DNA of 64,000 nt from a bacterium (GTDB lineage: Bacteria; Electryoneota; JAOADG01), in assembly GCA_963681965.1 (NCBI GenBank), contig OY820579.1, positions 3,456,001 through 3,520,000 of the forward strand, written 5' to 3'. Positions 1-64,000 of the stretch are shown one piece after another. How positions within the stretch are numbered: position 1 is the first letter of the stretch; each line of letters opens with the position of its first letter. Both the position numbers and the translations under genes were made by a program. Under the pieces are notes generated by a model, which made no database searches, was not told the origin of the DNA, and saw nothing but the letters and a program-made list of their open reading frames with translations.

Positions 1-1760
1 CTGCCACCCAAATACGTACTACACAATAGAGATGAACCAGTAGAATTTAGATGTGACAAAAAGCAATCATTCGTACCGCCTCCGTACGTTCGTTGATAAG
101 CTCCGTTGGTGGTAGGAAAATTAGAACTGTTTGTGTTACCTGCTACAAAAACGCCACCAGATCTGTCTCTGCAGATTCCATTTCCAACATCATAATTGTT
201 GCCTCCCAAATATGTACTATATAACAATGAAGAACTCGTACTATCTAAATGGACAACAAAACAATCTACATTACCACCGTTATAGGATCGCTGATAGGCT
301 CCTGAGGTAGTTAATAAATCTGAACTTGCTGTACCTCCAGTAATGAAAATTCCACCTGAACTATCGGAACAAATTCCGGTGCCCCAATCACCACCGTTGC
401 CACCAAAAAATGTACTATACAGCAATGAAGAACCAGAATAATTTAAGCGAGTTATAAAGCAATCACTAGAATACCGATGAGTACTTTGAAGCGCTGTAGC
501 GGTTGTAGGATAGTCTGTACTATAGGTGGAACCAGTTATACAAATACTATAAGCACTGTCCAAACAAACAGCATAACAATTTTCGTCATTTACACCTCCC
601 AGATACGTACTAAACAGCACTGATGAACCTGAATTATTCAAATGAGTAATTAAGCAGTCAAGATGTCCTACATTGGATGTTTGATATGCACCAGTGGAAA
701 CCGGGTAGTTTGTACTATGAGTATATCCCACAACGATAGCTCCACCCGTACTATCGGAACAGACTGCTCTACATCTTTCATCAACACCATCCCCACTCCC
801 CCCCAAATACGTGCTATACACGAGCGGATCGATATAGAGTTGTTTCGAGTGGTCGTAGCCTTGCGGGAAGGTGAAGCCGTATTGGTCGGTGCCATAAAGG
901 ACATATTCGGCCGAAACCGGGACACGCTTGCCGCCGATCATCTGATAGCAGCCGGGGATCGTCTCTTTCAGATTGCCCAGCGACGTGGGTAGCACAATTT
1001 CATTCCGATCGATCGCTAATTTTCCGCTCAATCCTTCCACCTGCCAGCGGATTTGCCCGGCATCGGCACCGGGAGCAACGAACAGGTCGTACTTGACTTG
1101 ATTCTTGAATTCATGATAGACGATGTCGACGCCTTGCCAGACATTTTTGTAGGTGAGGTTGGTGTAGTTCTTGCAGTCCGGTGCCCATTTGCTGCTGTCG
1201 TTTCCGAGAAAGTAGTTGCTGTTCCACGAGAGTGGGTCGGAGGCGAAGATCGCTGCTGTGATCCGTGGGTCGGGCACTCTTGCCCGACTCAGTGAACCCG
1301 ATAAGGAATTGACGGGCAAGAGTGCCCGTCCCACGGAAGAGGGGACAAATCGCCATTTGAGGGCGTGGCTCTTCAGGGGGTAGCGTTGCGGGCGACCTTT
1401 GTGCAGCGGATCGCCAAAAGAGGCGGGCGTATTGCCATACGCCCCTACGGACGGATCCGCGAGCGGTTTCTGGGTGCTGTCCGGTGTTGTGACGACCAGC
1501 GATAAACCATCGTTCTCAAAGAACCAAGTCAGACCGTTGCGCCCTTCCGCCTTGTATTTGACGCGCGCATCCCACTGACCCTTGTTCTCGGTAAAGGCGA
1601 GCGGTTTATCGCTGGATCGGAATAGCGTCTCTACTTGTTTTCGAGCGGCAATTTCGTTTGCCACACTCCAGGCTGAAATACCCAGCAATAGTAACAAAAT
1701 GGCGGGAAGAATTTGTGATATTTTTCTCTTGACTAAATAGGATCGTGTGACACGATTCAT
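1..1760 (-). CDS. SBBP (seven-bladed beta-propeller) repeat secreted protein with FTENKGQWD-type N-terminal domain; 3' end runs off the window
   Basis: Manual translation from ATG at 1760 (MNRVTRSYLVKRKISQILPAILLLLLGISAWSVA...) is open to position 1, so it is absent from the ORF track (no stop). Motifs FTENKGQWD, SNYFLGNDSSKW, YKNVWQGVD, IDPLVYSTYLGG and repeated (Y/F)STYLGG..D blades. Paralog of 44861..47602. Confidence 0.9.
   Translation of the reverse strand, partial: MNRVTRSYLVKRKISQILPAILLLLLGISAWSVANEIAARKQVETLFRSSDKPLAFTENKGQWDARVKYKAEGRNGLTWFFENDGLSLVVTTPDSTQKPLADPSVGAYGNTPASFGDPLHKGRPQRYPLKSHALKWRFVPSSVGRALLPVNSLSGSLSRARVPDPRITAAIFASDPLSWNSNYFLGNDSSKWAPDCKNYTNLTYKNVWQGVDIVYHEFKNQVKYDLFVAPGADAGQIRWQVEGLSGKLAIDRNEIVLPTSLGNLKETIPGCYQMIGGKRVPVSAEYVLYGTDQYGFTFPQGYDHSKQLYIDPLVYSTYLGGSGDGVDERCRAVCSDSTGGAIVVGYTHSTNYPVSTGAYQTSNVGHLDCLITHLNNSGSSVLFSTYLGGVNDENCYAVCLDSAYSICITGSTYSTDYPTTATALQSTHRYSSDCFITRLNYSGSSLLYSTFFGGNGGDWGTGICSDSSGGIFITGGTASSDLLTTSGAYQRSYNGGNVDCFVVHLDSTSSSLLYSTYLGGNNYDVGNGICRDRSGGVFVAGNTNSSNFPTTNGAYQRTYGGGTNDCFLSHLNSTGSSLLCSTYLGG
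1263..1336. repeat. Inverted REP doublet (REPIN-like) inside the SBBP coding sequence
   Basis: CCGTGGGTCGGGCACTCTTGCCCGAC (1263-1288) and its near reverse complement GACGGGCAAGAGTGCCCGTCCCACGG (1311-1336); read in frame as SVGRALLPVNSLSGSLSRARVPDPR. Confidence 0.85.
1425..1448 (-). repeat. GTAG-type REP inside the SBBP coding sequence
   Basis: Minus strand GTAG-GGGCGTAT-GGCA-ATACGCCC, perfect 8-bp stem; read as VGAYGNTP. Confidence 0.8.
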
Positions 1761-1865
1761 GGAGCGCTCCCGATGGCTGAGAATTTTTTTTATCATTGCG
1801 AAAAAGTGATTGCAGAATTTGAAACGATACTATCGCAACAACAGATAAGGATGAAAAAAAATGAA

Positions 1866-1991
1866 AGATTGCCACGTCAGGTGCTTCGCACCTTCCTCGC
1901 AATGACAGACGGGCGGGCGCGGAGACCCGACCCTACTATAGATCAAGAAACAGATCTGGATACACGGGCGGGCGCGGGGACCCGACCCTTC
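1866..1991. repeat. Intergenic palindrome cluster A
   Basis: 42-bp AGATTGCCACGTCAGGTGCTTCGCACCTTCCTCGCAATGACA (identical copy at 47877-47918), followed by two GGGCGGGCGCGG(A/G)GACCCGACCCT(A/T)C REPs (1911-1936, 1966-1991). Confidence 0.85.
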
Positions 1992-2165
1992 TAAAGATCA
2001 AAAAGATCAACTACACCGATAATCGATAAAATACAAAATATCCGCATAAAGTGCATTGTTTCCGCGCACTATTTCATTGTTAACCAGATCATATCCCAGA
2101 TCGGGTCAGTACGCGATCCTATTGCAATATCGGAACTACTCACTTTTTGCGAACATTCCCTGCAC

Positions 2166-5100
2166 TTACTTTTTCAGAAAACGCATTCCCCGAACCGGAC
2201 GCGCCATCGTTGCCTTCACATCGATCGGATCCAATACCGGACTGGACGACGACGATGCATCGTTGAGATATGCCTGCACCCGATAGTAGCGGTTTGTCGA
2301 CGGGAGTGCGTTGATGGCGGTATACGTCGTCGAAGTCGCTCCAATCACTGTTGCCAACAGCGACCACGCGGTATCCGGATACGCCGTCGACCGCGCCGCA
2401 TAAATCTTGTAGCCCGTCACAGTCACTGGACGATTCAGCGTACTGGAATCGACCCGCGACCAAGTGAGTACTATATTGTTGCCCGATTGGGTTCCAACCA
2501 GATTGCGCGGTGCTTTCGGGGTCTGCCCAATGGTGAAGCTGTTATCCGACCAATCCTCGAGCAGCCCATTGTAATCGACGATGAAAATCCTCGCATCGGT
2601 AGTACCCGGTCCGGTCGGCGTCCAAACTACGTATCCCGGTGCCGCCGGGATGTTGTCGAAGAGAATTTCCAGATTTTCATAATCGATACCAGAGCGACTC
2701 ACGGCTACGACGAGCGATGAAAATCCCACCTGATTCCAGCGGATTGTATCCGGAATTCCCGGCGTAAGTACTTCGCCGCCATTCGGTCGCAACAGCGTCA
2801 AAACCGGATTGACGGTGTACTCGTCGGCACCGATTTCCGGCAAAGTGCTGTTACGCGACTCGCCGTCGATATCGGTTGTCACATACGATACCGGCATTCC
2901 CGTCTGATACACCGGCGCGTACAACATCGGTTGGATATGCAGATTGCTAGCCGGATTGATGAATGATGGATCACCACTGCGCGAATTCGCATCGGGGTAT
3001 CCGGGTGACATCTGCCAATCGGCGAGCAGCGCGTAGTTTGAAGCAGTCGATACGTAATATTCGCCGACAAAACCGTTGCCAGTGAACGGTACGTAGAAAC
3101 AGTTGCGATCCGAATAAAGCGAAGTTGTACCGAAATTGGCGATTGCGTAGTGATAAGCGCCAGTCGATTGATCTGCGGTCATATTCGCGAGAATGTTGTT
3201 CCGCAACGTGTCAATTCCGCCATATAGGAACAGCGCCGTAGATGTAGCAAGTAAGCCGTAGTCGGTACCCTGATCGATCGAAATCGTGTTGTTGTCGAAA
3301 TTGCAATTTCCACCGAAACTCGAGATACCACGGACATAGAAATTACTCGAAGCCACGACACCGGTCGCAGTCGACCGCAAGCCCCAAATCATGTTGTTGT
3401 GGCATTTCAACGAAGAACCATTCAGTGAATAGAACAGCATTCCGGTTGTGTAGTAGAAATCGGCATTACCGATTGTATTCTCGATGTTATAGATCCGATT
3501 GTTGTAAATCCGAAAGGTATTCGCGGTTGTCGTCGAGTCTTCGATTTCGATGCCGAGTGAATTGTTGGCAAAAGCCGGTAACGCTTTGATGTTGGTGATG
3601 TCGATATCGTGGATCGATAAATTCGTCATATTGACCGCATAGATCCCCGTACCGGTGATTGTATCGTTTGCCAAGGCTCCGATCGTGAACCGATTCGAGT
3701 TGCTCACTCCAGTCGTCGTGCTGCCAATTTCAACTCCGACATCCGAAAATGCACCACTATAAGCAAACAACAATACCCCTTGATACACTTTCGAGATTTT
3801 CAGATTGAGGAATTTATTGTAGCTGTTTGTTCCCGCCAGTGACGTTGGTAGGGCATTCGCGTTGAAGTATTGTTGGATACCGCGCGAAACAAAGTCTTTC
3901 CGCAAGGTGATCGAACAATTCTTGATAGTATTGTACTGAGCGCCTTGCGTCGAGGAATAATTCGTGAGGTAGTATCCGCGCCGGATGTAGTTACTGGCAC
4001 CGCTGCTGGTATCGACGACATTGATTCCATCGAACGTAACAAAGGAACTACCGGTCAATGAGATTGCACTCTGTCCGACACCATTCACCGGCGGCATCAA
4101 CGTAACCGTACCACTCTGCTTTTGGAAGATGACTTGATTCGTCGTACTGACACCGGGAATCGGATTTAGCGCGATGAATTCGTTATAGGTTCCGGAACGT
4201 ACGTTAAATGTCACTCCTCCGGTACCGACACCCGAAGCCGACAATGCCAAAATAGCATCGGCGAATGTTGCATAATTGGGACTGGTTCCACCGATCGTCT
4301 TCGTTCCAGTCAGCGGAGTTCCACCGATAATGAAATTCGCATTGCTGGTATCGCCTACCGTGGGAAGCGTCACACTAATCAACCGGATGCGAATATTCGA
4401 TCCTTGTTGACCACTCGCTGGTGTCCAGATCAGTCGATTCGCCGATAAATTCACTGGCGATCCGGTAATGATTGTCCAAGTTCCGCTGGGATAATTTGTA
4501 TTGATCTGTACATTGACGGTACCGGTTACATTCTGATAAGTCCAGCAAATCGAATCGGCAACTCCGACGCGCAACAATTCGTATCCATTCGGTCTGGTCA
4601 TCGTAATCAGCGGTGGATAATACGTAAACTCATCCGCACCTATATCGGGTGTAGTAGCGCTGCGCGCTTCGCCATCGATATCGGTAGCAACCGCGGTAAT
4701 CGGGGCACCGGTATTGCTTGCAGGCGAATTGGCATAGGATGGTATATGCAGATTGCTAATACTACTCGTGAAGAGCGGATCGCCAGTTACCGAACTCAAA
4801 TCACCACCGGTTGCAGACTGCCAATCGGTAATCGATGTACAGAGCGAACTAGTCGCGTTGGAATAACCCACCGCACCATTGGTAATGTTCGGAAGATAGA
4901 AGCAATTGTTATCGGAAAAGAGCGTCGTGGTACCGAAATCGCAGATTGAAAGATGATAAGAATCGGTCTGGTTGGCAGTGTAATTTGCCATGATATTATT
5001 GATAAGGGTATCGGCGCCGGAATTGATTTGAATGCAAGTAGAAGTAGCCAGTAATCCGCTATCGGTACCTTGATCCAATGAGATCGAATTGTGAACGATA

Positions 5101-8100
5101 CTACTGTTGCATGAAGTATAAATCCCGATGAGGTAAATAGTACCGCTACCAGTCGCTGAAGTTGCAGTCGTGCGCAGGTTCCAGAGCATATTGTTGTAGA
5201 TATTCGTTTGAGTAGTCTGGTAACGCGTTACATAAATTCCATAAGTGCTGTAGAATGTCGTTGTACCGGAGAGATTCACGATGTTCGAGATTCGGTTGTT
5301 ACTGATCCGAACCGTTCCGCCCGTGATTAACGTATCGTAGATACTAATACCATATGCATCACCCGCTTGTGCCGGGAGTTGGTAGATATTTTTAATATCG
5401 AGATCGTGAATCGACAGATCGGCTAAATGGTACGAGGAAATGCCCGTCGAAGTGATCGTATCAGTTGCCAAAGCACCGATCACCATACGATTGGTATCGG
5501 ACAAACTGGTCGAAGTACTGCCAATCTCCGTGCCGATATCGCAATAAGTACCGCTATTTGAGAACAGCAATAGTCCCTGATAGACCTTCGAAATTTTCAA
5601 ATTGAGATATTTGTTGTAACTATTCGTTCCGGACATTGCCGTGGGCACTGCCGACGCATTGTAATACTGCTGAATACCGCGCGAAATAAAATCTTTCCGC
5701 AACGTAATCGAGCAATTCTTGATCGTGTTGTTTTGCGCGCCTTGTGTGGAAGTCGCATTCGTCAAGTAGTAACCGCGCCGGATATAATTCGTTGCACTAC
5801 GACTGGAATCGAGCACATTGATACCGTCGAATGTCACGAAACTGGCACCATTCAGAACAATTGCACTCTGTGCCGCGCCACTCACCGGCGGCATCACCGT
5901 AACCGTTCCGCTCTGCTTCTGGAAAACAATCGGGTTGGTCGCGCTGGCACCGTAAATCGCATTCACCGAAATGAATTCGTTATAGGTTCCGGTACGGATA
6001 TTGAAGGTAACACCGCCGGAACCGACACCACGCGAACCTAACGCCGAAATCGCCGCTGCAAACGTTGCATAATCGGGACTACTACCACCAATTGTTTTTG
6101 TCCCAACCAGTGGATCGATGATCGTGAAATTCGCATTCGCTTCGTCATTTACAGACGGTGTCATAGACAATGATCGTACTCGAACCCGCGCGGATGCACT
6201 AGCTGGACTCGTCACCGTCCATGGTTCGGTACCGTCGTTGGCGGTATTCGCCGCAATCGTTTCCCAAGTACCGCTCGGATATGAACGATTAATTTCGATC
6301 GCGACATTCCCAGTGATCAATTGCGACGACCAGAGAATATTCAGCGAGTTCCCGACTACGTAGGTCTCACCGCCATTGGGTGAAAGCATCGTCAGGATTG
6401 GGGTCGATCCCGACACCGAAACTGAATCGAGATATAGATTGTCGCCGTAGGCATTGTACCCGACGAAAGCAAATTGCACATTGCTAGTCTGGTATGCGCT
6501 GGGAATCGAAATAGTGTTACGTCGCCAAGCGATCGGATCGCGACCGGTGCGATTCGACAATGGCGCTCCACCCTGTCGCCAGAGTGAATTCCAACTTCCA
6601 TTGGCATATCGACCGAGAACAATGAGCGAATCGTACGATGTACTGTATAAAGCATAACTGGTGCTAAAACCTAGACTGATTGCAGCTTGACCGGTCAAGT
6701 CCAGCATCGGAGTCAGCAGTGAATCGCGCGAACCCGGTGAATTTACCGAGTAATAATTCAACCGCAACGAGTTATTGCCATTGTAACTGTATTGTGCCCA
6801 AATTCCGGCATTCCGCCAGCCGAACGGAACGAAAGTGTCAAAATATTCCGCGATCGTGCTGCGCATCGAGACGATCGTAAAATTCGCTTCAGAAGTATCT
6901 CCTTGCGCTAGATTTGCAGCATTCAGTACCCTGATCCGTGCGGTAGAAGTTGCCGTTCCGGTAACGGTCCATGTTTCGGAATTATCGTTAGTAGTCGACG
7001 AGTAAAGCGTCTCCCATGTTCCCGAAGGATAGTTGCGATTGAGGTCGATCCGCACATTCGTCACGCCAGCCGGAGAAGACCACTGGAACAACATCGGATC
7101 GCCCGCATAGACCCGCTCACCACCATTCGGCGAGACTGCCCAGCCCGACATAATCTCGAGATTCGCTGTCATCGAGGTGCTGGAATTGCCGATATTCCAA
7201 ATGCTCACATTGGTTGCGGTCCCGGAATAGTTGGCACTGCCGGGAGTACTGGTGTTATTAAATGCGCGGTTGGATGTGCTACCGGGATAGGAATCGCCGG
7301 CGTCGCCACGTATTGTTGTACTCTCCAATCCGTATAATCCGTCAGCTTGTTCCAAAGCGACTTTGTAATGTCCACTAGTGGTATGACCCGGATACCACTC
7401 ACTCGCATTCGTCGATTGACTGTCGTCGACATGATAGATTAACAACCCGTTTCCCGGTAGCGCAGCATCGTAGCTGATCGCTTGCCGGTTTTCCACCAGA
7501 AAATATTCACTCCCGCTGGTACTGCCCGATGTCCACATGCGGTAAATGAATGGGGTTGTGGCAACTGCTGGAATCGATGCGGCGATCGTATTGGTCGTTA
7601 AATTCGTCGCCGTAGCAAATCCCATATGGATTCGCGACCATGCATCGGGTGCCGATGGTGAACTGCCCGTGGTGCCATTCCAACTACCTCCCGCCATCAG
7701 CGACCAGTTGCCCAATCCTTCCGATGAATTGTCGGTATCGTAGAGATCTGGTAAACCGAAAATCGCATGACCCATTTCGTGGCAGTAGACACCGCATGTC
7801 ATCGGCAATGTAGTCGACCAATATTCCGGTTCGACCGAATATCTACGGAGATATTTACCATCGAGGTAGGGAACGTTGTATGTCGACCATGCATGCGACC
7901 AAATCTGCGTTGTATCGCCACCGTATTCTGCCCCACCACCGGCATGAACCACCATCAATCCTTCGGCATACCCATCGTTGTTCCAATCGTACTGCGCGTA
8001 ATTCACCAAACTGTTCGCCGCATTTACCGCATCTTCCACCATTTTCTGTGAATTATTTGGATATGCACCTCGCCCTTGCTGACTACCACGGTAGTAAGCA

Positions 8101-8501
8101 TACGTCTGCGGCATTCGCAGCCAACCGATCGTCGTACAATAGTTGTATGTTGTGATGTGGTATTCGCCATAGGACATTGTGTTGTAATAATTGTTCACCG
8201 TCCCCATCGCCTGACCGTAGAGCAAAGAATCGTATGACGATGCTGCCGTAATCGCGGGTTGATCGGTAAAGTCGACCAGTAACACCAATATGTGATAATT
8301 CGTTTCGTCGGTTGATGATGTATTAATCGCCCGTTCGAATCCATTCGTTTCCAAATCGGTGGGGTGCGTCATCGGGTAGAGTGGCGCAATTTCACCGCGA
8401 TGAATCCGATCCAGTAAATACGGACTAGGTGGCATTGCGAAAATTGCTGAACAACAACCCAATAACAGTAACGACAGAATTGTGATTCGAAATTGGAACA
8501 T
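2166..8501 (-). CDS. M6 (immune inhibitor A-like) metalloprotease with Ig-like repeats, a duplicated beta-helix module and a C-terminal FN3-like domain
   Basis: Signal peptide; LVLLVDFTD, HEMGHAIFGLPDLY, SLMAGGSW and YFLVENRQ M6 motifs; four (S/R)PNG(G/Y)E Ig-like repeats; two ~490-aa repeats ending (D/E)IGADE(F/Y). Confidence 0.92.
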   Translation of the reverse strand: MFQFRITILSLLLLGCCSAIFAMPPSPYLLDRIHRGEIAPLYPMTHPTDLETNGFERAINTSSTDETNYHILVLLVDFTDQPAITAASSYDSLLYGQAMGTVNNYYNTMSYGEYHITTYNYCTTIGWLRMPQTYAYYRGSQQGRGAYPNNSQKMVEDAVNAANSLVNYAQYDWNNDGYAEGLMVVHAGGGAEYGGDTTQIWSHAWSTYNVPYLDGKYLRRYSVEPEYWSTTLPMTCGVYCHEMGHAIFGLPDLYDTDNSSEGLGNWSLMAGGSWNGTTGSSPSAPDAWSRIHMGFATATNLTTNTIAASIPAVATTPFIYRMWTSGSTSGSEYFLVENRQAISYDAALPGNGLLIYHVDDSQSTNASEWYPGHTTSGHYKVALEQADGLYGLESTTIRGDAGDSYPGSTSNRAFNNTSTPGSANYSGTATNVSIWNIGNSSTSMTANLEIMSGWAVSPNGGERVYAGDPMLFQWSSPAGVTNVRIDLNRNYPSGTWETLYSSTTNDNSETWTVTGTATSTARIRVLNAANLAQGDTSEANFTIVSMRSTIAEYFDTFVPFGWRNAGIWAQYSYNGNNSLRLNYYSVNSPGSRDSLLTPMLDLTGQAAISLGFSTSYALYSTSYDSLIVLGRYANGSWNSLWRQGGAPLSNRTGRDPIAWRRNTISIPSAYQTSNVQFAFVGYNAYGDNLYLDSVSVSGSTPILTMLSPNGGETYVVGNSLNILWSSQLITGNVAIEINRSYPSGTWETIAANTANDGTEPWTVTSPASASARVRVRSLSMTPSVNDEANANFTIIDPLVGTKTIGGSSPDYATFAAAISALGSRGVGSGGVTFNIRTGTYNEFISVNAIYGASATNPIVFQKQSGTVTVMPPVSGAAQSAIVLNGASFVTFDGINVLDSSRSATNYIRRGYYLTNATSTQGAQNNTIKNCSITLRKDFISRGIQQYYNASAVPTAMSGTNSYNKYLNLKISKVYQGLLLFSNSGTYCDIGTEIGSTSTSLSDTNRMVIGALATDTITSTGISSYHLADLSIHDLDIKNIYQLPAQAGDAYGISIYDTLITGGTVRISNNRISNIVNLSGTTTFYSTYGIYVTRYQTTQTNIYNNMLWNLRTTATSATGSGTIYLIGIYTSCNSSIVHNSISLDQGTDSGLLATSTCIQINSGADTLINNIMANYTANQTDSYHLSICDFGTTTLFSDNNCFYLPNITNGAVGYSNATSSLCTSITDWQSATGGDLSSVTGDPLFTSSISNLHIPSYANSPASNTGAPITAVATDIDGEARSATTPDIGADEFTYYPPLITMTRPNGYELLRVGVADSICWTYQNVTGTVNVQINTNYPSGTWTIITGSPVNLSANRLIWTPASGQQGSNIRIRLISVTLPTVGDTSNANFIIGGTPLTGTKTIGGTSPNYATFADAILALSASGVGTGGVTFNVRSGTYNEFIALNPIPGVSTTNQVIFQKQSGTVTLMPPVNGVGQSAISLTGSSFVTFDGINVVDTSSGASNYIRRGYYLTNYSSTQGAQYNTIKNCSITLRKDFVSRGIQQYFNANALPTSLAGTNSYNKFLNLKISKVYQGVLLFAYSGAFSDVGVEIGSTTTGVSNSNRFTIGALANDTITGTGIYAVNMTNLSIHDIDITNIKALPAFANNSLGIEIEDSTTTANTFRIYNNRIYNIENTIGNADFYYTTGMLFYSLNGSSLKCHNNMIWGLRSTATGVVASSNFYVRGISSFGGNCNFDNNTISIDQGTDYGLLATSTALFLYGGIDTLRNNILANMTADQSTGAYHYAIANFGTTSLYSDRNCFYVPFTGNGFVGEYYVSTASNYALLADWQMSPGYPDANSRSGDPSFINPASNLHIQPMLYAPVYQTGMPVSYVTTDIDGESRNSTLPEIGADEYTVNPVLTLLRPNGGEVLTPGIPDTIRWNQVGFSSLVVAVSRSGIDYENLEILFDNIPAAPGYVVWTPTGPGTTDARIFIVDYNGLLEDWSDNSFTIGQTPKAPRNLVGTQSGNNIVLTWSRVDSSTLNRPVTVTGYKIYAARSTAYPDTAWSLLATVIGATSTTYTAINALPSTNRYYRVQAYLNDASSSSSPVLDPIDVKATMARPVRGMRFLKK

Positions 8502-8910
8502 GAGAATCTCCGGGACAACGTTTCGGTAACAGACTTTGAAAATAAAAAAAGGTTAGTACATATTCGGACTGTTATAGCAGAGCGATCAGACACGATCATA
8601 GATGCAGGGATGCATTGTTCGCTCGTTCAGACGGGTACTGAATATATAATCTTAAAAATTTAGCGGTCGATCCCTCCAAATACAAGAATAATTCAGTAAT
8701 AATAAATATTTCCGAATGATTCCTTGTCGCAATTCGATTTCACAACAATTTTACAGCGATCGAATTTAATCATTTGTCACTTCAGTTGTTACAGTTCACA
8801 GCGAGAATAATTTGAAAATTGATGTGATACCGGTTGCATCCAAATGTTCTATAGCATTTGTCGGTTACTTCAAATCTCTATTCTAGTGAGGTTATTGCGC
8901 CACGATTGTG

Positions 8911-8947
8911 AAAAAAATGCTCGCCTCCACAATCGAAGGCGAGCATT
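8911..8947 (-). terminator. Rho-independent terminator of the S8 gene
   Basis: AATGCTCGCCT...AGGCGAGCATT stem with an A-run at 8911-8917 (U-tract on the minus strand), 30 bp after the stop. Confidence 0.75.
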
Positions 8948-8976
8948 CACTGCTAGATAGATAGGTTGTAAATGGT

Positions 8977-11900
8977 TTACTTTTTGGATTCACTCTGTGG
9001 TTTGGTTCGACTGATGGCAGTTGATGAGATTGACACTGGTTGCACTGACGACGACGACGCGCTGCGATACGCCGTTACCCGGTAGTAATAGTGCCCGGTT
9101 ACATTATTGTCGATATAAGTATTCGTTCCTACTGGCACAGTTCCGATCAGTGAACCCACATCGGGTGGTGCGAAGTAACCGGTGCTGTTGCGCCAGATCC
9201 GGTACGTATCGAATGTGCCGGTTGCGGCGTCCCAACTTAGTGTTGCATTCGGAAGCGCAAATGAAATTGTCAAATTACCCGGTACCGTCGGTGGCACCGA
9301 CGACGCTTGAGTAACTGAGATGTCATCAATGAAAATTGCCGCACCATTCCGATTAATAGAAACGAATCCAATTCGACCACAATAATCGAGCAGCATTTGC
9401 GGGATCGAAATTACTGCCTCCCGCCAAGTGCCGGCTGCTGCCGGAACCATTGAACTGCCGCCGGATCCCGATGCCAGTGCCTCTTCCCCGGTTCCGGTTG
9501 CCCATTTCCGGAATAAGACGGTAGAGGTTCCGAATTGCGATTGATAAACTACTTCCACCGAGTCGTTGAACGATCCATAAGGTGAGTATGACCATTTAAA
9601 CCGAAGTTCGGCATTCATTCCTGCGGATAAATCGATGAATGGCGTCCAGAGTACATCGCGATCGTCGTATACCGAATTGTGATAACAATCCATCATCGCC
9701 ACACCGTCATTGGAATTAAATCCGGTGTACTGCGACCACATATAACCACCATCCGGATTCTCGTATTCCCACATCAACGGTGGAAAATACTCACTGCTGA
9801 ATCCAGTAGAGCAGGGTCGATCGACGAATTGCTTCGTAATCAAGTACAATCGATCCGATACGGTTGGAGTGATTTCGCCTGCACCGTTCCGAGCTACCGT
9901 TACAAATATATATTCGGTATTCGGATGCAAGCCAGTGACGTAATAGCGACCCCATTGAGCTAAATTCTTCCACTCGGGATTCTCGCCTAGGGTACAATTG
10001 TTCTGAAGGTATAAATTGTTGTTCTGTTCGAGAATGGCATACTGCGTCTCATCCGGATTGTAAGCAATACTGGAATTTTGCGGCGAGACAATTGCCGTCG
10101 AACAACTGACAAAGCTGTACGTAGGAGCATCGGGTAAAGCTGGATAAGTCCAGAATGAAATGAATTCACAGGTATCCGACGGCAGCGCATCGATCATCGC
10201 ATAAATCTTGAACCAATAATGCATATTTGGTGTAAGCCATTCTGCATTATAGATCGTATCGTTTGCCGGAAGGATTTGCAAAAAGTTCCAGTTGAGACTA
10301 TCGGTCGATTGGAAGACTCTGAACCCAGTCTCATTGTAAGCTTGATCGTGCCAGGCAATTTGCGCCGATTGATAATCGTGAGATACGACTTGTCCCATCA
10401 CTGGTGCGTTTGGACCGAATACCCGATTTACCGAAACCGGTGATATGTAAATATTCGATCCACCGAAACTCTGACCAATGAACCCGATGCGGACATCATT
10501 CCGCCCCATCATATAGGCTGGTAGATTTGCCATCACTTCCCGCCAAGTGGAGCGTGTCGCTGGCGCATCCGGTGCACCACCGGAACCAGCAACCAATGCC
10601 GCGCCACCGACTCCGGTCCCATATCCCTGCCACAACCATTCCAGCGTTGCCCCGTTGTCGATCGTTGCAAAAACATAGAGGATGTCGTCGTGATCGGCAT
10701 CGCGGAGCGCATACGACCATTGGAAATAAATATTTGCCAGCGCGACGTCGCGCAAATCTACGTATGGACCCAGCAACATTCCCATCTGATTGTTCGTTAT
10801 GGGGTTGTTTGCGGGGAAGCAAGCAGCGTGATAATTCTCGGTTTCACTTGCATAGGCTTCCCATAAAACCGTGTAACTAGTTGTCTGAGGTAATTCCCAA
10901 TCCAATGGTGGGAACACTTCCTGCTCAAAAGATTGATCGAATGGGATCGAGTAGCCGGGAACGGTCGAGCACTCAACAGTTGTCGAAAGATCGGTCTGGT
11001 TCCAAGCCGGACTGACTGCACGAACTCCGACACTATATGTTACTCCGGGCAATAGTCCAGATATCTTCAGATTTTCCAGCTCATGCATGGGTCGTTGCGA
11101 ATCTGCCAATCCCAGTGTGCCATTTAATTGAACTTGCAATGTCACGCCAGTAGATTGATTGGTGAAAAATATCCGAAACATAGTCTCCGGACCATTGATA
11201 TTGGAAAAATCATTGCGAACCGTGAGTTTACATTGATTCGTTCCAATCCAATCCACAACCGGTGCTTGCGGAACCATGCAATTTGGCGCGCCGAAGACAT
11301 CTGAAAATTCACTCGATGCCACCGGACCATTCATGGAATAGACGCGGTACGTATAGGAATAGCCCGGCATCGCGGTAAAATCGGTGTATTGGTGGATATT
11401 CGTGGCAGTCGTACCGATCTGCGTGAAGTTCGTACCATCGGTGGAACGCATAATTTTGAAACCGGTTTCGTTATTCGAGTTGTCACTCCAATTCAGTGCA
11501 ACGTAATTCGTTGCGAGACCGGTCACTTGAAGATTCGAAGGACCGTAAGGTGGTGCGTACGCAACCAATTCGAAATTGTCGACAAAGATAATACTTCGCG
11601 TCCTGGCGTAGTTTGTTCCGAAAAGCCCTACCCGTAACGAATTTTGATTGGCAGCATCCGCAGGAAGTGTGATTGTCCAGGTGCCCCACCCGGTCGAAGC
11701 GGGATTCATGGCATCGCCACCGGAACCAAACAAAAGTTGCTCATTGCCGACTCCGTTGACTCGCCTCATACCGACATAAGTTTCGGTATAAAGATTATTG
11801 GTCGAATACGCTACAAACAACGAATCTTCTTGATCCCCCAAATCTTCGTTAGACATGCAGAAATCAAACCTGACAGTGACGGTAGTGGCACCTAACGTGC

Positions 11901-13866
11901 TGACATTCGGCGACCATAGGAAATAACGATCGGGTCCCGCCATATTTGTGGGATATCCCACTACGCCATTGTTGGAATTTGGATTGTTGTAGAAGCTAAA
12001 CCAACAAAATCCACCCATATATGGCGAGGCTAGCCAGCTCGGCGGTAACTCACCTTGATTGGCAACAAATTCTTCACGGTACGGTAGTGCCCGTTGCGCT
12101 AGTATCTTCATATCGACCCGCATCGTATCGCCGATCGTGGTTGGATTATTTGAATCGAGAATTCTAATTCGGACGTGATCGCTCGATGGTCCGGTAACTA
12201 CCCACGAGCGAAAATTCATGTTGGCACCGTCTCCGGAAATCACTTCCCACGCACCCGTCGGGTAATTCCGATTCAATTCCACGCGTGCAGTCGAGACATT
12301 GATTGCAGAATTCCAATAAATTCCCAAATAATCGCCAATGGCTAAATTCATTGAAGTAAAATTGGGTGAGGTTAGCAGCATCGACCGCATGCCTGAAACC
12401 AATGCTTTGGCATCGACAATACGACCCATCCGTCCGACATAATTGGGATTCCAACCCGAAGGGTCTCGTGCCGTACTGATCATCATTGAAGCCAGATCGT
12501 CGTCGGTCATTTCCGGTGCTTTCGACAGCGCCAACGCTGCAACCGCCGCCGCGTTTGGACATGCCATCGAAGTACCAGATTTCAGACCATATCCGAGATT
12601 GGTTGCGGTATGGATTACTGTCGAAAGGATTTCGACACCCGGCGCACAAAGATCGACCGATTCGCGGAAGTTCGAAAAGTGTGCCAATTCATTGCCGCGA
12701 TCCAATGCCGCAACCGACATATAATAGGAATATTCGGAAGGATAATTCGCATCCGACGACGAATCGTTGCCCGCCGCGGCAAAGGGGAGACAATTGCACA
12801 TGCGAGCGTATTGTCCAGCCGACCGATAAACCAAATCGCTCCAAGTGCCACCCAAGCTTAAACTAACCACTCGTGCACCACGCGCAACCGCATATTGGAC
12901 ACCGGCAGAAACATCAACGCTATTAAAACTACCAGTCAATCCTCCATCATGATAGACTGCGAAACCCGCGCGTACCGCCAGTGTTTTTACATTGTACGAT
13001 GCCGAAGGTACACCGATTCCATTATTCGTACGACTCGCGATCGTTCCACAAACGTGGGTACCGTGACCTTCTACATCCATCGGTTTGCCATCGCGCGGTC
13101 CATAATCTTCACCGGGAACATTATGGTATCCAATCATCCAGTAGGTATCGTGGTTGACGGCATCCCAACCAACCACATCGTCGACATATCCATTGCCATC
13201 ATCGTCGATACCATTCATATCGCTGTCGTCGAAGCGACCATTGTGATTCAAATCTTCCGCTGCATTCACGAGGAAATTGTCGACTAAATCGGGATGGTAA
13301 ATGTCGACACCGGTATCGATCGTCACTGCCAGAATCTGTGAACCGGTTTGACCGCGGGCATACTCCCACGCTTCGCGGCAGTGCATCGAATCGAGTCCCC
13401 ACATTGGTCGAGTAAATAGAGACCAATCATTCGGAGTATGGGTGGTATACCCATATGCAGTGGGGTTCGCTTCTTCTACCACCCCGGAATATTTCACCAA
13501 GCGATCGCAAACATCCGTTACAAGCTCAGTACCGAATGGATACGGCTTTTCCAACCCGCCATACATTGTATAGATGCGATCCAAGCCGACTTCCCAGAAA
13601 GCATGATTATTCAGCGATGCAGGATCCCAAGTGAAGACCGGAACGAGTTTAGGAATATTGCATCGTTTCATCAATGTATCGAGCGTCGGATTTCCGGTTG
13701 GATACTGTACGGTACCGTCGTTCAATTTATGCAAAGTGCCATTGAATTTAGTCGTGAGCTTCAGATTCAGTTGGTTGATGGCGTAATCGACTCCCGGTTG
13801 CGGGGTTGCCCATGTGAACACCGGAATCAATAGGATCGCTAGTAAGGCTAGAATAACAAATCGCAT
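8977..13866 (-). CDS. S8 family subtilisin-like serine protease with adhesin/MAM-like and FN3 domains
   Basis: Signal peptide; catalytic motifs IDTGV, GHGTHVCG and SGTSMACP, oxyanion AAAGND; FN3 repeats (W.DNSNNETGF.I.RS); FPP..W jelly-roll modules. Confidence 0.93.
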   Translation of the reverse strand: MRFVILALLAILLIPVFTWATPQPGVDYAINQLNLKLTTKFNGTLHKLNDGTVQYPTGNPTLDTLMKRCNIPKLVPVFTWDPASLNNHAFWEVGLDRIYTMYGGLEKPYPFGTELVTDVCDRLVKYSGVVEEANPTAYGYTTHTPNDWSLFTRPMWGLDSMHCREAWEYARGQTGSQILAVTIDTGVDIYHPDLVDNFLVNAAEDLNHNGRFDDSDMNGIDDDGNGYVDDVVGWDAVNHDTYWMIGYHNVPGEDYGPRDGKPMDVEGHGTHVCGTIASRTNNGIGVPSASYNVKTLAVRAGFAVYHDGGLTGSFNSVDVSAGVQYAVARGARVVSLSLGGTWSDLVYRSAGQYARMCNCLPFAAAGNDSSSDANYPSEYSYYMSVAALDRGNELAHFSNFRESVDLCAPGVEILSTVIHTATNLGYGLKSGTSMACPNAAAVAALALSKAPEMTDDDLASMMISTARDPSGWNPNYVGRMGRIVDAKALVSGMRSMLLTSPNFTSMNLAIGDYLGIYWNSAINVSTARVELNRNYPTGAWEVISGDGANMNFRSWVVTGPSSDHVRIRILDSNNPTTIGDTMRVDMKILAQRALPYREEFVANQGELPPSWLASPYMGGFCWFSFYNNPNSNNGVVGYPTNMAGPDRYFLWSPNVSTLGATTVTVRFDFCMSNEDLGDQEDSLFVAYSTNNLYTETYVGMRRVNGVGNEQLLFGSGGDAMNPASTGWGTWTITLPADAANQNSLRVGLFGTNYARTRSIIFVDNFELVAYAPPYGPSNLQVTGLATNYVALNWSDNSNNETGFKIMRSTDGTNFTQIGTTATNIHQYTDFTAMPGYSYTYRVYSMNGPVASSEFSDVFGAPNCMVPQAPVVDWIGTNQCKLTVRNDFSNINGPETMFRIFFTNQSTGVTLQVQLNGTLGLADSQRPMHELENLKISGLLPGVTYSVGVRAVSPAWNQTDLSTTVECSTVPGYSIPFDQSFEQEVFPPLDWELPQTTSYTVLWEAYASETENYHAACFPANNPITNNQMGMLLGPYVDLRDVALANIYFQWSYALRDADHDDILYVFATIDNGATLEWLWQGYGTGVGGAALVAGSGGAPDAPATRSTWREVMANLPAYMMGRNDVRIGFIGQSFGGSNIYISPVSVNRVFGPNAPVMGQVVSHDYQSAQIAWHDQAYNETGFRVFQSTDSLNWNFLQILPANDTIYNAEWLTPNMHYWFKIYAMIDALPSDTCEFISFWTYPALPDAPTYSFVSCSTAIVSPQNSSIAYNPDETQYAILEQNNNLYLQNNCTLGENPEWKNLAQWGRYYVTGLHPNTEYIFVTVARNGAGEITPTVSDRLYLITKQFVDRPCSTGFSSEYFPPLMWEYENPDGGYMWSQYTGFNSNDGVAMMDCYHNSVYDDRDVLWTPFIDLSAGMNAELRFKWSYSPYGSFNDSVEVVYQSQFGTSTVLFRKWATGTGEEALASGSGGSSMVPAAAGTWREAVISIPQMLLDYCGRIGFVSINRNGAAIFIDDISVTQASSVPPTVPGNLTISFALPNATLSWDAATGTFDTYRIWRNSTGYFAPPDVGSLIGTVPVGTNTYIDNNVTGHYYYRVTAYRSASSSSVQPVSISSTAISRTKPQSESKK

Positions 13867-13913
13867 TTATTTCTCCGAGAAGTGAGGAAGGTTTTCGTCT
13901 GACCTATCATTTG

Positions 13914-13942
13914 AGAGGCGGGGACGAAGCTGCCCCGCCTCT
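13914..13942 (-). terminator. Stem-loop / probable terminator between the two giant genes
   Basis: AGAGGCGGGG...CCCCGCCTCT 10-bp stem about 25 bp after the stop at 13968; no strong U-tract. Confidence 0.55.
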
Positions 13943-13967
13943 AGTTATTAATACATACTATGAATTA

Positions 13968-16900
13968 CTATTTGCTCTCATCAAGTTTATCAGGTAATCG
14001 CATGACCGGAATTGTCGGTGAAATCGGTTCTACACTCGAGGACGATGCCCCTTGGTGACAAGTCACTCGATAGAATCCCTTGACCGTTATACCGGGATCG
14101 GTAAAAGTTGTTGTTCCTGCCGGAACGGTTCCGACCAGTGTTCCAACCGATGGAGGTGTGAAATATCCGGATGTGTAGCGCCATACTTGATAATTATTGA
14201 ATGAACCAGTCGAGGCATCCCAAGTCAACGTCGCATTCGGATAGGCATACGAGATTCGGAGATTCGTCGGTGCTGAAGGTGCAGCCAATGAACTGGAAAT
14301 CTCGACATTATCGATAAACAAATTGGAACCATACCCATTTTGCGATCCAAAAAAGAATCGTAGATACTTAGAATTCAAAGTACCGTTACCAAACGGAACA
14401 ACTATATGCCGCCACGACCCGGTTGGTGCCGGTGTCATCCGGGTACCGCCGGTTCCACCCGCCAAGGAGTCATCCCCTGATAGGTCCGATCGTAATGTAA
14501 TTGGAACAAAGACATGGGCGGTGATAGAATCGCCGTAGCTGATGACCAAGTTTAATGCGTCGATCAACCCCGGTTCAGCAACATAACTCAGATCGAACTG
14601 AATGTAAACTGTCGAAACCCCTACGATATTGAAGTACGGTGAATACAGCTCATCTGTCCGACCGATATCCATGTAATTGTAGAAATTGACATACGCACAT
14701 CCATTGTTCGAATTCGCACCGGTATATCTATCCCATCCAATCGCTGCGTCGTCGTTGCTAATTGTCCATTGTTGTGGCGGGAAAGTCGCGCTACTGAAAT
14801 CCTGTAGATACGGTAAGGGCAACCGGGGTAGCATCGTTACAACGGTGTCGAGACCGATACATTCCCAGGATTCGTGATTAATGGCAACCATTCGGATTGT
14901 GTTACTGGATTCGTATGAAATTCCGGAGATGAAATAGTTACTCCACCAGTCCAGAGTCGCTTTTCTACACTGGTTAAAATCGCTTGATAAAATGCCGGAT
15001 TCGGTTACATAATAGTTATTAAAGAGGACATAGTAACGCGTGTTGGAGGGATTGGGTTGAAGCGCGTTGTTGTGTCCGGTAAGGGTTAAATAATGATACA
15101 TGACATTACCGATGCCGGGTACATCCGGTGCCGAACATCCGGTATAGTAGAAGCAATTGGCATATTCGGTGGAATATCCTCCTCGACCAAAGGAATAGAT
15201 TCGATAGGAATAATAGGTGTTGGGAGTCAAGCCATGATCGGTGAAAACCGTCTGATTGGCGGCAACAGCACCCGCAAATTCATAGGGCCCTTCATACGCC
15301 GTTGCCCGGTAGATCGCAAAGGATTCCTCATCGACAACATTGTCGTCCCAGGTCACGACTAGTGTATCGTTATCAGGTCCGCCAGGAGGCAGGACAAATC
15401 GGGCATTGGTCGGAGCCAGCGGTGCAGCGGACGTCATCAATATTAACTGACCCGAGGTGTCGGCTGGCTGAGCGGGATCGAGCGAGTAAGAAATCACCCG
15501 TAACGAATAAGTGTGAGATGGACTTAACCCTCCCAAATGAAATCGCGTATTCGATCGAATCGTAACCAAGTATGGTGTCGACGACCAGGACATATCGGGT
15601 TGCAGGAACAAACGGGTATCGGTATTGAAGAGTGCCGTTAAAGTTGAGGGGTTGTTCGGTTGAAATGGATTATTCCTTGGATAAACCCAGGCTTCCGTGC
15701 ACGTCACCGAGTCGACTACGGGCGCGGGTGAGTTTGACAATCCGGTCAATACGTTATAAACAATCGCGGCATCAGCCGAGACAGTTTCCCCATTGGCGCC
15801 GAAGAAACCGACATCGTAGTAATAATTTCCAGCTCCCATGACGAAGGTTCGAACATCGGATGCAACGAGTGGGATCGTCCCCAGAACATTGAAGTCAGCA
15901 TCTACTCCCGACAACCGATAGCCGACGACATTGTTGGTTGCCGAGGGATCGCTGTCGCGCCATTGAATACCGAATCCAGCAGCAATTGGATACGCATTGA
16001 CCCATCCCGGTGGATTCGGGGTTTGATAGAGTGCAACATCGTCGATAAAGAAATCCGATAGGGCGCTATGCTCCGACAACATTAACCCAACGCGAACAGC
16101 AGCTTGATTGCGCGCTGCAATCGGTAATGCGACTTTCCAGCGTCCCCAGTCTGCGGCAGCCCACATATCGTAAGATCCACCCGTACCGGCATAGAGCGCT
16201 TCCCGAGCCATGCCATTGCCCCATTTCACCGCAAACGGAACCCATGACGCACCATCGTCAAGTGAATACACGAGACTGATTGAATCGTTGTTGACATCGG
16301 TATTGCGTCTAGTAGCGCAATAACGTAGATCGATACAGGCATCGGATACTCCCAACGTCGAAATGGGCGGTAACCAGAAAAAGTCGTTCAACCCATTGTT
16401 CGGTCGGGAACTGATTGGCACTTCCACGATGTAATTATCGGTAATTCCTATCCGTGAAAATGTCTGCGATTGATCCACTGAAGACACGATACGGAAACCG
16501 TGAGCTGAAAGCGAATGATCGAAATTATCATAAAATGGCAGCGGAAGTGTCGTCTGCGGAAGAGCGACAAATGATTGCGATTCCGATACCACCGAGCGAT
16601 CTTCGTTGGACAATCGAAGCGACATCATACCCGGATAGTCCGGTACATAAATCGATCGTGGAGATGTCAATCCATCGAACATAATAAGAATATCATTCCA
16701 CCGGGCACCACCATTGGTAGTAAATTCCAATCTAGCTGGTGCAGCACCGGTAGCTGTCCACGACACACTTTGAGTCGTCCGGACCTGCCAAAACTCACCT
16801 CCGATCGGGCTGGTGAATTGGAAGGGCGGTACTTTCACCTGAATGTTATCGACATACAAAATCGAACCAATCGCATCTGGCGTAACAGATTTAAAGCCGA

Positions 16901-19900
16901 TTCGCACGGCGGGTTGTCCCAGATAAGCCGCCGGTACACTGTATTTGGCATGCTGGTAGGCAGATAGCGGAGGAGCGGTCGTATTCGCATCGGGATAGTA
17001 CCCGGTTTCCAAGTTCGTAAAGAGTGTTCCAGTTCCGTACTTATATCCAATTATTTCGGACGTTGCACCATCGTCATTCGTTGCGAGGATATACAGGGTG
17101 TCGTGGGTGGAATGCGCGGCATCATTGTAGAACCAGTCGAATTCCACATCGGCGGCGGCTGCTCCCGTTGTGATCAAAGGTCTCGTCCAAAACAAATTGG
17201 ACGCGCCGGCACCGTCATGCATCAGATTCGATAACATTCCCCGATTCTGATCCGTGAATGAATATGAGTTGTTCCACAACCCCGGCAAATCATTATTGAT
17301 GGGTCTCCAACCGTGTACAAGACCCCAATTTCCGGTTTCGCAATTTTCCATAAAGGGGAGTGCAACCGGAATGGCTGGAGCGAATGTCATCTGCTCCGAT
17401 GTGGCTGATAAATTGTAAGTCGTGTTGGAAATGCGAATGCGACCAATGGTGCTCGGTCGATCCCAAATAATCCATTCAAATGGTGAGGTCATCGTGAGAC
17501 CATACACTCCGAACCAGGATGCTCCATCATCCGTCGAACAATCCAATCGATTGGGATTGGGTCCATTTTGCGACCAAACCAATCGGAAGGGCTCCGCTGC
17601 GCGCCAGACAGTTCCTACGGTCGGAGTAACGATGTGATAAGATTCGGTGTTGATCAAGATATTATCGATAAAAATCGCGGGACCTTGATGACTAATCGCT
17701 TTGAAACCGATCCGAACTGCCGGTTGATTGGTTGCCCCTTGCGGCATACCGGTAACATAATGTCCCCAATCGGCAATGGATGTGGGCGGATCTGTCGGGC
17801 TTCCGAGTGTATTTACTCCAAGTGCATTGGAACCGGTCGCAGTTCCAACTTTGGTTTCGATAACCGTCCAGGTTGCACCATCATCGAGTGAATAGACGAT
17901 TTGGAGTGTATCGGCGACAGCCGGTGTTTGAGCAAAATAATAAAAGTCGAAACGGATATTGGGGGACATTCCGTAAGTCGAAATTGGCGGCGCCCAAACA
18001 ATGTCATTCTGATGCGTAGGCGTGTAATTGCTGTAAAAGGCTAGGTACCTGTCCACTGGGGTTCCACTCGTTCCCCAACCGTCATAGGTACTTTCGCGAA
18101 CACTCAAATTTCTCCAGCCATCGTTACCCATACTATTTGTAAAATCGAACGAGTAGGGAACGGGTCGAGCGGATTGGGGAGTAACAGCGATAATCCCCGT
18201 CTCGCCGTAAAGACCGGTGGTTTGATCGACGATTCGATACATAAACGAACTACCGACATAATCCAATTGAACGTAGGGAACGACTCCCGACTGGTCGATA
18301 TTCATCCGGCGTCCTGTAGGCCAGGTAAGACCACCATCGGTCGATGTGACCAAATACTTCGAACCCGTTATGTTGGATTCCCAAGTGATATTGAACGTAG
18401 TACGCGCCTGAATCACATCTCCGATCACAGGCGAGGTAATTCGGATATATGGAGCATCCACACGAATGTTGTCGACGTACACGATTCCGCCACCGGCACT
18501 GCACGGCTTCATCCCGAAGATGACTTGTGGCTGGTTGCATACTGCGCTTGGTAATACAATGGAACAGGTCGCCCAACTACCATAGGACGACAGACCAGTC
18601 TCATACATGCCCCATGCTTCTTTTGTCAGCAATGGAATCCAATCGCTATTCGCATCTAACTTGTACACGATTTGCAGCGAATCGTTTTCATTAGTTTCTC
18701 CGGGTTGATAGCGCCAATCGAAGTTAAAGCGCAGATTCGATGCTCCCGTCGTATTCAACCACTGCAGGCATAGGATATTGTCGAGTACACCATTGTAATT
18801 GTGATTCAGATTGTATGAATAACAGGCATTACCCGGTCGAATCGTCGTATTGTAATCCCACCAGTTTCTCGCCGAGATGCTTGGTTCCTGACAGGCACTA
18901 CCGAGATAATCGCCCCCTTCCATCGAGAACGTCTCATTGTAAGGCACCATTACCGCTTCCCGGGTGTGAAAAGACCAGGTCGGTCCGATCCGCATCAGAT
19001 TGGGATACGTTACCTGCCAGGTGTAATCTTGATTGGGATTCAAACGCATACTGATGAAGCCTTGGACGTGCTGATTGGATACTTCGGAAACACTATTGTT
19101 GGTCAAGGTGAAGTCGACGGATGTATTGATATTGGTACCGAAAGGTGGAGTCCAGCGTGGCATGAAGAAATAAGGATACAAAGTTGCATTATCGGCTACA
19201 TTGGGGTTGGAAGCATTCACCCGCTTCGAGAACATCAGTGCATAGCCAGCGTATGTCGAGGAGCGATTGTAGCTATAGAAAACAAAATTTTGCGCGGTTT
19301 CGTCTTCGATCCCAATCGTTCCGCTATTATTATAAGTTCCGATCGACTGATACAGACAGAGAATGTCTCCATCAGGATAGAGCTGCACCTGAAAATTGAA
19401 CAGACCGGTTCCCAATCCCGAATAGAGGTGTGCATTCATCCAACTGACGATCAATTGGCCACTTGGACCGTCGGCATACTTGATGTGTTCGACCACCAGG
19501 TCGTCCCAGTAGGGCGCAATCACGGCATTGGGAGAAGTGGCGTCGGGGATGTTTTGATTCTGCCAAGCCGAGGGAAGGGGTGTTCCAAATGTGATATAAC
19601 CATTGGCGTATACATTTAGCGATGAATACTCATTACCGAAAAAGGGGAACGTACGACCTCCGCCAAACAGTACTTCCGGCATATACCCTTCATCGGGGTC
19701 GGCGGGTGTAATGTCGTACCCACTACTGGAAATATCGATCCAATTGTATCTGACTCTGGTCGTATCAAGTCCTGGTTCATCGGAATCGATGTAACCGTAC
19801 CCTCCGGGGAATGGACCGAGATAGCTGTCGGTACTCGGCGGTGGGGTTGGAGGTTGATTCCGCTCGCGCTCGAGAATAATCGGGTAAGCCAGTGCTTTTT

Positions 19901-20048
19901 CAGCAGCAGTGATCGGTTCACCCCGCAACATCCGGTCGGCAATTGCCTGCGCGGAAGTACTGGCGGGTAAATCGGTGCTTGCAAAAACGGTAGGAACAAA
20001 GATCGCGAAAATTAGAACAAATAGCGCCAAACGGTTACTAAGTAGCAT
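13968..20048 (-). CDS. Giant secreted non-catalytic modular protein (nidogen/NIDO-like head, repeated jelly-roll and Ig modules, FN3 domains)
   Basis: Signal peptide; YNWIDIS...FPFFGNEYSSLNVYANGYITFG...IAPYWDDL NIDO-like segment; repeated (V/I)DN(I/V)-ending modules; C-terminal ~450 aa resemble those of the S8 protein. Confidence 0.85.
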   Translation of the reverse strand: MLLSNRLALFVLIFAIFVPTVFASTDLPASTSAQAIADRMLRGEPITAAEKALAYPIILERERNQPPTPPPSTDSYLGPFPGGYGYIDSDEPGLDTTRVRYNWIDISSSGYDITPADPDEGYMPEVLFGGGRTFPFFGNEYSSLNVYANGYITFGTPLPSAWQNQNIPDATSPNAVIAPYWDDLVVEHIKYADGPSGQLIVSWMNAHLYSGLGTGLFNFQVQLYPDGDILCLYQSIGTYNNSGTIGIEDETAQNFVFYSYNRSSTYAGYALMFSKRVNASNPNVADNATLYPYFFMPRWTPPFGTNINTSVDFTLTNNSVSEVSNQHVQGFISMRLNPNQDYTWQVTYPNLMRIGPTWSFHTREAVMVPYNETFSMEGGDYLGSACQEPSISARNWWDYNTTIRPGNACYSYNLNHNYNGVLDNILCLQWLNTTGASNLRFNFDWRYQPGETNENDSLQIVYKLDANSDWIPLLTKEAWGMYETGLSSYGSWATCSIVLPSAVCNQPQVIFGMKPCSAGGGIVYVDNIRVDAPYIRITSPVIGDVIQARTTFNITWESNITGSKYLVTSTDGGLTWPTGRRMNIDQSGVVPYVQLDYVGSSFMYRIVDQTTGLYGETGIIAVTPQSARPVPYSFDFTNSMGNDGWRNLSVRESTYDGWGTSGTPVDRYLAFYSNYTPTHQNDIVWAPPISTYGMSPNIRFDFYYFAQTPAVADTLQIVYSLDDGATWTVIETKVGTATGSNALGVNTLGSPTDPPTSIADWGHYVTGMPQGATNQPAVRIGFKAISHQGPAIFIDNILINTESYHIVTPTVGTVWRAAEPFRLVWSQNGPNPNRLDCSTDDGASWFGVYGLTMTSPFEWIIWDRPSTIGRIRISNTTYNLSATSEQMTFAPAIPVALPFMENCETGNWGLVHGWRPINNDLPGLWNNSYSFTDQNRGMLSNLMHDGAGASNLFWTRPLITTGAAAADVEFDWFYNDAAHSTHDTLYILATNDDGATSEIIGYKYGTGTLFTNLETGYYPDANTTAPPLSAYQHAKYSVPAAYLGQPAVRIGFKSVTPDAIGSILYVDNIQVKVPPFQFTSPIGGEFWQVRTTQSVSWTATGAAPARLEFTTNGGARWNDILIMFDGLTSPRSIYVPDYPGMMSLRLSNEDRSVVSESQSFVALPQTTLPLPFYDNFDHSLSAHGFRIVSSVDQSQTFSRIGITDNYIVEVPISSRPNNGLNDFFWLPPISTLGVSDACIDLRYCATRRNTDVNNDSISLVYSLDDGASWVPFAVKWGNGMAREALYAGTGGSYDMWAAADWGRWKVALPIAARNQAAVRVGLMLSEHSALSDFFIDDVALYQTPNPPGWVNAYPIAAGFGIQWRDSDPSATNNVVGYRLSGVDADFNVLGTIPLVASDVRTFVMGAGNYYYDVGFFGANGETVSADAAIVYNVLTGLSNSPAPVVDSVTCTEAWVYPRNNPFQPNNPSTLTALFNTDTRLFLQPDMSWSSTPYLVTIRSNTRFHLGGLSPSHTYSLRVISYSLDPAQPADTSGQLILMTSAAPLAPTNARFVLPPGGPDNDTLVVTWDDNVVDEESFAIYRATAYEGPYEFAGAVAANQTVFTDHGLTPNTYYSYRIYSFGRGGYSTEYANCFYYTGCSAPDVPGIGNVMYHYLTLTGHNNALQPNPSNTRYYVLFNNYYVTESGILSSDFNQCRKATLDWWSNYFISGISYESSNTIRMVAINHESWECIGLDTVVTMLPRLPLPYLQDFSSATFPPQQWTISNDDAAIGWDRYTGANSNNGCAYVNFYNYMDIGRTDELYSPYFNIVGVSTVYIQFDLSYVAEPGLIDALNLVISYGDSITAHVFVPITLRSDLSGDDSLAGGTGGTRMTPAPTGSWRHIVVPFGNGTLNSKYLRFFFGSQNGYGSNLFIDNVEISSSLAAPSAPTNLRISYAYPNATLTWDASTGSFNNYQVWRYTSGYFTPPSVGTLVGTVPAGTTTFTDPGITVKGFYRVTCHQGASSSSVEPISPTIPVMRLPDKLDESK

Positions 20049-20174
20049 AGCAACTCCAAATTGATCGATTACGAAATTGGAAAAAAAGACGCACTGGCAG
20101 GTTCACAAGATGCAGTAAACAAAATACAATTGATATTATCCCTTAGAAACAAAATAGACAAAAATATCAAATTT

Positions 20175-20198
20175 AATGAGTGATACTACGCACTCATT
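20175..20198. promoter_or_regulatory. Candidate transcription-factor operator (8-8-8 palindrome)
   Basis: AATGAGTG-ATACTACG-CACTCATT in the AT-rich region ~130-150 bp upstream of the 2026-aa gene start. Confidence 0.35.
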
Positions 20199-20344
20199 CG
20201 ACTATCAATCATAATTTAATGTGGATAATATCGCTTTCGATTAACCTCTATTAAATTAATTATTAAGAATATATAAACATAGTTTATACTCTCAAAATAA
20301 TTTCGATAATCGTGATGTGTTTTTTAGCCTTCCGTGATTGTGCT

Positions 20345-20676
20345 GTCGGAATCTATTCCGACTCACATTTTTTAGTGGGGGGCATCCCCGCATGCCCCAG
20401 TTCTTGAATCTTACTTTTCTCTTCCCAAATCCCAACTCCTATCCCCCACCATCCGACTTTTCCGTAAGGGCGAATGGCAGCGCCTGAAGCCGAGAATCCA
20501 CAATCGAATTTTGGTTCGATAAAAAATGATCAAAAATAAAAGCGCAGACTAAAGCCTGCGGCTGCGAAGTACATAAAACAGATACTGATAAGAAACAGAT
20601 ACAGAAATAAGAAAGCGGACTAAAGTCCGCCGCTACTAAAATGATGCAAGATGAGTCGGAATAAATTCCGACCCAC
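20345..20676. repeat. Intergenic REP cluster B
   Basis: GTCGGAATCTATTCCGACTCAC (20345), pyrimidine-rich ~7-nt-period tract (20418-20455), CGCAGACTAAAGCCTGCGGCTGC (20543), GCGGACTAAAGTCCGCCGCTAC (20615), GTCGGAATAAATTCCGACCCAC (20655). Confidence 0.85.
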
Positions 20677-21185
20677 CGAAAAACGAAAGTAAACTCAAGA
20701 GGATTCGGTATAAATGTCGAGATAAGAAATCCAAACAATTTGCCCAAACCGAGTAAACGAATATGGACAATTTGTGTTGCAATGGGACAGTGAATGTAGT
20801 CTTTAAAAGTCAATAATATAATTGTATCAAGAAAACGAAATCACAAATAACTAACTCAATGGATCTGAATCGGCACGAGAAATTTCCGGACTATTATCAA
20901 GATTGTATTGTATTGTGTACGGTATAATCAGATCGAACTCAAAATCCTCGAATAACTAGTCCAGCGTTTTCCGAAACCAAATCCATTTATCCCACTGATT
21001 CGTGTAAAATAGCGACCTTTCTGATTGAAATTTATGTTATTGTACAATCGTTATAAAGCGTTTCCCTGTTAAATTGTACCCGTTTTCATGGTTCCGGTTT
21101 GCATTTTCCTCCTCTTTCGCTTATTCTAGAATGTTGCAAAGACCGCACACAGGCTTGTGTGTACACAACTTAACCAAGAGACACG

Positions 21186-23264
21186 ATGTCGGGAACACGA
21201 ACCAAATTACGCATACTCTTTTCCGGAGGCGGCACTGGCGGTCACGTTCAGCCAGCCTTAGCGGTCGCGGAAGAAGTGTTGCGCCTGATTCCCGAGACGA
21301 CAATCCGGTATGCAGGAGTATCGTCTCCCGAATCGGAATTGGTTCCCCCCGAATTTCAGATTAAGCTGTTTCCCGCAGTCGGAATGCCTTCGTTGCGTTC
21401 GTTGAAAATGATTCCGTTCGCATGGACCCTGTTAAAAGGGGTGTTGCAGGCAATCATCTATATCCTCAAATTCCGTCCCCATGCCGTCTTCGCCACCGGT
21501 GGTTTCGCGTCGGCACCAGCGGTATTCGCCGCTGCGATCGTGTCAAAATCGCATTTACTATTTCGTCGTATTCCCATATATCTATTCGAACCGAATGCCG
21601 AACCGGGACGGATGAATATGATGGCAGCGAAACTCGCCGACCGGATCGCTGTCGTCACCGATATTGCCTGTCATACGTTGAATTTCCCGAATGTTGCCGT
21701 CGACGGGTATCCCGTCCGTTGGAATTTTCGCGCGGTCGATCGCGAAGAAGCGCGCCGAGCGCTGAATTTGCCGCAAGATGCCCACGTCGTGCTCGCCTTC
21801 GGTGGCAGCATGGGTGCCCGCACGCTGAACAATGCCTTGGTCGAAGCCTGGTCGATGTTGCGACGCGATCCGCAACTCTTCTTGCTGCTCGCAGTCGGGC
21901 GTCGCGATTCGGACGATTACCACGCCGTACGGGAAACCGAGGATTTAGCGCAACAACTGGGTGTCGCAAACGATCCACACTTCATTCGCGTGAAAAGTTT
22001 TGACGACATGTCTGCCGTATACACCGCCGCCGATCTAGTCGTGACGCGCGCTGGTGCCGGAACCATCGCGGAAATTTGCCAACGGGGATTAGCCGCGATT
22101 TTGGTGCCGAAATCCAATCTACCCGGCGATCACCAAGCAGCCAACGCAGTGATGATGAAGTTGAAAAACGCAATGGATGTCGTCTTCGAACGGAGTGTCG
22201 CAGGTGAATATCATCAAGTGACCGAAGCGATCAATCCCGAGGAGCTAGCTGCCTATATCCACTACTACCTAGCTGCGACCGATCGTTGCGAAGAATTGCG
22301 ACGCAATGCGATGGAAGCCGCCACCCCGGAAGCACGCCGGACAATCGCGTTGAATCTGATTCAGATGGCGCAAGGTCACAAGGTGAAGAACGAGAATTTA
22401 CCGCGCTCGGTAACCGAACTAAGCGAAGATGTCCGGATGCTGGGACGATCGGGAACGGCACTCCGCTCACGTCTCGAACGCGAATTAAAATTCTCATGGA
22501 ATGATTTGTTACCGCCACGAGTGCTCGATCTTCCCGAGCGACCGCTCCCTCATCCCGACCGGCGCGACGCACTGCCGTTGATTTCGTATTACCGTTATCG
22601 CGGTAATGTGATGCTTTCGTCGTCGTCATGGGAAACGCGCAATGAAGGCATCAAATTGGCGGCACTCGCCTGCGATTCCGAAGTACGTCCGATTCTGTTT
22701 GATTGGATCACCGACCGCCGACCGGTGATCGGCTTGAAACGACGACTCGGCGGTGATTTTCAGACAGTTGGATTTTTGCGACGCAACGCGGTTGCGGCAC
22801 TTCCGGCGCTGGAATGGTGGGACGACGAGCAATTCAAAGTACTCCGCACTGCGCTGGACGATCCCTACTGGGAGGTGCGCACAGCGGCAGCACGGGCACT
22901 GGTGCGGCTTCCCGAAGAGCAGAGTGAAGTGACTCACAAAGTGTTTTCGCAACTATTGCAAGAGCATTTGGTCGATGAAAAGCACTACGAAGTACGCACG
23001 GCGATCTGGCTCACACTCGGTGTTATCTCACCGACTTTGCCGTCGATCGAATTGATCCGCGGCGAACTTCACCACCCCAACGACCTGGTGCGTACCGGAC
23101 TGATGCAGGCATTGGAACGCATGGAATTGCGCGGGATCTCGACTGATGAGTATGCCGATGAGATTCAGCGCAACTTGCTGTTGACCAGCAGTCAATTTGT
23201 ACCGAACTTTCAGTTGCGGCGAGCTGCCGCCCGATTCCACAAAGCGAGACAGGACGCGAAATGA
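21186..23264 (+). CDS. murG: MurG glycosyltransferase fused to a C-terminal HEAT-repeat region
   Basis: SGGGTGGH, TGGFASAP, EPNAEPGRMN, FGGSMGA, RAGAGTIAE and DHQAANA MurG motifs; extra ~290 aa with LDDPYWEVRTAAARAL-type HEAT repeats. Confidence 0.88.
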   Translation: MSGTRTKLRILFSGGGTGGHVQPALAVAEEVLRLIPETTIRYAGVSSPESELVPPEFQIKLFPAVGMPSLRSLKMIPFAWTLLKGVLQAIIYILKFRPHAVFATGGFASAPAVFAAAIVSKSHLLFRRIPIYLFEPNAEPGRMNMMAAKLADRIAVVTDIACHTLNFPNVAVDGYPVRWNFRAVDREEARRALNLPQDAHVVLAFGGSMGARTLNNALVEAWSMLRRDPQLFLLLAVGRRDSDDYHAVRETEDLAQQLGVANDPHFIRVKSFDDMSAVYTAADLVVTRAGAGTIAEICQRGLAAILVPKSNLPGDHQAANAVMMKLKNAMDVVFERSVAGEYHQVTEAINPEELAAYIHYYLAATDRCEELRRNAMEAATPEARRTIALNLIQMAQGHKVKNENLPRSVTELSEDVRMLGRSGTALRSRLERELKFSWNDLLPPRVLDLPERPLPHPDRRDALPLISYYRYRGNVMLSSSSWETRNEGIKLAALACDSEVRPILFDWITDRRPVIGLKRRLGGDFQTVGFLRRNAVAALPALEWWDDEQFKVLRTALDDPYWEVRTAAARALVRLPEEQSEVTHKVFSQLLQEHLVDEKHYEVRTAIWLTLGVISPTLPSIELIRGELHHPNDLVRTGLMQALERMELRGISTDEYADEIQRNLLLTSSQFVPNFQLRRAAARFHKARQDAK

Positions 23265-24382
23265 TTTATTGGCTGTGCAAAATGGGTGCGCACATCCACG
23301 GCTTGGGGTTTCTCCGGGTCGCGCAATTTGTTTCGTTCCGCTCGATTGCAGCAGCACTGACGGCATTGCTACTAGCTGTCTGGCTCGGTCCCCGATTTAT
23401 CCTCTGGTTGCATAAGCGCGGACTACGCGACGTACCGAAAGGATTTACCGTCGGCGACGCCGAATCGAAAAAAGGGACACCGCAGATGGGTGGACTGATG
23501 ATCGTCGGCATTTTGCTTTGCTCGGTCATGCTCTGGTGCGATCTCAGCAATCGTTTCGTACAGACATTAATTACCGCAACAGTTTTCTTCGTCTCGATGG
23601 GTGCCTACGACGATTATTGCAAGATTAAGATGGGACGGGGTGAAGCGGGTTTATCGCAATTTTCCAAATTGGCGTTGCAAGGCGGCTTCGGACTCGCGCT
23701 CGGTTGGATGATTGGCTATTCGAATTTTTCACCGTACTACGAAATCTTCCGCACCGACATCAATATTCCCTTCATTAAACCGGCGGTATATGGCGGCCTC
23801 GATCTCAATCTCAAGTGGTTCTATATTCCCTTCGTGATGTTGACAACGATGTTCATCTCGAATTCGGTAAATATCGCCGACGGTCTCGACGGACTGGCGA
23901 TCGTACCAGCCATCATTGGCGCAGGGGTGTTTGCATTCTTCGCGTATGTCGTCGGATCACGCGACGAAGCAGCATATCTGTTGTTCCGGCACGTCGTCGG
24001 TACTACCGAAATGACGGTGTTTATTTCGGCATTGATCGGTGCCGGGCTAGGATTCCTCTGGTTCAATTGTTATCCGGCGCAGGTTATGATGGGAGATGCC
24101 GGATCGCTCTCGCTCGGCGGAATTCTCGCGACTTCGGCAATTCTTTTGAAACAGGAAACACTGTTTCTCTTTGCCGGTGCTTTCTTCGTGGTGGAAGGAC
24201 TGTCGTCGTTCATCAGTCAGCGGATCGGTCACGAATTCCTCGGACGACGGCTTATCACTCGTGCCCCGTTGCATCATGCTTATCAACACGCCGGATTATC
24301 CGAACCGAAAGTAGTGGTTCGCGCTTGGATTCTTTCGCTTCTGGTCGGTCTGCTCGCCATCGCAACAGTGAAGTTGCGCTAA
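23261..24382 (+). CDS. mraY: Phospho-N-acetylmuramoyl-pentapeptide transferase
   Basis: KKGTPQMGG, YDDY, NSVNIADGLDGLA, MGDAGSLSLGG and APLHH motifs; ATGA overlap with murG. Confidence 0.95.
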   Translation: MIYWLCKMGAHIHGLGFLRVAQFVSFRSIAAALTALLLAVWLGPRFILWLHKRGLRDVPKGFTVGDAESKKGTPQMGGLMIVGILLCSVMLWCDLSNRFVQTLITATVFFVSMGAYDDYCKIKMGRGEAGLSQFSKLALQGGFGLALGWMIGYSNFSPYYEIFRTDINIPFIKPAVYGGLDLNLKWFYIPFVMLTTMFISNSVNIADGLDGLAIVPAIIGAGVFAFFAYVVGSRDEAAYLLFRHVVGTTEMTVFISALIGAGLGFLWFNCYPAQVMMGDAGSLSLGGILATSAILLKQETLFLFAGAFFVVEGLSSFISQRIGHEFLGRRLITRAPLHHAYQHAGLSEPKVVVRAWILSLLVGLLAIATVKLR

Positions 24383-24406
24383 TTACTTGCTTCAATCGGT
24401 TGTTCG

Positions 24407-25318
24407 TTAATTGATCGTAAGATCCGGTCGATGCTGTTTGATCATGTCAATCAGATTCCACCGATCCGCTGCATAAGATTTCGACTTCCCATTTTCCACC
24501 ACTTTAATCCTGCCGCCATTCACCGTGACGGTTCGGCTCGTCGAATAACTTCGACTCGTCGTCTTCGACTGACCGGGTTCCGTTGTCTTGTCGTCACTGT
24601 CATCTTTCGAAGGCTTGGACGTTTTCTTTACAGTAATTTTATTACTGCCACCGTCGATCGTAACTGTTTTTTCAAAGAGAACACCCTTTTTTTCAGATTC
24701 GTCATCATCGTCATCATCCGCAGATTTGGACGTTTTTGTGATAGTAATTTTTTTTGCGCCACCATCAATGGAAATCGTCTTTTCGGTGTGAAATCCGCTA
24801 CTCTCGTCTGAATTCTCTTCCGAATCCACGGAGTCGTCGGAACTGCCGATCGTAACGGTTTGACTGATCGATTCGATCTGCTCAATTTCCTCTTGTGTCA
24901 GGTGTTCGGGAGCAAGTTGCGGGTTGATAATTATTTTCTTGCCATTACCGATGATCGTGATCCGATTCTTATTAAGATCACTATTGACGCCTTTCGAATT
25001 ACGTTTGACCGTTTCTATTTCCGCCCATTGGATGAATTTGTCGTCACCATTCGTTAGATCCCGGATACCGGTATCATCGACTTCAACCGATGTATTCATC
25101 AAACGATCGAATTGAGCTTGGATTCGATTCAAAATAATCAAATCACTCGTCAGCATTACGATGGCGACCATACCGACGATTTTCCAACTAAGAAAAATCG
25201 ATAATATAATCAGCGTTATTAGGGTGAGAACCGATAGGATAATCATCATCACGCGACGTGCGATGCGGAGACCGGTTAAAACACCATCCACTTTCTGATA
25301 ATAGGAAACGTATTTCAT
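24407..25318 (-). CDS. Hypothetical membrane protein (2 TM, bacterial PH-like domain) with an internal low-complexity repeat insert
   Basis: Two hydrophobic helices, VEVDDTGI...IQWAEIETVK, three T(I/V)(S/T)(I/V)(D/N)GG repeats with acidic linkers. Confidence 0.7.
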   Translation of the reverse strand: MKYVSYYQKVDGVLTGLRIARRVMMIILSVLTLITLIILSIFLSWKIVGMVAIVMLTSDLIILNRIQAQFDRLMNTSVEVDDTGIRDLTNGDDKFIQWAEIETVKRNSKGVNSDLNKNRITIIGNGKKIIINPQLAPEHLTQEEIEQIESISQTVTIGSSDDSVDSEENSDESSGFHTEKTISIDGGAKKITITKTSKSADDDDDDESEKKGVLFEKTVTIDGGSNKITVKKTSKPSKDDSDDKTTEPGQSKTTSRSYSTSRTVTVNGGRIKVVENGKSKSYAADRWNLIDMIKQHRPDLTIN

Positions 25319-26035
25319 CTGATCACCCGATAGTTAATGGTAGTCTGAATCAAGTAGAGGCAGTGCAAGAAGGATGTTGGAAAAATACATTCAAAGATTG
25401 TGAAAATGCTATCAAATTCGTAAAGTATTCAAAATTTCTTTGAATAATGACCTAACTTGCTATTTTTCCATCCCAGTTCCGAGGTTTCGGTTCCCCTGTA
25501 GTCTCAGGCGAAGGCTTCAGCGCTTGCGCTCTTCCTGTGAATAAATAAAAACGAGTGGACATATAAGTCTGTTAAAAATAAAAAAGGGAGTGAGTAGATG
25601 CTTACCCCTACTTCACATGATGAATTACATTTCTTGAACAACCGACTGTATCACAGAAAAAGTGCCTTCCAGAATAGGCTTGAAGCAAGTTCTCGCGGCA
25701 ATATAATTTCCACCGTATCCGTTCGATTCATCACATGAACGTGCTCCGAAGGGCGAATTGTCACGTTACTATAATCACATACCGACAAATACTTCAGTGC
25801 TTGACATTCCCCGATATTGATTTGCCGCGTACACAGTCGGTGGGTGATGATTCAGCGATATATCACAGGAACAGTATTCAGTAGAAATATCAATGAATAA
25901 TTATATTTCATTCATTAATATTACATATTACTTCGCATATCTATTCTTTATTACTCCATACTCCGTATAATAATACACGTGCTATTTTTATAATTAAAGT
26001 AGTAATTCACAATCTTCGTTTGGGGGAAGTAAGTC

Positions 26036-27127
26036 ATGAAAATTTATCGTAATCGTTTTATCGCTTTCATCTTTGTTCTAGTATGTCTATCCATGAGTAT
26101 CAGTTATGCGCAACCTTTTGTTGCAGCAGCTACCAACAGTACACCGTTTGTAATTCCCGCGGGAAGCTTCGGGTTCTCGAATATCAATGTCGTAGCCGGA
26201 CCACCAGTACTGTCGCGGGTTCGGGTACAAGTTCAGATTGTTTTTCCGACCGATGGCGATCTGTTGATTCAATTGGTCCGAACCAGTCCGATTGTGGTAC
26301 TAACCAGTCATCGCGGCAGTAGTGGTGCGGATTATCAGAATACCGTATTCGACGATTTTGCTGCAACTCCGGTTGCTGCCGGTGTCGCTCCATTCGCGGG
26401 AATGTATCAACCGGATCAGACGATGATGACGTTGAATGGATTTAATCCGGTCGGTACTTGGCAATTGATTGTTACCAACAGTGGTGTGCAAACCGGTGTC
26501 TTGAATTCGTGGAGTCTCGAATTCAATGCTCCCTTTGTGCTGCCGGTAGAAATGGTATCATTCACAGCCAATAGTTCAAATAATGCCGTTGCGTTGAGCT
26601 GGCGGACTGAATCTGAAACCGACAATTCGCATTTCAATCTTTATCGCTCGACCAATCCCGCCAATCGGGGCGATTTGACCAAACAGATCAATGGACACGG
26701 CACTTCAGCAATTCCGAATAATTATTCATTCACCGATCGCGACGTGGTAAATGGCACTACTTATTATTACCGGATCGCCGATGTCACTACCGATGGTTCC
26801 GAACATCTGAACTCGTTTGTCGTTACTGCTACACCGACCGACCAAGTATCCAGTGAAGTTCCGGGCAAATACAAATTGAGTCAGAATTTTCCCAATCCAT
26901 TCAATCCGACTACCGAAGTCAGTTACACGATCCCCGAAGCAGGAACGGTTCGATTAACGATCTATGATGTGTTGGGCAAAGAGTTGCGGACTTTGGTGAA
27001 TGGATATCAAGCAGCGAAAACTTATCAAGTCCAATTCGATGCTTCCAATTTGCCATCCGGAACATATTACTACTCGTTGAAGGCGAACAATTTCTCGACT
27101 ACGAAAATGATGTCACTGACCAAGTAG
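26036..27127 (+). CDS. Proprotein-convertase P-domain-like secreted protein with a T9SS type A-like C-terminal domain
   Basis: Signal peptide; DLLIQLV...GTWQLIVTN...GVLNSWSLEF; LPVEMVSFTA; QNFPNPFNPTT...SGTYYYSL...KMMSLTK. Confidence 0.88.
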   Translation: MKIYRNRFIAFIFVLVCLSMSISYAQPFVAAATNSTPFVIPAGSFGFSNINVVAGPPVLSRVRVQVQIVFPTDGDLLIQLVRTSPIVVLTSHRGSSGADYQNTVFDDFAATPVAAGVAPFAGMYQPDQTMMTLNGFNPVGTWQLIVTNSGVQTGVLNSWSLEFNAPFVLPVEMVSFTANSSNNAVALSWRTESETDNSHFNLYRSTNPANRGDLTKQINGHGTSAIPNNYSFTDRDVVNGTTYYYRIADVTTDGSEHLNSFVVTATPTDQVSSEVPGKYKLSQNFPNPFNPTTEVSYTIPEAGTVRLTIYDVLGKELRTLVNGYQAAKTYQVQFDASNLPSGTYYYSLKANNFSTTKMMSLTK

Positions 27128-27169
27128 AGTTATCGGAGTAGTGAAATCTGAAATTCACATCTTCAGATA

Positions 27170-27200
27170 CAAAAGGGCAGGCGCTTAGTCTGCCCTTTTG
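27170..27200 (+). terminator. Rho-independent terminator
   Basis: CAAAAGGGCAG-GCGCTTAGT-CTGCCCTTTTG. Confidence 0.8.
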
Positions 27201-27293
27201 TAATTACAGCATGATCAGATTTGTGAGGATAGAATATCGAAAGTAGTTTTGCAATGATCTATAATATCGCTTGAAAATGAGCTGTTATCGGCA

Positions 27294-27340
27294 GTAGGGG
27301 CGGGTCCCCGCGCCCGCCCGCAGGTCAGGCGAAGCCTGAC
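27294..27340 (+). repeat. REP cluster C
   Basis: GTAGGGGCGGGTCCCCGCGCCCGCCC followed by GCAG-GTCAGGCGAAGCCTGAC. Confidence 0.75.
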
Positions 27341-27431
27341 ACCGAATCATAATAACTTATTTTCAAAAAACCACAATCAAACCATCGTTTCATCGAATTG
27401 GTTCGTATTATGAAGTAAACAGGAGGAACCA

Positions 27432-27818
27432 ATGGGATTTTCAATCGAACACAAAGCAACCGGTACTATCGACGAAGTGGAAGTGAAATTAACTGCGGCA
27501 TTGAAATCGGCGGGATTTGGAATCCTGACTCGCACCGAAGTAGACAAGGTGTTGCTGGAGAAAATCGGCGAGAAAGTGGCACCGTATCGAATTCTCGGTG
27601 CGTGCAATCCGCAGATAGCGCATCAAGCATTGCAAGCGGAACCAGCGATCGGGGTGTTTCTCCCATGCTCGATCTGTCTCCGTCAAGAAGAGCACAATAT
27701 TGTTTCGATTTGGGCGCTCGATCCTGCTGCAGTGGTGAATGCAGTCGATAATGCCGAGCTGATACCTCATGGTGCCAAAGCACAGGAGATGATTGAAAAG
27801 GCAGTGAAGTCGGTGTAG
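27432..27818 (+). CDS. DUF302 family protein
   Basis: GFGIL...YRILGACNP..A..AL..EP.IGVFLPC; RBS AGGAGG. Confidence 0.9.
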   Translation: MGFSIEHKATGTIDEVEVKLTAALKSAGFGILTRTEVDKVLLEKIGEKVAPYRILGACNPQIAHQALQAEPAIGVFLPCSICLRQEEHNIVSIWALDPAAVVNAVDNAELIPHGAKAQEMIEKAVKSV

Positions 27819-27997
27819 ATCAATTTAATTCAATTCTATAACACCGCAATATTTTTAATTACGTTTGTCGATGTTCTATCTGTCAGTACTACCTAATTCC
27901 GATTGGATAATTGTTCAAAGTTCCCGAAATCGGTAGAATAATATAACGGCGAACAATTTCTTGTCCGCCGTTAATTGTAGCTAGATCTGATGTTGAA

Positions 27998-30277
27998 TTA
28001 TTTGTTCGCGTCGACAGCGGCAAAGGCAGCGATGTTGACGATTTCGCTGACGTCGCAACTGCGCTGAAGAACATGAATCGAATCTTCCATTCCCATCAGG
28101 ATCGGTCCGATCGGCTCGGCGTGTCCCAATGCGATCAGCAGCTTGTACGCAATATTACCGCTGGTCATATTCGGGAAGATCAGCGTATTCGCTTCGCCGC
28201 CAACCAGTCGCGAGAACGGATAGGTGCGTTCCAACAATTCCGGATTCATCGCGGTATCGGCTTGCATTTCACCGTCGATCACGATATCGGGACGAGCCGC
28301 GTGAACTATTTCGGTCGCTTTCCGCAACGTCGAAGCATACGGGTGTGCGGAACTGCCAAAGTTCGAGAAACTGAGCATCGCGACGCGTGGTTCCACATCG
28401 AAATGTTTCTTCACTGTGTCAGCTGCCAAAATCGCGATTTCCGCCAGATCTTCCGGTTCATTCGCTTCGATATTCACCGTCGTATCGGCAAGGAACACGG
28501 TACGTTCCTTGAAGACCAACGCATAAAGACCAGATACGTGCTTCACACCGGGCTTCTTGTTGAGCAACTGGAGTGCCGGGCGGAGCGTGTCGGGATAGTG
28601 TTGCGACACACCGGCGACCATCGCATCGGCGCGACCGAGTTTAACTAACACCGATGCAAGATAATTCGGATTGCGCAGCAACAGACGCGCTTCATTGCGG
28701 GTAACACCGCGCCGTTGACGCAGTTTCCACAACTCTTCGACACACTGTTCGTATTCCGCTTCCGGCATCTTGAACAGATCGACGATTTCGGCGCCATCCA
28801 ATTTCAATCGGAGTTGCGCTTTCTTCTCTTCGATGATGTCGATATTGCCGATAAGAATCGGTTTGGCAATTTTCTCTTCGCACAGTTGTTCCGCTGCTTT
28901 GAGAATCTTTTCGTGTTCCCCTTCCGGGAATACGATGCGCTTTTGATGCATCTTGGCGCGATTCACGAACATGCGGGTAATTTCGCGGCTGTGACCTAGC
29001 AATCCTTCCAACTTCTCGCGATAGGCATCGAAATCATCAATCGGTTTACGGGCAGCACCGGATTCGCAGGCGGCTTTCGCGACCGCGACCGCTTCCCACA
29101 ACAATACCCGATGATCGAGCGGCTTGGGAATAAGATATTCGCGACCGAATTCAATCTTGTCGACGCCGTATGCGGCACAAACGTAATCCGGAACGTCTTC
29201 GCGGGCTAGACGTGCCAGCGATTGCGTAGCAGCTTTCTTCATCTCTTCATTGATCTGGGTCGCGTGCGTATCGAGGGCGCCACGGAAGATGAACGGGAAG
29301 CCAAGAACGTTGTTGACTTGGTTCGGATAGTCGCTGCGACCAGTTGCCATGATGCAGTCGCCGCGCGCTTCCATTGCATCGGGATAAGAAATTTCCGGAT
29401 TCGGATTTGCCATCGCAAAGATGATCGGATCCTTCGCCATGCTGCGCGCCATCTCTTTGGTGACGGTGTTGGCAACCGAGCAACCGCAGAAGACGTCGGC
29501 GTCTTTCATTGCATCCGCTAACGTTCGTGCGGAGGTTTTCGCGGTGAAATGCGCCTTGTACTTGTTGTATTTCGGATGTGCGGGGTCAAGATCTTCGCGA
29601 CCTTCCCACAACGCGCCTTTGGTGTCGCAGAGAATAATATTTTCCAGTTTGACACCGAGGGTGACATACATCATCGCGCAGGCAATCCCCGAAGCGCCAG
29701 CGCCATTGAAGACGACTCGAACGTCGCCGATATCCTTGCCGACCAATTCCAATGCATTGACCAAGCCTGCGCCGGAAATGATTGCGGTGCCGTGCTGATC
29801 GTCGTGGAAGACGGGGATATTCATCATCTTCTTGAGGGTCTCTTCGATATAGAAGCATTCCGGTGCTTTGATATCTTCGAGATTGATACCGCCGAAAGTC
29901 GGTTCCAGTAGTTTGACGACTTTGATGATATCTTCGGGATCGTGACTGTCGACTTCGATGTCGAATACGTCGACGTCGGCGAATCGCTTGAACAGCACCC
30001 CTTTACCTTCCATCACCGGTTTACCGCCAAGTGCGCCGATATCGCCGAGACCCAAAACGGCAGTACCGTTGGAGACGACGCCGACGAGATTTCCTTTGGC
30101 GGTATATTCGTATGCGAGTGCCGGATCTTTTTCGATTCGCAGGCACGGTTCCGCGACACCCGGCGAGTATGCGAGCGACAAATCGCGCTGGGTATGGCAG
30201 GGTTTGGTGGGTACGACTTCGATTTTACCTTTGCGACCACGGGAATGGTATTCACACGATTCTTCAAACAGATTCAT
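27998..30277 (-). CDS. maeB: NADP-dependent malic enzyme with C-terminal phosphotransacetylase-like domain
   Basis: [50 protein letters not shown]; PTA-like DGEMQAD. Confidence 0.97.
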
Positions 30278-30495
30278 AAGACGATCTCCGAAATATGCTT
30301 GCGGGTGATTCTATTAGACTGTGAAAAGAGTAACAAATAGATGAAAAGATCCATTGGAAAATAACGATCAAGGTAGGTTAACGACTTCTTAGCCAATGTA
30401 CAAAGTAATTTTTAAAGCTCGCTTTTGCAAATCGATGGGATTCGCTGGTAGGAACTGGTTTTAGTGTTAATACTGGGTGCTTAGAGCGGGGTACT

Positions 30496-31100
30496 TGGCA
30501 CGGGCGAGTGGACCTGCCACTACTGAGGATACAGGATTCATGAAAAGAAAGATCGCGGACTCAAGTCCGCCGCTACCAATCTTTTCCCTATCACCAACCC
30601 CCCATCACCCAAAACTCATCTTTTCGGTGGGTCGGAATTTATTCCGACTCTTCTTGTGGTAGGGGCGGTTCGCGAACCGCCCGTGTTTGTTGAAGATCGA
30701 TTTTAATTCGCAATCAGGGAAATTTTTTTTGCGAAAGGTAAAATATTTGAGCATCATCATCAGTTACGGAAGGACGCGAACGAGCGCCCCTACCAAAAAT
30801 GATTAACAGAAAGAAAGAGTGGGTTGCCACATGCGCCGAACGGCGCATTCGCAACGACAAAATTAAAAGATGGGGATTGGGAGTTAGGTGTTGGGAATAG
30901 GGGAAAGATGAAAAAATACAAGAGTGGGCGGGCATGGGAGCCCGCCCCTACTATAGGATACAGGATTAAAAAAAAACGCAGACTAAAGCCTACGGCTACA
31001 GTGGACAAAAAGCGGACTAAAGTCCGCCGCTACCGATCTTTTCCCATCACCTACCACTCATTCTCCACTACCTCTTCTCTAACACCATTCTCTATCATCA
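30496..31100. repeat. Intergenic REP cluster D
   Basis: REPs at 30555, 30627, 30659, 30772, 30926, 30977 and 31012; TTGC...GCAACGAC hairpin at 30821-30859; G-rich 7-mer tract at 30872-30907; C/T-rich tracts at 30581-30610 and 31040-31100. Confidence 0.88.
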
Positions 31101-31103
31101 ATC

Positions 31104-32474
31104 CTATACAAACCAAATCCACCAGACCAACGCAAAAACCGGCAGCAGAATCGGAATCGAGTACTTCACGATGTATCCGAAGAAGCTTGGCGTCGCACAT
31201 CCCAGCTCTTCCGCAATCGATTTCACCATAAAATTCGGTCCATTGCCGATGTATGTATTCGCTCCGAAAAATACCGACCCTACCGAAATTGCAATGATGT
31301 AAATGTAGGTAGAACTCTGTTGCAACAATCCATTCACTTCCATGCCGTGCAGACCGATTGCCGCCGACAGGAATGTCAAATAGGTCGGTGCATTGTCGAG
31401 TACCGACGACAGCGAGCCCGAGCACCAGTAAAACATCCCCGGTGTGTTGATCCCGAGTTGCGACGCATTCGTTTCGAGATATTGAAGTGCGGGAATCATC
31501 GTCGCGAAAATTCCGAGGAAGAGGAGTGCCACTTCTTTTATCGGACCGAAGGAAAATTCGTTATGGACGTGAACCACTTTCGGTGTCGTCTTCAACGACA
31601 GCAGTGCCGCAATCACCTGAATCAATTCCGGTAGAAACAACATGACCTGATTCAATTCATGATTGAATAGCACTGCGAGAATAATCACTGCGAGATACCA
31701 GAAATTATGTTTGCCGAGTAACTCGAACGATTTGTGTCCTGTCGGCGGTGTCGCTACCGGTACTACTCCTTTGTTTCGAGCATCGATGAGATAAAAAATC
31801 CCGAGTAACAACCCGACTGCCAACAGCCATATCCAAATCACGTGCTCGAACAACCAGAAAAACGGTACCCCTTTGAGATATCCGAGAAAGAGTGGCGGAT
31901 CGCCAATCGGTGTCAGCAGACCACCGGTATTGGAAACGATAAAGATAAAGAATACAATGTGATATGGTTTTAGACGACCGCGATTCACCCGGATAAATGG
32001 ACGGATCAGCAGAGCCGAAGCCCCAGTTGTCCCGAATAAATTCGCAATCACCGCGCCGATCCCAAGCAACACTACATTCAGTATCGGTCGACCCGGCTTC
32101 CAGAGATGAATCAGAATCCCACCCGTCACGATAAATAGCGAACCAATTAGACAAATAAAGCTGATATATTCATGAGCTGTACCGATCAGTCGATCGGTAT
32201 ACTGCAAGCCGAACAGGTAATAGCCGACGACGACAGCACCGAATCCACCGGCAATCCAACCATAAAATTTTTCCCAGAAGTGCTTGGCGAGAAGTGGTAA
32301 TGTCGCGATTGCCAGCAACAGCAAGCCAAACGGCAGGATCCAAAGCGGGTGAATCGGGGGTTCCGGGGTCGCACCAGTCGACGCGAATGCGGGAACAGCG
32401 GTGAAGATCAGTAGCATCGATCGGAAACCGAAAAGCGAGTACCGGCGTTTTCCTTGAGATAGCGGGAATAACAT
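31104..32474 (-). CDS. Putative Na+/H+ antiporter / ion transporter (IT superfamily)
   Basis: About 12 hydrophobic segments; GTTGAS, SNTGGLLTPIGDPPLFLG, SSVLDNAPTY, TYIGNGPNFMVK. Confidence 0.88.
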   Translation of the reverse strand: MLFPLSQGKRRYSLFGFRSMLLIFTAVPAFASTGATPEPPIHPLWILPFGLLLLAIATLPLLAKHFWEKFYGWIAGGFGAVVVGYYLFGLQYTDRLIGTAHEYISFICLIGSLFIVTGGILIHLWKPGRPILNVVLLGIGAVIANLFGTTGASALLIRPFIRVNRGRLKPYHIVFFIFIVSNTGGLLTPIGDPPLFLGYLKGVPFFWLFEHVIWIWLLAVGLLLGIFYLIDARNKGVVPVATPPTGHKSFELLGKHNFWYLAVIILAVLFNHELNQVMLFLPELIQVIAALLSLKTTPKVVHVHNEFSFGPIKEVALLFLGIFATMIPALQYLETNASQLGINTPGMFYWCSGSLSSVLDNAPTYLTFLSAAIGLHGMEVNGLLQQSSTYIYIIAISVGSVFFGANTYIGNGPNFMVKSIAEELGCATPSFFGYIVKYSIPILLPVFALVWWIWFV

Positions 32475-32589
32475 GAATACCTCTTACCCGAACGAGTCGA
32501 ATTCGTTCCGATATTAAAGTATTATCTTCGAAGAGCTGTTGCAAACGCAAGTTCAGACTTCTACTTTACCTGATTGGAGGATCCTCACG

Positions 32590-33507
32590 ATGAGAACTAT
32601 TGTCTGGTTATTGATTTTCACACTTCCAGTCATTGCATTTGCCAGTGTCGGCGAAGCAGGTTTTGATCTACTACGCCGCGATCTGAACGCCGCTTCGGTC
32701 GGTATCGCGTCGGCAAGCGTGGCGTTCCCGCAAACGACCGCTTTCGGCGGCAATCCCGCCGCATTGGCGGACAAGACCTCGCGCATTGCCAGCCTTAGTT
32801 ACGTCGACGATCCGCTCGACTTGAAATCGGGCGTACTCCAGTATGCCCAACCGTGGCGCGAATACACCGTCGGAGCTCGGCTGCAATATTACGATTATGG
32901 TACCTTTGACCGCATCAACGCGACCGGTCAGAAACTCGGCACCTTTACCGCCAACGACATATTTATCGCGGCAGCAATAGCACGCCGGTTTAACGATGTC
33001 ACTATCGGAATCGAACCCGGTTTCATTTCATCGAAGATCGAATCCTACTCGGCGTCCGCCTTGACTGTTTCGGGGGGCATTCAGTATACTCCGAAGTTTA
33101 TCTCGTTGTTGCGCGTCGGTGCCGATATCCGCAATCTGGGTGTCAATACGAAGAAATATGTCAGTCAGACCACCAAATTGCCGACGGAAATCCGCCTCGG
33201 TCTTGCCAAGAAACTCGAACACCTCCCGTTGACACTGCTTGCACAAGGGAATAAATGGTCGGATACCGACTGGTATCTCAATGCCGGCGGGGAATTCGAG
33301 ATCGCAAAATCGTTTTTGCTTCGTGGTGGCTACTCGACTATCGGTAAGGATCAGAAGTCGGTTGGATCGAATGAATCGACTGCCGGACTTTCTGCCGGTT
33401 TTGGCATGAAATATCGCGATTATCTGTTCGATTTTGCCTATGCGATGCAAGGATCCGTGGGTGATCGCTTATTCCTGCAATTTTCCTGGTTACCCTCTAA
33501 GAGATGA
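32590..33507 (+). CDS. PorV/PorQ family outer-membrane beta-barrel (T9SS-associated)
   Basis: Start moved to the ATG after GGAGG; signal peptide; GNPAAL, YGTFD...G.FTAND, LRGGY, GLSAGFG, FDFAY. Confidence 0.75.
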   Translation: MRTIVWLLIFTLPVIAFASVGEAGFDLLRRDLNAASVGIASASVAFPQTTAFGGNPAALADKTSRIASLSYVDDPLDLKSGVLQYAQPWREYTVGARLQYYDYGTFDRINATGQKLGTFTANDIFIAAAIARRFNDVTIGIEPGFISSKIESYSASALTVSGGIQYTPKFISLLRVGADIRNLGVNTKKYVSQTTKLPTEIRLGLAKKLEHLPLTLLAQGNKWSDTDWYLNAGGEFEIAKSFLLRGGYSTIGKDQKSVGSNESTAGLSAGFGMKYRDYLFDFAYAMQGSVGDRLFLQFSWLPSKR

Positions 33508-33544
33508 TTAAACAACCATTGTTTGATCGTGTCTAACTGGTAAA

Positions 33545-34117
33545 GTGATGGATCGCACAGAAACCGACATTATCCAAGCGGCTGCCGCAGGCGACACTCA
33601 AGCATTCAACCGGTTGGTACTGGTCCATCGCGAAGGTGCGATGCTGCTAGCAACCCGGTTATTGCGATCGGGTCCGGATGCCGAAGATGTCGTGCAAGAC
33701 GCGTTTGTGAAAGCTTGGCGCGAATTACCCTCATTCCGGGGCGATAGTGCCTTTTCATCGTGGTTATACCGAATCGTTTACAATTTGTCGCTGAATAAGT
33801 TGCGGGGCAGAAAAATACGACGGTTTCTGCGAATTGCCGACGAAGTGGAAGAGGATACCGAGGAATATGGCGAAATTCTGACCAGCGATGCACCGGAACC
33901 CGACGAATTGTTGATCTTAAAAGAACGTCGCGAGCGGTTGGAACAGGCTTTAAAAAAATTGCCGGCGAAACAGCGAGCAGTCTTTACGATGCGTCATGAG
34001 CAGGGGCTCTCGAACACCGAGATTGCCGAAATCACCGGAAAAAGTGAAGGATCAGTAAAAGCGAATTTCAGTTTTGCCGTTGCGAAATTGAAACAAGCTT
34101 TAGAAGAGTACCGATGA
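33545..34117 (+). CDS. ECF (RpoE-like) sigma-70 factor
   Basis: AEDVVQDAFVKAW...FRGDSAFSSWLYRI; region 4 LPAKQRAVF...EIAEI. Confidence 0.95.
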   Translation: MMDRTETDIIQAAAAGDTQAFNRLVLVHREGAMLLATRLLRSGPDAEDVVQDAFVKAWRELPSFRGDSAFSSWLYRIVYNLSLNKLRGRKIRRFLRIADEVEEDTEEYGEILTSDAPEPDELLILKERRERLEQALKKLPAKQRAVFTMRHEQGLSNTEIAEITGKSEGSVKANFSFAVAKLKQALEEYR

Positions 34118-34638
34118 ACACAAACCGATACAACGACGACGAACTGGAACGATGGGCGGAACAACTTCCGCGCCTCGGACCGGACCACGTCTCGCACAAC
34201 GCGCTCAACCGCGTCTCGATCGGTGTGGCGGCACGGATTGCCAAACGCGGGTTTCGACTCGAACGCTGGTTCAGCTTCGGTCAACCTGTCTTGACAGCCG
34301 GTATTACGGTGGTGCTTGCAGGGTGGTTGCTGCTATATCATCCGACCAATATTACACAAACGTTGAAGACCGAGACGGCTGGGAGCGATCTGATTGCTTC
34401 ACTGGCACCGCTGGTCAATTCAACATCCTTAAATCAAATTACAGCAGACGATATCGATTCCTTGATGCTGGAAGTCGCACCGGAACTGAATACCAATCAA
34501 ACCGATTTGGCTTCGGCGGTGGTCGCGATCGAATTCGACGAAGATGATGCAATCGATACGATGACTCCGGCGGAACAGGCGAAGATATTGGAATCCCTCG
34601 CATCCGACCGGAAACTGGATTGGAGTGAAATGTTATGA
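34114..34638 (+). CDS. Putative single-pass anti-sigma factor
   Basis: Overlaps the ECF sigma stop; one central TM helix; acidic C-terminus. Confidence 0.6.
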   Translation: MNTNRYNDDELERWAEQLPRLGPDHVSHNALNRVSIGVAARIAKRGFRLERWFSFGQPVLTAGITVVLAGWLLLYHPTNITQTLKTETAGSDLIASLAPLVNSTSLNQITADDIDSLMLEVAPELNTNQTDLASAVVAIEFDEDDAIDTMTPAEQAKILESLASDRKLDWSEML

Positions 34639-35168
34639 AACGGCTATTACTGGTTATCATGCTGTTGTTACCGTTATTCGCGTTTGCCGAAGCGGTGGGC
34701 GGTCCCGACAAAGAGCCACGCGACAACAAGCAGTGGAATGAGCAACTTGAAACCGTGCTGATTGCACGATTGACGCGAATGCTTGATTTGAAATCGGATC
34801 AGGCGAAAGAATTTTTCCCACTATTCAACGATTTTCAGGAAAAGGGACGGCAATTGCGACGCGAGCGCCAGGATGCAATGATGCGGATACGGCAATTCGG
34901 CGATCCGGGTGCAACACCATCCATGGTGGAAGTGCAACGGGCGGTGCGCGATCTATCGGAAATTGGTAGGAAGCAGGTCGATGCGCTGCAATTGTTCTCG
35001 GATCAATCGGCGAAAGTGCTCTCGCCGCGGCAGATTGCACGCCTCAATTTATTCATGATCAAATTCCCGGAACGACTGGAACAGATTCTCCGCGAACGCA
35101 AAGGGATGGGCGGTCCCGGACAGCATTTCCGAGGTGGACGCGATGCCCCGCCGGATGATGATGAGTAA
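34635..35168 (+). CDS. Periplasmic Spy/CpxP-like helical protein
   Basis: Signal peptide; LDLKSDQ and VLSPRQ LTxxQ-like motifs; third gene of the ECF operon. Confidence 0.7.
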   Translation: MKRLLLVIMLLLPLFAFAEAVGGPDKEPRDNKQWNEQLETVLIARLTRMLDLKSDQAKEFFPLFNDFQEKGRQLRRERQDAMMRIRQFGDPGATPSMVEVQRAVRDLSEIGRKQVDALQLFSDQSAKVLSPRQIARLNLFMIKFPERLEQILRERKGMGGPGQHFRGGRDAPPDDDE

Positions 35169-35185
35169 ATCGATTGAGAGTTGAT

Positions 35186-35221
35186 AAAAAAACAATCCCC
35201 AGACAGTTGTCTGGGGATTGT
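35186..35221. terminator. Terminator between convergent genes
   Basis: ACAATCCCCAGACA-GT-TGTCTGGGGATTGT with a flanking A-run. Confidence 0.8.
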
Positions 35222-35243
35222 GCATTTAGAGAAATTCTAGTGA

Positions 35244-36371
35244 TTATCGCGCATAAACCCAAATCACATTGTAGAATTTTCCCTCGTCATTTCTTTCAAG
35301 ATAAAATCTGATGATTTTCCGGTTACTGGCATCTTTCACTTCACACTCGGGTTTTCCATCATCCATACTATCTTCGAAATGCGATGTCGGAAGACACATT
35401 CGTAAACTAGCTTTCAAGCTGTTGAACTGTGTCTCTGCTTCAGTTCTCGTCTGGTAATCGAACGAACATGAATACCGTGATTTGCTAGATCCAAGAGAGA
35501 TGTAGATGACCGATTTTCTTGCACCCGGTAATTTAGTGTCCGTTGAATATCGGACAGAGGACGTTTCAACAATACTTGGAATTTTTTCTCCTTTGATGTC
35601 ATCGAAACTATCTTCGGAAGCATCCAAGACTTGTTTTAATACACTACAAAACTCGGTATTTGATCCAGTACTACTAGGGTCGGGATCAATATGAATTGAT
35701 TGATTGGGATCACTTCTCTGCAAATTCTTGGCTTGAATTAATCCATTATCATACGCATCATCTAAATCTGTTCCTCTTTTGGCTGCTTGAAATCCTGCAA
35801 CCATTGAAGTAATTCGTTGTTTCGGAGTTCCGTGATGTTGAGGTGAACGAAAACCGTAGTCACCCATTTCGTAAAGACTTCGTGCAAAAACTTCGATATT
35901 AGTCGGAGCAAAATACGATTTAATCCCTAAATAGTAACCGGCGAGATAATCTGCTTGAAGTTCTTTGGTTGGTACTGACTCTTCAAGTTCCTGTTCGTCC
36001 TGATAAAAATGTGCAAATTCGTGTGCCATGATACCGGCAATTGCATGCTCGCCAGGAAATCCACCATTTTCCCACAATTGTGTAACAAGTAATGTCCGAC
36101 CAAATAATAAACAGTTATTATCTACGTCTGCGTAGGCATTTGCAGGATAATCCGAAAACATCCACAACGATGGTGAAACGTGAAAAATATTGTATAGATA
36201 TCCTGCTTCAACATTGAATTTATTATCCAAGATCAAATTTCCCGATGTCTTGGTTAATCCAGCTACTCTTGACTCAGCACCGTTATAAAAACAACCTTCA
36301 GCGAAACAAACTGATGAGTAAGATAATAGCATAACCAATATGATTATTCTTAATAAATCATAAATCTTCAT
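35244..36371 (-). CDS. Secreted neutral zinc metallopeptidase-like protein (YpfJ-like HExxH) with a C-terminal unknown domain
   Basis: Start at ATG 36371 after GGAGG; AHEFAH, ELQADYLAG and HGTPKQR motifs; AT-rich. Confidence 0.8.
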   Translation of the reverse strand: MKIYDLLRIIILVMLLSYSSVCFAEGCFYNGAESRVAGLTKTSGNLILDNKFNVEAGYLYNIFHVSPSLWMFSDYPANAYADVDNNCLLFGRTLLVTQLWENGGFPGEHAIAGIMAHEFAHFYQDEQELEESVPTKELQADYLAGYYLGIKSYFAPTNIEVFARSLYEMGDYGFRSPQHHGTPKQRITSMVAGFQAAKRGTDLDDAYDNGLIQAKNLQRSDPNQSIHIDPDPSSTGSNTEFCSVLKQVLDASEDSFDDIKGEKIPSIVETSSVRYSTDTKLPGARKSVIYISLGSSKSRYSCSFDYQTRTEAETQFNSLKASLRMCLPTSHFEDSMDDGKPECEVKDASNRKIIRFYLERNDEGKFYNVIWVYAR

Positions 36372-36884
36372 AGCATATTCCTCCAATTGAAGATACAACC
36401 TAACTATTACTAGAAATTCATAAGTCATTAATTAGTAATAGCAAACTATTTTCCATTTATAAATAATACACAAATATTATAATTATGTCAATGTGTAGCA
36501 TTAATATTTTATTCTCCATCGGTTTACTCGAGAAATAAAATGTAGGGATCGATTCTTTTCAAAAGCTCGATTCTTGAAGCGAACAGATATGAACTCGTGC
36601 AAAACTGGTTCGAAGTTATATGCAACTCGTCTTTGGGGTATTGAATTTTGTCGCAGGTTCAAAATCATCAAGATTTGTTTTGGGTCGTCAACTGGATGAT
36701 TCACAATTAAGAAGAGCGCAAGAATTATCTGGATCGGTATCTAAGTTGAGATTGCAGCATCATGTGTAGTCGGACATATGCGAACCGGACAGTTAAAGGT
36801 TTCAATGGTGAGTGATAGGCTTTACTGGCTTGGTTGCGTAAGGATATCATTGGTAAAACAAAAAAGAAGAAAAGAATAAAAAAA

Positions 36885-36948
36885 CGCAGGCTGAAGCCTG
36901 CGGCTACAAAAGATAAAAAAAAGACCGACTGCGGAGAGCCGCAGTTAC
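36885..36948 (-). repeat. REP cluster E
   Basis: CGCAGGCTGAAGCCTGCGGCTAC (36885-36907, identical to 48070-48092) and a GACTGCGGAGAGCCGCAGTTAC hairpin. Confidence 0.75.
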
Positions 36949-37014
36949 TGGAGAATCAAGTGAAGTACCGAATCGGAAATCGGTATCGCTGAATTATCGA
37001 GCGAAAAATAACAT

Positions 37015-37797
37015 CTACACTACCGTGCGACTCTTCGGTAATTTCTTCAGAATATTTTTGAATCGCGTCGTTGAGATATAGTGGTCTGCCAGCAGTTTTC
37101 CATCGTAAATGAGATTGAACACTCCGTAGATCGATGGGGCGTTCTGCGCCTCTTTCGGCGACTTCAGCTCCGTCACTTGCAACGCCACTCCAGCTTCGGC
37201 AGCAACTTCCTGCAATTCGGGAATCGCTCGCGCCACCCACGGACATTGATTGCTATAGAGTAATTGAAAACCGGACACCCGTGCCAATTGCGCTTCCCAA
37301 GCAGTGAAATACGGCGGGTCGCCGGACTGCAGCATCTTCACCAAGAGCGAATAACCGGATTTTGTGGTCGCGACTTCGACAAATCCATTCTTCAAGAACA
37401 GACTTTTATCGGCAATAAACGAACCATTTCCGGCAACAACGGCAACACCGCGTTTCCCCAGCAGTTCGGCGTCGGCACAGCAATCGGCGAGGAGCAGCGA
37501 TCCGAGACCATGCTTCTTGTATTTGTTCGGAGTAACCCAGAGACAGTGAATGAAGAGGTAGCCGCTGGCTTGTACCGCACGCCAGCAGTGTTCGCCATCG
37601 ATGTATTCGATGAATCCTACCGATTTGCGTTCATCCTTGACGAACAGGTGTTTGATCTTGAGACCGTGATTGAATTGCGAGCGCACCCACTCCTGTTTTA
37701 AACTGCATCCAGGGTGGCTGTAATTCATAAAACAGGCAGGTGGAAATTTCGATAGATTGGTCTCATTCGTTTCCACCATTGTGATTTGAAGCTTCAT
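37015..37797 (-). CDS. GNAT family N-acetyltransferase with YoaP-like C-terminal domain
   Basis: GFIEYI, FIHCLWV...KKHGLGSLLL, YSNQCPW, AQNAPSIYGVFNLIYDGK. Confidence 0.88.
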   Translation of the reverse strand: MKLQITMVETNETNLSKFPPACFMNYSHPGCSLKQEWVRSQFNHGLKIKHLFVKDERKSVGFIEYIDGEHCWRAVQASGYLFIHCLWVTPNKYKKHGLGSLLLADCCADAELLGKRGVAVVAGNGSFIADKSLFLKNGFVEVATTKSGYSLLVKMLQSGDPPYFTAWEAQLARVSGFQLLYSNQCPWVARAIPELQEVAAEAGVALQVTELKSPKEAQNAPSIYGVFNLIYDGKLLADHYISTTRFKNILKKLPKSRTVV

Positions 37798-37880
37798 ACT
37801 GTCTCCATCTCAGAGTGTGTGCAGTGCAGTTGTCGATCGTACTTCGATTGCTTCAAACGGATTGACTCATTCCAAATCGG

Positions 37881-38078
37881 TCAGACGGTATTGGTTGGCG
37901 GATGGAAATTGGGAATTCGATCGACCGTCGTTAGGAACAAGCGGAAATGATGCGGTGTCGGCGAATACGCGGGATACTCCTCGAACGCGTCTTTTGGAGC
38001 GCCACAAGCGACACAGGATTCAGGCGGCTCGATACCAGTATGGATATAGCCACAGATACTACAGCGCCATCGTTGCAT
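37881..38078 (-). CDS. Rubredoxin-like protein
   Basis: WRCSICGYIH...PPESCVACGAPKDAF; GGAG RBS upstream. Confidence 0.8.
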   Translation of the reverse strand: MQRWRCSICGYIHTGIEPPESCVACGAPKDAFEEYPAYSPTPHHFRLFLTTVDRIPNFHPPTNTV

Positions 38079-38263
38079 AAGTGCTCCCGGGTGAAGTCTA
38101 TTGCAGAGTTCGATTTCCGGTACTACGTTATCGCAAGAAACGGATAACTGTTATAATCTGCAATTATTCGTCGATCTTTTCAAGCCAATTTTTCAATTTG
38201 ATAAAATTTTTCGATCGTCGTTCACCTAGTCCGATACAACCCATTCGAATTTCGGGACAAACA

Positions 38264-40045
38264 ATGCTTACTCAACTCGACTGGATTATACTTGCGATCT
38301 ACCTGATTATCTCCCTAGTCGCCGGATTGGCACTGTCACGCCGGGCGAACACCAATACGGAAGAGTACTTTCTGTCGGGTCGCGCGCTGCCGTGGTGGCT
38401 GCTCGGCACCAGTATTGTCGCGACCAGTTTCTCTTCGGATACTCCCCTCTATGTAACCAATCTGGTTCGCAAAGGGGGCGTCGCCGAGAATTGGCAGTGG
38501 TGGAGCTTCGCGATTGGAGGGATGCTCGGAGCGGTGTGGCTGGCACCGATGTGGCGGCGTGCCGGGGTCTTGACCGATGTCGAATTGACCGAATTGCGCT
38601 ATAGCGGGAAAGTTGCCGGTTTTTTACGAGGTTTTCGTGGTATTTGGCTGGCATTGCTGGTTAACAGCATCGGCATGGGCTGGGTGATGCTCGGGATGGC
38701 GAAAATCGCCTTCGTCTGTTTCGGATGGGATAAAGCACTCTCACTGACCATTCTTTGCAGTGTCACGCTGATCTATACCTTACTCGGAGGGTTGTGGGGT
38801 GCAATCCTAACCGATTTCGTTCAGTACATCATTGCTCAAGTCGGTGCGATTCTACTCGCTGTCTTCGCAGTGCAAGCGGTGGGCGGTCTTGGAAAACTTC
38901 AGGCTTTCCTCCACGATACCACTAATTGGCAACCGAATGGCGTTGTCCCGGTTAATCCGACCGCTATGGTACCCTCGATTTACGGATCGGATGGTCTAAT
39001 TACCGCGGCATTCGGTGCATTCTGCGTCTATGCGCTGATTCAGTGGTGGGCAAATCTCAACAGCGATGGCGGCGGGAAAGTCATTCAGCGACTGATGGCG
39101 GCTCGCAACGAACGGCAAGCGATGGGTGGATTCTTTTGGTTCAATATTGCCAACTACGCTATTCGGACTTGGCCGTGGGTAATCGTAGCACTTGCCAGTT
39201 TCATGTTGTATCCGAAGGTTGTCGATCCGGAAATGACCTATCCGCAGATGATGGTGGATTTGCTCCCGTCGGGGGTACTGGGGATCATGCTCGCCAGCTT
39301 TCTCGCGGCATTTATGTCGACCATCACCAGTCAGGTGAATTGGGGCGCTAGCTACCTGATGAATGACGTTTACCGCAGATTCATTGTTAAGGATAAACAC
39401 GACAAACACTATCTGAACATGGGGTGGGTGTTTTCGACTATAGTATTGATTATCGGCGGATTGGCAGCATATCTCGCTCAGAGTGTCACGACCGCATTTC
39501 AGTTTGTGATTACGCTTGGCGCCGGGGTCGGTCCGGTCTATCTGCTGCGATGGTTGTGGTGGCGAGTCAACGCTACGGCGGAATTATCGGCGCTGCTGAT
39601 GAGTACGTTGCTTGCGGCACTCTGGGTGTTTGTCAAACCGGAATGGGCAACGTTTGCGGTAAAATTGATCATTACCGGCTTCCCGACGATGCTGCTGGCA
39701 ATTGTCGTCGCACTGCTAACGAAACCAACCAGTATGGAACGATTGGTGGAATTCTACCGCCGCACCAAACCACCGGGATGGTGGAAACCGGTAGCAGAAG
39801 CGGCTAAGACATTTCCTGCCAGCGCGACCACAGTCGAAGTACCGCCCATGAACGGGAAATTGATTTTGTGGCACTGGCTACTTGGTCTCGGTCTGATTTT
39901 CGGACTAACATTTGGTATCGGGTGGTTACTACTCGGCGAAACACTCATGGGATGGATCGGATTGGTTGTCGGCATTATCTGTGGCATACTCATCTGGCGC
40001 GACTATTGGACAGCACCACCAGCGCTAAAACCGACAGTATCATAA
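38264..40045 (+). CDS. Sodium:solute symporter family protein
   Basis: Start moved to MLTQLDW; EYFLSGRALPWW, ATSFSSDTP, QRLMAARNE, AAFMST. Confidence 0.93.
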   Translation: MLTQLDWIILAIYLIISLVAGLALSRRANTNTEEYFLSGRALPWWLLGTSIVATSFSSDTPLYVTNLVRKGGVAENWQWWSFAIGGMLGAVWLAPMWRRAGVLTDVELTELRYSGKVAGFLRGFRGIWLALLVNSIGMGWVMLGMAKIAFVCFGWDKALSLTILCSVTLIYTLLGGLWGAILTDFVQYIIAQVGAILLAVFAVQAVGGLGKLQAFLHDTTNWQPNGVVPVNPTAMVPSIYGSDGLITAAFGAFCVYALIQWWANLNSDGGGKVIQRLMAARNERQAMGGFFWFNIANYAIRTWPWVIVALASFMLYPKVVDPEMTYPQMMVDLLPSGVLGIMLASFLAAFMSTITSQVNWGASYLMNDVYRRFIVKDKHDKHYLNMGWVFSTIVLIIGGLAAYLAQSVTTAFQFVITLGAGVGPVYLLRWLWWRVNATAELSALLMSTLLAALWVFVKPEWATFAVKLIITGFPTMLLAIVVALLTKPTSMERLVEFYRRTKPPGWWKPVAEAAKTFPASATTVEVPPMNGKLILWHWLLGLGLIFGLTFGIGWLLLGETLMGWIGLVVGIICGILIWRDYWTAPPALKPTVS

Positions 40046-40069
40046 ACTACTGAAACAAGGAGTACTGCG

Positions 40070-40282
40070 ATGAAATGGGAATATCGGGTGATTACGATTG
40101 CTTCCGAAAATTACAAGGAATCGACCAAACAACTGGAAGCCAGGCTAAACGAATTGGGCAGCGACGGCTGGGAAGCAGTCAACGTTACTGTCGTCGGGCA
40201 CGAAGGGTACCCGAACTTTCTGTATGTTTGCGTCAAACGTCCATTTTGTCCCAAGTGTCAAGCAGATGAAACCGCAGGTTAA
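40070..40282 (+). CDS. DUF4177 family protein
   Basis: MKWEYRV...LNELGSDGWEAV...KRP; AAGGAG RBS. Confidence 0.8.
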   Translation: MKWEYRVITIASENYKESTKQLEARLNELGSDGWEAVNVTVVGHEGYPNFLYVCVKRPFCPKCQADETAG

Positions 40283-40364
40283 AATTATGTTTAGAGTATT
40301 CGCGTTCTATTCTTGCTTTCGGTAATGCGATATACTATCATATTGGATATTTCGAGGAATTACT

Positions 40365-41723
40365 ATGAACCCGTTGATTTTTCGTGAATACGATATTCGT
40401 GGGATTATTGATATCGATTTAGACGAAGAAACTGCAGTACTAATCGGTAAAGCGTATGGCACATTTGCCAAGCGTCGTGGCGCGAAAAAAGTGGCTTTGG
40501 GACGCGATGGTCGCTTGTCGGGACCGCGTCTGGAACCGGCAGTAAGCGATGGCATCTGCTCCACCGGAGTATCCGTGGTTCGTTTGGGTATGGTTCCTAC
40601 TCCGGTTTTGTATTATGTCGCGACAACTGGCGGGGTCGATGGTGGTTTGCAGATCACCGGATCGCATAATCCACCGAACTACAACGGCTTCAAAGGAATG
40701 GTCGGCGAAGATACCTTGCATGGACCACACATTCAGGAACTTCTCCGGATCATTCAGGAAAACGATTTTGAAATAGGAACCGGTGAAGTAGAATATTTAG
40801 AACCAATTCCCCGGTATCTTGAAGATCTCGGCGGCAGACTGAATGCGAAAAAGAAAATCCGGGTGGTTCTCGATGCCGGTAATGGTGTCGGTGGCATGAC
40901 GGCAGTTCCCCTGTTGAAGCACCTCGGTTGCGAAGTGATCGAACTCTTTACCGATGTCGATGGCAATTTTCCGCATCACGATGCCGATCCAACCGTACCG
41001 AAGAATATGATCGATTTACAGAAAGCGGTGTTGGCAAACCACGCCGATTGCGGTATCGGGCTGGATGGCGACGGTGACCGGATCGGTGTCGTCGATGAAA
41101 AAGGGGAGATGATTTACGGCGATCGGCTATTGATTTTGTTCGCACGACAGGTGCTCGCGGAAAATCCCGGTGCACCGATCCTCGGTGAAGTGAAATGCAG
41201 TCATCTGCTCTACAAAGATATCGAGCTGCACGGCGGTAAAGCGATCATGTGGAAAACCGGTCACTCGCTGATCAAAGCGAAGATGAAAGAAGCGCATGTG
41301 AAACTCGCCGGTGAGATGAGCGGACACATGTTCTTTGCCGACCGATATTACGGCTTCGACGATGCGACTTATGCCAGCGGACGATTTATTGAAATCGTGA
41401 CCAGTGCGACGAAACCGGTTTCAGAGCTACTTTCCGACGTCCCACATACCTTTTCGACACCGGAAATCCGGATCGATTGCGCAGATGAAATTAAATTCGA
41501 TATTATTATCAAAGCGCAAACCGCATTCAAGAAAGAGTACAATGTAATCGACATCGACGGCGCACGCGTGGTCTTTTCCGATGGCTGGGGCTTGGTGCGC
41601 GCATCCAATACACAACCGGTGCTGGTCATGCGATTCGAAGCGGAAACCGAACAACGGTTGGCGGAAATTCGCAATTTGATCGAACAACCAATACTTCGCT
41701 GGATCAAGGAGGCTAATGCATGA
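40365..41723 (+). CDS. Phosphomannomutase/phosphoglucomutase (AlgC-like)
   Basis: IFREYDIRG, ITGSHNP, DGDGDR, GEMSGH, VRASNTQP. Confidence 0.96.
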   Translation: MNPLIFREYDIRGIIDIDLDEETAVLIGKAYGTFAKRRGAKKVALGRDGRLSGPRLEPAVSDGICSTGVSVVRLGMVPTPVLYYVATTGGVDGGLQITGSHNPPNYNGFKGMVGEDTLHGPHIQELLRIIQENDFEIGTGEVEYLEPIPRYLEDLGGRLNAKKKIRVVLDAGNGVGGMTAVPLLKHLGCEVIELFTDVDGNFPHHDADPTVPKNMIDLQKAVLANHADCGIGLDGDGDRIGVVDEKGEMIYGDRLLILFARQVLAENPGAPILGEVKCSHLLYKDIELHGGKAIMWKTGHSLIKAKMKEAHVKLAGEMSGHMFFADRYYGFDDATYASGRFIEIVTSATKPVSELLSDVPHTFSTPEIRIDCADEIKFDIIIKAQTAFKKEYNVIDIDGARVVFSDGWGLVRASNTQPVLVMRFEAETEQRLAEIRNLIEQPILRWIKEANA

Positions 41724-43024
41724 CCGCAACAAATAAGAAGAAACCGATGCCAAAAGGGAAAGCAGTGAAGAGTAAAGTTGTGAGCAAACCGGTCAAAAAA
41801 GCGGCAACCAAAGTCGTTGCTCGCAAAGCGATCGCGAAACCCGTTGCGAAAAAAGCCAATGCGGTGAAGAAGCCAATCGCGAAGAAAGTCGCTCCGAAGA
41901 AACCGCTCCCGGTGAAGAAAGTCGTAGCGAAAAAGAGTGTTCCCGCCAAAGCGGCGGCAAAAGTTGTCAGGAAACCGGTAAAGCCCATAGCCAAACCGGC
42001 GAAGAAAACCGCAGTAATAAAGAAGAGTGTAGTGAAAAAAGCAGTAAAACCCGCAGTAAAAGCAGTTCGACACCCGGAACCCAAGGGTAAACCGGTAAAG
42101 AAGGCAGTGAAGCCGGCAGCGAAACCGACGAAACTTGCCAAAGCAATCAAGAAAGCTCCGGTCAAGAAAGCACCGGCGAAACCGCTACCCAGTAGTAAAC
42201 GAGCAGTTGTTGCCAAAGCCAAACCGATCAAGAAACCGGTCGTTGCAACCAAGGCAACCAAAGCTGTCGTGAAAAAACCGGTGGCGAAACCCGCACCGAA
42301 ACCAGTCGTAAAACATGCTGCGAAGCCAACCGCAAAACCCGTTGCGAAACACGCTGTTCCGGCAAAACCGATTGTCAAAACCAAACCGGTCGCAGTGGCG
42401 AAACCGACACCAGCACCGGTAAAAAAAGCGGTACCGGAAAAGAAACCTGTTGCAGCAGCTCCGGCAGCAAAACCGATAGAACCGAAAAAAGCTAAAGCAG
42501 TTGCGGTTAAACCCGAACCAGTCGTTCCGGTAAAACCAGTTGCAGCACCAGCGAAACCGGCTCCGAAATTATCGAAGAAAGCGGAAGCGGAAGCCGCCAA
42601 AAATGCCGCGTTGAAGAAACAAGAAATAATTCCACTGGCAGATGGAGAAGCGGAACCGGACGTCGACCTTGACGAACTTGAAGTGATTTCCGATGTACCC
42701 GATGATGAGTTGCTCGCAATCGAACGAGAAGTCGCGACAGCACCAGTAAAATCGCATCGTCACAAACAACCGAAACCGGTGGAGAATGTTCCGGGATCGG
42801 GAATTTTTTGTCGCCGATGCAATCTCGAATTGACGATCAACGAACGTCCGTATATCTGCAAGCAACCGGGTCTCGAAGGATTCTATCACTGGACCTGTTT
42901 CCGCGAACAAGTCCGAGTGCATCAGCGCGATGCTCAAAGTTTGATCGAAGAATCAGCAATCTCAGCCGGGATTGTCTCCGGCGGAACCGAAGGGGGCGAA
43001 GGCTTCCGGGAAGCCGAAGATTGA
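41720..43024 (+). CDS. Histone H1-like Lys/Ala/Pro/Val-rich protein with an acidic segment and putative C-terminal zinc finger
   Basis: ~300 aa of KKAVKPAAKP-type repeats; DVDLDELEVISDVPDDELL; CRRC-x22-HWTC; ATGA overlap with the upstream gene. Confidence 0.8.
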   Translation: MTATNKKKPMPKGKAVKSKVVSKPVKKAATKVVARKAIAKPVAKKANAVKKPIAKKVAPKKPLPVKKVVAKKSVPAKAAAKVVRKPVKPIAKPAKKTAVIKKSVVKKAVKPAVKAVRHPEPKGKPVKKAVKPAAKPTKLAKAIKKAPVKKAPAKPLPSSKRAVVAKAKPIKKPVVATKATKAVVKKPVAKPAPKPVVKHAAKPTAKPVAKHAVPAKPIVKTKPVAVAKPTPAPVKKAVPEKKPVAAAPAAKPIEPKKAKAVAVKPEPVVPVKPVAAPAKPAPKLSKKAEAEAAKNAALKKQEIIPLADGEAEPDVDLDELEVISDVPDDELLAIEREVATAPVKSHRHKQPKPVENVPGSGIFCRRCNLELTINERPYICKQPGLEGFYHWTCFREQVRVHQRDAQSLIEESAISAGIVSGGTEGGEGFREAED

Positions 43025-43868
43025 CAGGTTAGCGTCGGCGTATGCCGCCGTCGATGCCGTCGTTCGCGACCATCGCGAAAATTTCGCGCGTTTCAGTTGG
43101 CTGTTGCCGAAGGATACGCGGCAGGATTTATTTACGCTGTATGCCTATTGCCGCACAGCGGACGATGCCTCCGACGACCCGGGAACACCTGCAGAACGAC
43201 TGAACGCGCTGTCGATCATCGAACAACATCTCTTAAACGCCGTTTCCGGTGGAGACGGCGTTTCATTTTATCCGGCGGTTGCCGAAATGATTCACCGCCG
43301 TCAGTTACCTCAAGAAGAATTTCTGAATCTATTGAATGCATTCCGCTGGGATCAGACGCATACCGATTGGGAATCGCTTGCGGAATTGGAAGCTTACTGT
43401 CGATGGTCGGCAAATCCAGTCGGAAGGCTGGTTCTAGGGATTTTTTATTCGCATGATTTCGCCGTGAAGCATTATAATGCAGCGGATAAAATTTGTACCG
43501 GACTACAACTCGTCAACTTCTGGCAGGATGTAAAACGCGACTTCGACAGCGGTCGAATTTATCTCCCTCGCGATTTACGCGATAAACATGGCGTAGACAA
43601 TGCGACTTTGCAACGATCGAACGCATCGGATGGATACAAAGCATTGCTGAAAGAGCTTTGCGATATCACCGAAACAGTCTTTAACGACGGTCGCGCAGGA
43701 CTTGCATCGCTTCGGGGTATCACTGGATTCACGATCGATTGGTTTGCAACTTGCGGGTTGATATTGATTGAAAATATTCGCGATCTCGATTACGACACAC
43801 TAAGTATACGACCGACCGTATCGAAGCTCGATCGTATTAATGCGGCAATTCATTCGCTCTCACGCTGA
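42972..43868 (+). CDS. hpnC: Hydroxysqualene synthase HpnC (squalene/phytoene synthase family)
   Basis: HRENF...LLP, YAYCRTADDASD, SANPVGRLVL, LQLVNFWQDV; start uncertain (TTG overlapping the upstream gene). Confidence 0.85.
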   Translation: MSPAEPKGAKASGKPKIDRLASAYAAVDAVVRDHRENFARFSWLLPKDTRQDLFTLYAYCRTADDASDDPGTPAERLNALSIIEQHLLNAVSGGDGVSFYPAVAEMIHRRQLPQEEFLNLLNAFRWDQTHTDWESLAELEAYCRWSANPVGRLVLGIFYSHDFAVKHYNAADKICTGLQLVNFWQDVKRDFDSGRIYLPRDLRDKHGVDNATLQRSNASDGYKALLKELCDITETVFNDGRAGLASLRGITGFTIDWFATCGLILIENIRDLDYDTLSIRPTVSKLDRINAAIHSLSR

Positions 43869-43876
43869 GTCGAACT

Positions 43877-44734
43877 GTGTCCAATACTCATCTTCATGAA
43901 TCCTACCAAACCTGTATTGCGATCAGCCGCAGTAGCGGATCGTCGTTCCCGTGGCTGTTCCGGCTGTTGCCGAAGTCGCAGCAGAACGCAATGTATGCGG
44001 TGTACGCATATTGTCGAGTGTTGGACGATACCGTCGACAACGATCGACCGGAAGCGGAGAAGCGAATCGCGTTGGATAATGCATGCGCTCGGCTGCAGAA
44101 TGCTTTGAACGGCGAAGGTGAATCGGAGATCTATCCGGCGGTTGCCGATACGATCGAAAATTATCAATTGCCAATCGCACCATTTCAGGATCTTGCCCGG
44201 GGAATGGCATTCGATTTAGCTTCAGTTTCGATCGCGACCGAATCCGAATTGTTGCAGTACTGCGATTGGGTAGCGGGAACGGTCGGACAGATGATCGTCG
44301 GGGTCTGCCGGGTACCGCATGACATCGGTTATGAGTATGCGATTGCCACCGGACGTGCGATGCAGTTGACGAATATTTTACGCGACATTCGTGCTGATTT
44401 TGACCAGCAACGGGTGTATGTTCCGCGCGAATGGCTGCAACAATACGGTGTATCGGTACCAGATCTCATTGCGCCATCGCGCAACGATTCGTCGGATAAA
44501 TTACTACAACAATTTAGTGAGAAAGCGGTGTGGTGGTACGCCGAAGCGAAGCGACTCCTCCCCGCATCGCATCGAAAAGAACTACTCTTTGCCGAAGCGA
44601 TCAGCGACATTTATCGTTCGCTATTCGATTTGCTGCAACGCGACGGAATTCGCTACAACCGGAAGGTGAGTGTGCCGTTCTTCACGAAGGGTGGAATTCT
44701 ATTGAAATTCGCGATGTCGCGATGGTTTGGATAA
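43877..44734 (+). CDS. hpnD: Presqualene diphosphate synthase HpnD
   Basis: SGSSF, YAYCRVLDDTVD, YCDWVAGTVG, MQLTNILRDI...RVYVP. Confidence 0.85.
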   Translation: MSNTHLHESYQTCIAISRSSGSSFPWLFRLLPKSQQNAMYAVYAYCRVLDDTVDNDRPEAEKRIALDNACARLQNALNGEGESEIYPAVADTIENYQLPIAPFQDLARGMAFDLASVSIATESELLQYCDWVAGTVGQMIVGVCRVPHDIGYEYAIATGRAMQLTNILRDIRADFDQQRVYVPREWLQQYGVSVPDLIAPSRNDSSDKLLQQFSEKAVWWYAEAKRLLPASHRKELLFAEAISDIYRSLFDLLQRDGIRYNRKVSVPFFTKGGILLKFAMSRWFG

Positions 44735-44860
44735 ATCGATTAGCCATCGCACGGACTGAATTCACCGGATGGGAATGAAGGACGTGGCAATCGACAATTT
44801 GCTTGTAAACATACTCCTTCCGCATTATTATAGATGTAATACCCGTCCGGTAGGAGACTC

Positions 44861-47602
44861 ATGACTTTCCGTCATTGTACTCTTGATAAATGCTCACTCG
44901 CCTTCGCGACGACGCTTATCTTCGTCCTTACGATCCTGTTCCCGCAAATTTCCTCTGCCGTGTCGGTGCAATCGACGCGGTTGCCGCATCCCTTTCAATT
45001 CACCGAGAACAAGGGACAGTGGGATTCGGCGGTCGTATACAAATGCGAGGTGCGGCGCGATGGCTTCACGTGGTTCCTTGAGCGCGATGGTGTCACCCTC
45101 GTCACCTCGGTAATCGATTCTTCTTCTTTGGTAGGGGCAACGCCGCCCCCGCTGGGGGTTCGCGAACCGCCCGTATCCGTTAATGATGCACGATTCGATC
45201 CCAATGGTCGTATCCATCATTCCCGTTTAAAATCCCACGCGCTCAAATTTAAATTTGTCGACTCCCGTAGGGGCGAATCGCATTCGCCCCTATCCGATCA
45301 AGATGCACCAACCAATATGGGCGCGTCCGCGCCCACAGGGCGAATGCGATTCGCCCCTACGGATAAATGCACGACACAAAAGGATGTCGGAATAAATTCC
45401 GACCTACGAAAATACGCCTCAGCGAAGTGGATTGATGCACAAGGGGAATTATCGTGGCACAATAATTATTTTCTCGGGAATGATTCCTCGAAGTGGGCAC
45501 CGGATTGCCGCAATTTTACGCGCTTGATGTATCATGATGTCTGGGAAGGAATCGATGTCGAATTTTACGAAAGCAAAGGTCATCTCGAATTCGATTTCGT
45601 TGTACATCCCGGTGCCGATCCGAAACAAATCAAGATGGTGTGCGAAGGATTAGAAGCTCCGCTTTCTTTTGATACTCGGAGGTGGGACTTTAGTCCCGCC
45701 ACATCATTTAATGATTCAGGAATGGCGGGACTAAAGTCCCACCTCCAGAAATTATATCTACCCACCTCCCTCGGCGAACTCCGGATGTCGATTCCGGGAG
45801 CATACCAAACCACTGCGAATGGCACACGCGGAACTGATGTAACGGCACAATTCACACTCGTTTCAGAAAATCTCTTCGCGCTCGATTTGCCAAATGGGTA
45901 CGACCCAACCCAAATGCTGAGGATCGATCCGCTGGTGTATTGTACGTATTTGGGGGGTGGTGGAAACGATTACGGAGATGGCATCGTCGATGATGGAAGC
46001 GGGGGAGTCATCGTTTGTGGTTGCACAAACAGTTTCGATTTTCCAGTCACTGCCGGAGCCATCGATGTTAGCTACAATGGCGCATCGGTAGGTACTGGCG
46101 ACTGTTTCGTCACAAGAGTAGATAGTACATTTTCTCAATTGATTTATAGTACTTTTCTCGGTGGACCGGGTGACGATCGCGCAGAAAGTATTGTCAGTGA
46201 TTCTTTGGGCAATAGTACAATCACCGGATATTCCGGCTCGCAATTCCCTACCACTATTAATGCATATCAAAGGTCATATAATGGGGGAGAGCGAGATTGT
46301 TTTGTCTCGCGATTAAATAGCTCTGGATCGAGATTAGTTTATAGTACCTATATCAGTGGTAATGGCTATGATGATGGACATTCCATTCTGGCTGGTGATA
46401 GTGGAAGTGTATTTATCGGAGGTGGTACCAATAGTCCAAATTTTCCGACGACTGAAGGCGCATATAACACGACCAATTATGGTGGATTTGTCGTTCATTT
46501 AAACAATACCGGTTCTGGTCTGATCTATAGCACTTTTCTCGGGTTTAGTCCGGAATTATGGTCGATAGCATCAGATGGTTCGGGGGGGATACTTGCAACA
46601 GGAAGTGCGATCTCAGGACTATATACAACCCCCAATGCGTTCGATACGACTTATAATGGCGGTGAAACCGATGCATTTGTACTACGCTTGAATTCGACCG
46701 GCTCGCAGTTGCTGTACAGTACTTATCTCGGTGGTTCCGGCGACCGTGAATGGGCAGTTGGGATTACAGGTGATGGAAACGGTAACTGTTTTGTAACAGG
46801 TTCTACTACCAGTCCCAATTTTCCAATTACAGTCGGTGGGTTTGATACAGTCTATAACGGAGGCACCACAGTTATCGGTGATTGTTTTATTTCATATCTC
46901 AACAGCACTGGATCGAATCTTTTATACAGTACTTATCTCGGTGGTTCTGGTGAGGATGCAGGTAGGGGAATCCTGTACTATGCTGATACTAGTGTTACCA
47001 TTGTGGGGGGAACAAAGGGTACTGACTTTCCAACTACAATAGGCGCTTATTCAGAACACCTTAACGGTACAGGAAACTGTTTTGTAACTCATCTTAAAGT
47101 CAATACATCTCGATTAATTTACAGCACGTATTTTGGTGGTACAGGCAGCGATGTCGCTTATGCATGTATGAAACACCATTCTGATGGAATCATTTTTACT
47201 GGTATTTGTGGACCTGGTTTTCCAACGACACCGGAGGTCGGTGACACGAGTTACAATGGTGGTACTGATGGCTTCATCGCGCGTTTGACACTTATTCCTG
47301 ACTCATCAGCCAGTACACCGGAACGATTCATACAACCATCCGGTTTCGCTTTGGCGCAGAATTACCCTAATCCTTTCAACGCTACTACTACCCTCTCCTA
47401 TTCTCTTCCGACCACATCTCACGTCGATCTTCGTATCTACGATCTGACCGGTCGTGAAGTCTCGACACTCATGCAGCGCGAGCAGCATGCCGGCACCTAT
47501 CGCGTGCTGCTCGATGGCTCGCGATTAGCGAGTGGAACGTACTTTGTGCGATTGCAGGCGGGTATGTTTTCGAAGACACAGAAGATCGTGTTGCTAAAAT
47601 AA
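44861..47602 (+). CDS. SBBP repeat secreted protein with a T9SS type A-like C-terminal domain
   Basis: FTENKGQWD, NYFLGNDSSKW, IDPLVYCTYLGG, about seven YST(Y/F)(L/I/F)G blades, QNYPNPFN...SGTYFVRL...KIVLLK; RBS AGGAG. Confidence 0.92.
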   Translation: MTFRHCTLDKCSLAFATTLIFVLTILFPQISSAVSVQSTRLPHPFQFTENKGQWDSAVVYKCEVRRDGFTWFLERDGVTLVTSVIDSSSLVGATPPPLGVREPPVSVNDARFDPNGRIHHSRLKSHALKFKFVDSRRGESHSPLSDQDAPTNMGASAPTGRMRFAPTDKCTTQKDVGINSDLRKYASAKWIDAQGELSWHNNYFLGNDSSKWAPDCRNFTRLMYHDVWEGIDVEFYESKGHLEFDFVVHPGADPKQIKMVCEGLEAPLSFDTRRWDFSPATSFNDSGMAGLKSHLQKLYLPTSLGELRMSIPGAYQTTANGTRGTDVTAQFTLVSENLFALDLPNGYDPTQMLRIDPLVYCTYLGGGGNDYGDGIVDDGSGGVIVCGCTNSFDFPVTAGAIDVSYNGASVGTGDCFVTRVDSTFSQLIYSTFLGGPGDDRAESIVSDSLGNSTITGYSGSQFPTTINAYQRSYNGGERDCFVSRLNSSGSRLVYSTYISGNGYDDGHSILAGDSGSVFIGGGTNSPNFPTTEGAYNTTNYGGFVVHLNNTGSGLIYSTFLGFSPELWSIASDGSGGILATGSAISGLYTTPNAFDTTYNGGETDAFVLRLNSTGSQLLYSTYLGGSGDREWAVGITGDGNGNCFVTGSTTSPNFPITVGGFDTVYNGGTTVIGDCFISYLNSTGSNLLYSTYLGGSGEDAGRGILYYADTSVTIVGGTKGTDFPTTIGAYSEHLNGTGNCFVTHLKVNTSRLIYSTYFGGTGSDVAYACMKHHSDGIIFTGICGPGFPTTPEVGDTSYNGGTDGFIARLTLIPDSSASTPERFIQPSGFALAQNYPNPFNATTTLSYSLPTTSHVDLRIYDLTGREVSTLMQREQHAGTYRVLLDGSRLASGTYFVRLQAGMFSKTQKIVLLK
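45131..45176 (+). repeat. Interrupted GTAG REP inside CDS
   Basis: GTAGGGGC[AACGCCGCCCCCGCTGGG]GGTTCGCGAACCGCCCGTATC; without the 18-nt insert it equals the intergenic copy at 47654 including the GTATC tail. Confidence 0.8.
45266..45407. repeat. REP doublet plus a second-family REP inside CDS
   Basis: CGTAGGGGCGAATCGCATTCGCCC (45266-45289) / GGGCGAATGCGATTCGCCCCTACG (45338-45361), perfectly inverted; inner TGGGCGCG..CGCGCCCA hairpin; then GTCGGAATAAATTCCGACCTAC (45386-45407). Confidence 0.9.
45678..45746. repeat. REP doublet inside CDS
   Basis: GGAGGTGGGACTTTAGTCCCGCCA / TGGCGGGACTAAAGTCCCACCTCC, a perfect 24-bp inverted pair. Confidence 0.9.
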
Positions 47603-47615
47603 TTCATATTGTGAA

Positions 47616-48228
47616 GTAGGGGCGGGCTCCCACGCCCGCCCGCATATTTTTTGGTAGGGGCGGTTCGCGAACCGCCCGTATCGCCTGAAGGTTGCACAAA
47701 TTTTAATTATATGCACGGGATATAACAGCATTATTTTAATTGTGAATCCGATTACGATCGTTTATCTAGATCAGACACGGGCGGTTCGCGAACCGCCCCT
47801 ACCAAAAGATAGATTGCAACATCCGACGCTTCGCGTCGTCCTCGCAACGACATATCAGGAGACAAGATTCAAGAACAGATTGCCACGTCAGGTGCTTCGC
47901 ACCTTCCTCGCAATGACAAATCAGGATACAAGATACAAGACGCAGGCTCGGAGGCCTGCGCCACCAACAGAATAGGGATTGGGTATTGGGTGGTAGGTGT
48001 TGGGAAAGGAGAAATAAACACGGACTGAAGTCCGCCGCTACCACAGATTTCAAGATTCAAGAATAAAAACGCAGGCTGAAGCCTGCGGCTACAAAAGAAA
48101 AAATGAGTAGATTGTGACATGGACCGAATTACGCATTTGCAATGGTAGATCAGGATAATTGATCAAAAAGATGCCGAATCGGAATTCAGCAACAGTGCAA
48201 GATCAAAATGAGTCGGAATTGATCCGAT
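47616..48228. repeat. Intergenic REP cluster F
   Basis: REPs at 47616, 47654, 47779, 47942, 48021 and 48070; two GATTGC...GCAA(C/T)GAC hairpins (47811, 47877); G-rich 7-mer tract at 47975-48010. Confidence 0.9.
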
Positions 48229-48240
48229 ATATGGAATAAA

Positions 48241-49518
48241 ATGAGTAATGACGATTCGACCAAACAGCAGGAAGTGATTATCGTCGGCGGTGGTATCGCC
48301 GGATTGTCATGCGCCGTGGGATTGCTTCAGCGCGGCATCCGCCCGCTGATCATCGAACGTCGCCCCTACCTCGGTGGACGGGCAACCACTCAGCCGCTCG
48401 ATCCACCACTCGATAACAGTCCACATCTCATCACCGGCGCTTATCGACATCTTCTTCAGGTAATGAAACTTGCCGGCGCGCCCATCACGTTTCCGGAAAC
48501 GCCAATGCCGGTAACTTGGTTCGATCAGGCTGGTGTCGAACGGCAACTGGCAACCGGATCGCCACTCAAAACCGCGCGGTCGATCGTCAAAATGTTCGGT
48601 TGGTCTGGAATAAAATCACTCACCCTGATCCAACAAGCGGTATCTCCCAAAACAAACTTCAAAACGGTCGGCGAGTGGCTTTCAGCGAAAGCATTTCCCG
48701 CTCCGATCGCCGGTCTACTGGAATTACTCGTCGTATCGACGATGAATACTCGACCCGACGATGCAGATTTTCAGTTATTTCAAGTTGTTATCCGCGAAAC
48801 ATTGCTCGCTTCTTCCGATGCATCCAGTTTCCAACGGTGTTCTCCATTATCCCGGTTACTGATCAATCCTCTCAGAGATTACATTGAAAGACATGGTGGT
48901 AAGATCCTGTTAGGACAACAAGTTATATCAATCACCCACGGAGAAATCGGTTGGCAAGTTGCTACTCGAACGCAAATTCTACCAACAAATCAGGTCGTTT
49001 TAGCACTTCCCGGACATCAGCGCGCCCAATTTCTAGTGGAACCTGAACAAATTTACTCGCCCATTCTGAATGTCCGGTTCGAAATCACGAAGCATTCCCC
49101 GGAATGGTTTGGTCTATCGAATAACCGCATCGACTGGGTCTTCATCGATCCTCACACGCCAACGGTGCTAGAGGCGGTAACCAGCGCAGCGTCGGAATTG
49201 GCAGCACTTCCGGCGGATGAGATCTTTACTACCGTACAACAAATCGTTGGACGGATCAAACCTGAACTGAAGTTCATCCGACCGTTGGGCATCGTGAAGG
49301 AAATGCGCGCGACACCACTGCAAACTCCCGATTGGCACCGGAACCGGCTAACTCCGGCTACCGGCGAACCGCAACTGTGGCGAGCCGCTGACGATCTGGC
49401 AACTACGTATCCTGCTACCCTCGAATCGGCTGCAAAAGCGGGTCTTTGGGCAGCAAAATGCGTTAGTGGTGATTTGAAAGGCAATTCGGCGGAAAGTAGT
49501 ATCAACCTGCTGGATTAA
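48241..49518 (+). CDS. hpnE: Hydroxysqualene dehydroxylase HpnE-like FAD-dependent oxidoreductase
   Basis: GGGIAGL...ERRPYLGGRA, LDNSPHLITGAY, KEMRAT, YPATLESA; near hpnCD. Confidence 0.8.
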   Translation: MSNDDSTKQQEVIIVGGGIAGLSCAVGLLQRGIRPLIIERRPYLGGRATTQPLDPPLDNSPHLITGAYRHLLQVMKLAGAPITFPETPMPVTWFDQAGVERQLATGSPLKTARSIVKMFGWSGIKSLTLIQQAVSPKTNFKTVGEWLSAKAFPAPIAGLLELLVVSTMNTRPDDADFQLFQVVIRETLLASSDASSFQRCSPLSRLLINPLRDYIERHGGKILLGQQVISITHGEIGWQVATRTQILPTNQVVLALPGHQRAQFLVEPEQIYSPILNVRFEITKHSPEWFGLSNNRIDWVFIDPHTPTVLEAVTSAASELAALPADEIFTTVQQIVGRIKPELKFIRPLGIVKEMRATPLQTPDWHRNRLTPATGEPQLWRAADDLATTYPATLESAAKAGLWAAKCVSGDLKGNSAESSINLLD

Positions 49519-49830
49519 GCCTCAGCAAGGGTATATTCTTTTAATTATCAAGCTTATCACGTATATTACCGACAAATAATCAAGTGTTTGTCACGGTATC
49601 CAAGGTCTTTGCGATTCGATCCCAAGTTTCACAAAGACTTTTCAAATTTGCAGTTGAGAGTTGCTGCCAATCACTCTCAAGGGCACTTTCACAGGTCACA
49701 TGAATTCGACCGGATGCATTGGTTTGACTTGCTCAACCTGAATCTGTTCTTTAGCTTACATTCAAGGTAGTTTTTTCCGATTGATGTGGAATAGTTTTTC
49801 TAGATTTGCATGCTAGGATGGGAGGAAATA

Positions 49831-51678
49831 ATGAATCGATGGTATCTCGCAAGGTCACGCATGTTGAGCTTGCTCATATGGGTTACGCTTTGTTTTTCGG
49901 TTGCACTGCCGGTGTACGCGGCATGGTATCCGATCATGACCGAAACATTCGAAACCGCGTCTCGCAACTGGACGTGGCGTCAACCTCAGACTGGAACTCC
50001 GATACGGATCTGGCAAGTAACACCTTGGCCATATATGCAGCTTCCGCATTGGGGTATTGAAAACCGAATTTATCGCCCCGATCAATCTTATCCAGAACGA
50101 TATGTTCAAGCTGCTTGGTGCGATGCGTCAACCGACCCGACACAACAAGGGGCGGGACGTTCACCGGAATTCGATTTTTATCGCCCGAATATGCACACTG
50201 TGATGTGGTGGGGTCCAGTGGATACCCGCGGTATGCACAATCTTCGGGTACAATTCGACTGGATTAATAACACTGTCGTTGGCGATACTTTCTTCTGGGA
50301 AGCAACTTCCAACGCGGGTAATCCGATTGCCGGCGATTATCGCAGCCGATGGTTCCAAGGGATCTCGGTTCGGTCGCGGTTCGATTCGACCACGATGACA
50401 ACAGTGTACGACACAACGCGGACATGGCATCGCGGACAAGCCGATATCGAATGGCGTAATGGTTCGATCACGATCGACAGTCTCGACTCTGCCGGGACGA
50501 TCATTTCGATTGCCGGACGAAATAACATCTATTTTGGGTGGCGATTTAAATCGCATTCGTTCGACACTTCGGCAGTTCACCGTCTTGGACCGTTCGTCGA
50601 CAACGTGCGTGTAGCATATGACGACGGTTTATTCGATCTCGCGGCAATGAATTGCACGCACTTAATCTCACGCGATTCGAGTTACGCTCAGTTCCCGCAG
50701 GTGCTCGACACATTGACCTTCCGGCTCCGGTTGAATATCAATGGTGCCGGTGCATTGCGCGACACGGCGAACAATTTGGTTCGAGCCCGTGTGACGTGCA
50801 AGATCAATAATATGGCATATTGGGATACGTTGGTTGCCGTCGATGCACTCGAAGGATCCAATACAGTTTGGTTGTATTCACCGCATTTCGTTCCACAGAT
50901 TGAAGGTCGTTATCGCGTCTGTTGGAAAGTCGATGCCGACACAGTGGTTCACGAATCGTCGGAAACCAACAATAGTTGCTGCGACGATGCCGCCGACTCA
51001 ACAGGCTTCATGGTGATTCAACCGAATATGCCGCCGATGGCACAATTCTTGAGTTTGAATGACGCCGATACGGTTCGGGTTATGCGCATCTACGGTCATC
51101 ATGCATACTATGGGGTGATTGCCGACGTTCGCGATGTCGACAATATTGCCGAATGGTATTTGTATATCAGTCAGGACAGTGCGCTTGGTTCCGGAACGGT
51201 GTATGACACCTATCCCGGTTTCCCGCGACAAACCCACGATGGCGCGGATACGATCAATGTCGATTACGGCGCGTTAAGTAGTGGTGGTTGGTATTTCTCG
51301 GTATTTGCTACCGACAATCTCAACAACCCGATCTGGGTACGTGCGCGTGCTTGTTTGTTCGTCGAAGACGATCCGAACGAAGTGAAACAGGAACCGACCA
51401 ATCTGTTACCGACGACGAATTGTTTGAAGAACGCTTATCCGAATCCATTCAACTCCGAAGTCATCTTGAAGATCGGATTGAAGGAGCGGTTAAGTGGTGT
51501 CGTTACGATCACCGATATTATGGGTCGTGAAGTAGATCGATTGCAGTTACCGGTAAGTGCTCCGGGTTGGCACGACATTACGTGGCGACCGTCGCAACTA
51601 TCCTCCGGTGTCTATTTCGCCCGATTCATTACAAAGGGTCAAGTCGTATCGACTATCAAGTTGTCGTATGTGAAGTAA
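49831..51678 (+). CDS. Secreted protein with CARDB-like domain and T9SS type A-like C-terminal domain
   Basis: Start after GGAGG; signal peptide; VDADTVVHESSETNN; AYPNPFNS...SSGVYFARF...KLSYVK. Confidence 0.82.
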   Translation: MNRWYLARSRMLSLLIWVTLCFSVALPVYAAWYPIMTETFETASRNWTWRQPQTGTPIRIWQVTPWPYMQLPHWGIENRIYRPDQSYPERYVQAAWCDASTDPTQQGAGRSPEFDFYRPNMHTVMWWGPVDTRGMHNLRVQFDWINNTVVGDTFFWEATSNAGNPIAGDYRSRWFQGISVRSRFDSTTMTTVYDTTRTWHRGQADIEWRNGSITIDSLDSAGTIISIAGRNNIYFGWRFKSHSFDTSAVHRLGPFVDNVRVAYDDGLFDLAAMNCTHLISRDSSYAQFPQVLDTLTFRLRLNINGAGALRDTANNLVRARVTCKINNMAYWDTLVAVDALEGSNTVWLYSPHFVPQIEGRYRVCWKVDADTVVHESSETNNSCCDDAADSTGFMVIQPNMPPMAQFLSLNDADTVRVMRIYGHHAYYGVIADVRDVDNIAEWYLYISQDSALGSGTVYDTYPGFPRQTHDGADTINVDYGALSSGGWYFSVFATDNLNNPIWVRARACLFVEDDPNEVKQEPTNLLPTTNCLKNAYPNPFNSEVILKIGLKERLSGVVTITDIMGREVDRLQLPVSAPGWHDITWRPSQLSSGVYFARFITKGQVVSTIKLSYVK

Positions 51679-51698
51679 CGTAATTCAAAAGGATTTCG

Positions 51699-51728
51699 AC
51701 GGGCTGTGGCAACGCAGCCCGTTTTTTT
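51699..51728 (+). terminator. Rho-independent terminator
   Basis: ACGGGCTG-TGGCAACG-CAGCCCGT followed by a T-run. Confidence 0.8.
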
Positions 51729-51807
51729 ATTATCGAATAAATCCTAACTTGCGAACTATACATCTTCAGGTTGCAAGAACTGCGATAATCGGTTAAGTTG
51801 ATAAGCC

Positions 51808-52869
51808 ATGTCCAATTCATCGATCATCAATCTGAACGATTCCCTACCGCCATTGATCGGTAACGATCGAACCGATTTAGCAGCGTTATTCGCACCGGAG
51901 CAGCAACCGTCCTTTCGCACCGAGCAAGTTTTCAAATGGCTATATGGCAAAGGGATCCGCGATCCTCGCGACTTTTCGAATATGCCGAAACCGTTTCGGA
52001 CTCACTTAGCCGAGAATTTTTCCGAATCGGCAGTGGAAGTGGAATATCGTACCTCTTCGGATGTATCTCAGGTAGTAAAATATTTGTTCCGGTTGGTCGA
52101 TGGAAAAAAAGTAGAAGGTGTGTGGATACCGGATCGCGACCGTGGTACGCTATGTGTTAGCTCGCAGGTCGGTTGTGCACTGGGGTGCGAATATTGTGCC
52201 ACGGGATCGATGGGATTTACCCGAAATTTGACATCAGGCGAAATCATCGATCAATTGCTCACGGTACGATATCGTGAAAATAAACTAATCACTCATGTGG
52301 TCTTCATGGGGATGGGTGAACCGCTACAGAATTACGACGCAGTAGCGAAGATCGTGCGGATACTTAACGATCCTGCCGGCTGTGCCATCGCCCGTCGTCA
52401 CATCACAATCTCGACTGCCGGGTGGATACCGGGAATCGAACGATTGATCGCCGATCATCTGCCCTGCCGCTTAGCAATATCTCTGGGATCACCGGACGAT
52501 GAAATACGAGCGAAATTGATGCCGGTAGCACAGCGATTTCCATTAACTGATTTGTTTGCCGCAGCGAAAGCATGGACATCGGAAATGGACGATCATGTAA
52601 CGATCGAATATACTTTGCTCGCCGGAGTGAATGATCGTCCGGAAGATGCTAAAAAATTGAATAAGATGCTGATGGGGATACCGTCGAAGATCAATATTCT
52701 CACATATAATCCGGGACCGGATGCGCGATTCGAACGATCTTCGGGTGCACAAACGGAACGATTCACGACGCTGTTGGAAGAAATCTTTTGCGGTCCGGTG
52801 ACACGACGGATTTCGCGAGGCGATGAGATCGGTGCTGCCTGCGGTCAACTGGTATTGTTAAAAAAATAG
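51808..52869 (+). CDS. rlmN: 23S rRNA (adenine-C2)-methyltransferase RlmN
   Basis: CVSSQVGCALGCEYCATG, VFMGMGEP, IGAACGQL. Confidence 0.95.
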   Translation: MSNSSIINLNDSLPPLIGNDRTDLAALFAPEQQPSFRTEQVFKWLYGKGIRDPRDFSNMPKPFRTHLAENFSESAVEVEYRTSSDVSQVVKYLFRLVDGKKVEGVWIPDRDRGTLCVSSQVGCALGCEYCATGSMGFTRNLTSGEIIDQLLTVRYRENKLITHVVFMGMGEPLQNYDAVAKIVRILNDPAGCAIARRHITISTAGWIPGIERLIADHLPCRLAISLGSPDDEIRAKLMPVAQRFPLTDLFAAAKAWTSEMDDHVTIEYTLLAGVNDRPEDAKKLNKMLMGIPSKINILTYNPGPDARFERSSGAQTERFTTLLEEIFCGPVTRRISRGDEIGAACGQLVLLKK

Positions 52870-53105
52870 ATTTTCATAGTGATCGTCGTCACTCGACTGC
52901 GAACCGGCACTTACTTCAATGCGTAAGATATGGTATATTTCAGACGGTACTTTTGTGCGGGCGACACCCCGCGATAAAGATTCGGGTACCAACGGGCTTT
53001 GCAACCTGTCGGTATTGAGATATAACGAAAAAATGGACACAAGCTGCGGTCGGATAAAGTTCCGACCTGAGGAAGAATATTTGCGGGAAGAGAAAGGAAT
53101 TGCCG

Positions 53106-54932
53106 ATGTGCGGGATAATTGGCTATATCGGAAATAAAGAGGCACTGCCGATTTTGTTGCAGGGGTTGGAACGAATGGAATATCGCGGTTACGACTCCGC
53201 CGGTGTCGCAATCGTGAATGACGGTGTGATGTATACTGATAAAGTCGTCGGTCGCATCCAAACCTTGATTAACTCAACCGAACTGAAACACCTTCCCGGA
53301 CATTTAGGCATCGGACATACCCGCTGGGCAACCCACGGTATTCCTTCTACCCTCAATGCTCACCCGCATTACGATCAAAATCAAACCATCGCGCTGGTGC
53401 ACAACGGAATTATTGAAAACTACCATGCGATTCGCACCAAATTGGAACGCGACGGTGTCCAATTCGTCAGCGAAACCGATACCGAAGTGCTCGCGCAATT
53501 GATCGGTTATCTGTATCGCGGCGATCTTGAAGAAGCCGTTTCTGAAGCACTGTCTCAGGTGGAAGGTGCATACGGCATCGCGGTGATCCACAAGGACGAA
53601 CCGAATAAAATCATTACGGCGCGCATCAGTTCGCCGATCATTGTCGCAATCGGTGAAGGCGAGAATTTTGTCGCATCCGATCCGGCAGCACTGGTCCGCT
53701 ATACTCGCAATATGACGCATTTGGACGACGGCGAATTGGCAATCGTTACCCGCGAAGGGGTGGAATTTAAAAAGAAAAAGACGACTGTCAGTAAAACCTT
53801 CGAACAGGTTTCGATCGATATCGATCAAATCGAGCGTGGCGGTTACGCGCACTTCATGTTGAAAGAGATCTTCCTGCAGCCGCAAACGCTTTCCGATACG
53901 ATGCGCGGTCGGTTGTTGGTGGAAGAAGGCGACATCAAACTCGGCGGTTTGGTTCCGGTAATTGAAGAACTGGCACAGATGAAACGTGCGATCTTTCTCG
54001 GCTGTGGTACCGCATGGCACGCCGGTTTGATTGGTGAATGTCTGTTTGAAGATCTGGCACGCATTCCGGCAGAAGTGGAATATGCGAGTGAATTTCGCTA
54101 TCGCGATCCGGTGATTGAACCGGGAACCGTCGCGATCGCGATTTCGCAATCGGGTGAAACAGCAGATACGCTTGCCGCAGTACAAGAAGCGAAACGCAAA
54201 GGTGCGTTGGCGGTTGGAATCGTGAATGTCGTCGGGTCGACAATTGCGCGAGAAACCGATTTTGGAACCTATCTTCACGCCGGTCCGGAAATCGGTGTAG
54301 CATCGACCAAAGCGTTTACTAGTCAGGTGTTAGTGCTAACGATGCTGGCGATCAAATTGGGACGGCTTCGTGGTACGCTCTCGCACGAGCGCGCCTATCA
54401 ATTGGTCGAAGAACTCATTGCGCTCCCGAAGAAAGTGGAAGCGATTCTCGATCAACGGCACATTATTCGTTCGATCGCCGAACGGTATGCATCAACGCGA
54501 AATATGCTGTTCCTCGGTCGCGGTTATCAATTCCCGGTGGCTCTGGAAGGAGCGTTGAAGCTAAAGGAAATCTCGTACATCCATGCCGAAGGATATCCTG
54601 CTGCAGAAATGAAACACGGTCCGATTGCACTGATCGACGAAAAGATGCCAGTGGTATTTTTAGCACCACGCGACCCGTTACGAGCGAAGTTGATCTCGAA
54701 TATCGAACAGGTGCGCGCACGCGGCGGTATCGTGATTGCCATTTGTCAACCGGGCGACGACGAGATTCGCAATATCGCTCATGAAGTCATCGAAATTCCC
54801 GAAACGATTCAGCAGTTGCAACCGATCTTGACGGTGATTCCGCTCCAGTTGCTGGCTTACGACACCGCTGTGCAATTGGGTTTGAATGTCGATCGACCGC
54901 GCAACTTGGCTAAATCGGTGACGGTCGAATGA
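53106..54932 (+). CDS. glmS: Glutamine--fructose-6-phosphate transaminase (isomerizing)
   Basis: MCGIIG, EYRGYDSAG, GHTRWATHG, SQSGETADT, PRNLAKSVTVE. Confidence 0.98.
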   Translation: MCGIIGYIGNKEALPILLQGLERMEYRGYDSAGVAIVNDGVMYTDKVVGRIQTLINSTELKHLPGHLGIGHTRWATHGIPSTLNAHPHYDQNQTIALVHNGIIENYHAIRTKLERDGVQFVSETDTEVLAQLIGYLYRGDLEEAVSEALSQVEGAYGIAVIHKDEPNKIITARISSPIIVAIGEGENFVASDPAALVRYTRNMTHLDDGELAIVTREGVEFKKKKTTVSKTFEQVSIDIDQIERGGYAHFMLKEIFLQPQTLSDTMRGRLLVEEGDIKLGGLVPVIEELAQMKRAIFLGCGTAWHAGLIGECLFEDLARIPAEVEYASEFRYRDPVIEPGTVAIAISQSGETADTLAAVQEAKRKGALAVGIVNVVGSTIARETDFGTYLHAGPEIGVASTKAFTSQVLVLTMLAIKLGRLRGTLSHERAYQLVEELIALPKKVEAILDQRHIIRSIAERYASTRNMLFLGRGYQFPVALEGALKLKEISYIHAEGYPAAEMKHGPIALIDEKMPVVFLAPRDPLRAKLISNIEQVRARGGIVIAICQPGDDEIRNIAHEVIEIPETIQQLQPILTVIPLQLLAYDTAVQLGLNVDRPRNLAKSVTVE

Positions 54933-55795
54933 CAACTAGTGCACGTATCGACTTACATTTACATTCAACTGCTTCAGACGGATATTTATCACCTTGTGAA
55001 TTGATGCGTTTCGTCCAGGAAAATGGCGTAACGCTCTGCTCGCTAACCGATCATGACACTCTGGACGGTGTTGCGGAAGCTATTGCCGAAGCGGATCGGA
55101 TTGGACTAAGGTGTATTCCCGGGATCGAATTATCCTGTCTGATTGAAACCAAATCAGTTCATCTATTAGCATATTTCAACCGTGTCGCTCCTCCGCTGCT
55201 TGTCGAGAAACTAGCGGAAATTCAACGGTGGCGTGCCGAACGCAATCCTAAGATGGTTGCGAAATTGCAGGCACTCGGTTTTAGCATCACGATGGACCAA
55301 GTAGCCTCCGAAGCCGGTGGCGGTCAGATTGGACGCCCGCACATCGCACGGGTATTATTGCAACAGGGTGCAGTCAAAACGATCGACGAAGCCTTCGAAA
55401 AATTTCTGACTCCCGGCAAACCGGCATATGTGGAAAAGGATCGATTATTCCTGAAAGATGCCGTCAAACTAGTGCACGATGCCGGTGGCATTGCGGTGTT
55501 AGCGCACCCTTTAGTCTATAATTTCATGCAACCGACGTTGTTGAAATGGCTGGTGAATATTGCCATCGAAGCTAAGATCGACGGCGTCGAAGCCTTCTAC
55601 ACCGATCATCGTCAACATCAACGCAAAGCAATCGAACAACTGACTCAAGAAGCCGGATTACTGGTCAGCGGTGGTTCCGACTTCCATGGTCCGATCAATG
55701 GTCTGGTAAAACCCGGTATTGGATACGGAGATTTAAAAATTCCGGATTATGTCGGTACGGTATTCACGAAACGAATTGAAGCGCTCCCGAAATAA
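54929..55795 (+). CDS. PHP domain phosphoesterase (TrpH/YciV-like)
   Basis: DLHLHSTASDG, TDHDT, GRPHIA, LAHP, GGSDFHG. Confidence 0.93.
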   Translation: MTTSARIDLHLHSTASDGYLSPCELMRFVQENGVTLCSLTDHDTLDGVAEAIAEADRIGLRCIPGIELSCLIETKSVHLLAYFNRVAPPLLVEKLAEIQRWRAERNPKMVAKLQALGFSITMDQVASEAGGGQIGRPHIARVLLQQGAVKTIDEAFEKFLTPGKPAYVEKDRLFLKDAVKLVHDAGGIAVLAHPLVYNFMQPTLLKWLVNIAIEAKIDGVEAFYTDHRQHQRKAIEQLTQEAGLLVSGGSDFHGPINGLVKPGIGYGDLKIPDYVGTVFTKRIEALPK

Positions 55796-55842
55796 TCTCT
55801 ATCAAACCACAATTTTTCCTCGGTTTAGAAGGGTTTGTCCGG

Positions 55843-57492
55843 ATGAATCGAATACATCCTTTTAATCTACTCATCGTATTAATCGGACTCATCCTTCCGG
55901 TATGCGGCTTCACGCAACCGGTTTCATCGATTCCGATCGATCACTGGCTCACGCCAGTGTTGACGCGCTGGGTGATTGCCGGGTGGGCACCGGATCTGTC
56001 CGAAACCGAACAACCGTATAGTCGGGACGATGCTGCAGCAGTGATTCATAGTTTGGAAGATGTCGCAGCATCGTGCGGTGACCGGTTGAGCGCGGGCGAT
56101 CTTACACTGCTCGAACGCGCGAAAATCGAATTGCGCGAAGAGTTGTCGGTACTGAAGAAGCGGGATGAAGCGAGTGGAAATGTCATAAGCAATCTCGTTC
56201 GCCGAGCTAAAGAATTTTTGGGAATGCAGGGTGGCGATGGTGTCAATCGGTTACATACCTATTTTGAACCGACAGTAGCAATGACGAGGATTGACGATCG
56301 CAACGAATGGAACCCTTCGGGAACGCTGCGATTCGGGTATGCACCATTTCCAACTGTAGCTGCTTCGATAGGGATTCGCAGCTATCGCTACCACGATCGT
56401 CAGATATATCCGCAATCGCACTGGGGCGATGTAGCTTCGCAGATCGACGATTCCTATCTCCGTTTCGCCAGCGGCAACTTCACCATCACATTCGGTAATG
56501 AGAAGCGTCAGATCGGAGTACCGGGTCTTGATCGTTTGCTGTTAAACGGTTCTGCTCCTGCCTTTCCCGGATTCGATTTCCGGTTCAGCAATCGCGATTT
56601 TACGATTCGATATCTCATCGGACAACTTAATCAAGGGCGCGATCCTCGCATTATTTCCGATCTCCTCATCAGTAAATATCAACGCACCCTCATTTTGAAG
56701 CGGGTGGAATATCACCCTACCACAAACTGGGGTGCGGGATTCAGTGATGGTATCGTACTCGCTCATGCGAATGGAATTGGTTGGTCGTATCTCCTTCCGG
56801 TACCCAATATTGTCGCGCTGAATAGCCAACCGAAAGGAACGGAACAGGCGACCGAACTGGTTGGCATCGATGGTTGGTATCGGATTCATCGACGTACCCT
56901 CGCCAGTGTTGAATTTATTTATTCGGATTATTCGCATATCGATCAGTCGAAACGGACTCCACCGACTTACGGCTGGCGTGTCGGATTGACCAGTGTCGAT
57001 CCGTTGGGATTGCTGGGTACGGACTGGACGATTGGATATGAACGGATCATGCCGAGATTGTATCAGGGGGCTGGAGATTCATCTTCTAGCGATCGCGATG
57101 GCACGCGCTGGATGCAACAACGTGCACCGCTGGGCAGTGCATTCGGCAACGATTTCGACCGGGTAAATCTCCAATTCCATCATATCCTACCTTACGGTCT
57201 GCAGTATTCGATCGATCTCGCTCATCAACGGAGCGGTAACCGCAATGTGCTCGATCCCTTCGATAATAGTTATCTCGGAACGAGCGAAAGTGCGCGATTC
57301 CTCGCACCACCAGTGGAATACCAGACCAGTTGTGGCTTACAAATGAAGTGGTTGTCGAACCAACAGTGGCAGGTGGCTGGCAGTTTCGATTGGGTGCATT
57401 CGGAGAATACCGGTCATCAAATGGGTGTCAAATCAGAGACCCGTAGTTATTCATTGGCAGTGACATATTTTCTCCACCATATCGGGAATTAA
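55843..57492 (+). CDS. Outer-membrane beta-barrel, capsule assembly Wzi-like
   Basis: Signal peptide, helical N-terminal PYSR segment, LLLNGSAPAFP, PLGSAFGND, alternating beta-strands. Confidence 0.6.
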   Translation: MNRIHPFNLLIVLIGLILPVCGFTQPVSSIPIDHWLTPVLTRWVIAGWAPDLSETEQPYSRDDAAAVIHSLEDVAASCGDRLSAGDLTLLERAKIELREELSVLKKRDEASGNVISNLVRRAKEFLGMQGGDGVNRLHTYFEPTVAMTRIDDRNEWNPSGTLRFGYAPFPTVAASIGIRSYRYHDRQIYPQSHWGDVASQIDDSYLRFASGNFTITFGNEKRQIGVPGLDRLLLNGSAPAFPGFDFRFSNRDFTIRYLIGQLNQGRDPRIISDLLISKYQRTLILKRVEYHPTTNWGAGFSDGIVLAHANGIGWSYLLPVPNIVALNSQPKGTEQATELVGIDGWYRIHRRTLASVEFIYSDYSHIDQSKRTPPTYGWRVGLTSVDPLGLLGTDWTIGYERIMPRLYQGAGDSSSSDRDGTRWMQQRAPLGSAFGNDFDRVNLQFHHILPYGLQYSIDLAHQRSGNRNVLDPFDNSYLGTSESARFLAPPVEYQTSCGLQMKWLSNQQWQVAGSFDWVHSENTGHQMGVKSETRSYSLAVTYFLHHIGN

Positions 57493-57515
57493 TGCGAGAT
57501 ACTTAGAACAGAAGG

Positions 57516-58020
57516 GTAGCGGCGGACTTAAAAGAGTCCGCTTTCTATTTATGTAGCCGCAGGCTTATGGCTTTTAACTAAATAGATTAACTTCGATGTT
57601 GCGTTGGATTTTAGTCCATTCTCTGTTTCATTTTATCAAGAATTGCGGATTGAAGATCGAAGCGACAAATCAGTGTGCATATGGTAGGGGCGCTCTTACG
57701 CGTCCACCCGTAACAGTTGAATTCGCAGAATGCGCAGATTGAAATATTGAGTCATAAGTTGCGGGCGTATTACCTTCGGTGAGTGCTTCGCGGTTGCCAT
57801 TAGCCCCTACTGTGGCTATTGCATCAGACACGAGCGGTTCGCGAACCGCCCCTACCAAAGTAAATAGTTTAAAGCCTTTAGCCTGCGTTTTTAACTTGTA
57901 TCCTGTAGAAAGAGTTGATCCCTGAATTCGCCTTTTTTATTCAATACAATAGTTGGTCAGAACAAGTTCTGACCTACAGAAAAGAAGTGAGTCGCAGGAT
58001 CTGAGTTCGGCAGTACTACA
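57516..58020. repeat. Intergenic REP cluster G (partly degenerate)
   Basis: GTAGCGGCGGACTT...AGTCCGC (57516), GTAGCCGCAGGCTT (57553), GTAGGGGCGCTCTTACGCGTCC (57684), GCGGTTCGCGAACCGCCCCTAC (~57834-57855), GTCAGAACAAGTTCTGACCTAC (~57956). Confidence 0.8.
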
Positions 58021-58042
58021 AAATATGAAATAGAAGATCAGT

Positions 58043-59962
58043 TTAGGGATTTCCGGTAGAGTATGTATGACCGAAGTTGGTGCTGAGAGTCAGACGGATG
58101 GTCGTTCGGTCGTCAATTTCATCGGATAACCAATTTCCGACACTCCCAACCGATGTGGTGATATGCAGGGGTGATAGGTCACTCGAGTACGACGACCAGC
58201 TATAATCCAGCGCCACTTCCCACGGAGTCATTTTGCGCGATTTATAATCGGTCAAAGCCGATTTCAAGCGAACATAACCGATCCGAACTGTACTCAACCA
58301 TGTATTCGACACAACTTTTCCGCTGCTGGAAGTTGAATTCGACACGAAAACGGGAACTAACAACTCCGTACCCGATCGCTCAGAAAGAGTTAAGGATGAA
58401 TTAGCAGACCAGTCGCGCTTATCCGATAGAAAATAACGGTAGTATCCAAACCGGTAGCGAATCGATCGCTCCGGAAATTTCTTAGTCAGCCAGTCAAGTT
58501 GAAATTGTCCGCCTTCGGTTTGAATGGATTGCTGATGTTGAGATTGCGACCACCAACTGTCTAGCGGTTGATTGCGGACTTCCCACCACATCGTACCGGA
58601 GAGACCCGAATTCGTTTGATTGACCGGCTTCAACCAGCTCTCCAAACGGATCGTTTCGAGCGGCGAATATTCAACTAGCATTGTCAGTGGTAGAAAGTAG
58701 TCCCGGTAGTTATCATTGTCCAATTGTTTCACCGTCTGCATTCGATTGAAGGAAATCGACGATCCGAATAACCTTTTTTCGCCGAATCGACTCCAACTGC
58801 AGCCGAGCGCGTAGCTTCCGGCATTCGCCGATTTCGTCTTGCCAATATCGGATTGATTGCCGCTTGGTGAAATAATTCCGTCGTCGAAACCGATGGCACC
58901 ATTTAGTTGCCATTGTGAATGATATTGTCGCGGTTGTTGTCGCCAAGCGATACGTAAAGAACCGTGAATTTGCGATGTTGCAAGTTCATTGCTGGCGATA
59001 GATTGCGTTGCAAGCGGACGTTTATCGGTGAGATCGGAGTTGAACCACTCGAATTCGGGAGTCAGTGACCATCCGGTCGTTACTCGGATCCGACCGTAAA
59101 TACCGATACGATTGCCGAATTCCTTAAGCGACTGTTCTTGTTCCAATGCGGTCTTTGCGATTAATTTCGTTTCCCACGTACCGGCACGAAGACCGAATTC
59201 TTCCAGCTTTCCCCCTTCGGGATGACTGGTGAAAGCAATCCGGTTCCAGCGCAGTTGCAGCCGATTTTGTCGATCGTCTTTGGCATCGCCGTTACTAAAT
59301 CCCATACCACCAATAAACAGTGTACGACCATCGCCACCATACGCCAGATCGGCAGCGATCTGATCGGTCTGTTTCAAGAGCGAAGTCGAATTTGCTTTGC
59401 GATCATCCCAATGCCCGTAGACCATCAAGGATGTGGCTTGCGAAATAAGCGCCATTGACGAAGCAAGTCGGGTGCGACTTTCGGCGGTAGAAGTCATTGC
59501 CGATGCCGTACCGCCGAACCGCATGGAATTGCGCAGCGAATTAATCATCGTAAAGGATGAGTACCGGTTTCCCGAGTAATATGGCAGCACACCGGAGCGT
59601 GGATCGTTGACTGAAATATAATTCTGTGCCAAATGCGAAGGTGAGAACAGTATCCCGACGGCGCACGGAACACGACCCTGCGCAATAAATCCGTCATTTA
59701 CAGCAACACTGTCAGGATTGGCAGAAGTAAGCCCTTCCCGCTCGCGGATCGTCTCAGCGAACGATCCGGTCGGTTCCGAATTCATGTCTTGCGGGATGTC
59801 AAATCGCGAGATATTGCGATCAGAATCTTTGTTAATTGGCTCGAGTGGATCGAGCAAGCTTGGATCGGCAGAAACCACATTAATCAGTGCAGAAAGATAG
59901 ATTGCGGATACGAAAAGCCATCCGCGAAAAGTCACACAGCGCACCGATAAAGATCGTCTCAC
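58043..59962 (-). CDS. Hypothetical exported, probably beta-barrel protein
   Basis: 639-aa ORF, N-terminal hydrophobic segment, aromatic-rich alternating strands, 4-bp overlap with the upstream permease. Confidence 0.6.
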   Translation of the reverse strand: MRRSLSVRCVTFRGWLFVSAIYLSALINVVSADPSLLDPLEPINKDSDRNISRFDIPQDMNSEPTGSFAETIREREGLTSANPDSVAVNDGFIAQGRVPCAVGILFSPSHLAQNYISVNDPRSGVLPYYSGNRYSSFTMINSLRNSMRFGGTASAMTSTAESRTRLASSMALISQATSLMVYGHWDDRKANSTSLLKQTDQIAADLAYGGDGRTLFIGGMGFSNGDAKDDRQNRLQLRWNRIAFTSHPEGGKLEEFGLRAGTWETKLIAKTALEQEQSLKEFGNRIGIYGRIRVTTGWSLTPEFEWFNSDLTDKRPLATQSIASNELATSQIHGSLRIAWRQQPRQYHSQWQLNGAIGFDDGIISPSGNQSDIGKTKSANAGSYALGCSWSRFGEKRLFGSSISFNRMQTVKQLDNDNYRDYFLPLTMLVEYSPLETIRLESWLKPVNQTNSGLSGTMWWEVRNQPLDSWWSQSQHQQSIQTEGGQFQLDWLTKKFPERSIRYRFGYYRYFLSDKRDWSANSSLTLSERSGTELLVPVFVSNSTSSSGKVVSNTWLSTVRIGYVRLKSALTDYKSRKMTPWEVALDYSWSSYSSDLSPLHITTSVGSVGNWLSDEIDDRTTIRLTLSTNFGHTYSTGNP

Positions 59963-61986
59963 ACTTTCTCCGCGCCATCTTCCGCATCAAGTAGACGGGT
60001 ATAATCCTGTTTGGGAGTGGTAATTCGTAGAATCGCAGTCTGCGAAGAGTGTTCGGAATTACTGCGCCAGATCCGGGCAAATTCGCGAATCTGTTCATCC
60101 TGAGCAACCTTACCGGATAAACCCAATACAATCGCTTCGGCGTTGAGCTGTACTGCAGTTCGGACAATTGCTTCGATCGAATTGGTTCCAGCAACGACGA
60201 TGGGAGTAATATGCCGACCGAATTGCTCGGCGATCCGCATCACTTCTTGAAACAGCGTCCGCTCGTGTCGACCGAAGGTCGTTTGCGTAGAATTGTCGGG
60301 ACGGTCGGGTGAAATACGAACCGTCATCACGAAGATGTCGCGCCGATTGTTGACATTCTCTTCGAGAATTTTTCGAAGGTGAAACAACCCTTGGGGATGT
60401 CGCGCGGCGATCAGAATCGGACGCATCTCAGCTTCGCGGGTCTGTTCAATCAAGGCATGATCGAGTAGCGACAATTCAAATTGAAGTTGATCGCTCGGGC
60501 GCTCCGGTTCACCTAGTGGCAAATGTCTGCGGTTGTAATAAGCAGTCAAATAAAAGAGACCAATCAAACCGAACGATACCGCAACTTCACGTGCATGAAT
60601 GATCGCAAATGCCAATGCCAGCAAACCGACAAACGACATGGTGAGAACAGGTACCATTATCGGGAAGCGGTCGATCCGATCGGTAGTCGTGGCGGTTGCT
60701 TGTTGATTGGAGTGTAGAATTTTCCGTGCCGATGTCCAAAGATGAATACACTGGAACAGAAACATCATCAGGATCGAAAACGAAACAACCCCCATCAAGC
60801 GGTTGATCGGCTGCACAGCAACAATCAACACTGCCTGCACGACCACTATGAGCAGAATCAAGCGATAATATGAACCATAGCGGGGATGTTGTCGTTTGAA
60901 GAATGCCGGGAATAGACCGTTTTCGACGAATTCCTGCAACTGCTCGGAAGCGCGTTTCGAAGCCGTCCAATGCGCCAACCAAGCGAGAATAATCGCAACC
61001 AGAATTGCTAACAAAACGACAAGTTGACCGATTAAGCCGGACTTACTCCAGAATTGACCGAATGAGACATTGGGATCGGTAAAATGACCGGCAATAAATT
61101 TCCCGAGCCGATCGTTCCATGCCACCATCACTAGAATCGAGACAAAAATGAGAGTAACAGCAACAAAGTATTGGGTGAATCGGCGGCTGTTTGTCGACTT
61201 TGGCGCTTTCAATTTCCGGAATTGCGATGCGATTTCATCGGAATTCCCAGCAACAAATGCGAGCAAGCCGATACAGGCAAATACTTCCAGTAAAATCTCG
61301 ATGGTCGTTTTTCCCGAGCTGGAATCGGGAATTGAGAATACCGTGGTGAGGAGCTGATTCGCCGATTGCATACTAGTCAATGCGGTAATCGATACAATTA
61401 TCAGCACAACCGACAGTAACCCGAGCAGGATCGAGCGAATCTGGAAGTTGCGTTCGCTAGTCGATTCGATATCGCGAAGTAGTTTTCGTCCTGAAAAAGC
61501 AATGAAAATTAAAGAGAAAAGGACGAATCCTCCCCACTCCCAAATTTGTTTCCCGATCGGTGAATTGATCCAGTCCCGGATCACCGTATGCAAAATAGCG
61601 TGAAGAATCCGACCGCATACCGACACCATAAGCGCTGAAAATGTTATCGATACGACGATTTTAGCAGCAAGATAGATTTGATCGACTTCATTGGGCGGTT
61701 CTTTAGCGGCATTGGATCGGTTTGCGTAATTCAGTCGAAGGGTGAAAGTCGATAGCCAAGTCGAGGAAGCTAGCAACAGGGTCGCGGCGATAATGATGAA
61801 GTAACCGATTCCTTCGAATGCGCTGACTGCCTGAAACACTGCCAATCCTAGCACTGCGACGATCGGCGCAAACGCGAGTAGTAACGCCCGGAATGGCGTA
61901 ATAAAATCAACCATTCTAGTCGATACTACCACAACTCTGCCTTCCAAATTTGAATTTGTCGGTTGTTTCGGTTCCATCTCGTCCAT
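59959..61986 (-). CDS. Diverged APC-family permease with a C-terminal USP-like cytoplasmic domain
   Basis: About 12 TM segments; GLFPAFF..QHPRYGS; C-terminal ILIAARHP...LFQEVMRIAE...AIVLGLS. Confidence 0.7.
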   Translation of the reverse strand: MDEMEPKQPTNSNLEGRVVVVSTRMVDFITPFRALLLAFAPIVAVLGLAVFQAVSAFEGIGYFIIIAATLLLASSTWLSTFTLRLNYANRSNAAKEPPNEVDQIYLAAKIVVSITFSALMVSVCGRILHAILHTVIRDWINSPIGKQIWEWGGFVLFSLIFIAFSGRKLLRDIESTSERNFQIRSILLGLLSVVLIIVSITALTSMQSANQLLTTVFSIPDSSSGKTTIEILLEVFACIGLLAFVAGNSDEIASQFRKLKAPKSTNSRRFTQYFVAVTLIFVSILVMVAWNDRLGKFIAGHFTDPNVSFGQFWSKSGLIGQLVVLLAILVAIILAWLAHWTASKRASEQLQEFVENGLFPAFFKRQHPRYGSYYRLILLIVVVQAVLIVAVQPINRLMGVVSFSILMMFLFQCIHLWTSARKILHSNQQATATTTDRIDRFPIMVPVLTMSFVGLLALAFAIIHAREVAVSFGLIGLFYLTAYYNRRHLPLGEPERPSDQLQFELSLLDHALIEQTREAEMRPILIAARHPQGLFHLRKILEENVNNRRDIFVMTVRISPDRPDNSTQTTFGRHERTLFQEVMRIAEQFGRHITPIVVAGTNSIEAIVRTAVQLNAEAIVLGLSGKVAQDEQIREFARIWRSNSEHSSQTAILRITTPKQDYTRLLDAEDGAEKV

Positions 61987-62078
61987 TCAAGTACGGTCGG
62001 TCGGATCACGATTTAATCCGGTTAATCCGGATTCACAGTCTTGCAGTTCATAAATCCGACAGTATCCCGATAATATGG

Positions 62079-63026
62079 TCATTTCCGACCGGGGATACAA
62101 TATTCGACCGGAGAAAATATACCCGGTTTGGTCGAATCGATTCGGTAATAGACCGCAGTATTAGTACCCGTCACGACAAGAGCGCTGCTGTCGTCAAGAT
62201 ATTTGACCAAAGCACCGTGGTTGTCGATAAACGATTTTGGTACCGGTACAATAAAACTGCCAAAGGCATACGGGGCGATCTGATACGGAGGAATAATAAA
62301 CACAATCGAATCGGATTCGAATAAAAATGTTCCGAAATTATCCCGTTTGGTCGATAACCCTCGGTTGAACCAAGCGGTATCGGGTAAAAATGTATTGCCA
62401 CCGGCAATCAATGAATGAAGAATCGATTGATACAGATACGCCGAAATTCGGATCAAGGTATCATTTGAAGTCGGGATCAATGATTCACTGGTGTAACTTG
62501 TCCGGGTCTTAGGATTGTAATGATACTGATAATAGGTTTTATTAGGATGCGCTCCACCGGCAAAATAGCATTCATCCAAGATAAAACTAATCAAAGTATC
62601 GCTCGCTTCCCCCAATTCGGTATCGATCAACAAAGTATAGCGATCGGGTAAATTGCACTGAGATCCGGTTAATTTTCCGGTATCGGATTTCGAGCCATCG
62701 GTTATCTTACGGGCTACGTCAAATTCAGTTGCATCCTTCCGGAACTTGATGATCCGGTCGGTGATGAACTGATGGAGATCGTCGTTGAAATCGAAGGGTA
62801 CCGATTTGAATTTAGGATAGACGATATCGATCCGACGACCATCTTTCCGTTCGAATTTTCGGATCGTATCGAATGGCACAACCGGATGCGGGTACCGGGT
62901 CGATATTTCCGCCCATGGCTGCGTCTCGGTTTTGCCGCCCCGACTGGCAACCGCAAGTTGAAGTACACCAACAGATAGAATAATTAAAATCGATATCCAT
63001 AGCTCTCGAAACATTGTCTCCCCCAT
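62079..63026 (-). CDS. RsiV/DUF3298-DUF4163-like exported protein
   Basis: YFAGGAHPN and FIIPPYQIAPYAFG motifs. Confidence 0.8.
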   Translation of the reverse strand: MGETMFRELWISILIILSVGVLQLAVASRGGKTETQPWAEISTRYPHPVVPFDTIRKFERKDGRRIDIVYPKFKSVPFDFNDDLHQFITDRIIKFRKDATEFDVARKITDGSKSDTGKLTGSQCNLPDRYTLLIDTELGEASDTLISFILDECYFAGGAHPNKTYYQYHYNPKTRTSYTSESLIPTSNDTLIRISAYLYQSILHSLIAGGNTFLPDTAWFNRGLSTKRDNFGTFLFESDSIVFIIPPYQIAPYAFGSFIVPVPKSFIDNHGALVKYLDDSSALVVTGTNTAVYYRIDSTKPGIFSPVEYCIPGRK

Positions 63027-63100
63027 CGATCACTTTGACAAATAATCATCACACAAGTTACAGCCTATTCCCAGTGTCGATGCCATTCCAACCAATACGA

Positions 63101-64000
63101 TCAGATGATTCCCCGCTTGCGTTGATCGGCTTCGATCGAATCGAATAGCGCTTGAAAATTTCCTTCGCCAAATCCATCATGCTTTTCGCGTTGGATGAAT
63201 TCGTAGAAGAGTGGTCCGACCATATATTTTGAGAACAACTGCAGCAAATAGCCATCGTCATCGCCATCGACCAATATGCCGAGTTCCTGCAATTTGTTCA
63301 TCGGTTGTTTGACACCTTGAACCCGCTTTGGGATAAATTCGTAATAGGTTCGCTTGGGAGGATCGAGGAATTGGATTTCGCGAGATTGCAGGTTTTCGAT
63401 CAAATCGATCAAATTCCGGGTCTGAAAGGCGATATGTTGGACCCCGTGACCGCGATTCATTTCCAAGAATTCTTCGATCTGCCCTTTCTTTCCGAATGAC
63501 ATTTTCTGCGGTTCATTGATCGGGATGATGACTTTCCGGTCGTGACTGGCAACGACTTTGCTGAATAATCCGGTTTCAATACCCTTGATATCGAATTGTC
63601 GAACTACCTGAAAACCGAATATCCGCTTGTAAAATTCCACCCAGACATCCATTTCCCCGGTAGGAACGTTGTTCGTCAGGTGGTCGATCCGGTCAAGACC
63701 GTGTTTCAAGGATTGTTTAGCGGCAGGTGCGACAACATTGTCGAAATCGGGTAAAAATGCCGGACAATCCGGGGGACGTTCTAGAAAGACATTTTTAACG
63801 GAACCGAATCCTTTAATAGCGGCAGAGCGATAAATAGCTCCGTTAACTGAGCGCTCGGTCAGCGGTTCTACCATTTTCGCTCCCCGATGCACCGCCTCTT
63901 GGAGCGCACGATGGGCGTTTTCGACTCGAAATGCCATCGTACAGACCCCATCGCCATGCTTCCGCAAGAAATCACCGGGAAAGGTGTGTTCGGGTGGATC
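63101..64000 (-). CDS. hppD: 4-hydroxyphenylpyruvate dioxygenase (5' end outside the window)
   Basis: KHGDGV, IDHLTNNV, GVQHIAF, FYEFIQR...GFGEGNFQALFDSIE. Confidence 0.95.
   Translation of the reverse strand, partial: DPPEHTFPGDFLRKHGDGVCTMAFRVENAHRALQEAVHRGAKMVEPLTERSVNGAIYRSAAIKGFGSVKNVFLERPPDCPAFLPDFDNVVAPAAKQSLKHGLDRIDHLTNNVPTGEMDVWVEFYKRIFGFQVVRQFDIKGIETGLFSKVVASHDRKVIIPINEPQKMSFGKKGQIEEFLEMNRGHGVQHIAFQTRNLIDLIENLQSREIQFLDPPKRTYYEFIPKRVQGVKQPMNKLQELGILVDGDDDGYLLQLFSKYMVGPLFYEFIQREKHDGFGEGNFQALFDSIEADQRKRGII

What the first reader, a model, noticed from the sequence alone, without database searches (positions are those of the whole stretch)
45131..45746. Several REP families inserted in frame into the N-terminal domain of a secreted SBBP protein
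Seen: three separate sites in the 44861..47602 CDS are occupied by palindromic elements, and the frame stays open through all of them. Site 1 (45131) is a GTAGGGGC-GGTTCGCGAACCGCCC REP matching intergenic copies (30659, 47654) but split by an extra 18 nt. Site 2 (45266-45407) is a perfect inverted doublet plus a GTCGGAATAAATTCCGACCTAC REP related to those at 20655/30627. Site 3 (45678-45746) is a perfect 24-bp inverted doublet. At site 3 the paralog at 1..1760 shows the empty state: EGLSGKLAIDRNEIVLPTSLG versus EGLEAPLSFD[TRRWDFSPATSFNDSGMAGLKSHLQ]KLYLPTSLG. Established: GTAG-type REPs/REPINs are normally extragenic and linked to RAYT HUH transposases; in-frame palindrome insertion is known for Rickettsia RPEs. 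Inference: this family may act as an intragenic REP landing pad whose loops are diversified by REP traffic, a possible undescribed protein-diversification system.
Basis: partly seen in the sequence, partly recalled or inferred. Interest (0 to 1): 0.9.

Follow-up and report, generated by a model that had tools for sequence, protein, structure and literature searches.

The report
In-frame REP nests in secreted-protein paralogs
Small mobile DNA hairpins (REPs) that normally lie between genes sit in frame in three surface loops of a family of about 27 secreted proteins, and in almost no other gene of this genome, so nearly every copy has different loops.

Summary
CDS 44861-47602 encodes a signal peptide, DUF7948, SBBP repeats and a T9SS sorting tail. 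It carries GTAG-type REPs and REP doublets in frame at three places.

The genome holds about 27 such paralogs, 21 of them intact. 20 of the 21 intact ones carry REPs, REP clusters or a longer palindromic element at the same three loops.

In a tolerant census of 1142 REP-family matches, 1008 are intergenic and 75 lie in these paralogs. None lies in the interior of any other well-supported gene. AlphaFold places all three sites in low-confidence loops of a confident beta-sandwich.

Three relatives from three genera carry their own REP families at the same loops. Out-of-frame REP events occur only in pseudogene copies. REP-associated tyrosine transposases (RAYTs) are present, and the paralogs are mosaics.

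The hairpin arms are almost invariant (2 of 41 columns vary), while 98 of 127 flanking third codon positions vary.

Best reading: REP nests in permissive loops, filtered by selection and shuffled among paralogs. In-frame REPs are in print (Rickettsia RPEs; Di Nocera 2013). This scan has also noted them on other DNA, including T9SS tails. The restriction to one family and three fixed sites appears undescribed. An adaptive diversification role is not shown.

The parts
44861..47602 (+). CDS of 913 aa: signal peptide, DUF7948, SBBP beta-propeller repeats and a T9SS C-terminal sorting domain. It is one of about 27 paralogs in this genome.
   Evidence: ORF and translation. Pfam: DUF7948 4.4e-40, split into 3 stretches; SBBP 3.4e-11; Por_Secre_tail 6.2e-11. 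Paralogs.
44999..45940 (+). DUF7948 domain (314 aa here, profile length 214). It is a beta-sandwich whose three loops hold the inserts.
   Evidence: AlphaFold2 on a 66-sequence alignment: mean pLDDT 81.3, with 188 of 314 residues at 90 or more. Low confidence only at residues about 41-75, 88-138 and 225-250, which are the three insert sites.
45132..45178 (+). Site 1: a REP of the GTAGGGGCGGTTCGCGAACCGCCC family, split by an 18-nt insertion (45140-45157). It is read as LVGATPPPLGVREPPVS.
   Evidence: The family has 62 extragenic perfect copies. The uninterrupted form sits at the same site in 6 paralogs.
45265..45362 (+). Site 2: a REPIN-like doublet with perfect 25-nt inverted arms of the GTAGGGGCGAATCGCATTCGCCC family around a 48-nt spacer. 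The spacer holds its own palindrome, GGGCGCGTCCGCGCCC. Read as SRRGESHSPL...GRMRFAPT.
   Evidence: -41.6 kcal/mol, z -9.7. The arm 14-mers occur 10-29 times outside the paralogs.
45386..45407 (+). Site 2, second element: the hairpin GTCGGAATAAATTCCGAC plus CTAC. This is the GTAGGTCGGAATTTATTCCGAC family in reverse orientation, read as VGINSDL.
   Evidence: It is present at this site in 15 paralogs and has 78 extragenic hairpin copies. The 18-nt hairpin varies in only 1 column among 16 paralogs.
45678..45746 (+). Site 3: a doublet with perfect 24-nt inverted arms (GGAGGTGGGACTTTAGTCCCGCCA) around a 21-nt spacer. Read as RRWDFSPATSFNDSGMAGLKSHLQ.
   Evidence: -31.6 kcal/mol, z -9.7. It is shared with the paralog at G000 1889428. 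A related intergenic copy lies at G000 524990-525054, 78-83% identical over 69-72 nt. A short-read contig of run X1 covers 45662-45790 with no differences.
47363..47590 (+). T9SS C-terminal sorting domain.
   Evidence: Pfam Por_Secre_tail, residues 835-910.
47616..47811 (.). Extragenic REP cluster just after the stop codon. It holds GTAGGGGCGGGCTCCCACGCCCGCCC (47616-47641) and two inverted copies of the site-1 family (47654-47677 plus strand, 47779-47802 minus strand) within 38-nt inverted arms.
   Evidence: (I1).
1..1796 (-). 5' part of a second, divergent paralog (2961-aa frame that runs off the window). DUF7948 lies at 822-1595. Sites 2 and 3 are REP-free. A GTAG REP sits in frame at site 1 (1425-1448).

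Best explanation
The gene is a real, translated member of a family of about 27 T9SS-secreted DUF7948-SBBP proteins. Three inter-strand loops of its N-terminal beta-sandwich have become heritable 'nests' for the genome's extragenic palindromes. These are GTAG-type REPs, REPIN-like doublets, multi-REP clusters and a palindromic element of about 210-230 nt.

Shown:
- the elements are the same families that fill the intergenic space;
- they occur in genes almost only in this family, and only at these three loops;
- they are read in frame as low-confidence (probably disordered) loop peptides;
- RAYT-type transposases are encoded in the genome;
- out-of-frame REP events coincide with dead copies;
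- the paralogs are mosaics;
- the hairpin arms are far less variable than synonymous sites.

Inferred:
- REPs reached the loops by the usual REP spread (RAYT-mediated or recombinational). One multi-REP block is shared with an intergenic cluster.
- Once seeded, nests grew and turned over, as intergenic BIME-like clusters do. Nested 18- and 24-nt insertions and stacked REPs point to this.
- Purifying selection on the reading frame removed the roughly two thirds of events that break it.
- Gene conversion among paralogs shuffled the cassettes, so almost every copy has its own combination of loops.
- The hairpins are kept by selection at the DNA or RNA level, for a purpose not identified here.
For: Enrichment:
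- Of 754 non-overlapping GTAG plus perfect-hairpin hits, 631 are intergenic or partial, 58 lie in paralog ORFs and 65 in other predicted genes. Most of those 65 are single-copy chance hairpins.
- Of 786 hairpins in families of 4 or more copies, 674 are intergenic, 59 in paralogs, 16 at gene edges, 14 straddle gene ends and 23 are 'other interior'. The 23 break down as 12 hairpins internal to IS elements, 4 in a RAYT-like gene, and the rest in 5'-over-extended or weak ORFs.
- Tolerant census of 1142 matches: 1008 intergenic, 75 in paralogs, 44 at gene edges or in weak ORFs, 15 straddling, 0 in other well-supported interiors.

Position: all 59 perfect hairpins in paralogs lie at the three sites. 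They give 19 distinct combinations of site, orientation and frame. The same family appears at different sites and in both orientations.

Diversity: 23 of 24, 23 of 24 and 22 of 24 insert DNA alleles are distinct at sites 1, 2 and 3. There are 25 length combinations among 27 copies.

Empty and filled alleles align cleanly. The empty loop matches the loops of relatives.

Loops: AlphaFold2 gives low pLDDT only at the inserts.

Functional genes: core diversity at codon positions 1, 2 and 3 is 0.053, 0.027 and 0.317.

Selection filter: of 27 loci, 21 are intact. Three of the breaks are out-of-frame changes inside REP inserts.

RAYTs: NF047646 hits at four loci, one above the curated cut-off.

Block sharing: the intergenic 3-REP cluster at G000 915258-915374 is 88-91% identical over 117 nt to the site-1 inserts of two paralogs.

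Mosaicism: 60% of informative site pairs fail the four-gamete test, PHI-like p 0.002. Copies that share an insert architecture are no closer in their flanks, 0.141 against 0.145.

Recurrence: in-frame GTAG REPs of other families sit at the same loops in G003, G001 and a Caldithrix sp. MAG. These are multi-copy families in those genomes.
Against: - Tolerance alone does not explain why no other gene with flexible loops hosts a REP. The one exception found is a RAYT-like gene.
- The near-invariance of the hairpin arms points to a nucleic-acid-level function or maintenance mechanism that this explanation leaves open. Only 2 of 41 arm columns vary, against 98 of 127 core third positions (Fisher p 5.7e-6).
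- Filled alleles replace some ancestral loop codons rather than simply adding to them. Clean transposition is therefore not demonstrated.
- Translation of the inserts is inferred from open frames and codon-position diversity, not observed.
- The gene model used for the census is home-made.
- The paralogs are not independent samples.
Confidence: 0.68

Rival explanations
1. Adaptive diversification device. The REP nests are kept because they generate and shuffle variable surface loops on T9SS-exported proteins, for example against phages or for varied binding. The conserved hairpins would serve as recombination or insertion signals.
For: - Nearly every copy has a unique combination of loops.
- The paralogs show pervasive mosaicism.
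- Insert architecture is decoupled from flanking sequence.
- The hairpin arms are under stronger constraint than synonymous sites.
- The same loops are occupied in three other genomes by different REP families.
- REPs in genes are almost exclusive to this family.
Against: - There is no evidence of benefit, of programmed switching, or of a dedicated enzyme near the genes.
- Variation drops to near zero only within the hairpins and rises again within about 10 nt. This does not look like conversion tracts centred on them.
- Out-of-frame REP events that kill copies argue against a frame-preserving mechanism.
- Loop diversity could be neutral.
Confidence: 0.17
2. Targeted insertion. The three sites carry a DNA target or structure preferred by the RAYT and REP machinery. 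The specificity would then reflect insertion preference rather than tolerance.
For: - The positional restriction is extreme.
- Nested insertions fall at the same point just after GTAGGGGC(G) in two different REPs. This suggests that REPs themselves are targets.
Against: - Empty alleles show no shared motif at the three sites.
- The loops are the least conserved parts of the domain across genera, yet they are hit in several genera by different REP families.
- Ancestral loop sequence is replaced, not merely interrupted.
Confidence: 0.1
3. The N-terminal regions are decaying or not translated. The copies would be pseudogenes, or would have mis-called starts, and the open frames would be fortuitous. 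Alternatively, the inserts are assembly artefacts.
For: - 6 of 27 loci are broken, and two further remnants exist.
- GC-rich REPs have few stop codons, so open frames come cheaply.
Against: - 21 frames of 853-2961 aa run from a signal peptide through all three sites to a T9SS tail.
- The conserved FTENKGQWD motif lies upstream of the inserts.
- Core diversity is strongly codon-periodic.
- Insert lengths are all multiples of 3 in the intact copies, over 15, 15 and 8 distinct lengths at sites 1, 2 and 3.
- The genome is a single 4.24-Mb contig.
- A contig from a public run covers site 3 exactly.
Confidence: 0.04

Closest known systems
Intragenic GTAG- and CGTC-tagged REPs (Di Nocera, De Gregorio and Rocco 2013, PMC3733652; passages read)
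   Same: GTAG-headed stem-loops, single, paired or clustered, lie entirely within ORFs and are read as extra amino acids. Clusters encoding 43-82 aa are reported. The authors suggest the insertions are neutral in linkers or loops, and that genes inactivated by REP insertion are removed from the population.
   Different: In that paper the targets are many unrelated proteins, notably replication and repair genes. Sites differ between genes, except for recB in Xanthomonas. Here essentially all intragenic REPs are in one paralogous family of secreted proteins. They sit at three fixed loops, involve many REP families, reach up to 147 aa between the site anchors, and recur across genera.
Rickettsia palindromic elements (RPEs) inserted in frame in protein genes (Ogata et al. 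2000 recalled, not read here; described in the background of PMC3733652)
   Same: Selfish palindromes are inserted in frame into genes that probably still encode functional proteins.
   Different: RPEs are longer or CGTC-tagged elements of an obligate intracellular bacterium, scattered over many genes. No RAYT link and no single-family restriction is described in the passages read.
REPIN and RAYT systems and BIME-like REP clusters (Nunvar 2010 PMC2817692; Bertels 2017 PMC5581495; Park 2021 PMC8049555; only listings and abstracts seen)
   Same: Inverted REP doublets form long hairpins. There are many families with hundreds of copies, RAYT genes are present, and REPs stack into clusters. REPIN populations are described as persisting for long periods.
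   Different: Those elements are described as extragenic. Here the doublets and clusters are parts of an open reading frame and are inherited with a gene family.
Earlier notes of this scan: REPs in frame in T9SS sorting-domain loops (e1-918036, e1-1520257, e1-2500776; AI notes)
   Same: REP palindromes are tolerated in loops of T9SS cargo proteins.
   Different: Those notes concern the C-terminal sorting tag in other genomes. Here the target is the N-terminal DUF7948 domain, and the T9SS tail of this gene holds no REP-family hairpin in my census.

Membership tests
GTAG-type REP | A GTAG tetranucleotide at one end of a short GC-rich stem-loop | tested here: met
   Site 1 has GTAGGGGC.., the site-2 arms have GTAGGGGCGAATCGCATTCGCCC, and 45386-45407 ends in CTAC. 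The site-3 arms have GGAGG in place of GTAGG, so that element is a head-variant relative.
GTAG-type REP | High copy number, predominantly extragenic | tested here: met
   770 GTAG plus perfect-hairpin hits. Of 1142 tolerant family matches, 1008 are intergenic.
GTAG-type REP | A REP-associated tyrosine transposase (RAYT) in the genome | tested here: met
   NF047646 scores 93.8 bits (cut-off 80) at G000 529684-530088. Weaker hits lie at 526681, 1138340 and the split gene 345571-346341. Mobilisation by these enzymes was not tested.
REPIN (REP doublet) | Two REPs in inverted orientation that can fold into one long hairpin | tested here: met
   Site 2: 25-nt perfect arms, -41.6 kcal/mol. Site 3: 24-nt perfect arms, -31.6 kcal/mol. 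Both z about -9.7.
Rickettsia RPE | A CGTC-tagged or RPE-family sequence | tested here: not met
   The elements here are GTAG-tagged. Only the behaviour is alike.
DUF7948 (PF25778) / SBBP / T9SS cargo | Pfam matches above the gathering scores | tested here: met
   DUF7948 138.5 bits (cut-off 27), SBBP 43.4 (20.5), Por_Secre_tail 42.9 (27).
Galactose-mutarotase-like / glycoside-hydrolase accessory beta-sandwich | Structural similarity of the DUF7948 model to solved supersandwich domains | tested here: inconclusive
   Foldseek found no hit at E 0.001 or better. The best VIA-align Z scores are 8-9.4, to sandwich domains of polysaccharide lyases, GH15, GH92 and GH97, to the YidC periplasmic domain and to a lysosomal transporter chain. 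The tool's own notes place this range near background.
Dedicated diversification systems (DGR, cassette-type antigenic variation) | A reverse transcriptase with a template repeat, or silent donor cassettes with a single expression locus | not tested
   No search for DGR components was run. All copies have their own signal peptide and start, unlike silent cassettes.

The most novel reading that the evidence does not exclude
The three REP nests are a selectively maintained feature of the gene family, not just tolerated junk. The hairpins are held invariant at the nucleotide level inside an ORF while synonymous sites around them are close to saturation. The same loops are re-occupied by lineage-specific REP families across genera. 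REP turnover together with inter-paralog conversion gives each of about 20 surface proteins its own loop set. On this reading, REP and RAYT traffic has been co-opted as a generator of loop diversity for T9SS-exported proteins, or the intragenic hairpins regulate their mRNAs.
Probability: 0.2. Interest if true: 0.85.

Novelty: new variant of a known kind. Interest (0 to 1): 0.62.

Why it matters
REPs are usually treated as extragenic, and their rare in-gene copies as scattered accidents. Here a REP-saturated genome places essentially all its in-gene REPs in one family of secreted proteins. They sit at three fixed loops, show combinatorial variety, and have hairpins that are better conserved than synonymous sites. 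The same pattern occurs in relatives that carry other REP families.

This gives a natural system for three questions:
- What limits REP spread into genes: tolerance or targeting?
- Do REP hairpins have a nucleic-acid function that survives inside an ORF?
- Can selfish palindromes supply raw material for surface-loop variation?

It is also a practical warning. These genes break short-read assemblies, and the inserts split the DUF7948 profile match into pieces.

Tried and rejected
- Public reads. Five runs from two studies hold part of the stretch, all as short contigs that break in the paralog repeats. The joints seen, for example 45255 to 45366, match alleles of other paralogs. No presence/absence polymorphism could be read. 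No RNA holder is listed, so nothing can be said about expression.
- Replichore and strand bias of REP orientation. No clear pattern, so this was dropped.
- Raw repeated-14-mer mask as a REP census. It is contaminated by IS elements and other multi-copy genes, and was replaced by the hairpin-family censuses.
- An apparent intergenic match at G000 907846-908145 to site-1 and site-3 inserts. It proved to be a degenerate remnant of a paralog, not a REP cluster.
- REPs 'inside' three other good genes (13914-16454, 441812-443029, 2272510-2276166). They lie in 5'-over-extended ORF starts, upstream of plausible start codons.
- Correlation of pairwise distances between adjacent core segments, to locate recombination breakpoints at the REP sites. 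Correlations are near zero everywhere, even within uninterrupted segments, so it cannot localise breakpoints.
- Foldseek against the PDB gave nothing at E 0.001 or better.
- Literature. Six full-text searches found no report of REPs concentrated in a paralogous family or in DUF7948, SBBP or T9SS cargo. The Caldithrix abyssi genome paper (PMC5317091, passages read) mentions only an 18-nt intergenic REP-like motif. Additional file 3 of PMC3733652, which lists the target ORFs, was not opened.
- The script stopped with an error after printing the identity figures. Only those printed figures are used.
Full report
**1. The observation**

The window holds an open frame at 44861-47602(+) of 913 aa. 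Pfam finds DUF7948 (4.4e-40, broken into three stretches), an SBBP repeat and a T9SS sorting tail.

The three palindromic sites are as described.
- Site 1: GTAGGGGC, then 18 nt, then GGTTCGCGAACCGCCC at 45132-45173. Intact 24-mers lie at 30659, 47654 and 47779(-), and shuffles gave 0 matches.
- Site 2: a perfect 25-nt inverted doublet at 45265-45362, plus GTCGGAATAAATTCCGAC and CTAC at 45386-45407.
- Site 3: a perfect 24-nt doublet at 45678-45746.

The doublets fold at -41.6 and -31.6 kcal/mol, with z about -9.7. The interrupted site-1 REP folds no better than shuffles.

**2. The genome context**

The window lies in a single 4.24-Mb contig. The contig carries at least 770 GTAG plus perfect-hairpin units in dozens of families. 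Earlier notes of this scan also call the genome REP-saturated.

REP-associated tyrosine transposase matches (NF047646) occur at four loci, one above the curated cut-off.

**3. The gene family**

The DUF7948 profile hits 63 stretches, which group into 27 loci plus a fragment.
- 21 loci have frames of 853-2961 aa with a signal peptide and the FTENKGQWD motif.
- In most of them the profile match is split at the same positions.
- Between conserved anchors the peptides are 25-82 aa at site 1, 16-147 aa at site 2 and 12-76 aa at site 3.
- The peptides are built from recurring modules that are translations of REPs.
- 20 of the 21 intact copies carry at least one in-frame REP. The divergent copy at 1620327 carries none.
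- Empty alleles exist: site 1 in 2952906 and 1275917, and site 3 in 2952906 and in the window's second paralog. They align cleanly against filled ones and resemble the loops of relatives.
- Two different REPs carry nested insertions of 18 and 24 nt immediately after GTAGGGGC(G).
- A longer palindromic element occupies site 2 in eight copies and site 3 in others. An intergenic relative at 3871604-3871819 is 75% identical over 226 nt.

**4. Specificity**

I built a crude gene model of 2858 genes covering 86% of the genome. Three censuses agree.

| Census | Total | Intergenic | In paralogs | Elsewhere |
|---|---|---|---|---|
| GTAG plus perfect hairpin, non-overlapping | 754 | 631 (includes partial overlaps) | 58 | 65 in other predicted genes, mostly single-copy chance hairpins |
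| Hairpin families of 4 or more copies | 786 | 674 | 59 | 23 other interior, 16 gene edge, 14 straddling |
| Tolerant match, 3 or fewer differences to 31 families | 1142 | 1008 | 75 | 44 gene edge or weak ORF, 15 straddling, 0 in other well-supported interiors |

The 23 'other interior' hairpins of the second census are 12 hairpins internal to IS elements, 4 in a RAYT-like gene, and the rest in 5'-over-extended or weak ORFs.

Within the paralogs all 59 perfect hairpins lie at the three sites. None lies in the roughly 2 kb of SBBP and tail sequence.

There are 19 distinct combinations of site, oriented hairpin and frame. One family is in plus orientation at site 1 and minus orientation at site 2. 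Three families occur at two or three sites. Many independent or transferred events are therefore needed.

**5. Loops**

AlphaFold2 on a 66-sequence alignment gives a confident beta-sandwich, with mean pLDDT 81.3 and 188 of 314 residues at 90 or more. Low confidence is confined to residues about 41-75, 88-138 and 225-250, which are the three sites.

The fold has no clear solved relative. Foldseek found nothing at E 0.001 or better. VIA-align Z scores of 8-9.4 point to carbohydrate-enzyme sandwich domains, a range the tool itself calls near background.

**6. Are the genes alive, and is frame kept by selection?**

Core diversity among 16 paralogs is strongly codon-periodic: 0.053, 0.027 and 0.317 at positions 1, 2 and 3.

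Six loci are broken.
- 3754312: a frameshift inside the long site-2 element.
- 557347: an out-of-frame collapse of the site-2 doublet.
- 1543281: an out-of-frame loss of the site-3 doublet, plus an IS at the 5' end.
- 1401636: a nonsense codon.
- 1902614: a frameshift in the SBBP region.
- 4181269: a truncated copy.

Two remnants also exist. REP events therefore do break frames, and the intact copies are the survivors.

**7. Shuffling**

Insert alleles are nearly all distinct, and there are 25 length combinations among 27 copies.

Among 20 paralogs, 60% of informative site pairs in the core fail the four-gamete test, as do 53% of pairs 20 nt or less apart. The PHI-like permutation gives p 0.002.

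Copies that share a site-1 or site-2 architecture are no closer in their flanks.

The N-domain is more alike among paralogs (median 77% aligned identity) than the C-terminal part (41%).

An intergenic three-REP cluster at 915258-915374 is 88-91% identical over 117 nt to the site-1 inserts of two paralogs. Multi-REP blocks therefore move, or are converted, as units.

**8. An unexpected constraint**

The two hairpins of the common 114-nt site-3 allele have no extragenic copies; the only matches outside the masked paralogs are a broken paralog and a remnant.

| Columns compared, 16 paralogs | Variable |
|---|---|
| All columns of the two site-3 hairpins | 2 of 41 |
| Third codon positions within the hairpins | 2 of 14 |
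| Third codon positions of the flanking core | 98 of 127 |

Fisher's test on the third positions gives p 5.7e-6. Positions only about 10 nt outside the hairpins vary freely. The site-2 VGINSD hairpin behaves the same way, with 1 variable column of 18.

Protein-level selection cannot explain invariant third positions. I read this as selection, or some maintenance process, acting on the DNA or RNA hairpin. The paralogs are not independent samples, so the p-value overstates the case.

**9. Relatives**

The nearest homologues are 44-50% identical, in an uncultured MAG. Caldithrix proteins are about 35% identical.

Of 20 related genomes, 5 have DUF7948.
- G003 (same family, different genus): the paralogs carry GTAG REPs in frame at sites 1 and 3, with gaps of up to about 700 nt. 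Site 2 holds tandem low-complexity repeats.
- G001 (same genus): a REP in frame at site 2.
- A Caldithrix sp. MAG (G014, L012): a 28-nt GTAG...CTAC palindrome in frame at site 3, plus other hairpins.

These are multi-copy families in their own genomes. One G003 REP has 41 copies. The generic GTAGGGGCG...CGCCC pattern has 392, 196, 82, 57 and 17 matches in G000, G003, G014, G001 and G018, and its reversed control has 0. G018, with the fewest, has mostly uninterrupted domains.

**10. What is known**

Di Nocera et al. 2013 (PMC3733652, passages read) report intragenic GTAG and CGTC REPs. They include dimers and clusters encoding up to 82 aa, mostly in unrelated proteins and notably in repair genes. 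The authors suggest neutral insertion in loops. Rickettsia RPEs are the classic in-frame case; I recall this from memory and from that paper's background.

Six literature searches found no report of a restriction to one paralog family at fixed loops. This scan's earlier notes describe in-frame REPs on other DNA, including T9SS sorting tails.

**11. Verdict**

The 'landing pad' description is supported. The kind of event is known. The family-specific, three-site, combinatorial form, the cross-genus recurrence and the hairpin invariance inside an ORF look new. An adaptive diversification role remains possible, at about 0.2, but is not shown.

Noticed in passing
G000:C1:345517-346362 (+), outside the window: A RAYT-like gene (NF047646, 68.8 bits, match split in two) carries four REP hairpins (GGGAGGGCTCGTGAGCCCTCCC), spaced 84 nt apart, in frame. 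They lie between what look like its HUH-type motif and its C-terminal Tyr region (motifs recognised from memory). It is the only non-DUF7948 gene found with in-frame REPs.
   Followed up: partly
window 45140-45157; G000 446681, 886252 and 4032514 at site 2: Nested insertions of 18 nt (site-1 REP) and 24 nt (site-2 REP) sit at the same point, just after GTAGGGGC(G), in two different REP families. 14-mers across the 18-nt insertion also occur 2-3 times outside the paralogs. The origin of these mini-inserts is unexplained.
   Followed up: partly
G000 paralog N-domains (20 copies): The core coding sequence is strongly mosaic: 60% of informative site pairs are incompatible, PHI-like p 0.002. The N-domain is far more alike among paralogs (median 77%) than the C-terminal SBBP part (41%).
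   Followed up: partly
L081-L086 (G003), site 2: In the related genus, site 2 is filled by tandem low-complexity coding repeats (GEGxKVK units and QSFSTLHPTPYTLH units) and not by REPs. Sites 1 and 3 hold REP clusters.
   Followed up: no
window 47479-47513: A 12-nt imperfect inverted repeat (CGAGCAGCATGC / GCGTGCTGCTCG) lies inside the T9SS sorting-domain coding sequence. It is not a member of any REP family in my census.
   Followed up: no
G000, about 10 loci (for example 1278456-1279266, 2686817-2687627): There are multi-copy IS-like genes of about 810 nt and about 996 nt with conserved internal hairpins. An IS-like ORF replaces the 5' end of the paralog at 1543281.
   Followed up: no
window 47616-47811: Right after the stop codon of the CDS lies a REP cluster. 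Two inverted copies of the site-1 family sit within 38-nt arms that are 95% complementary and 91 nt apart.
   Followed up: no
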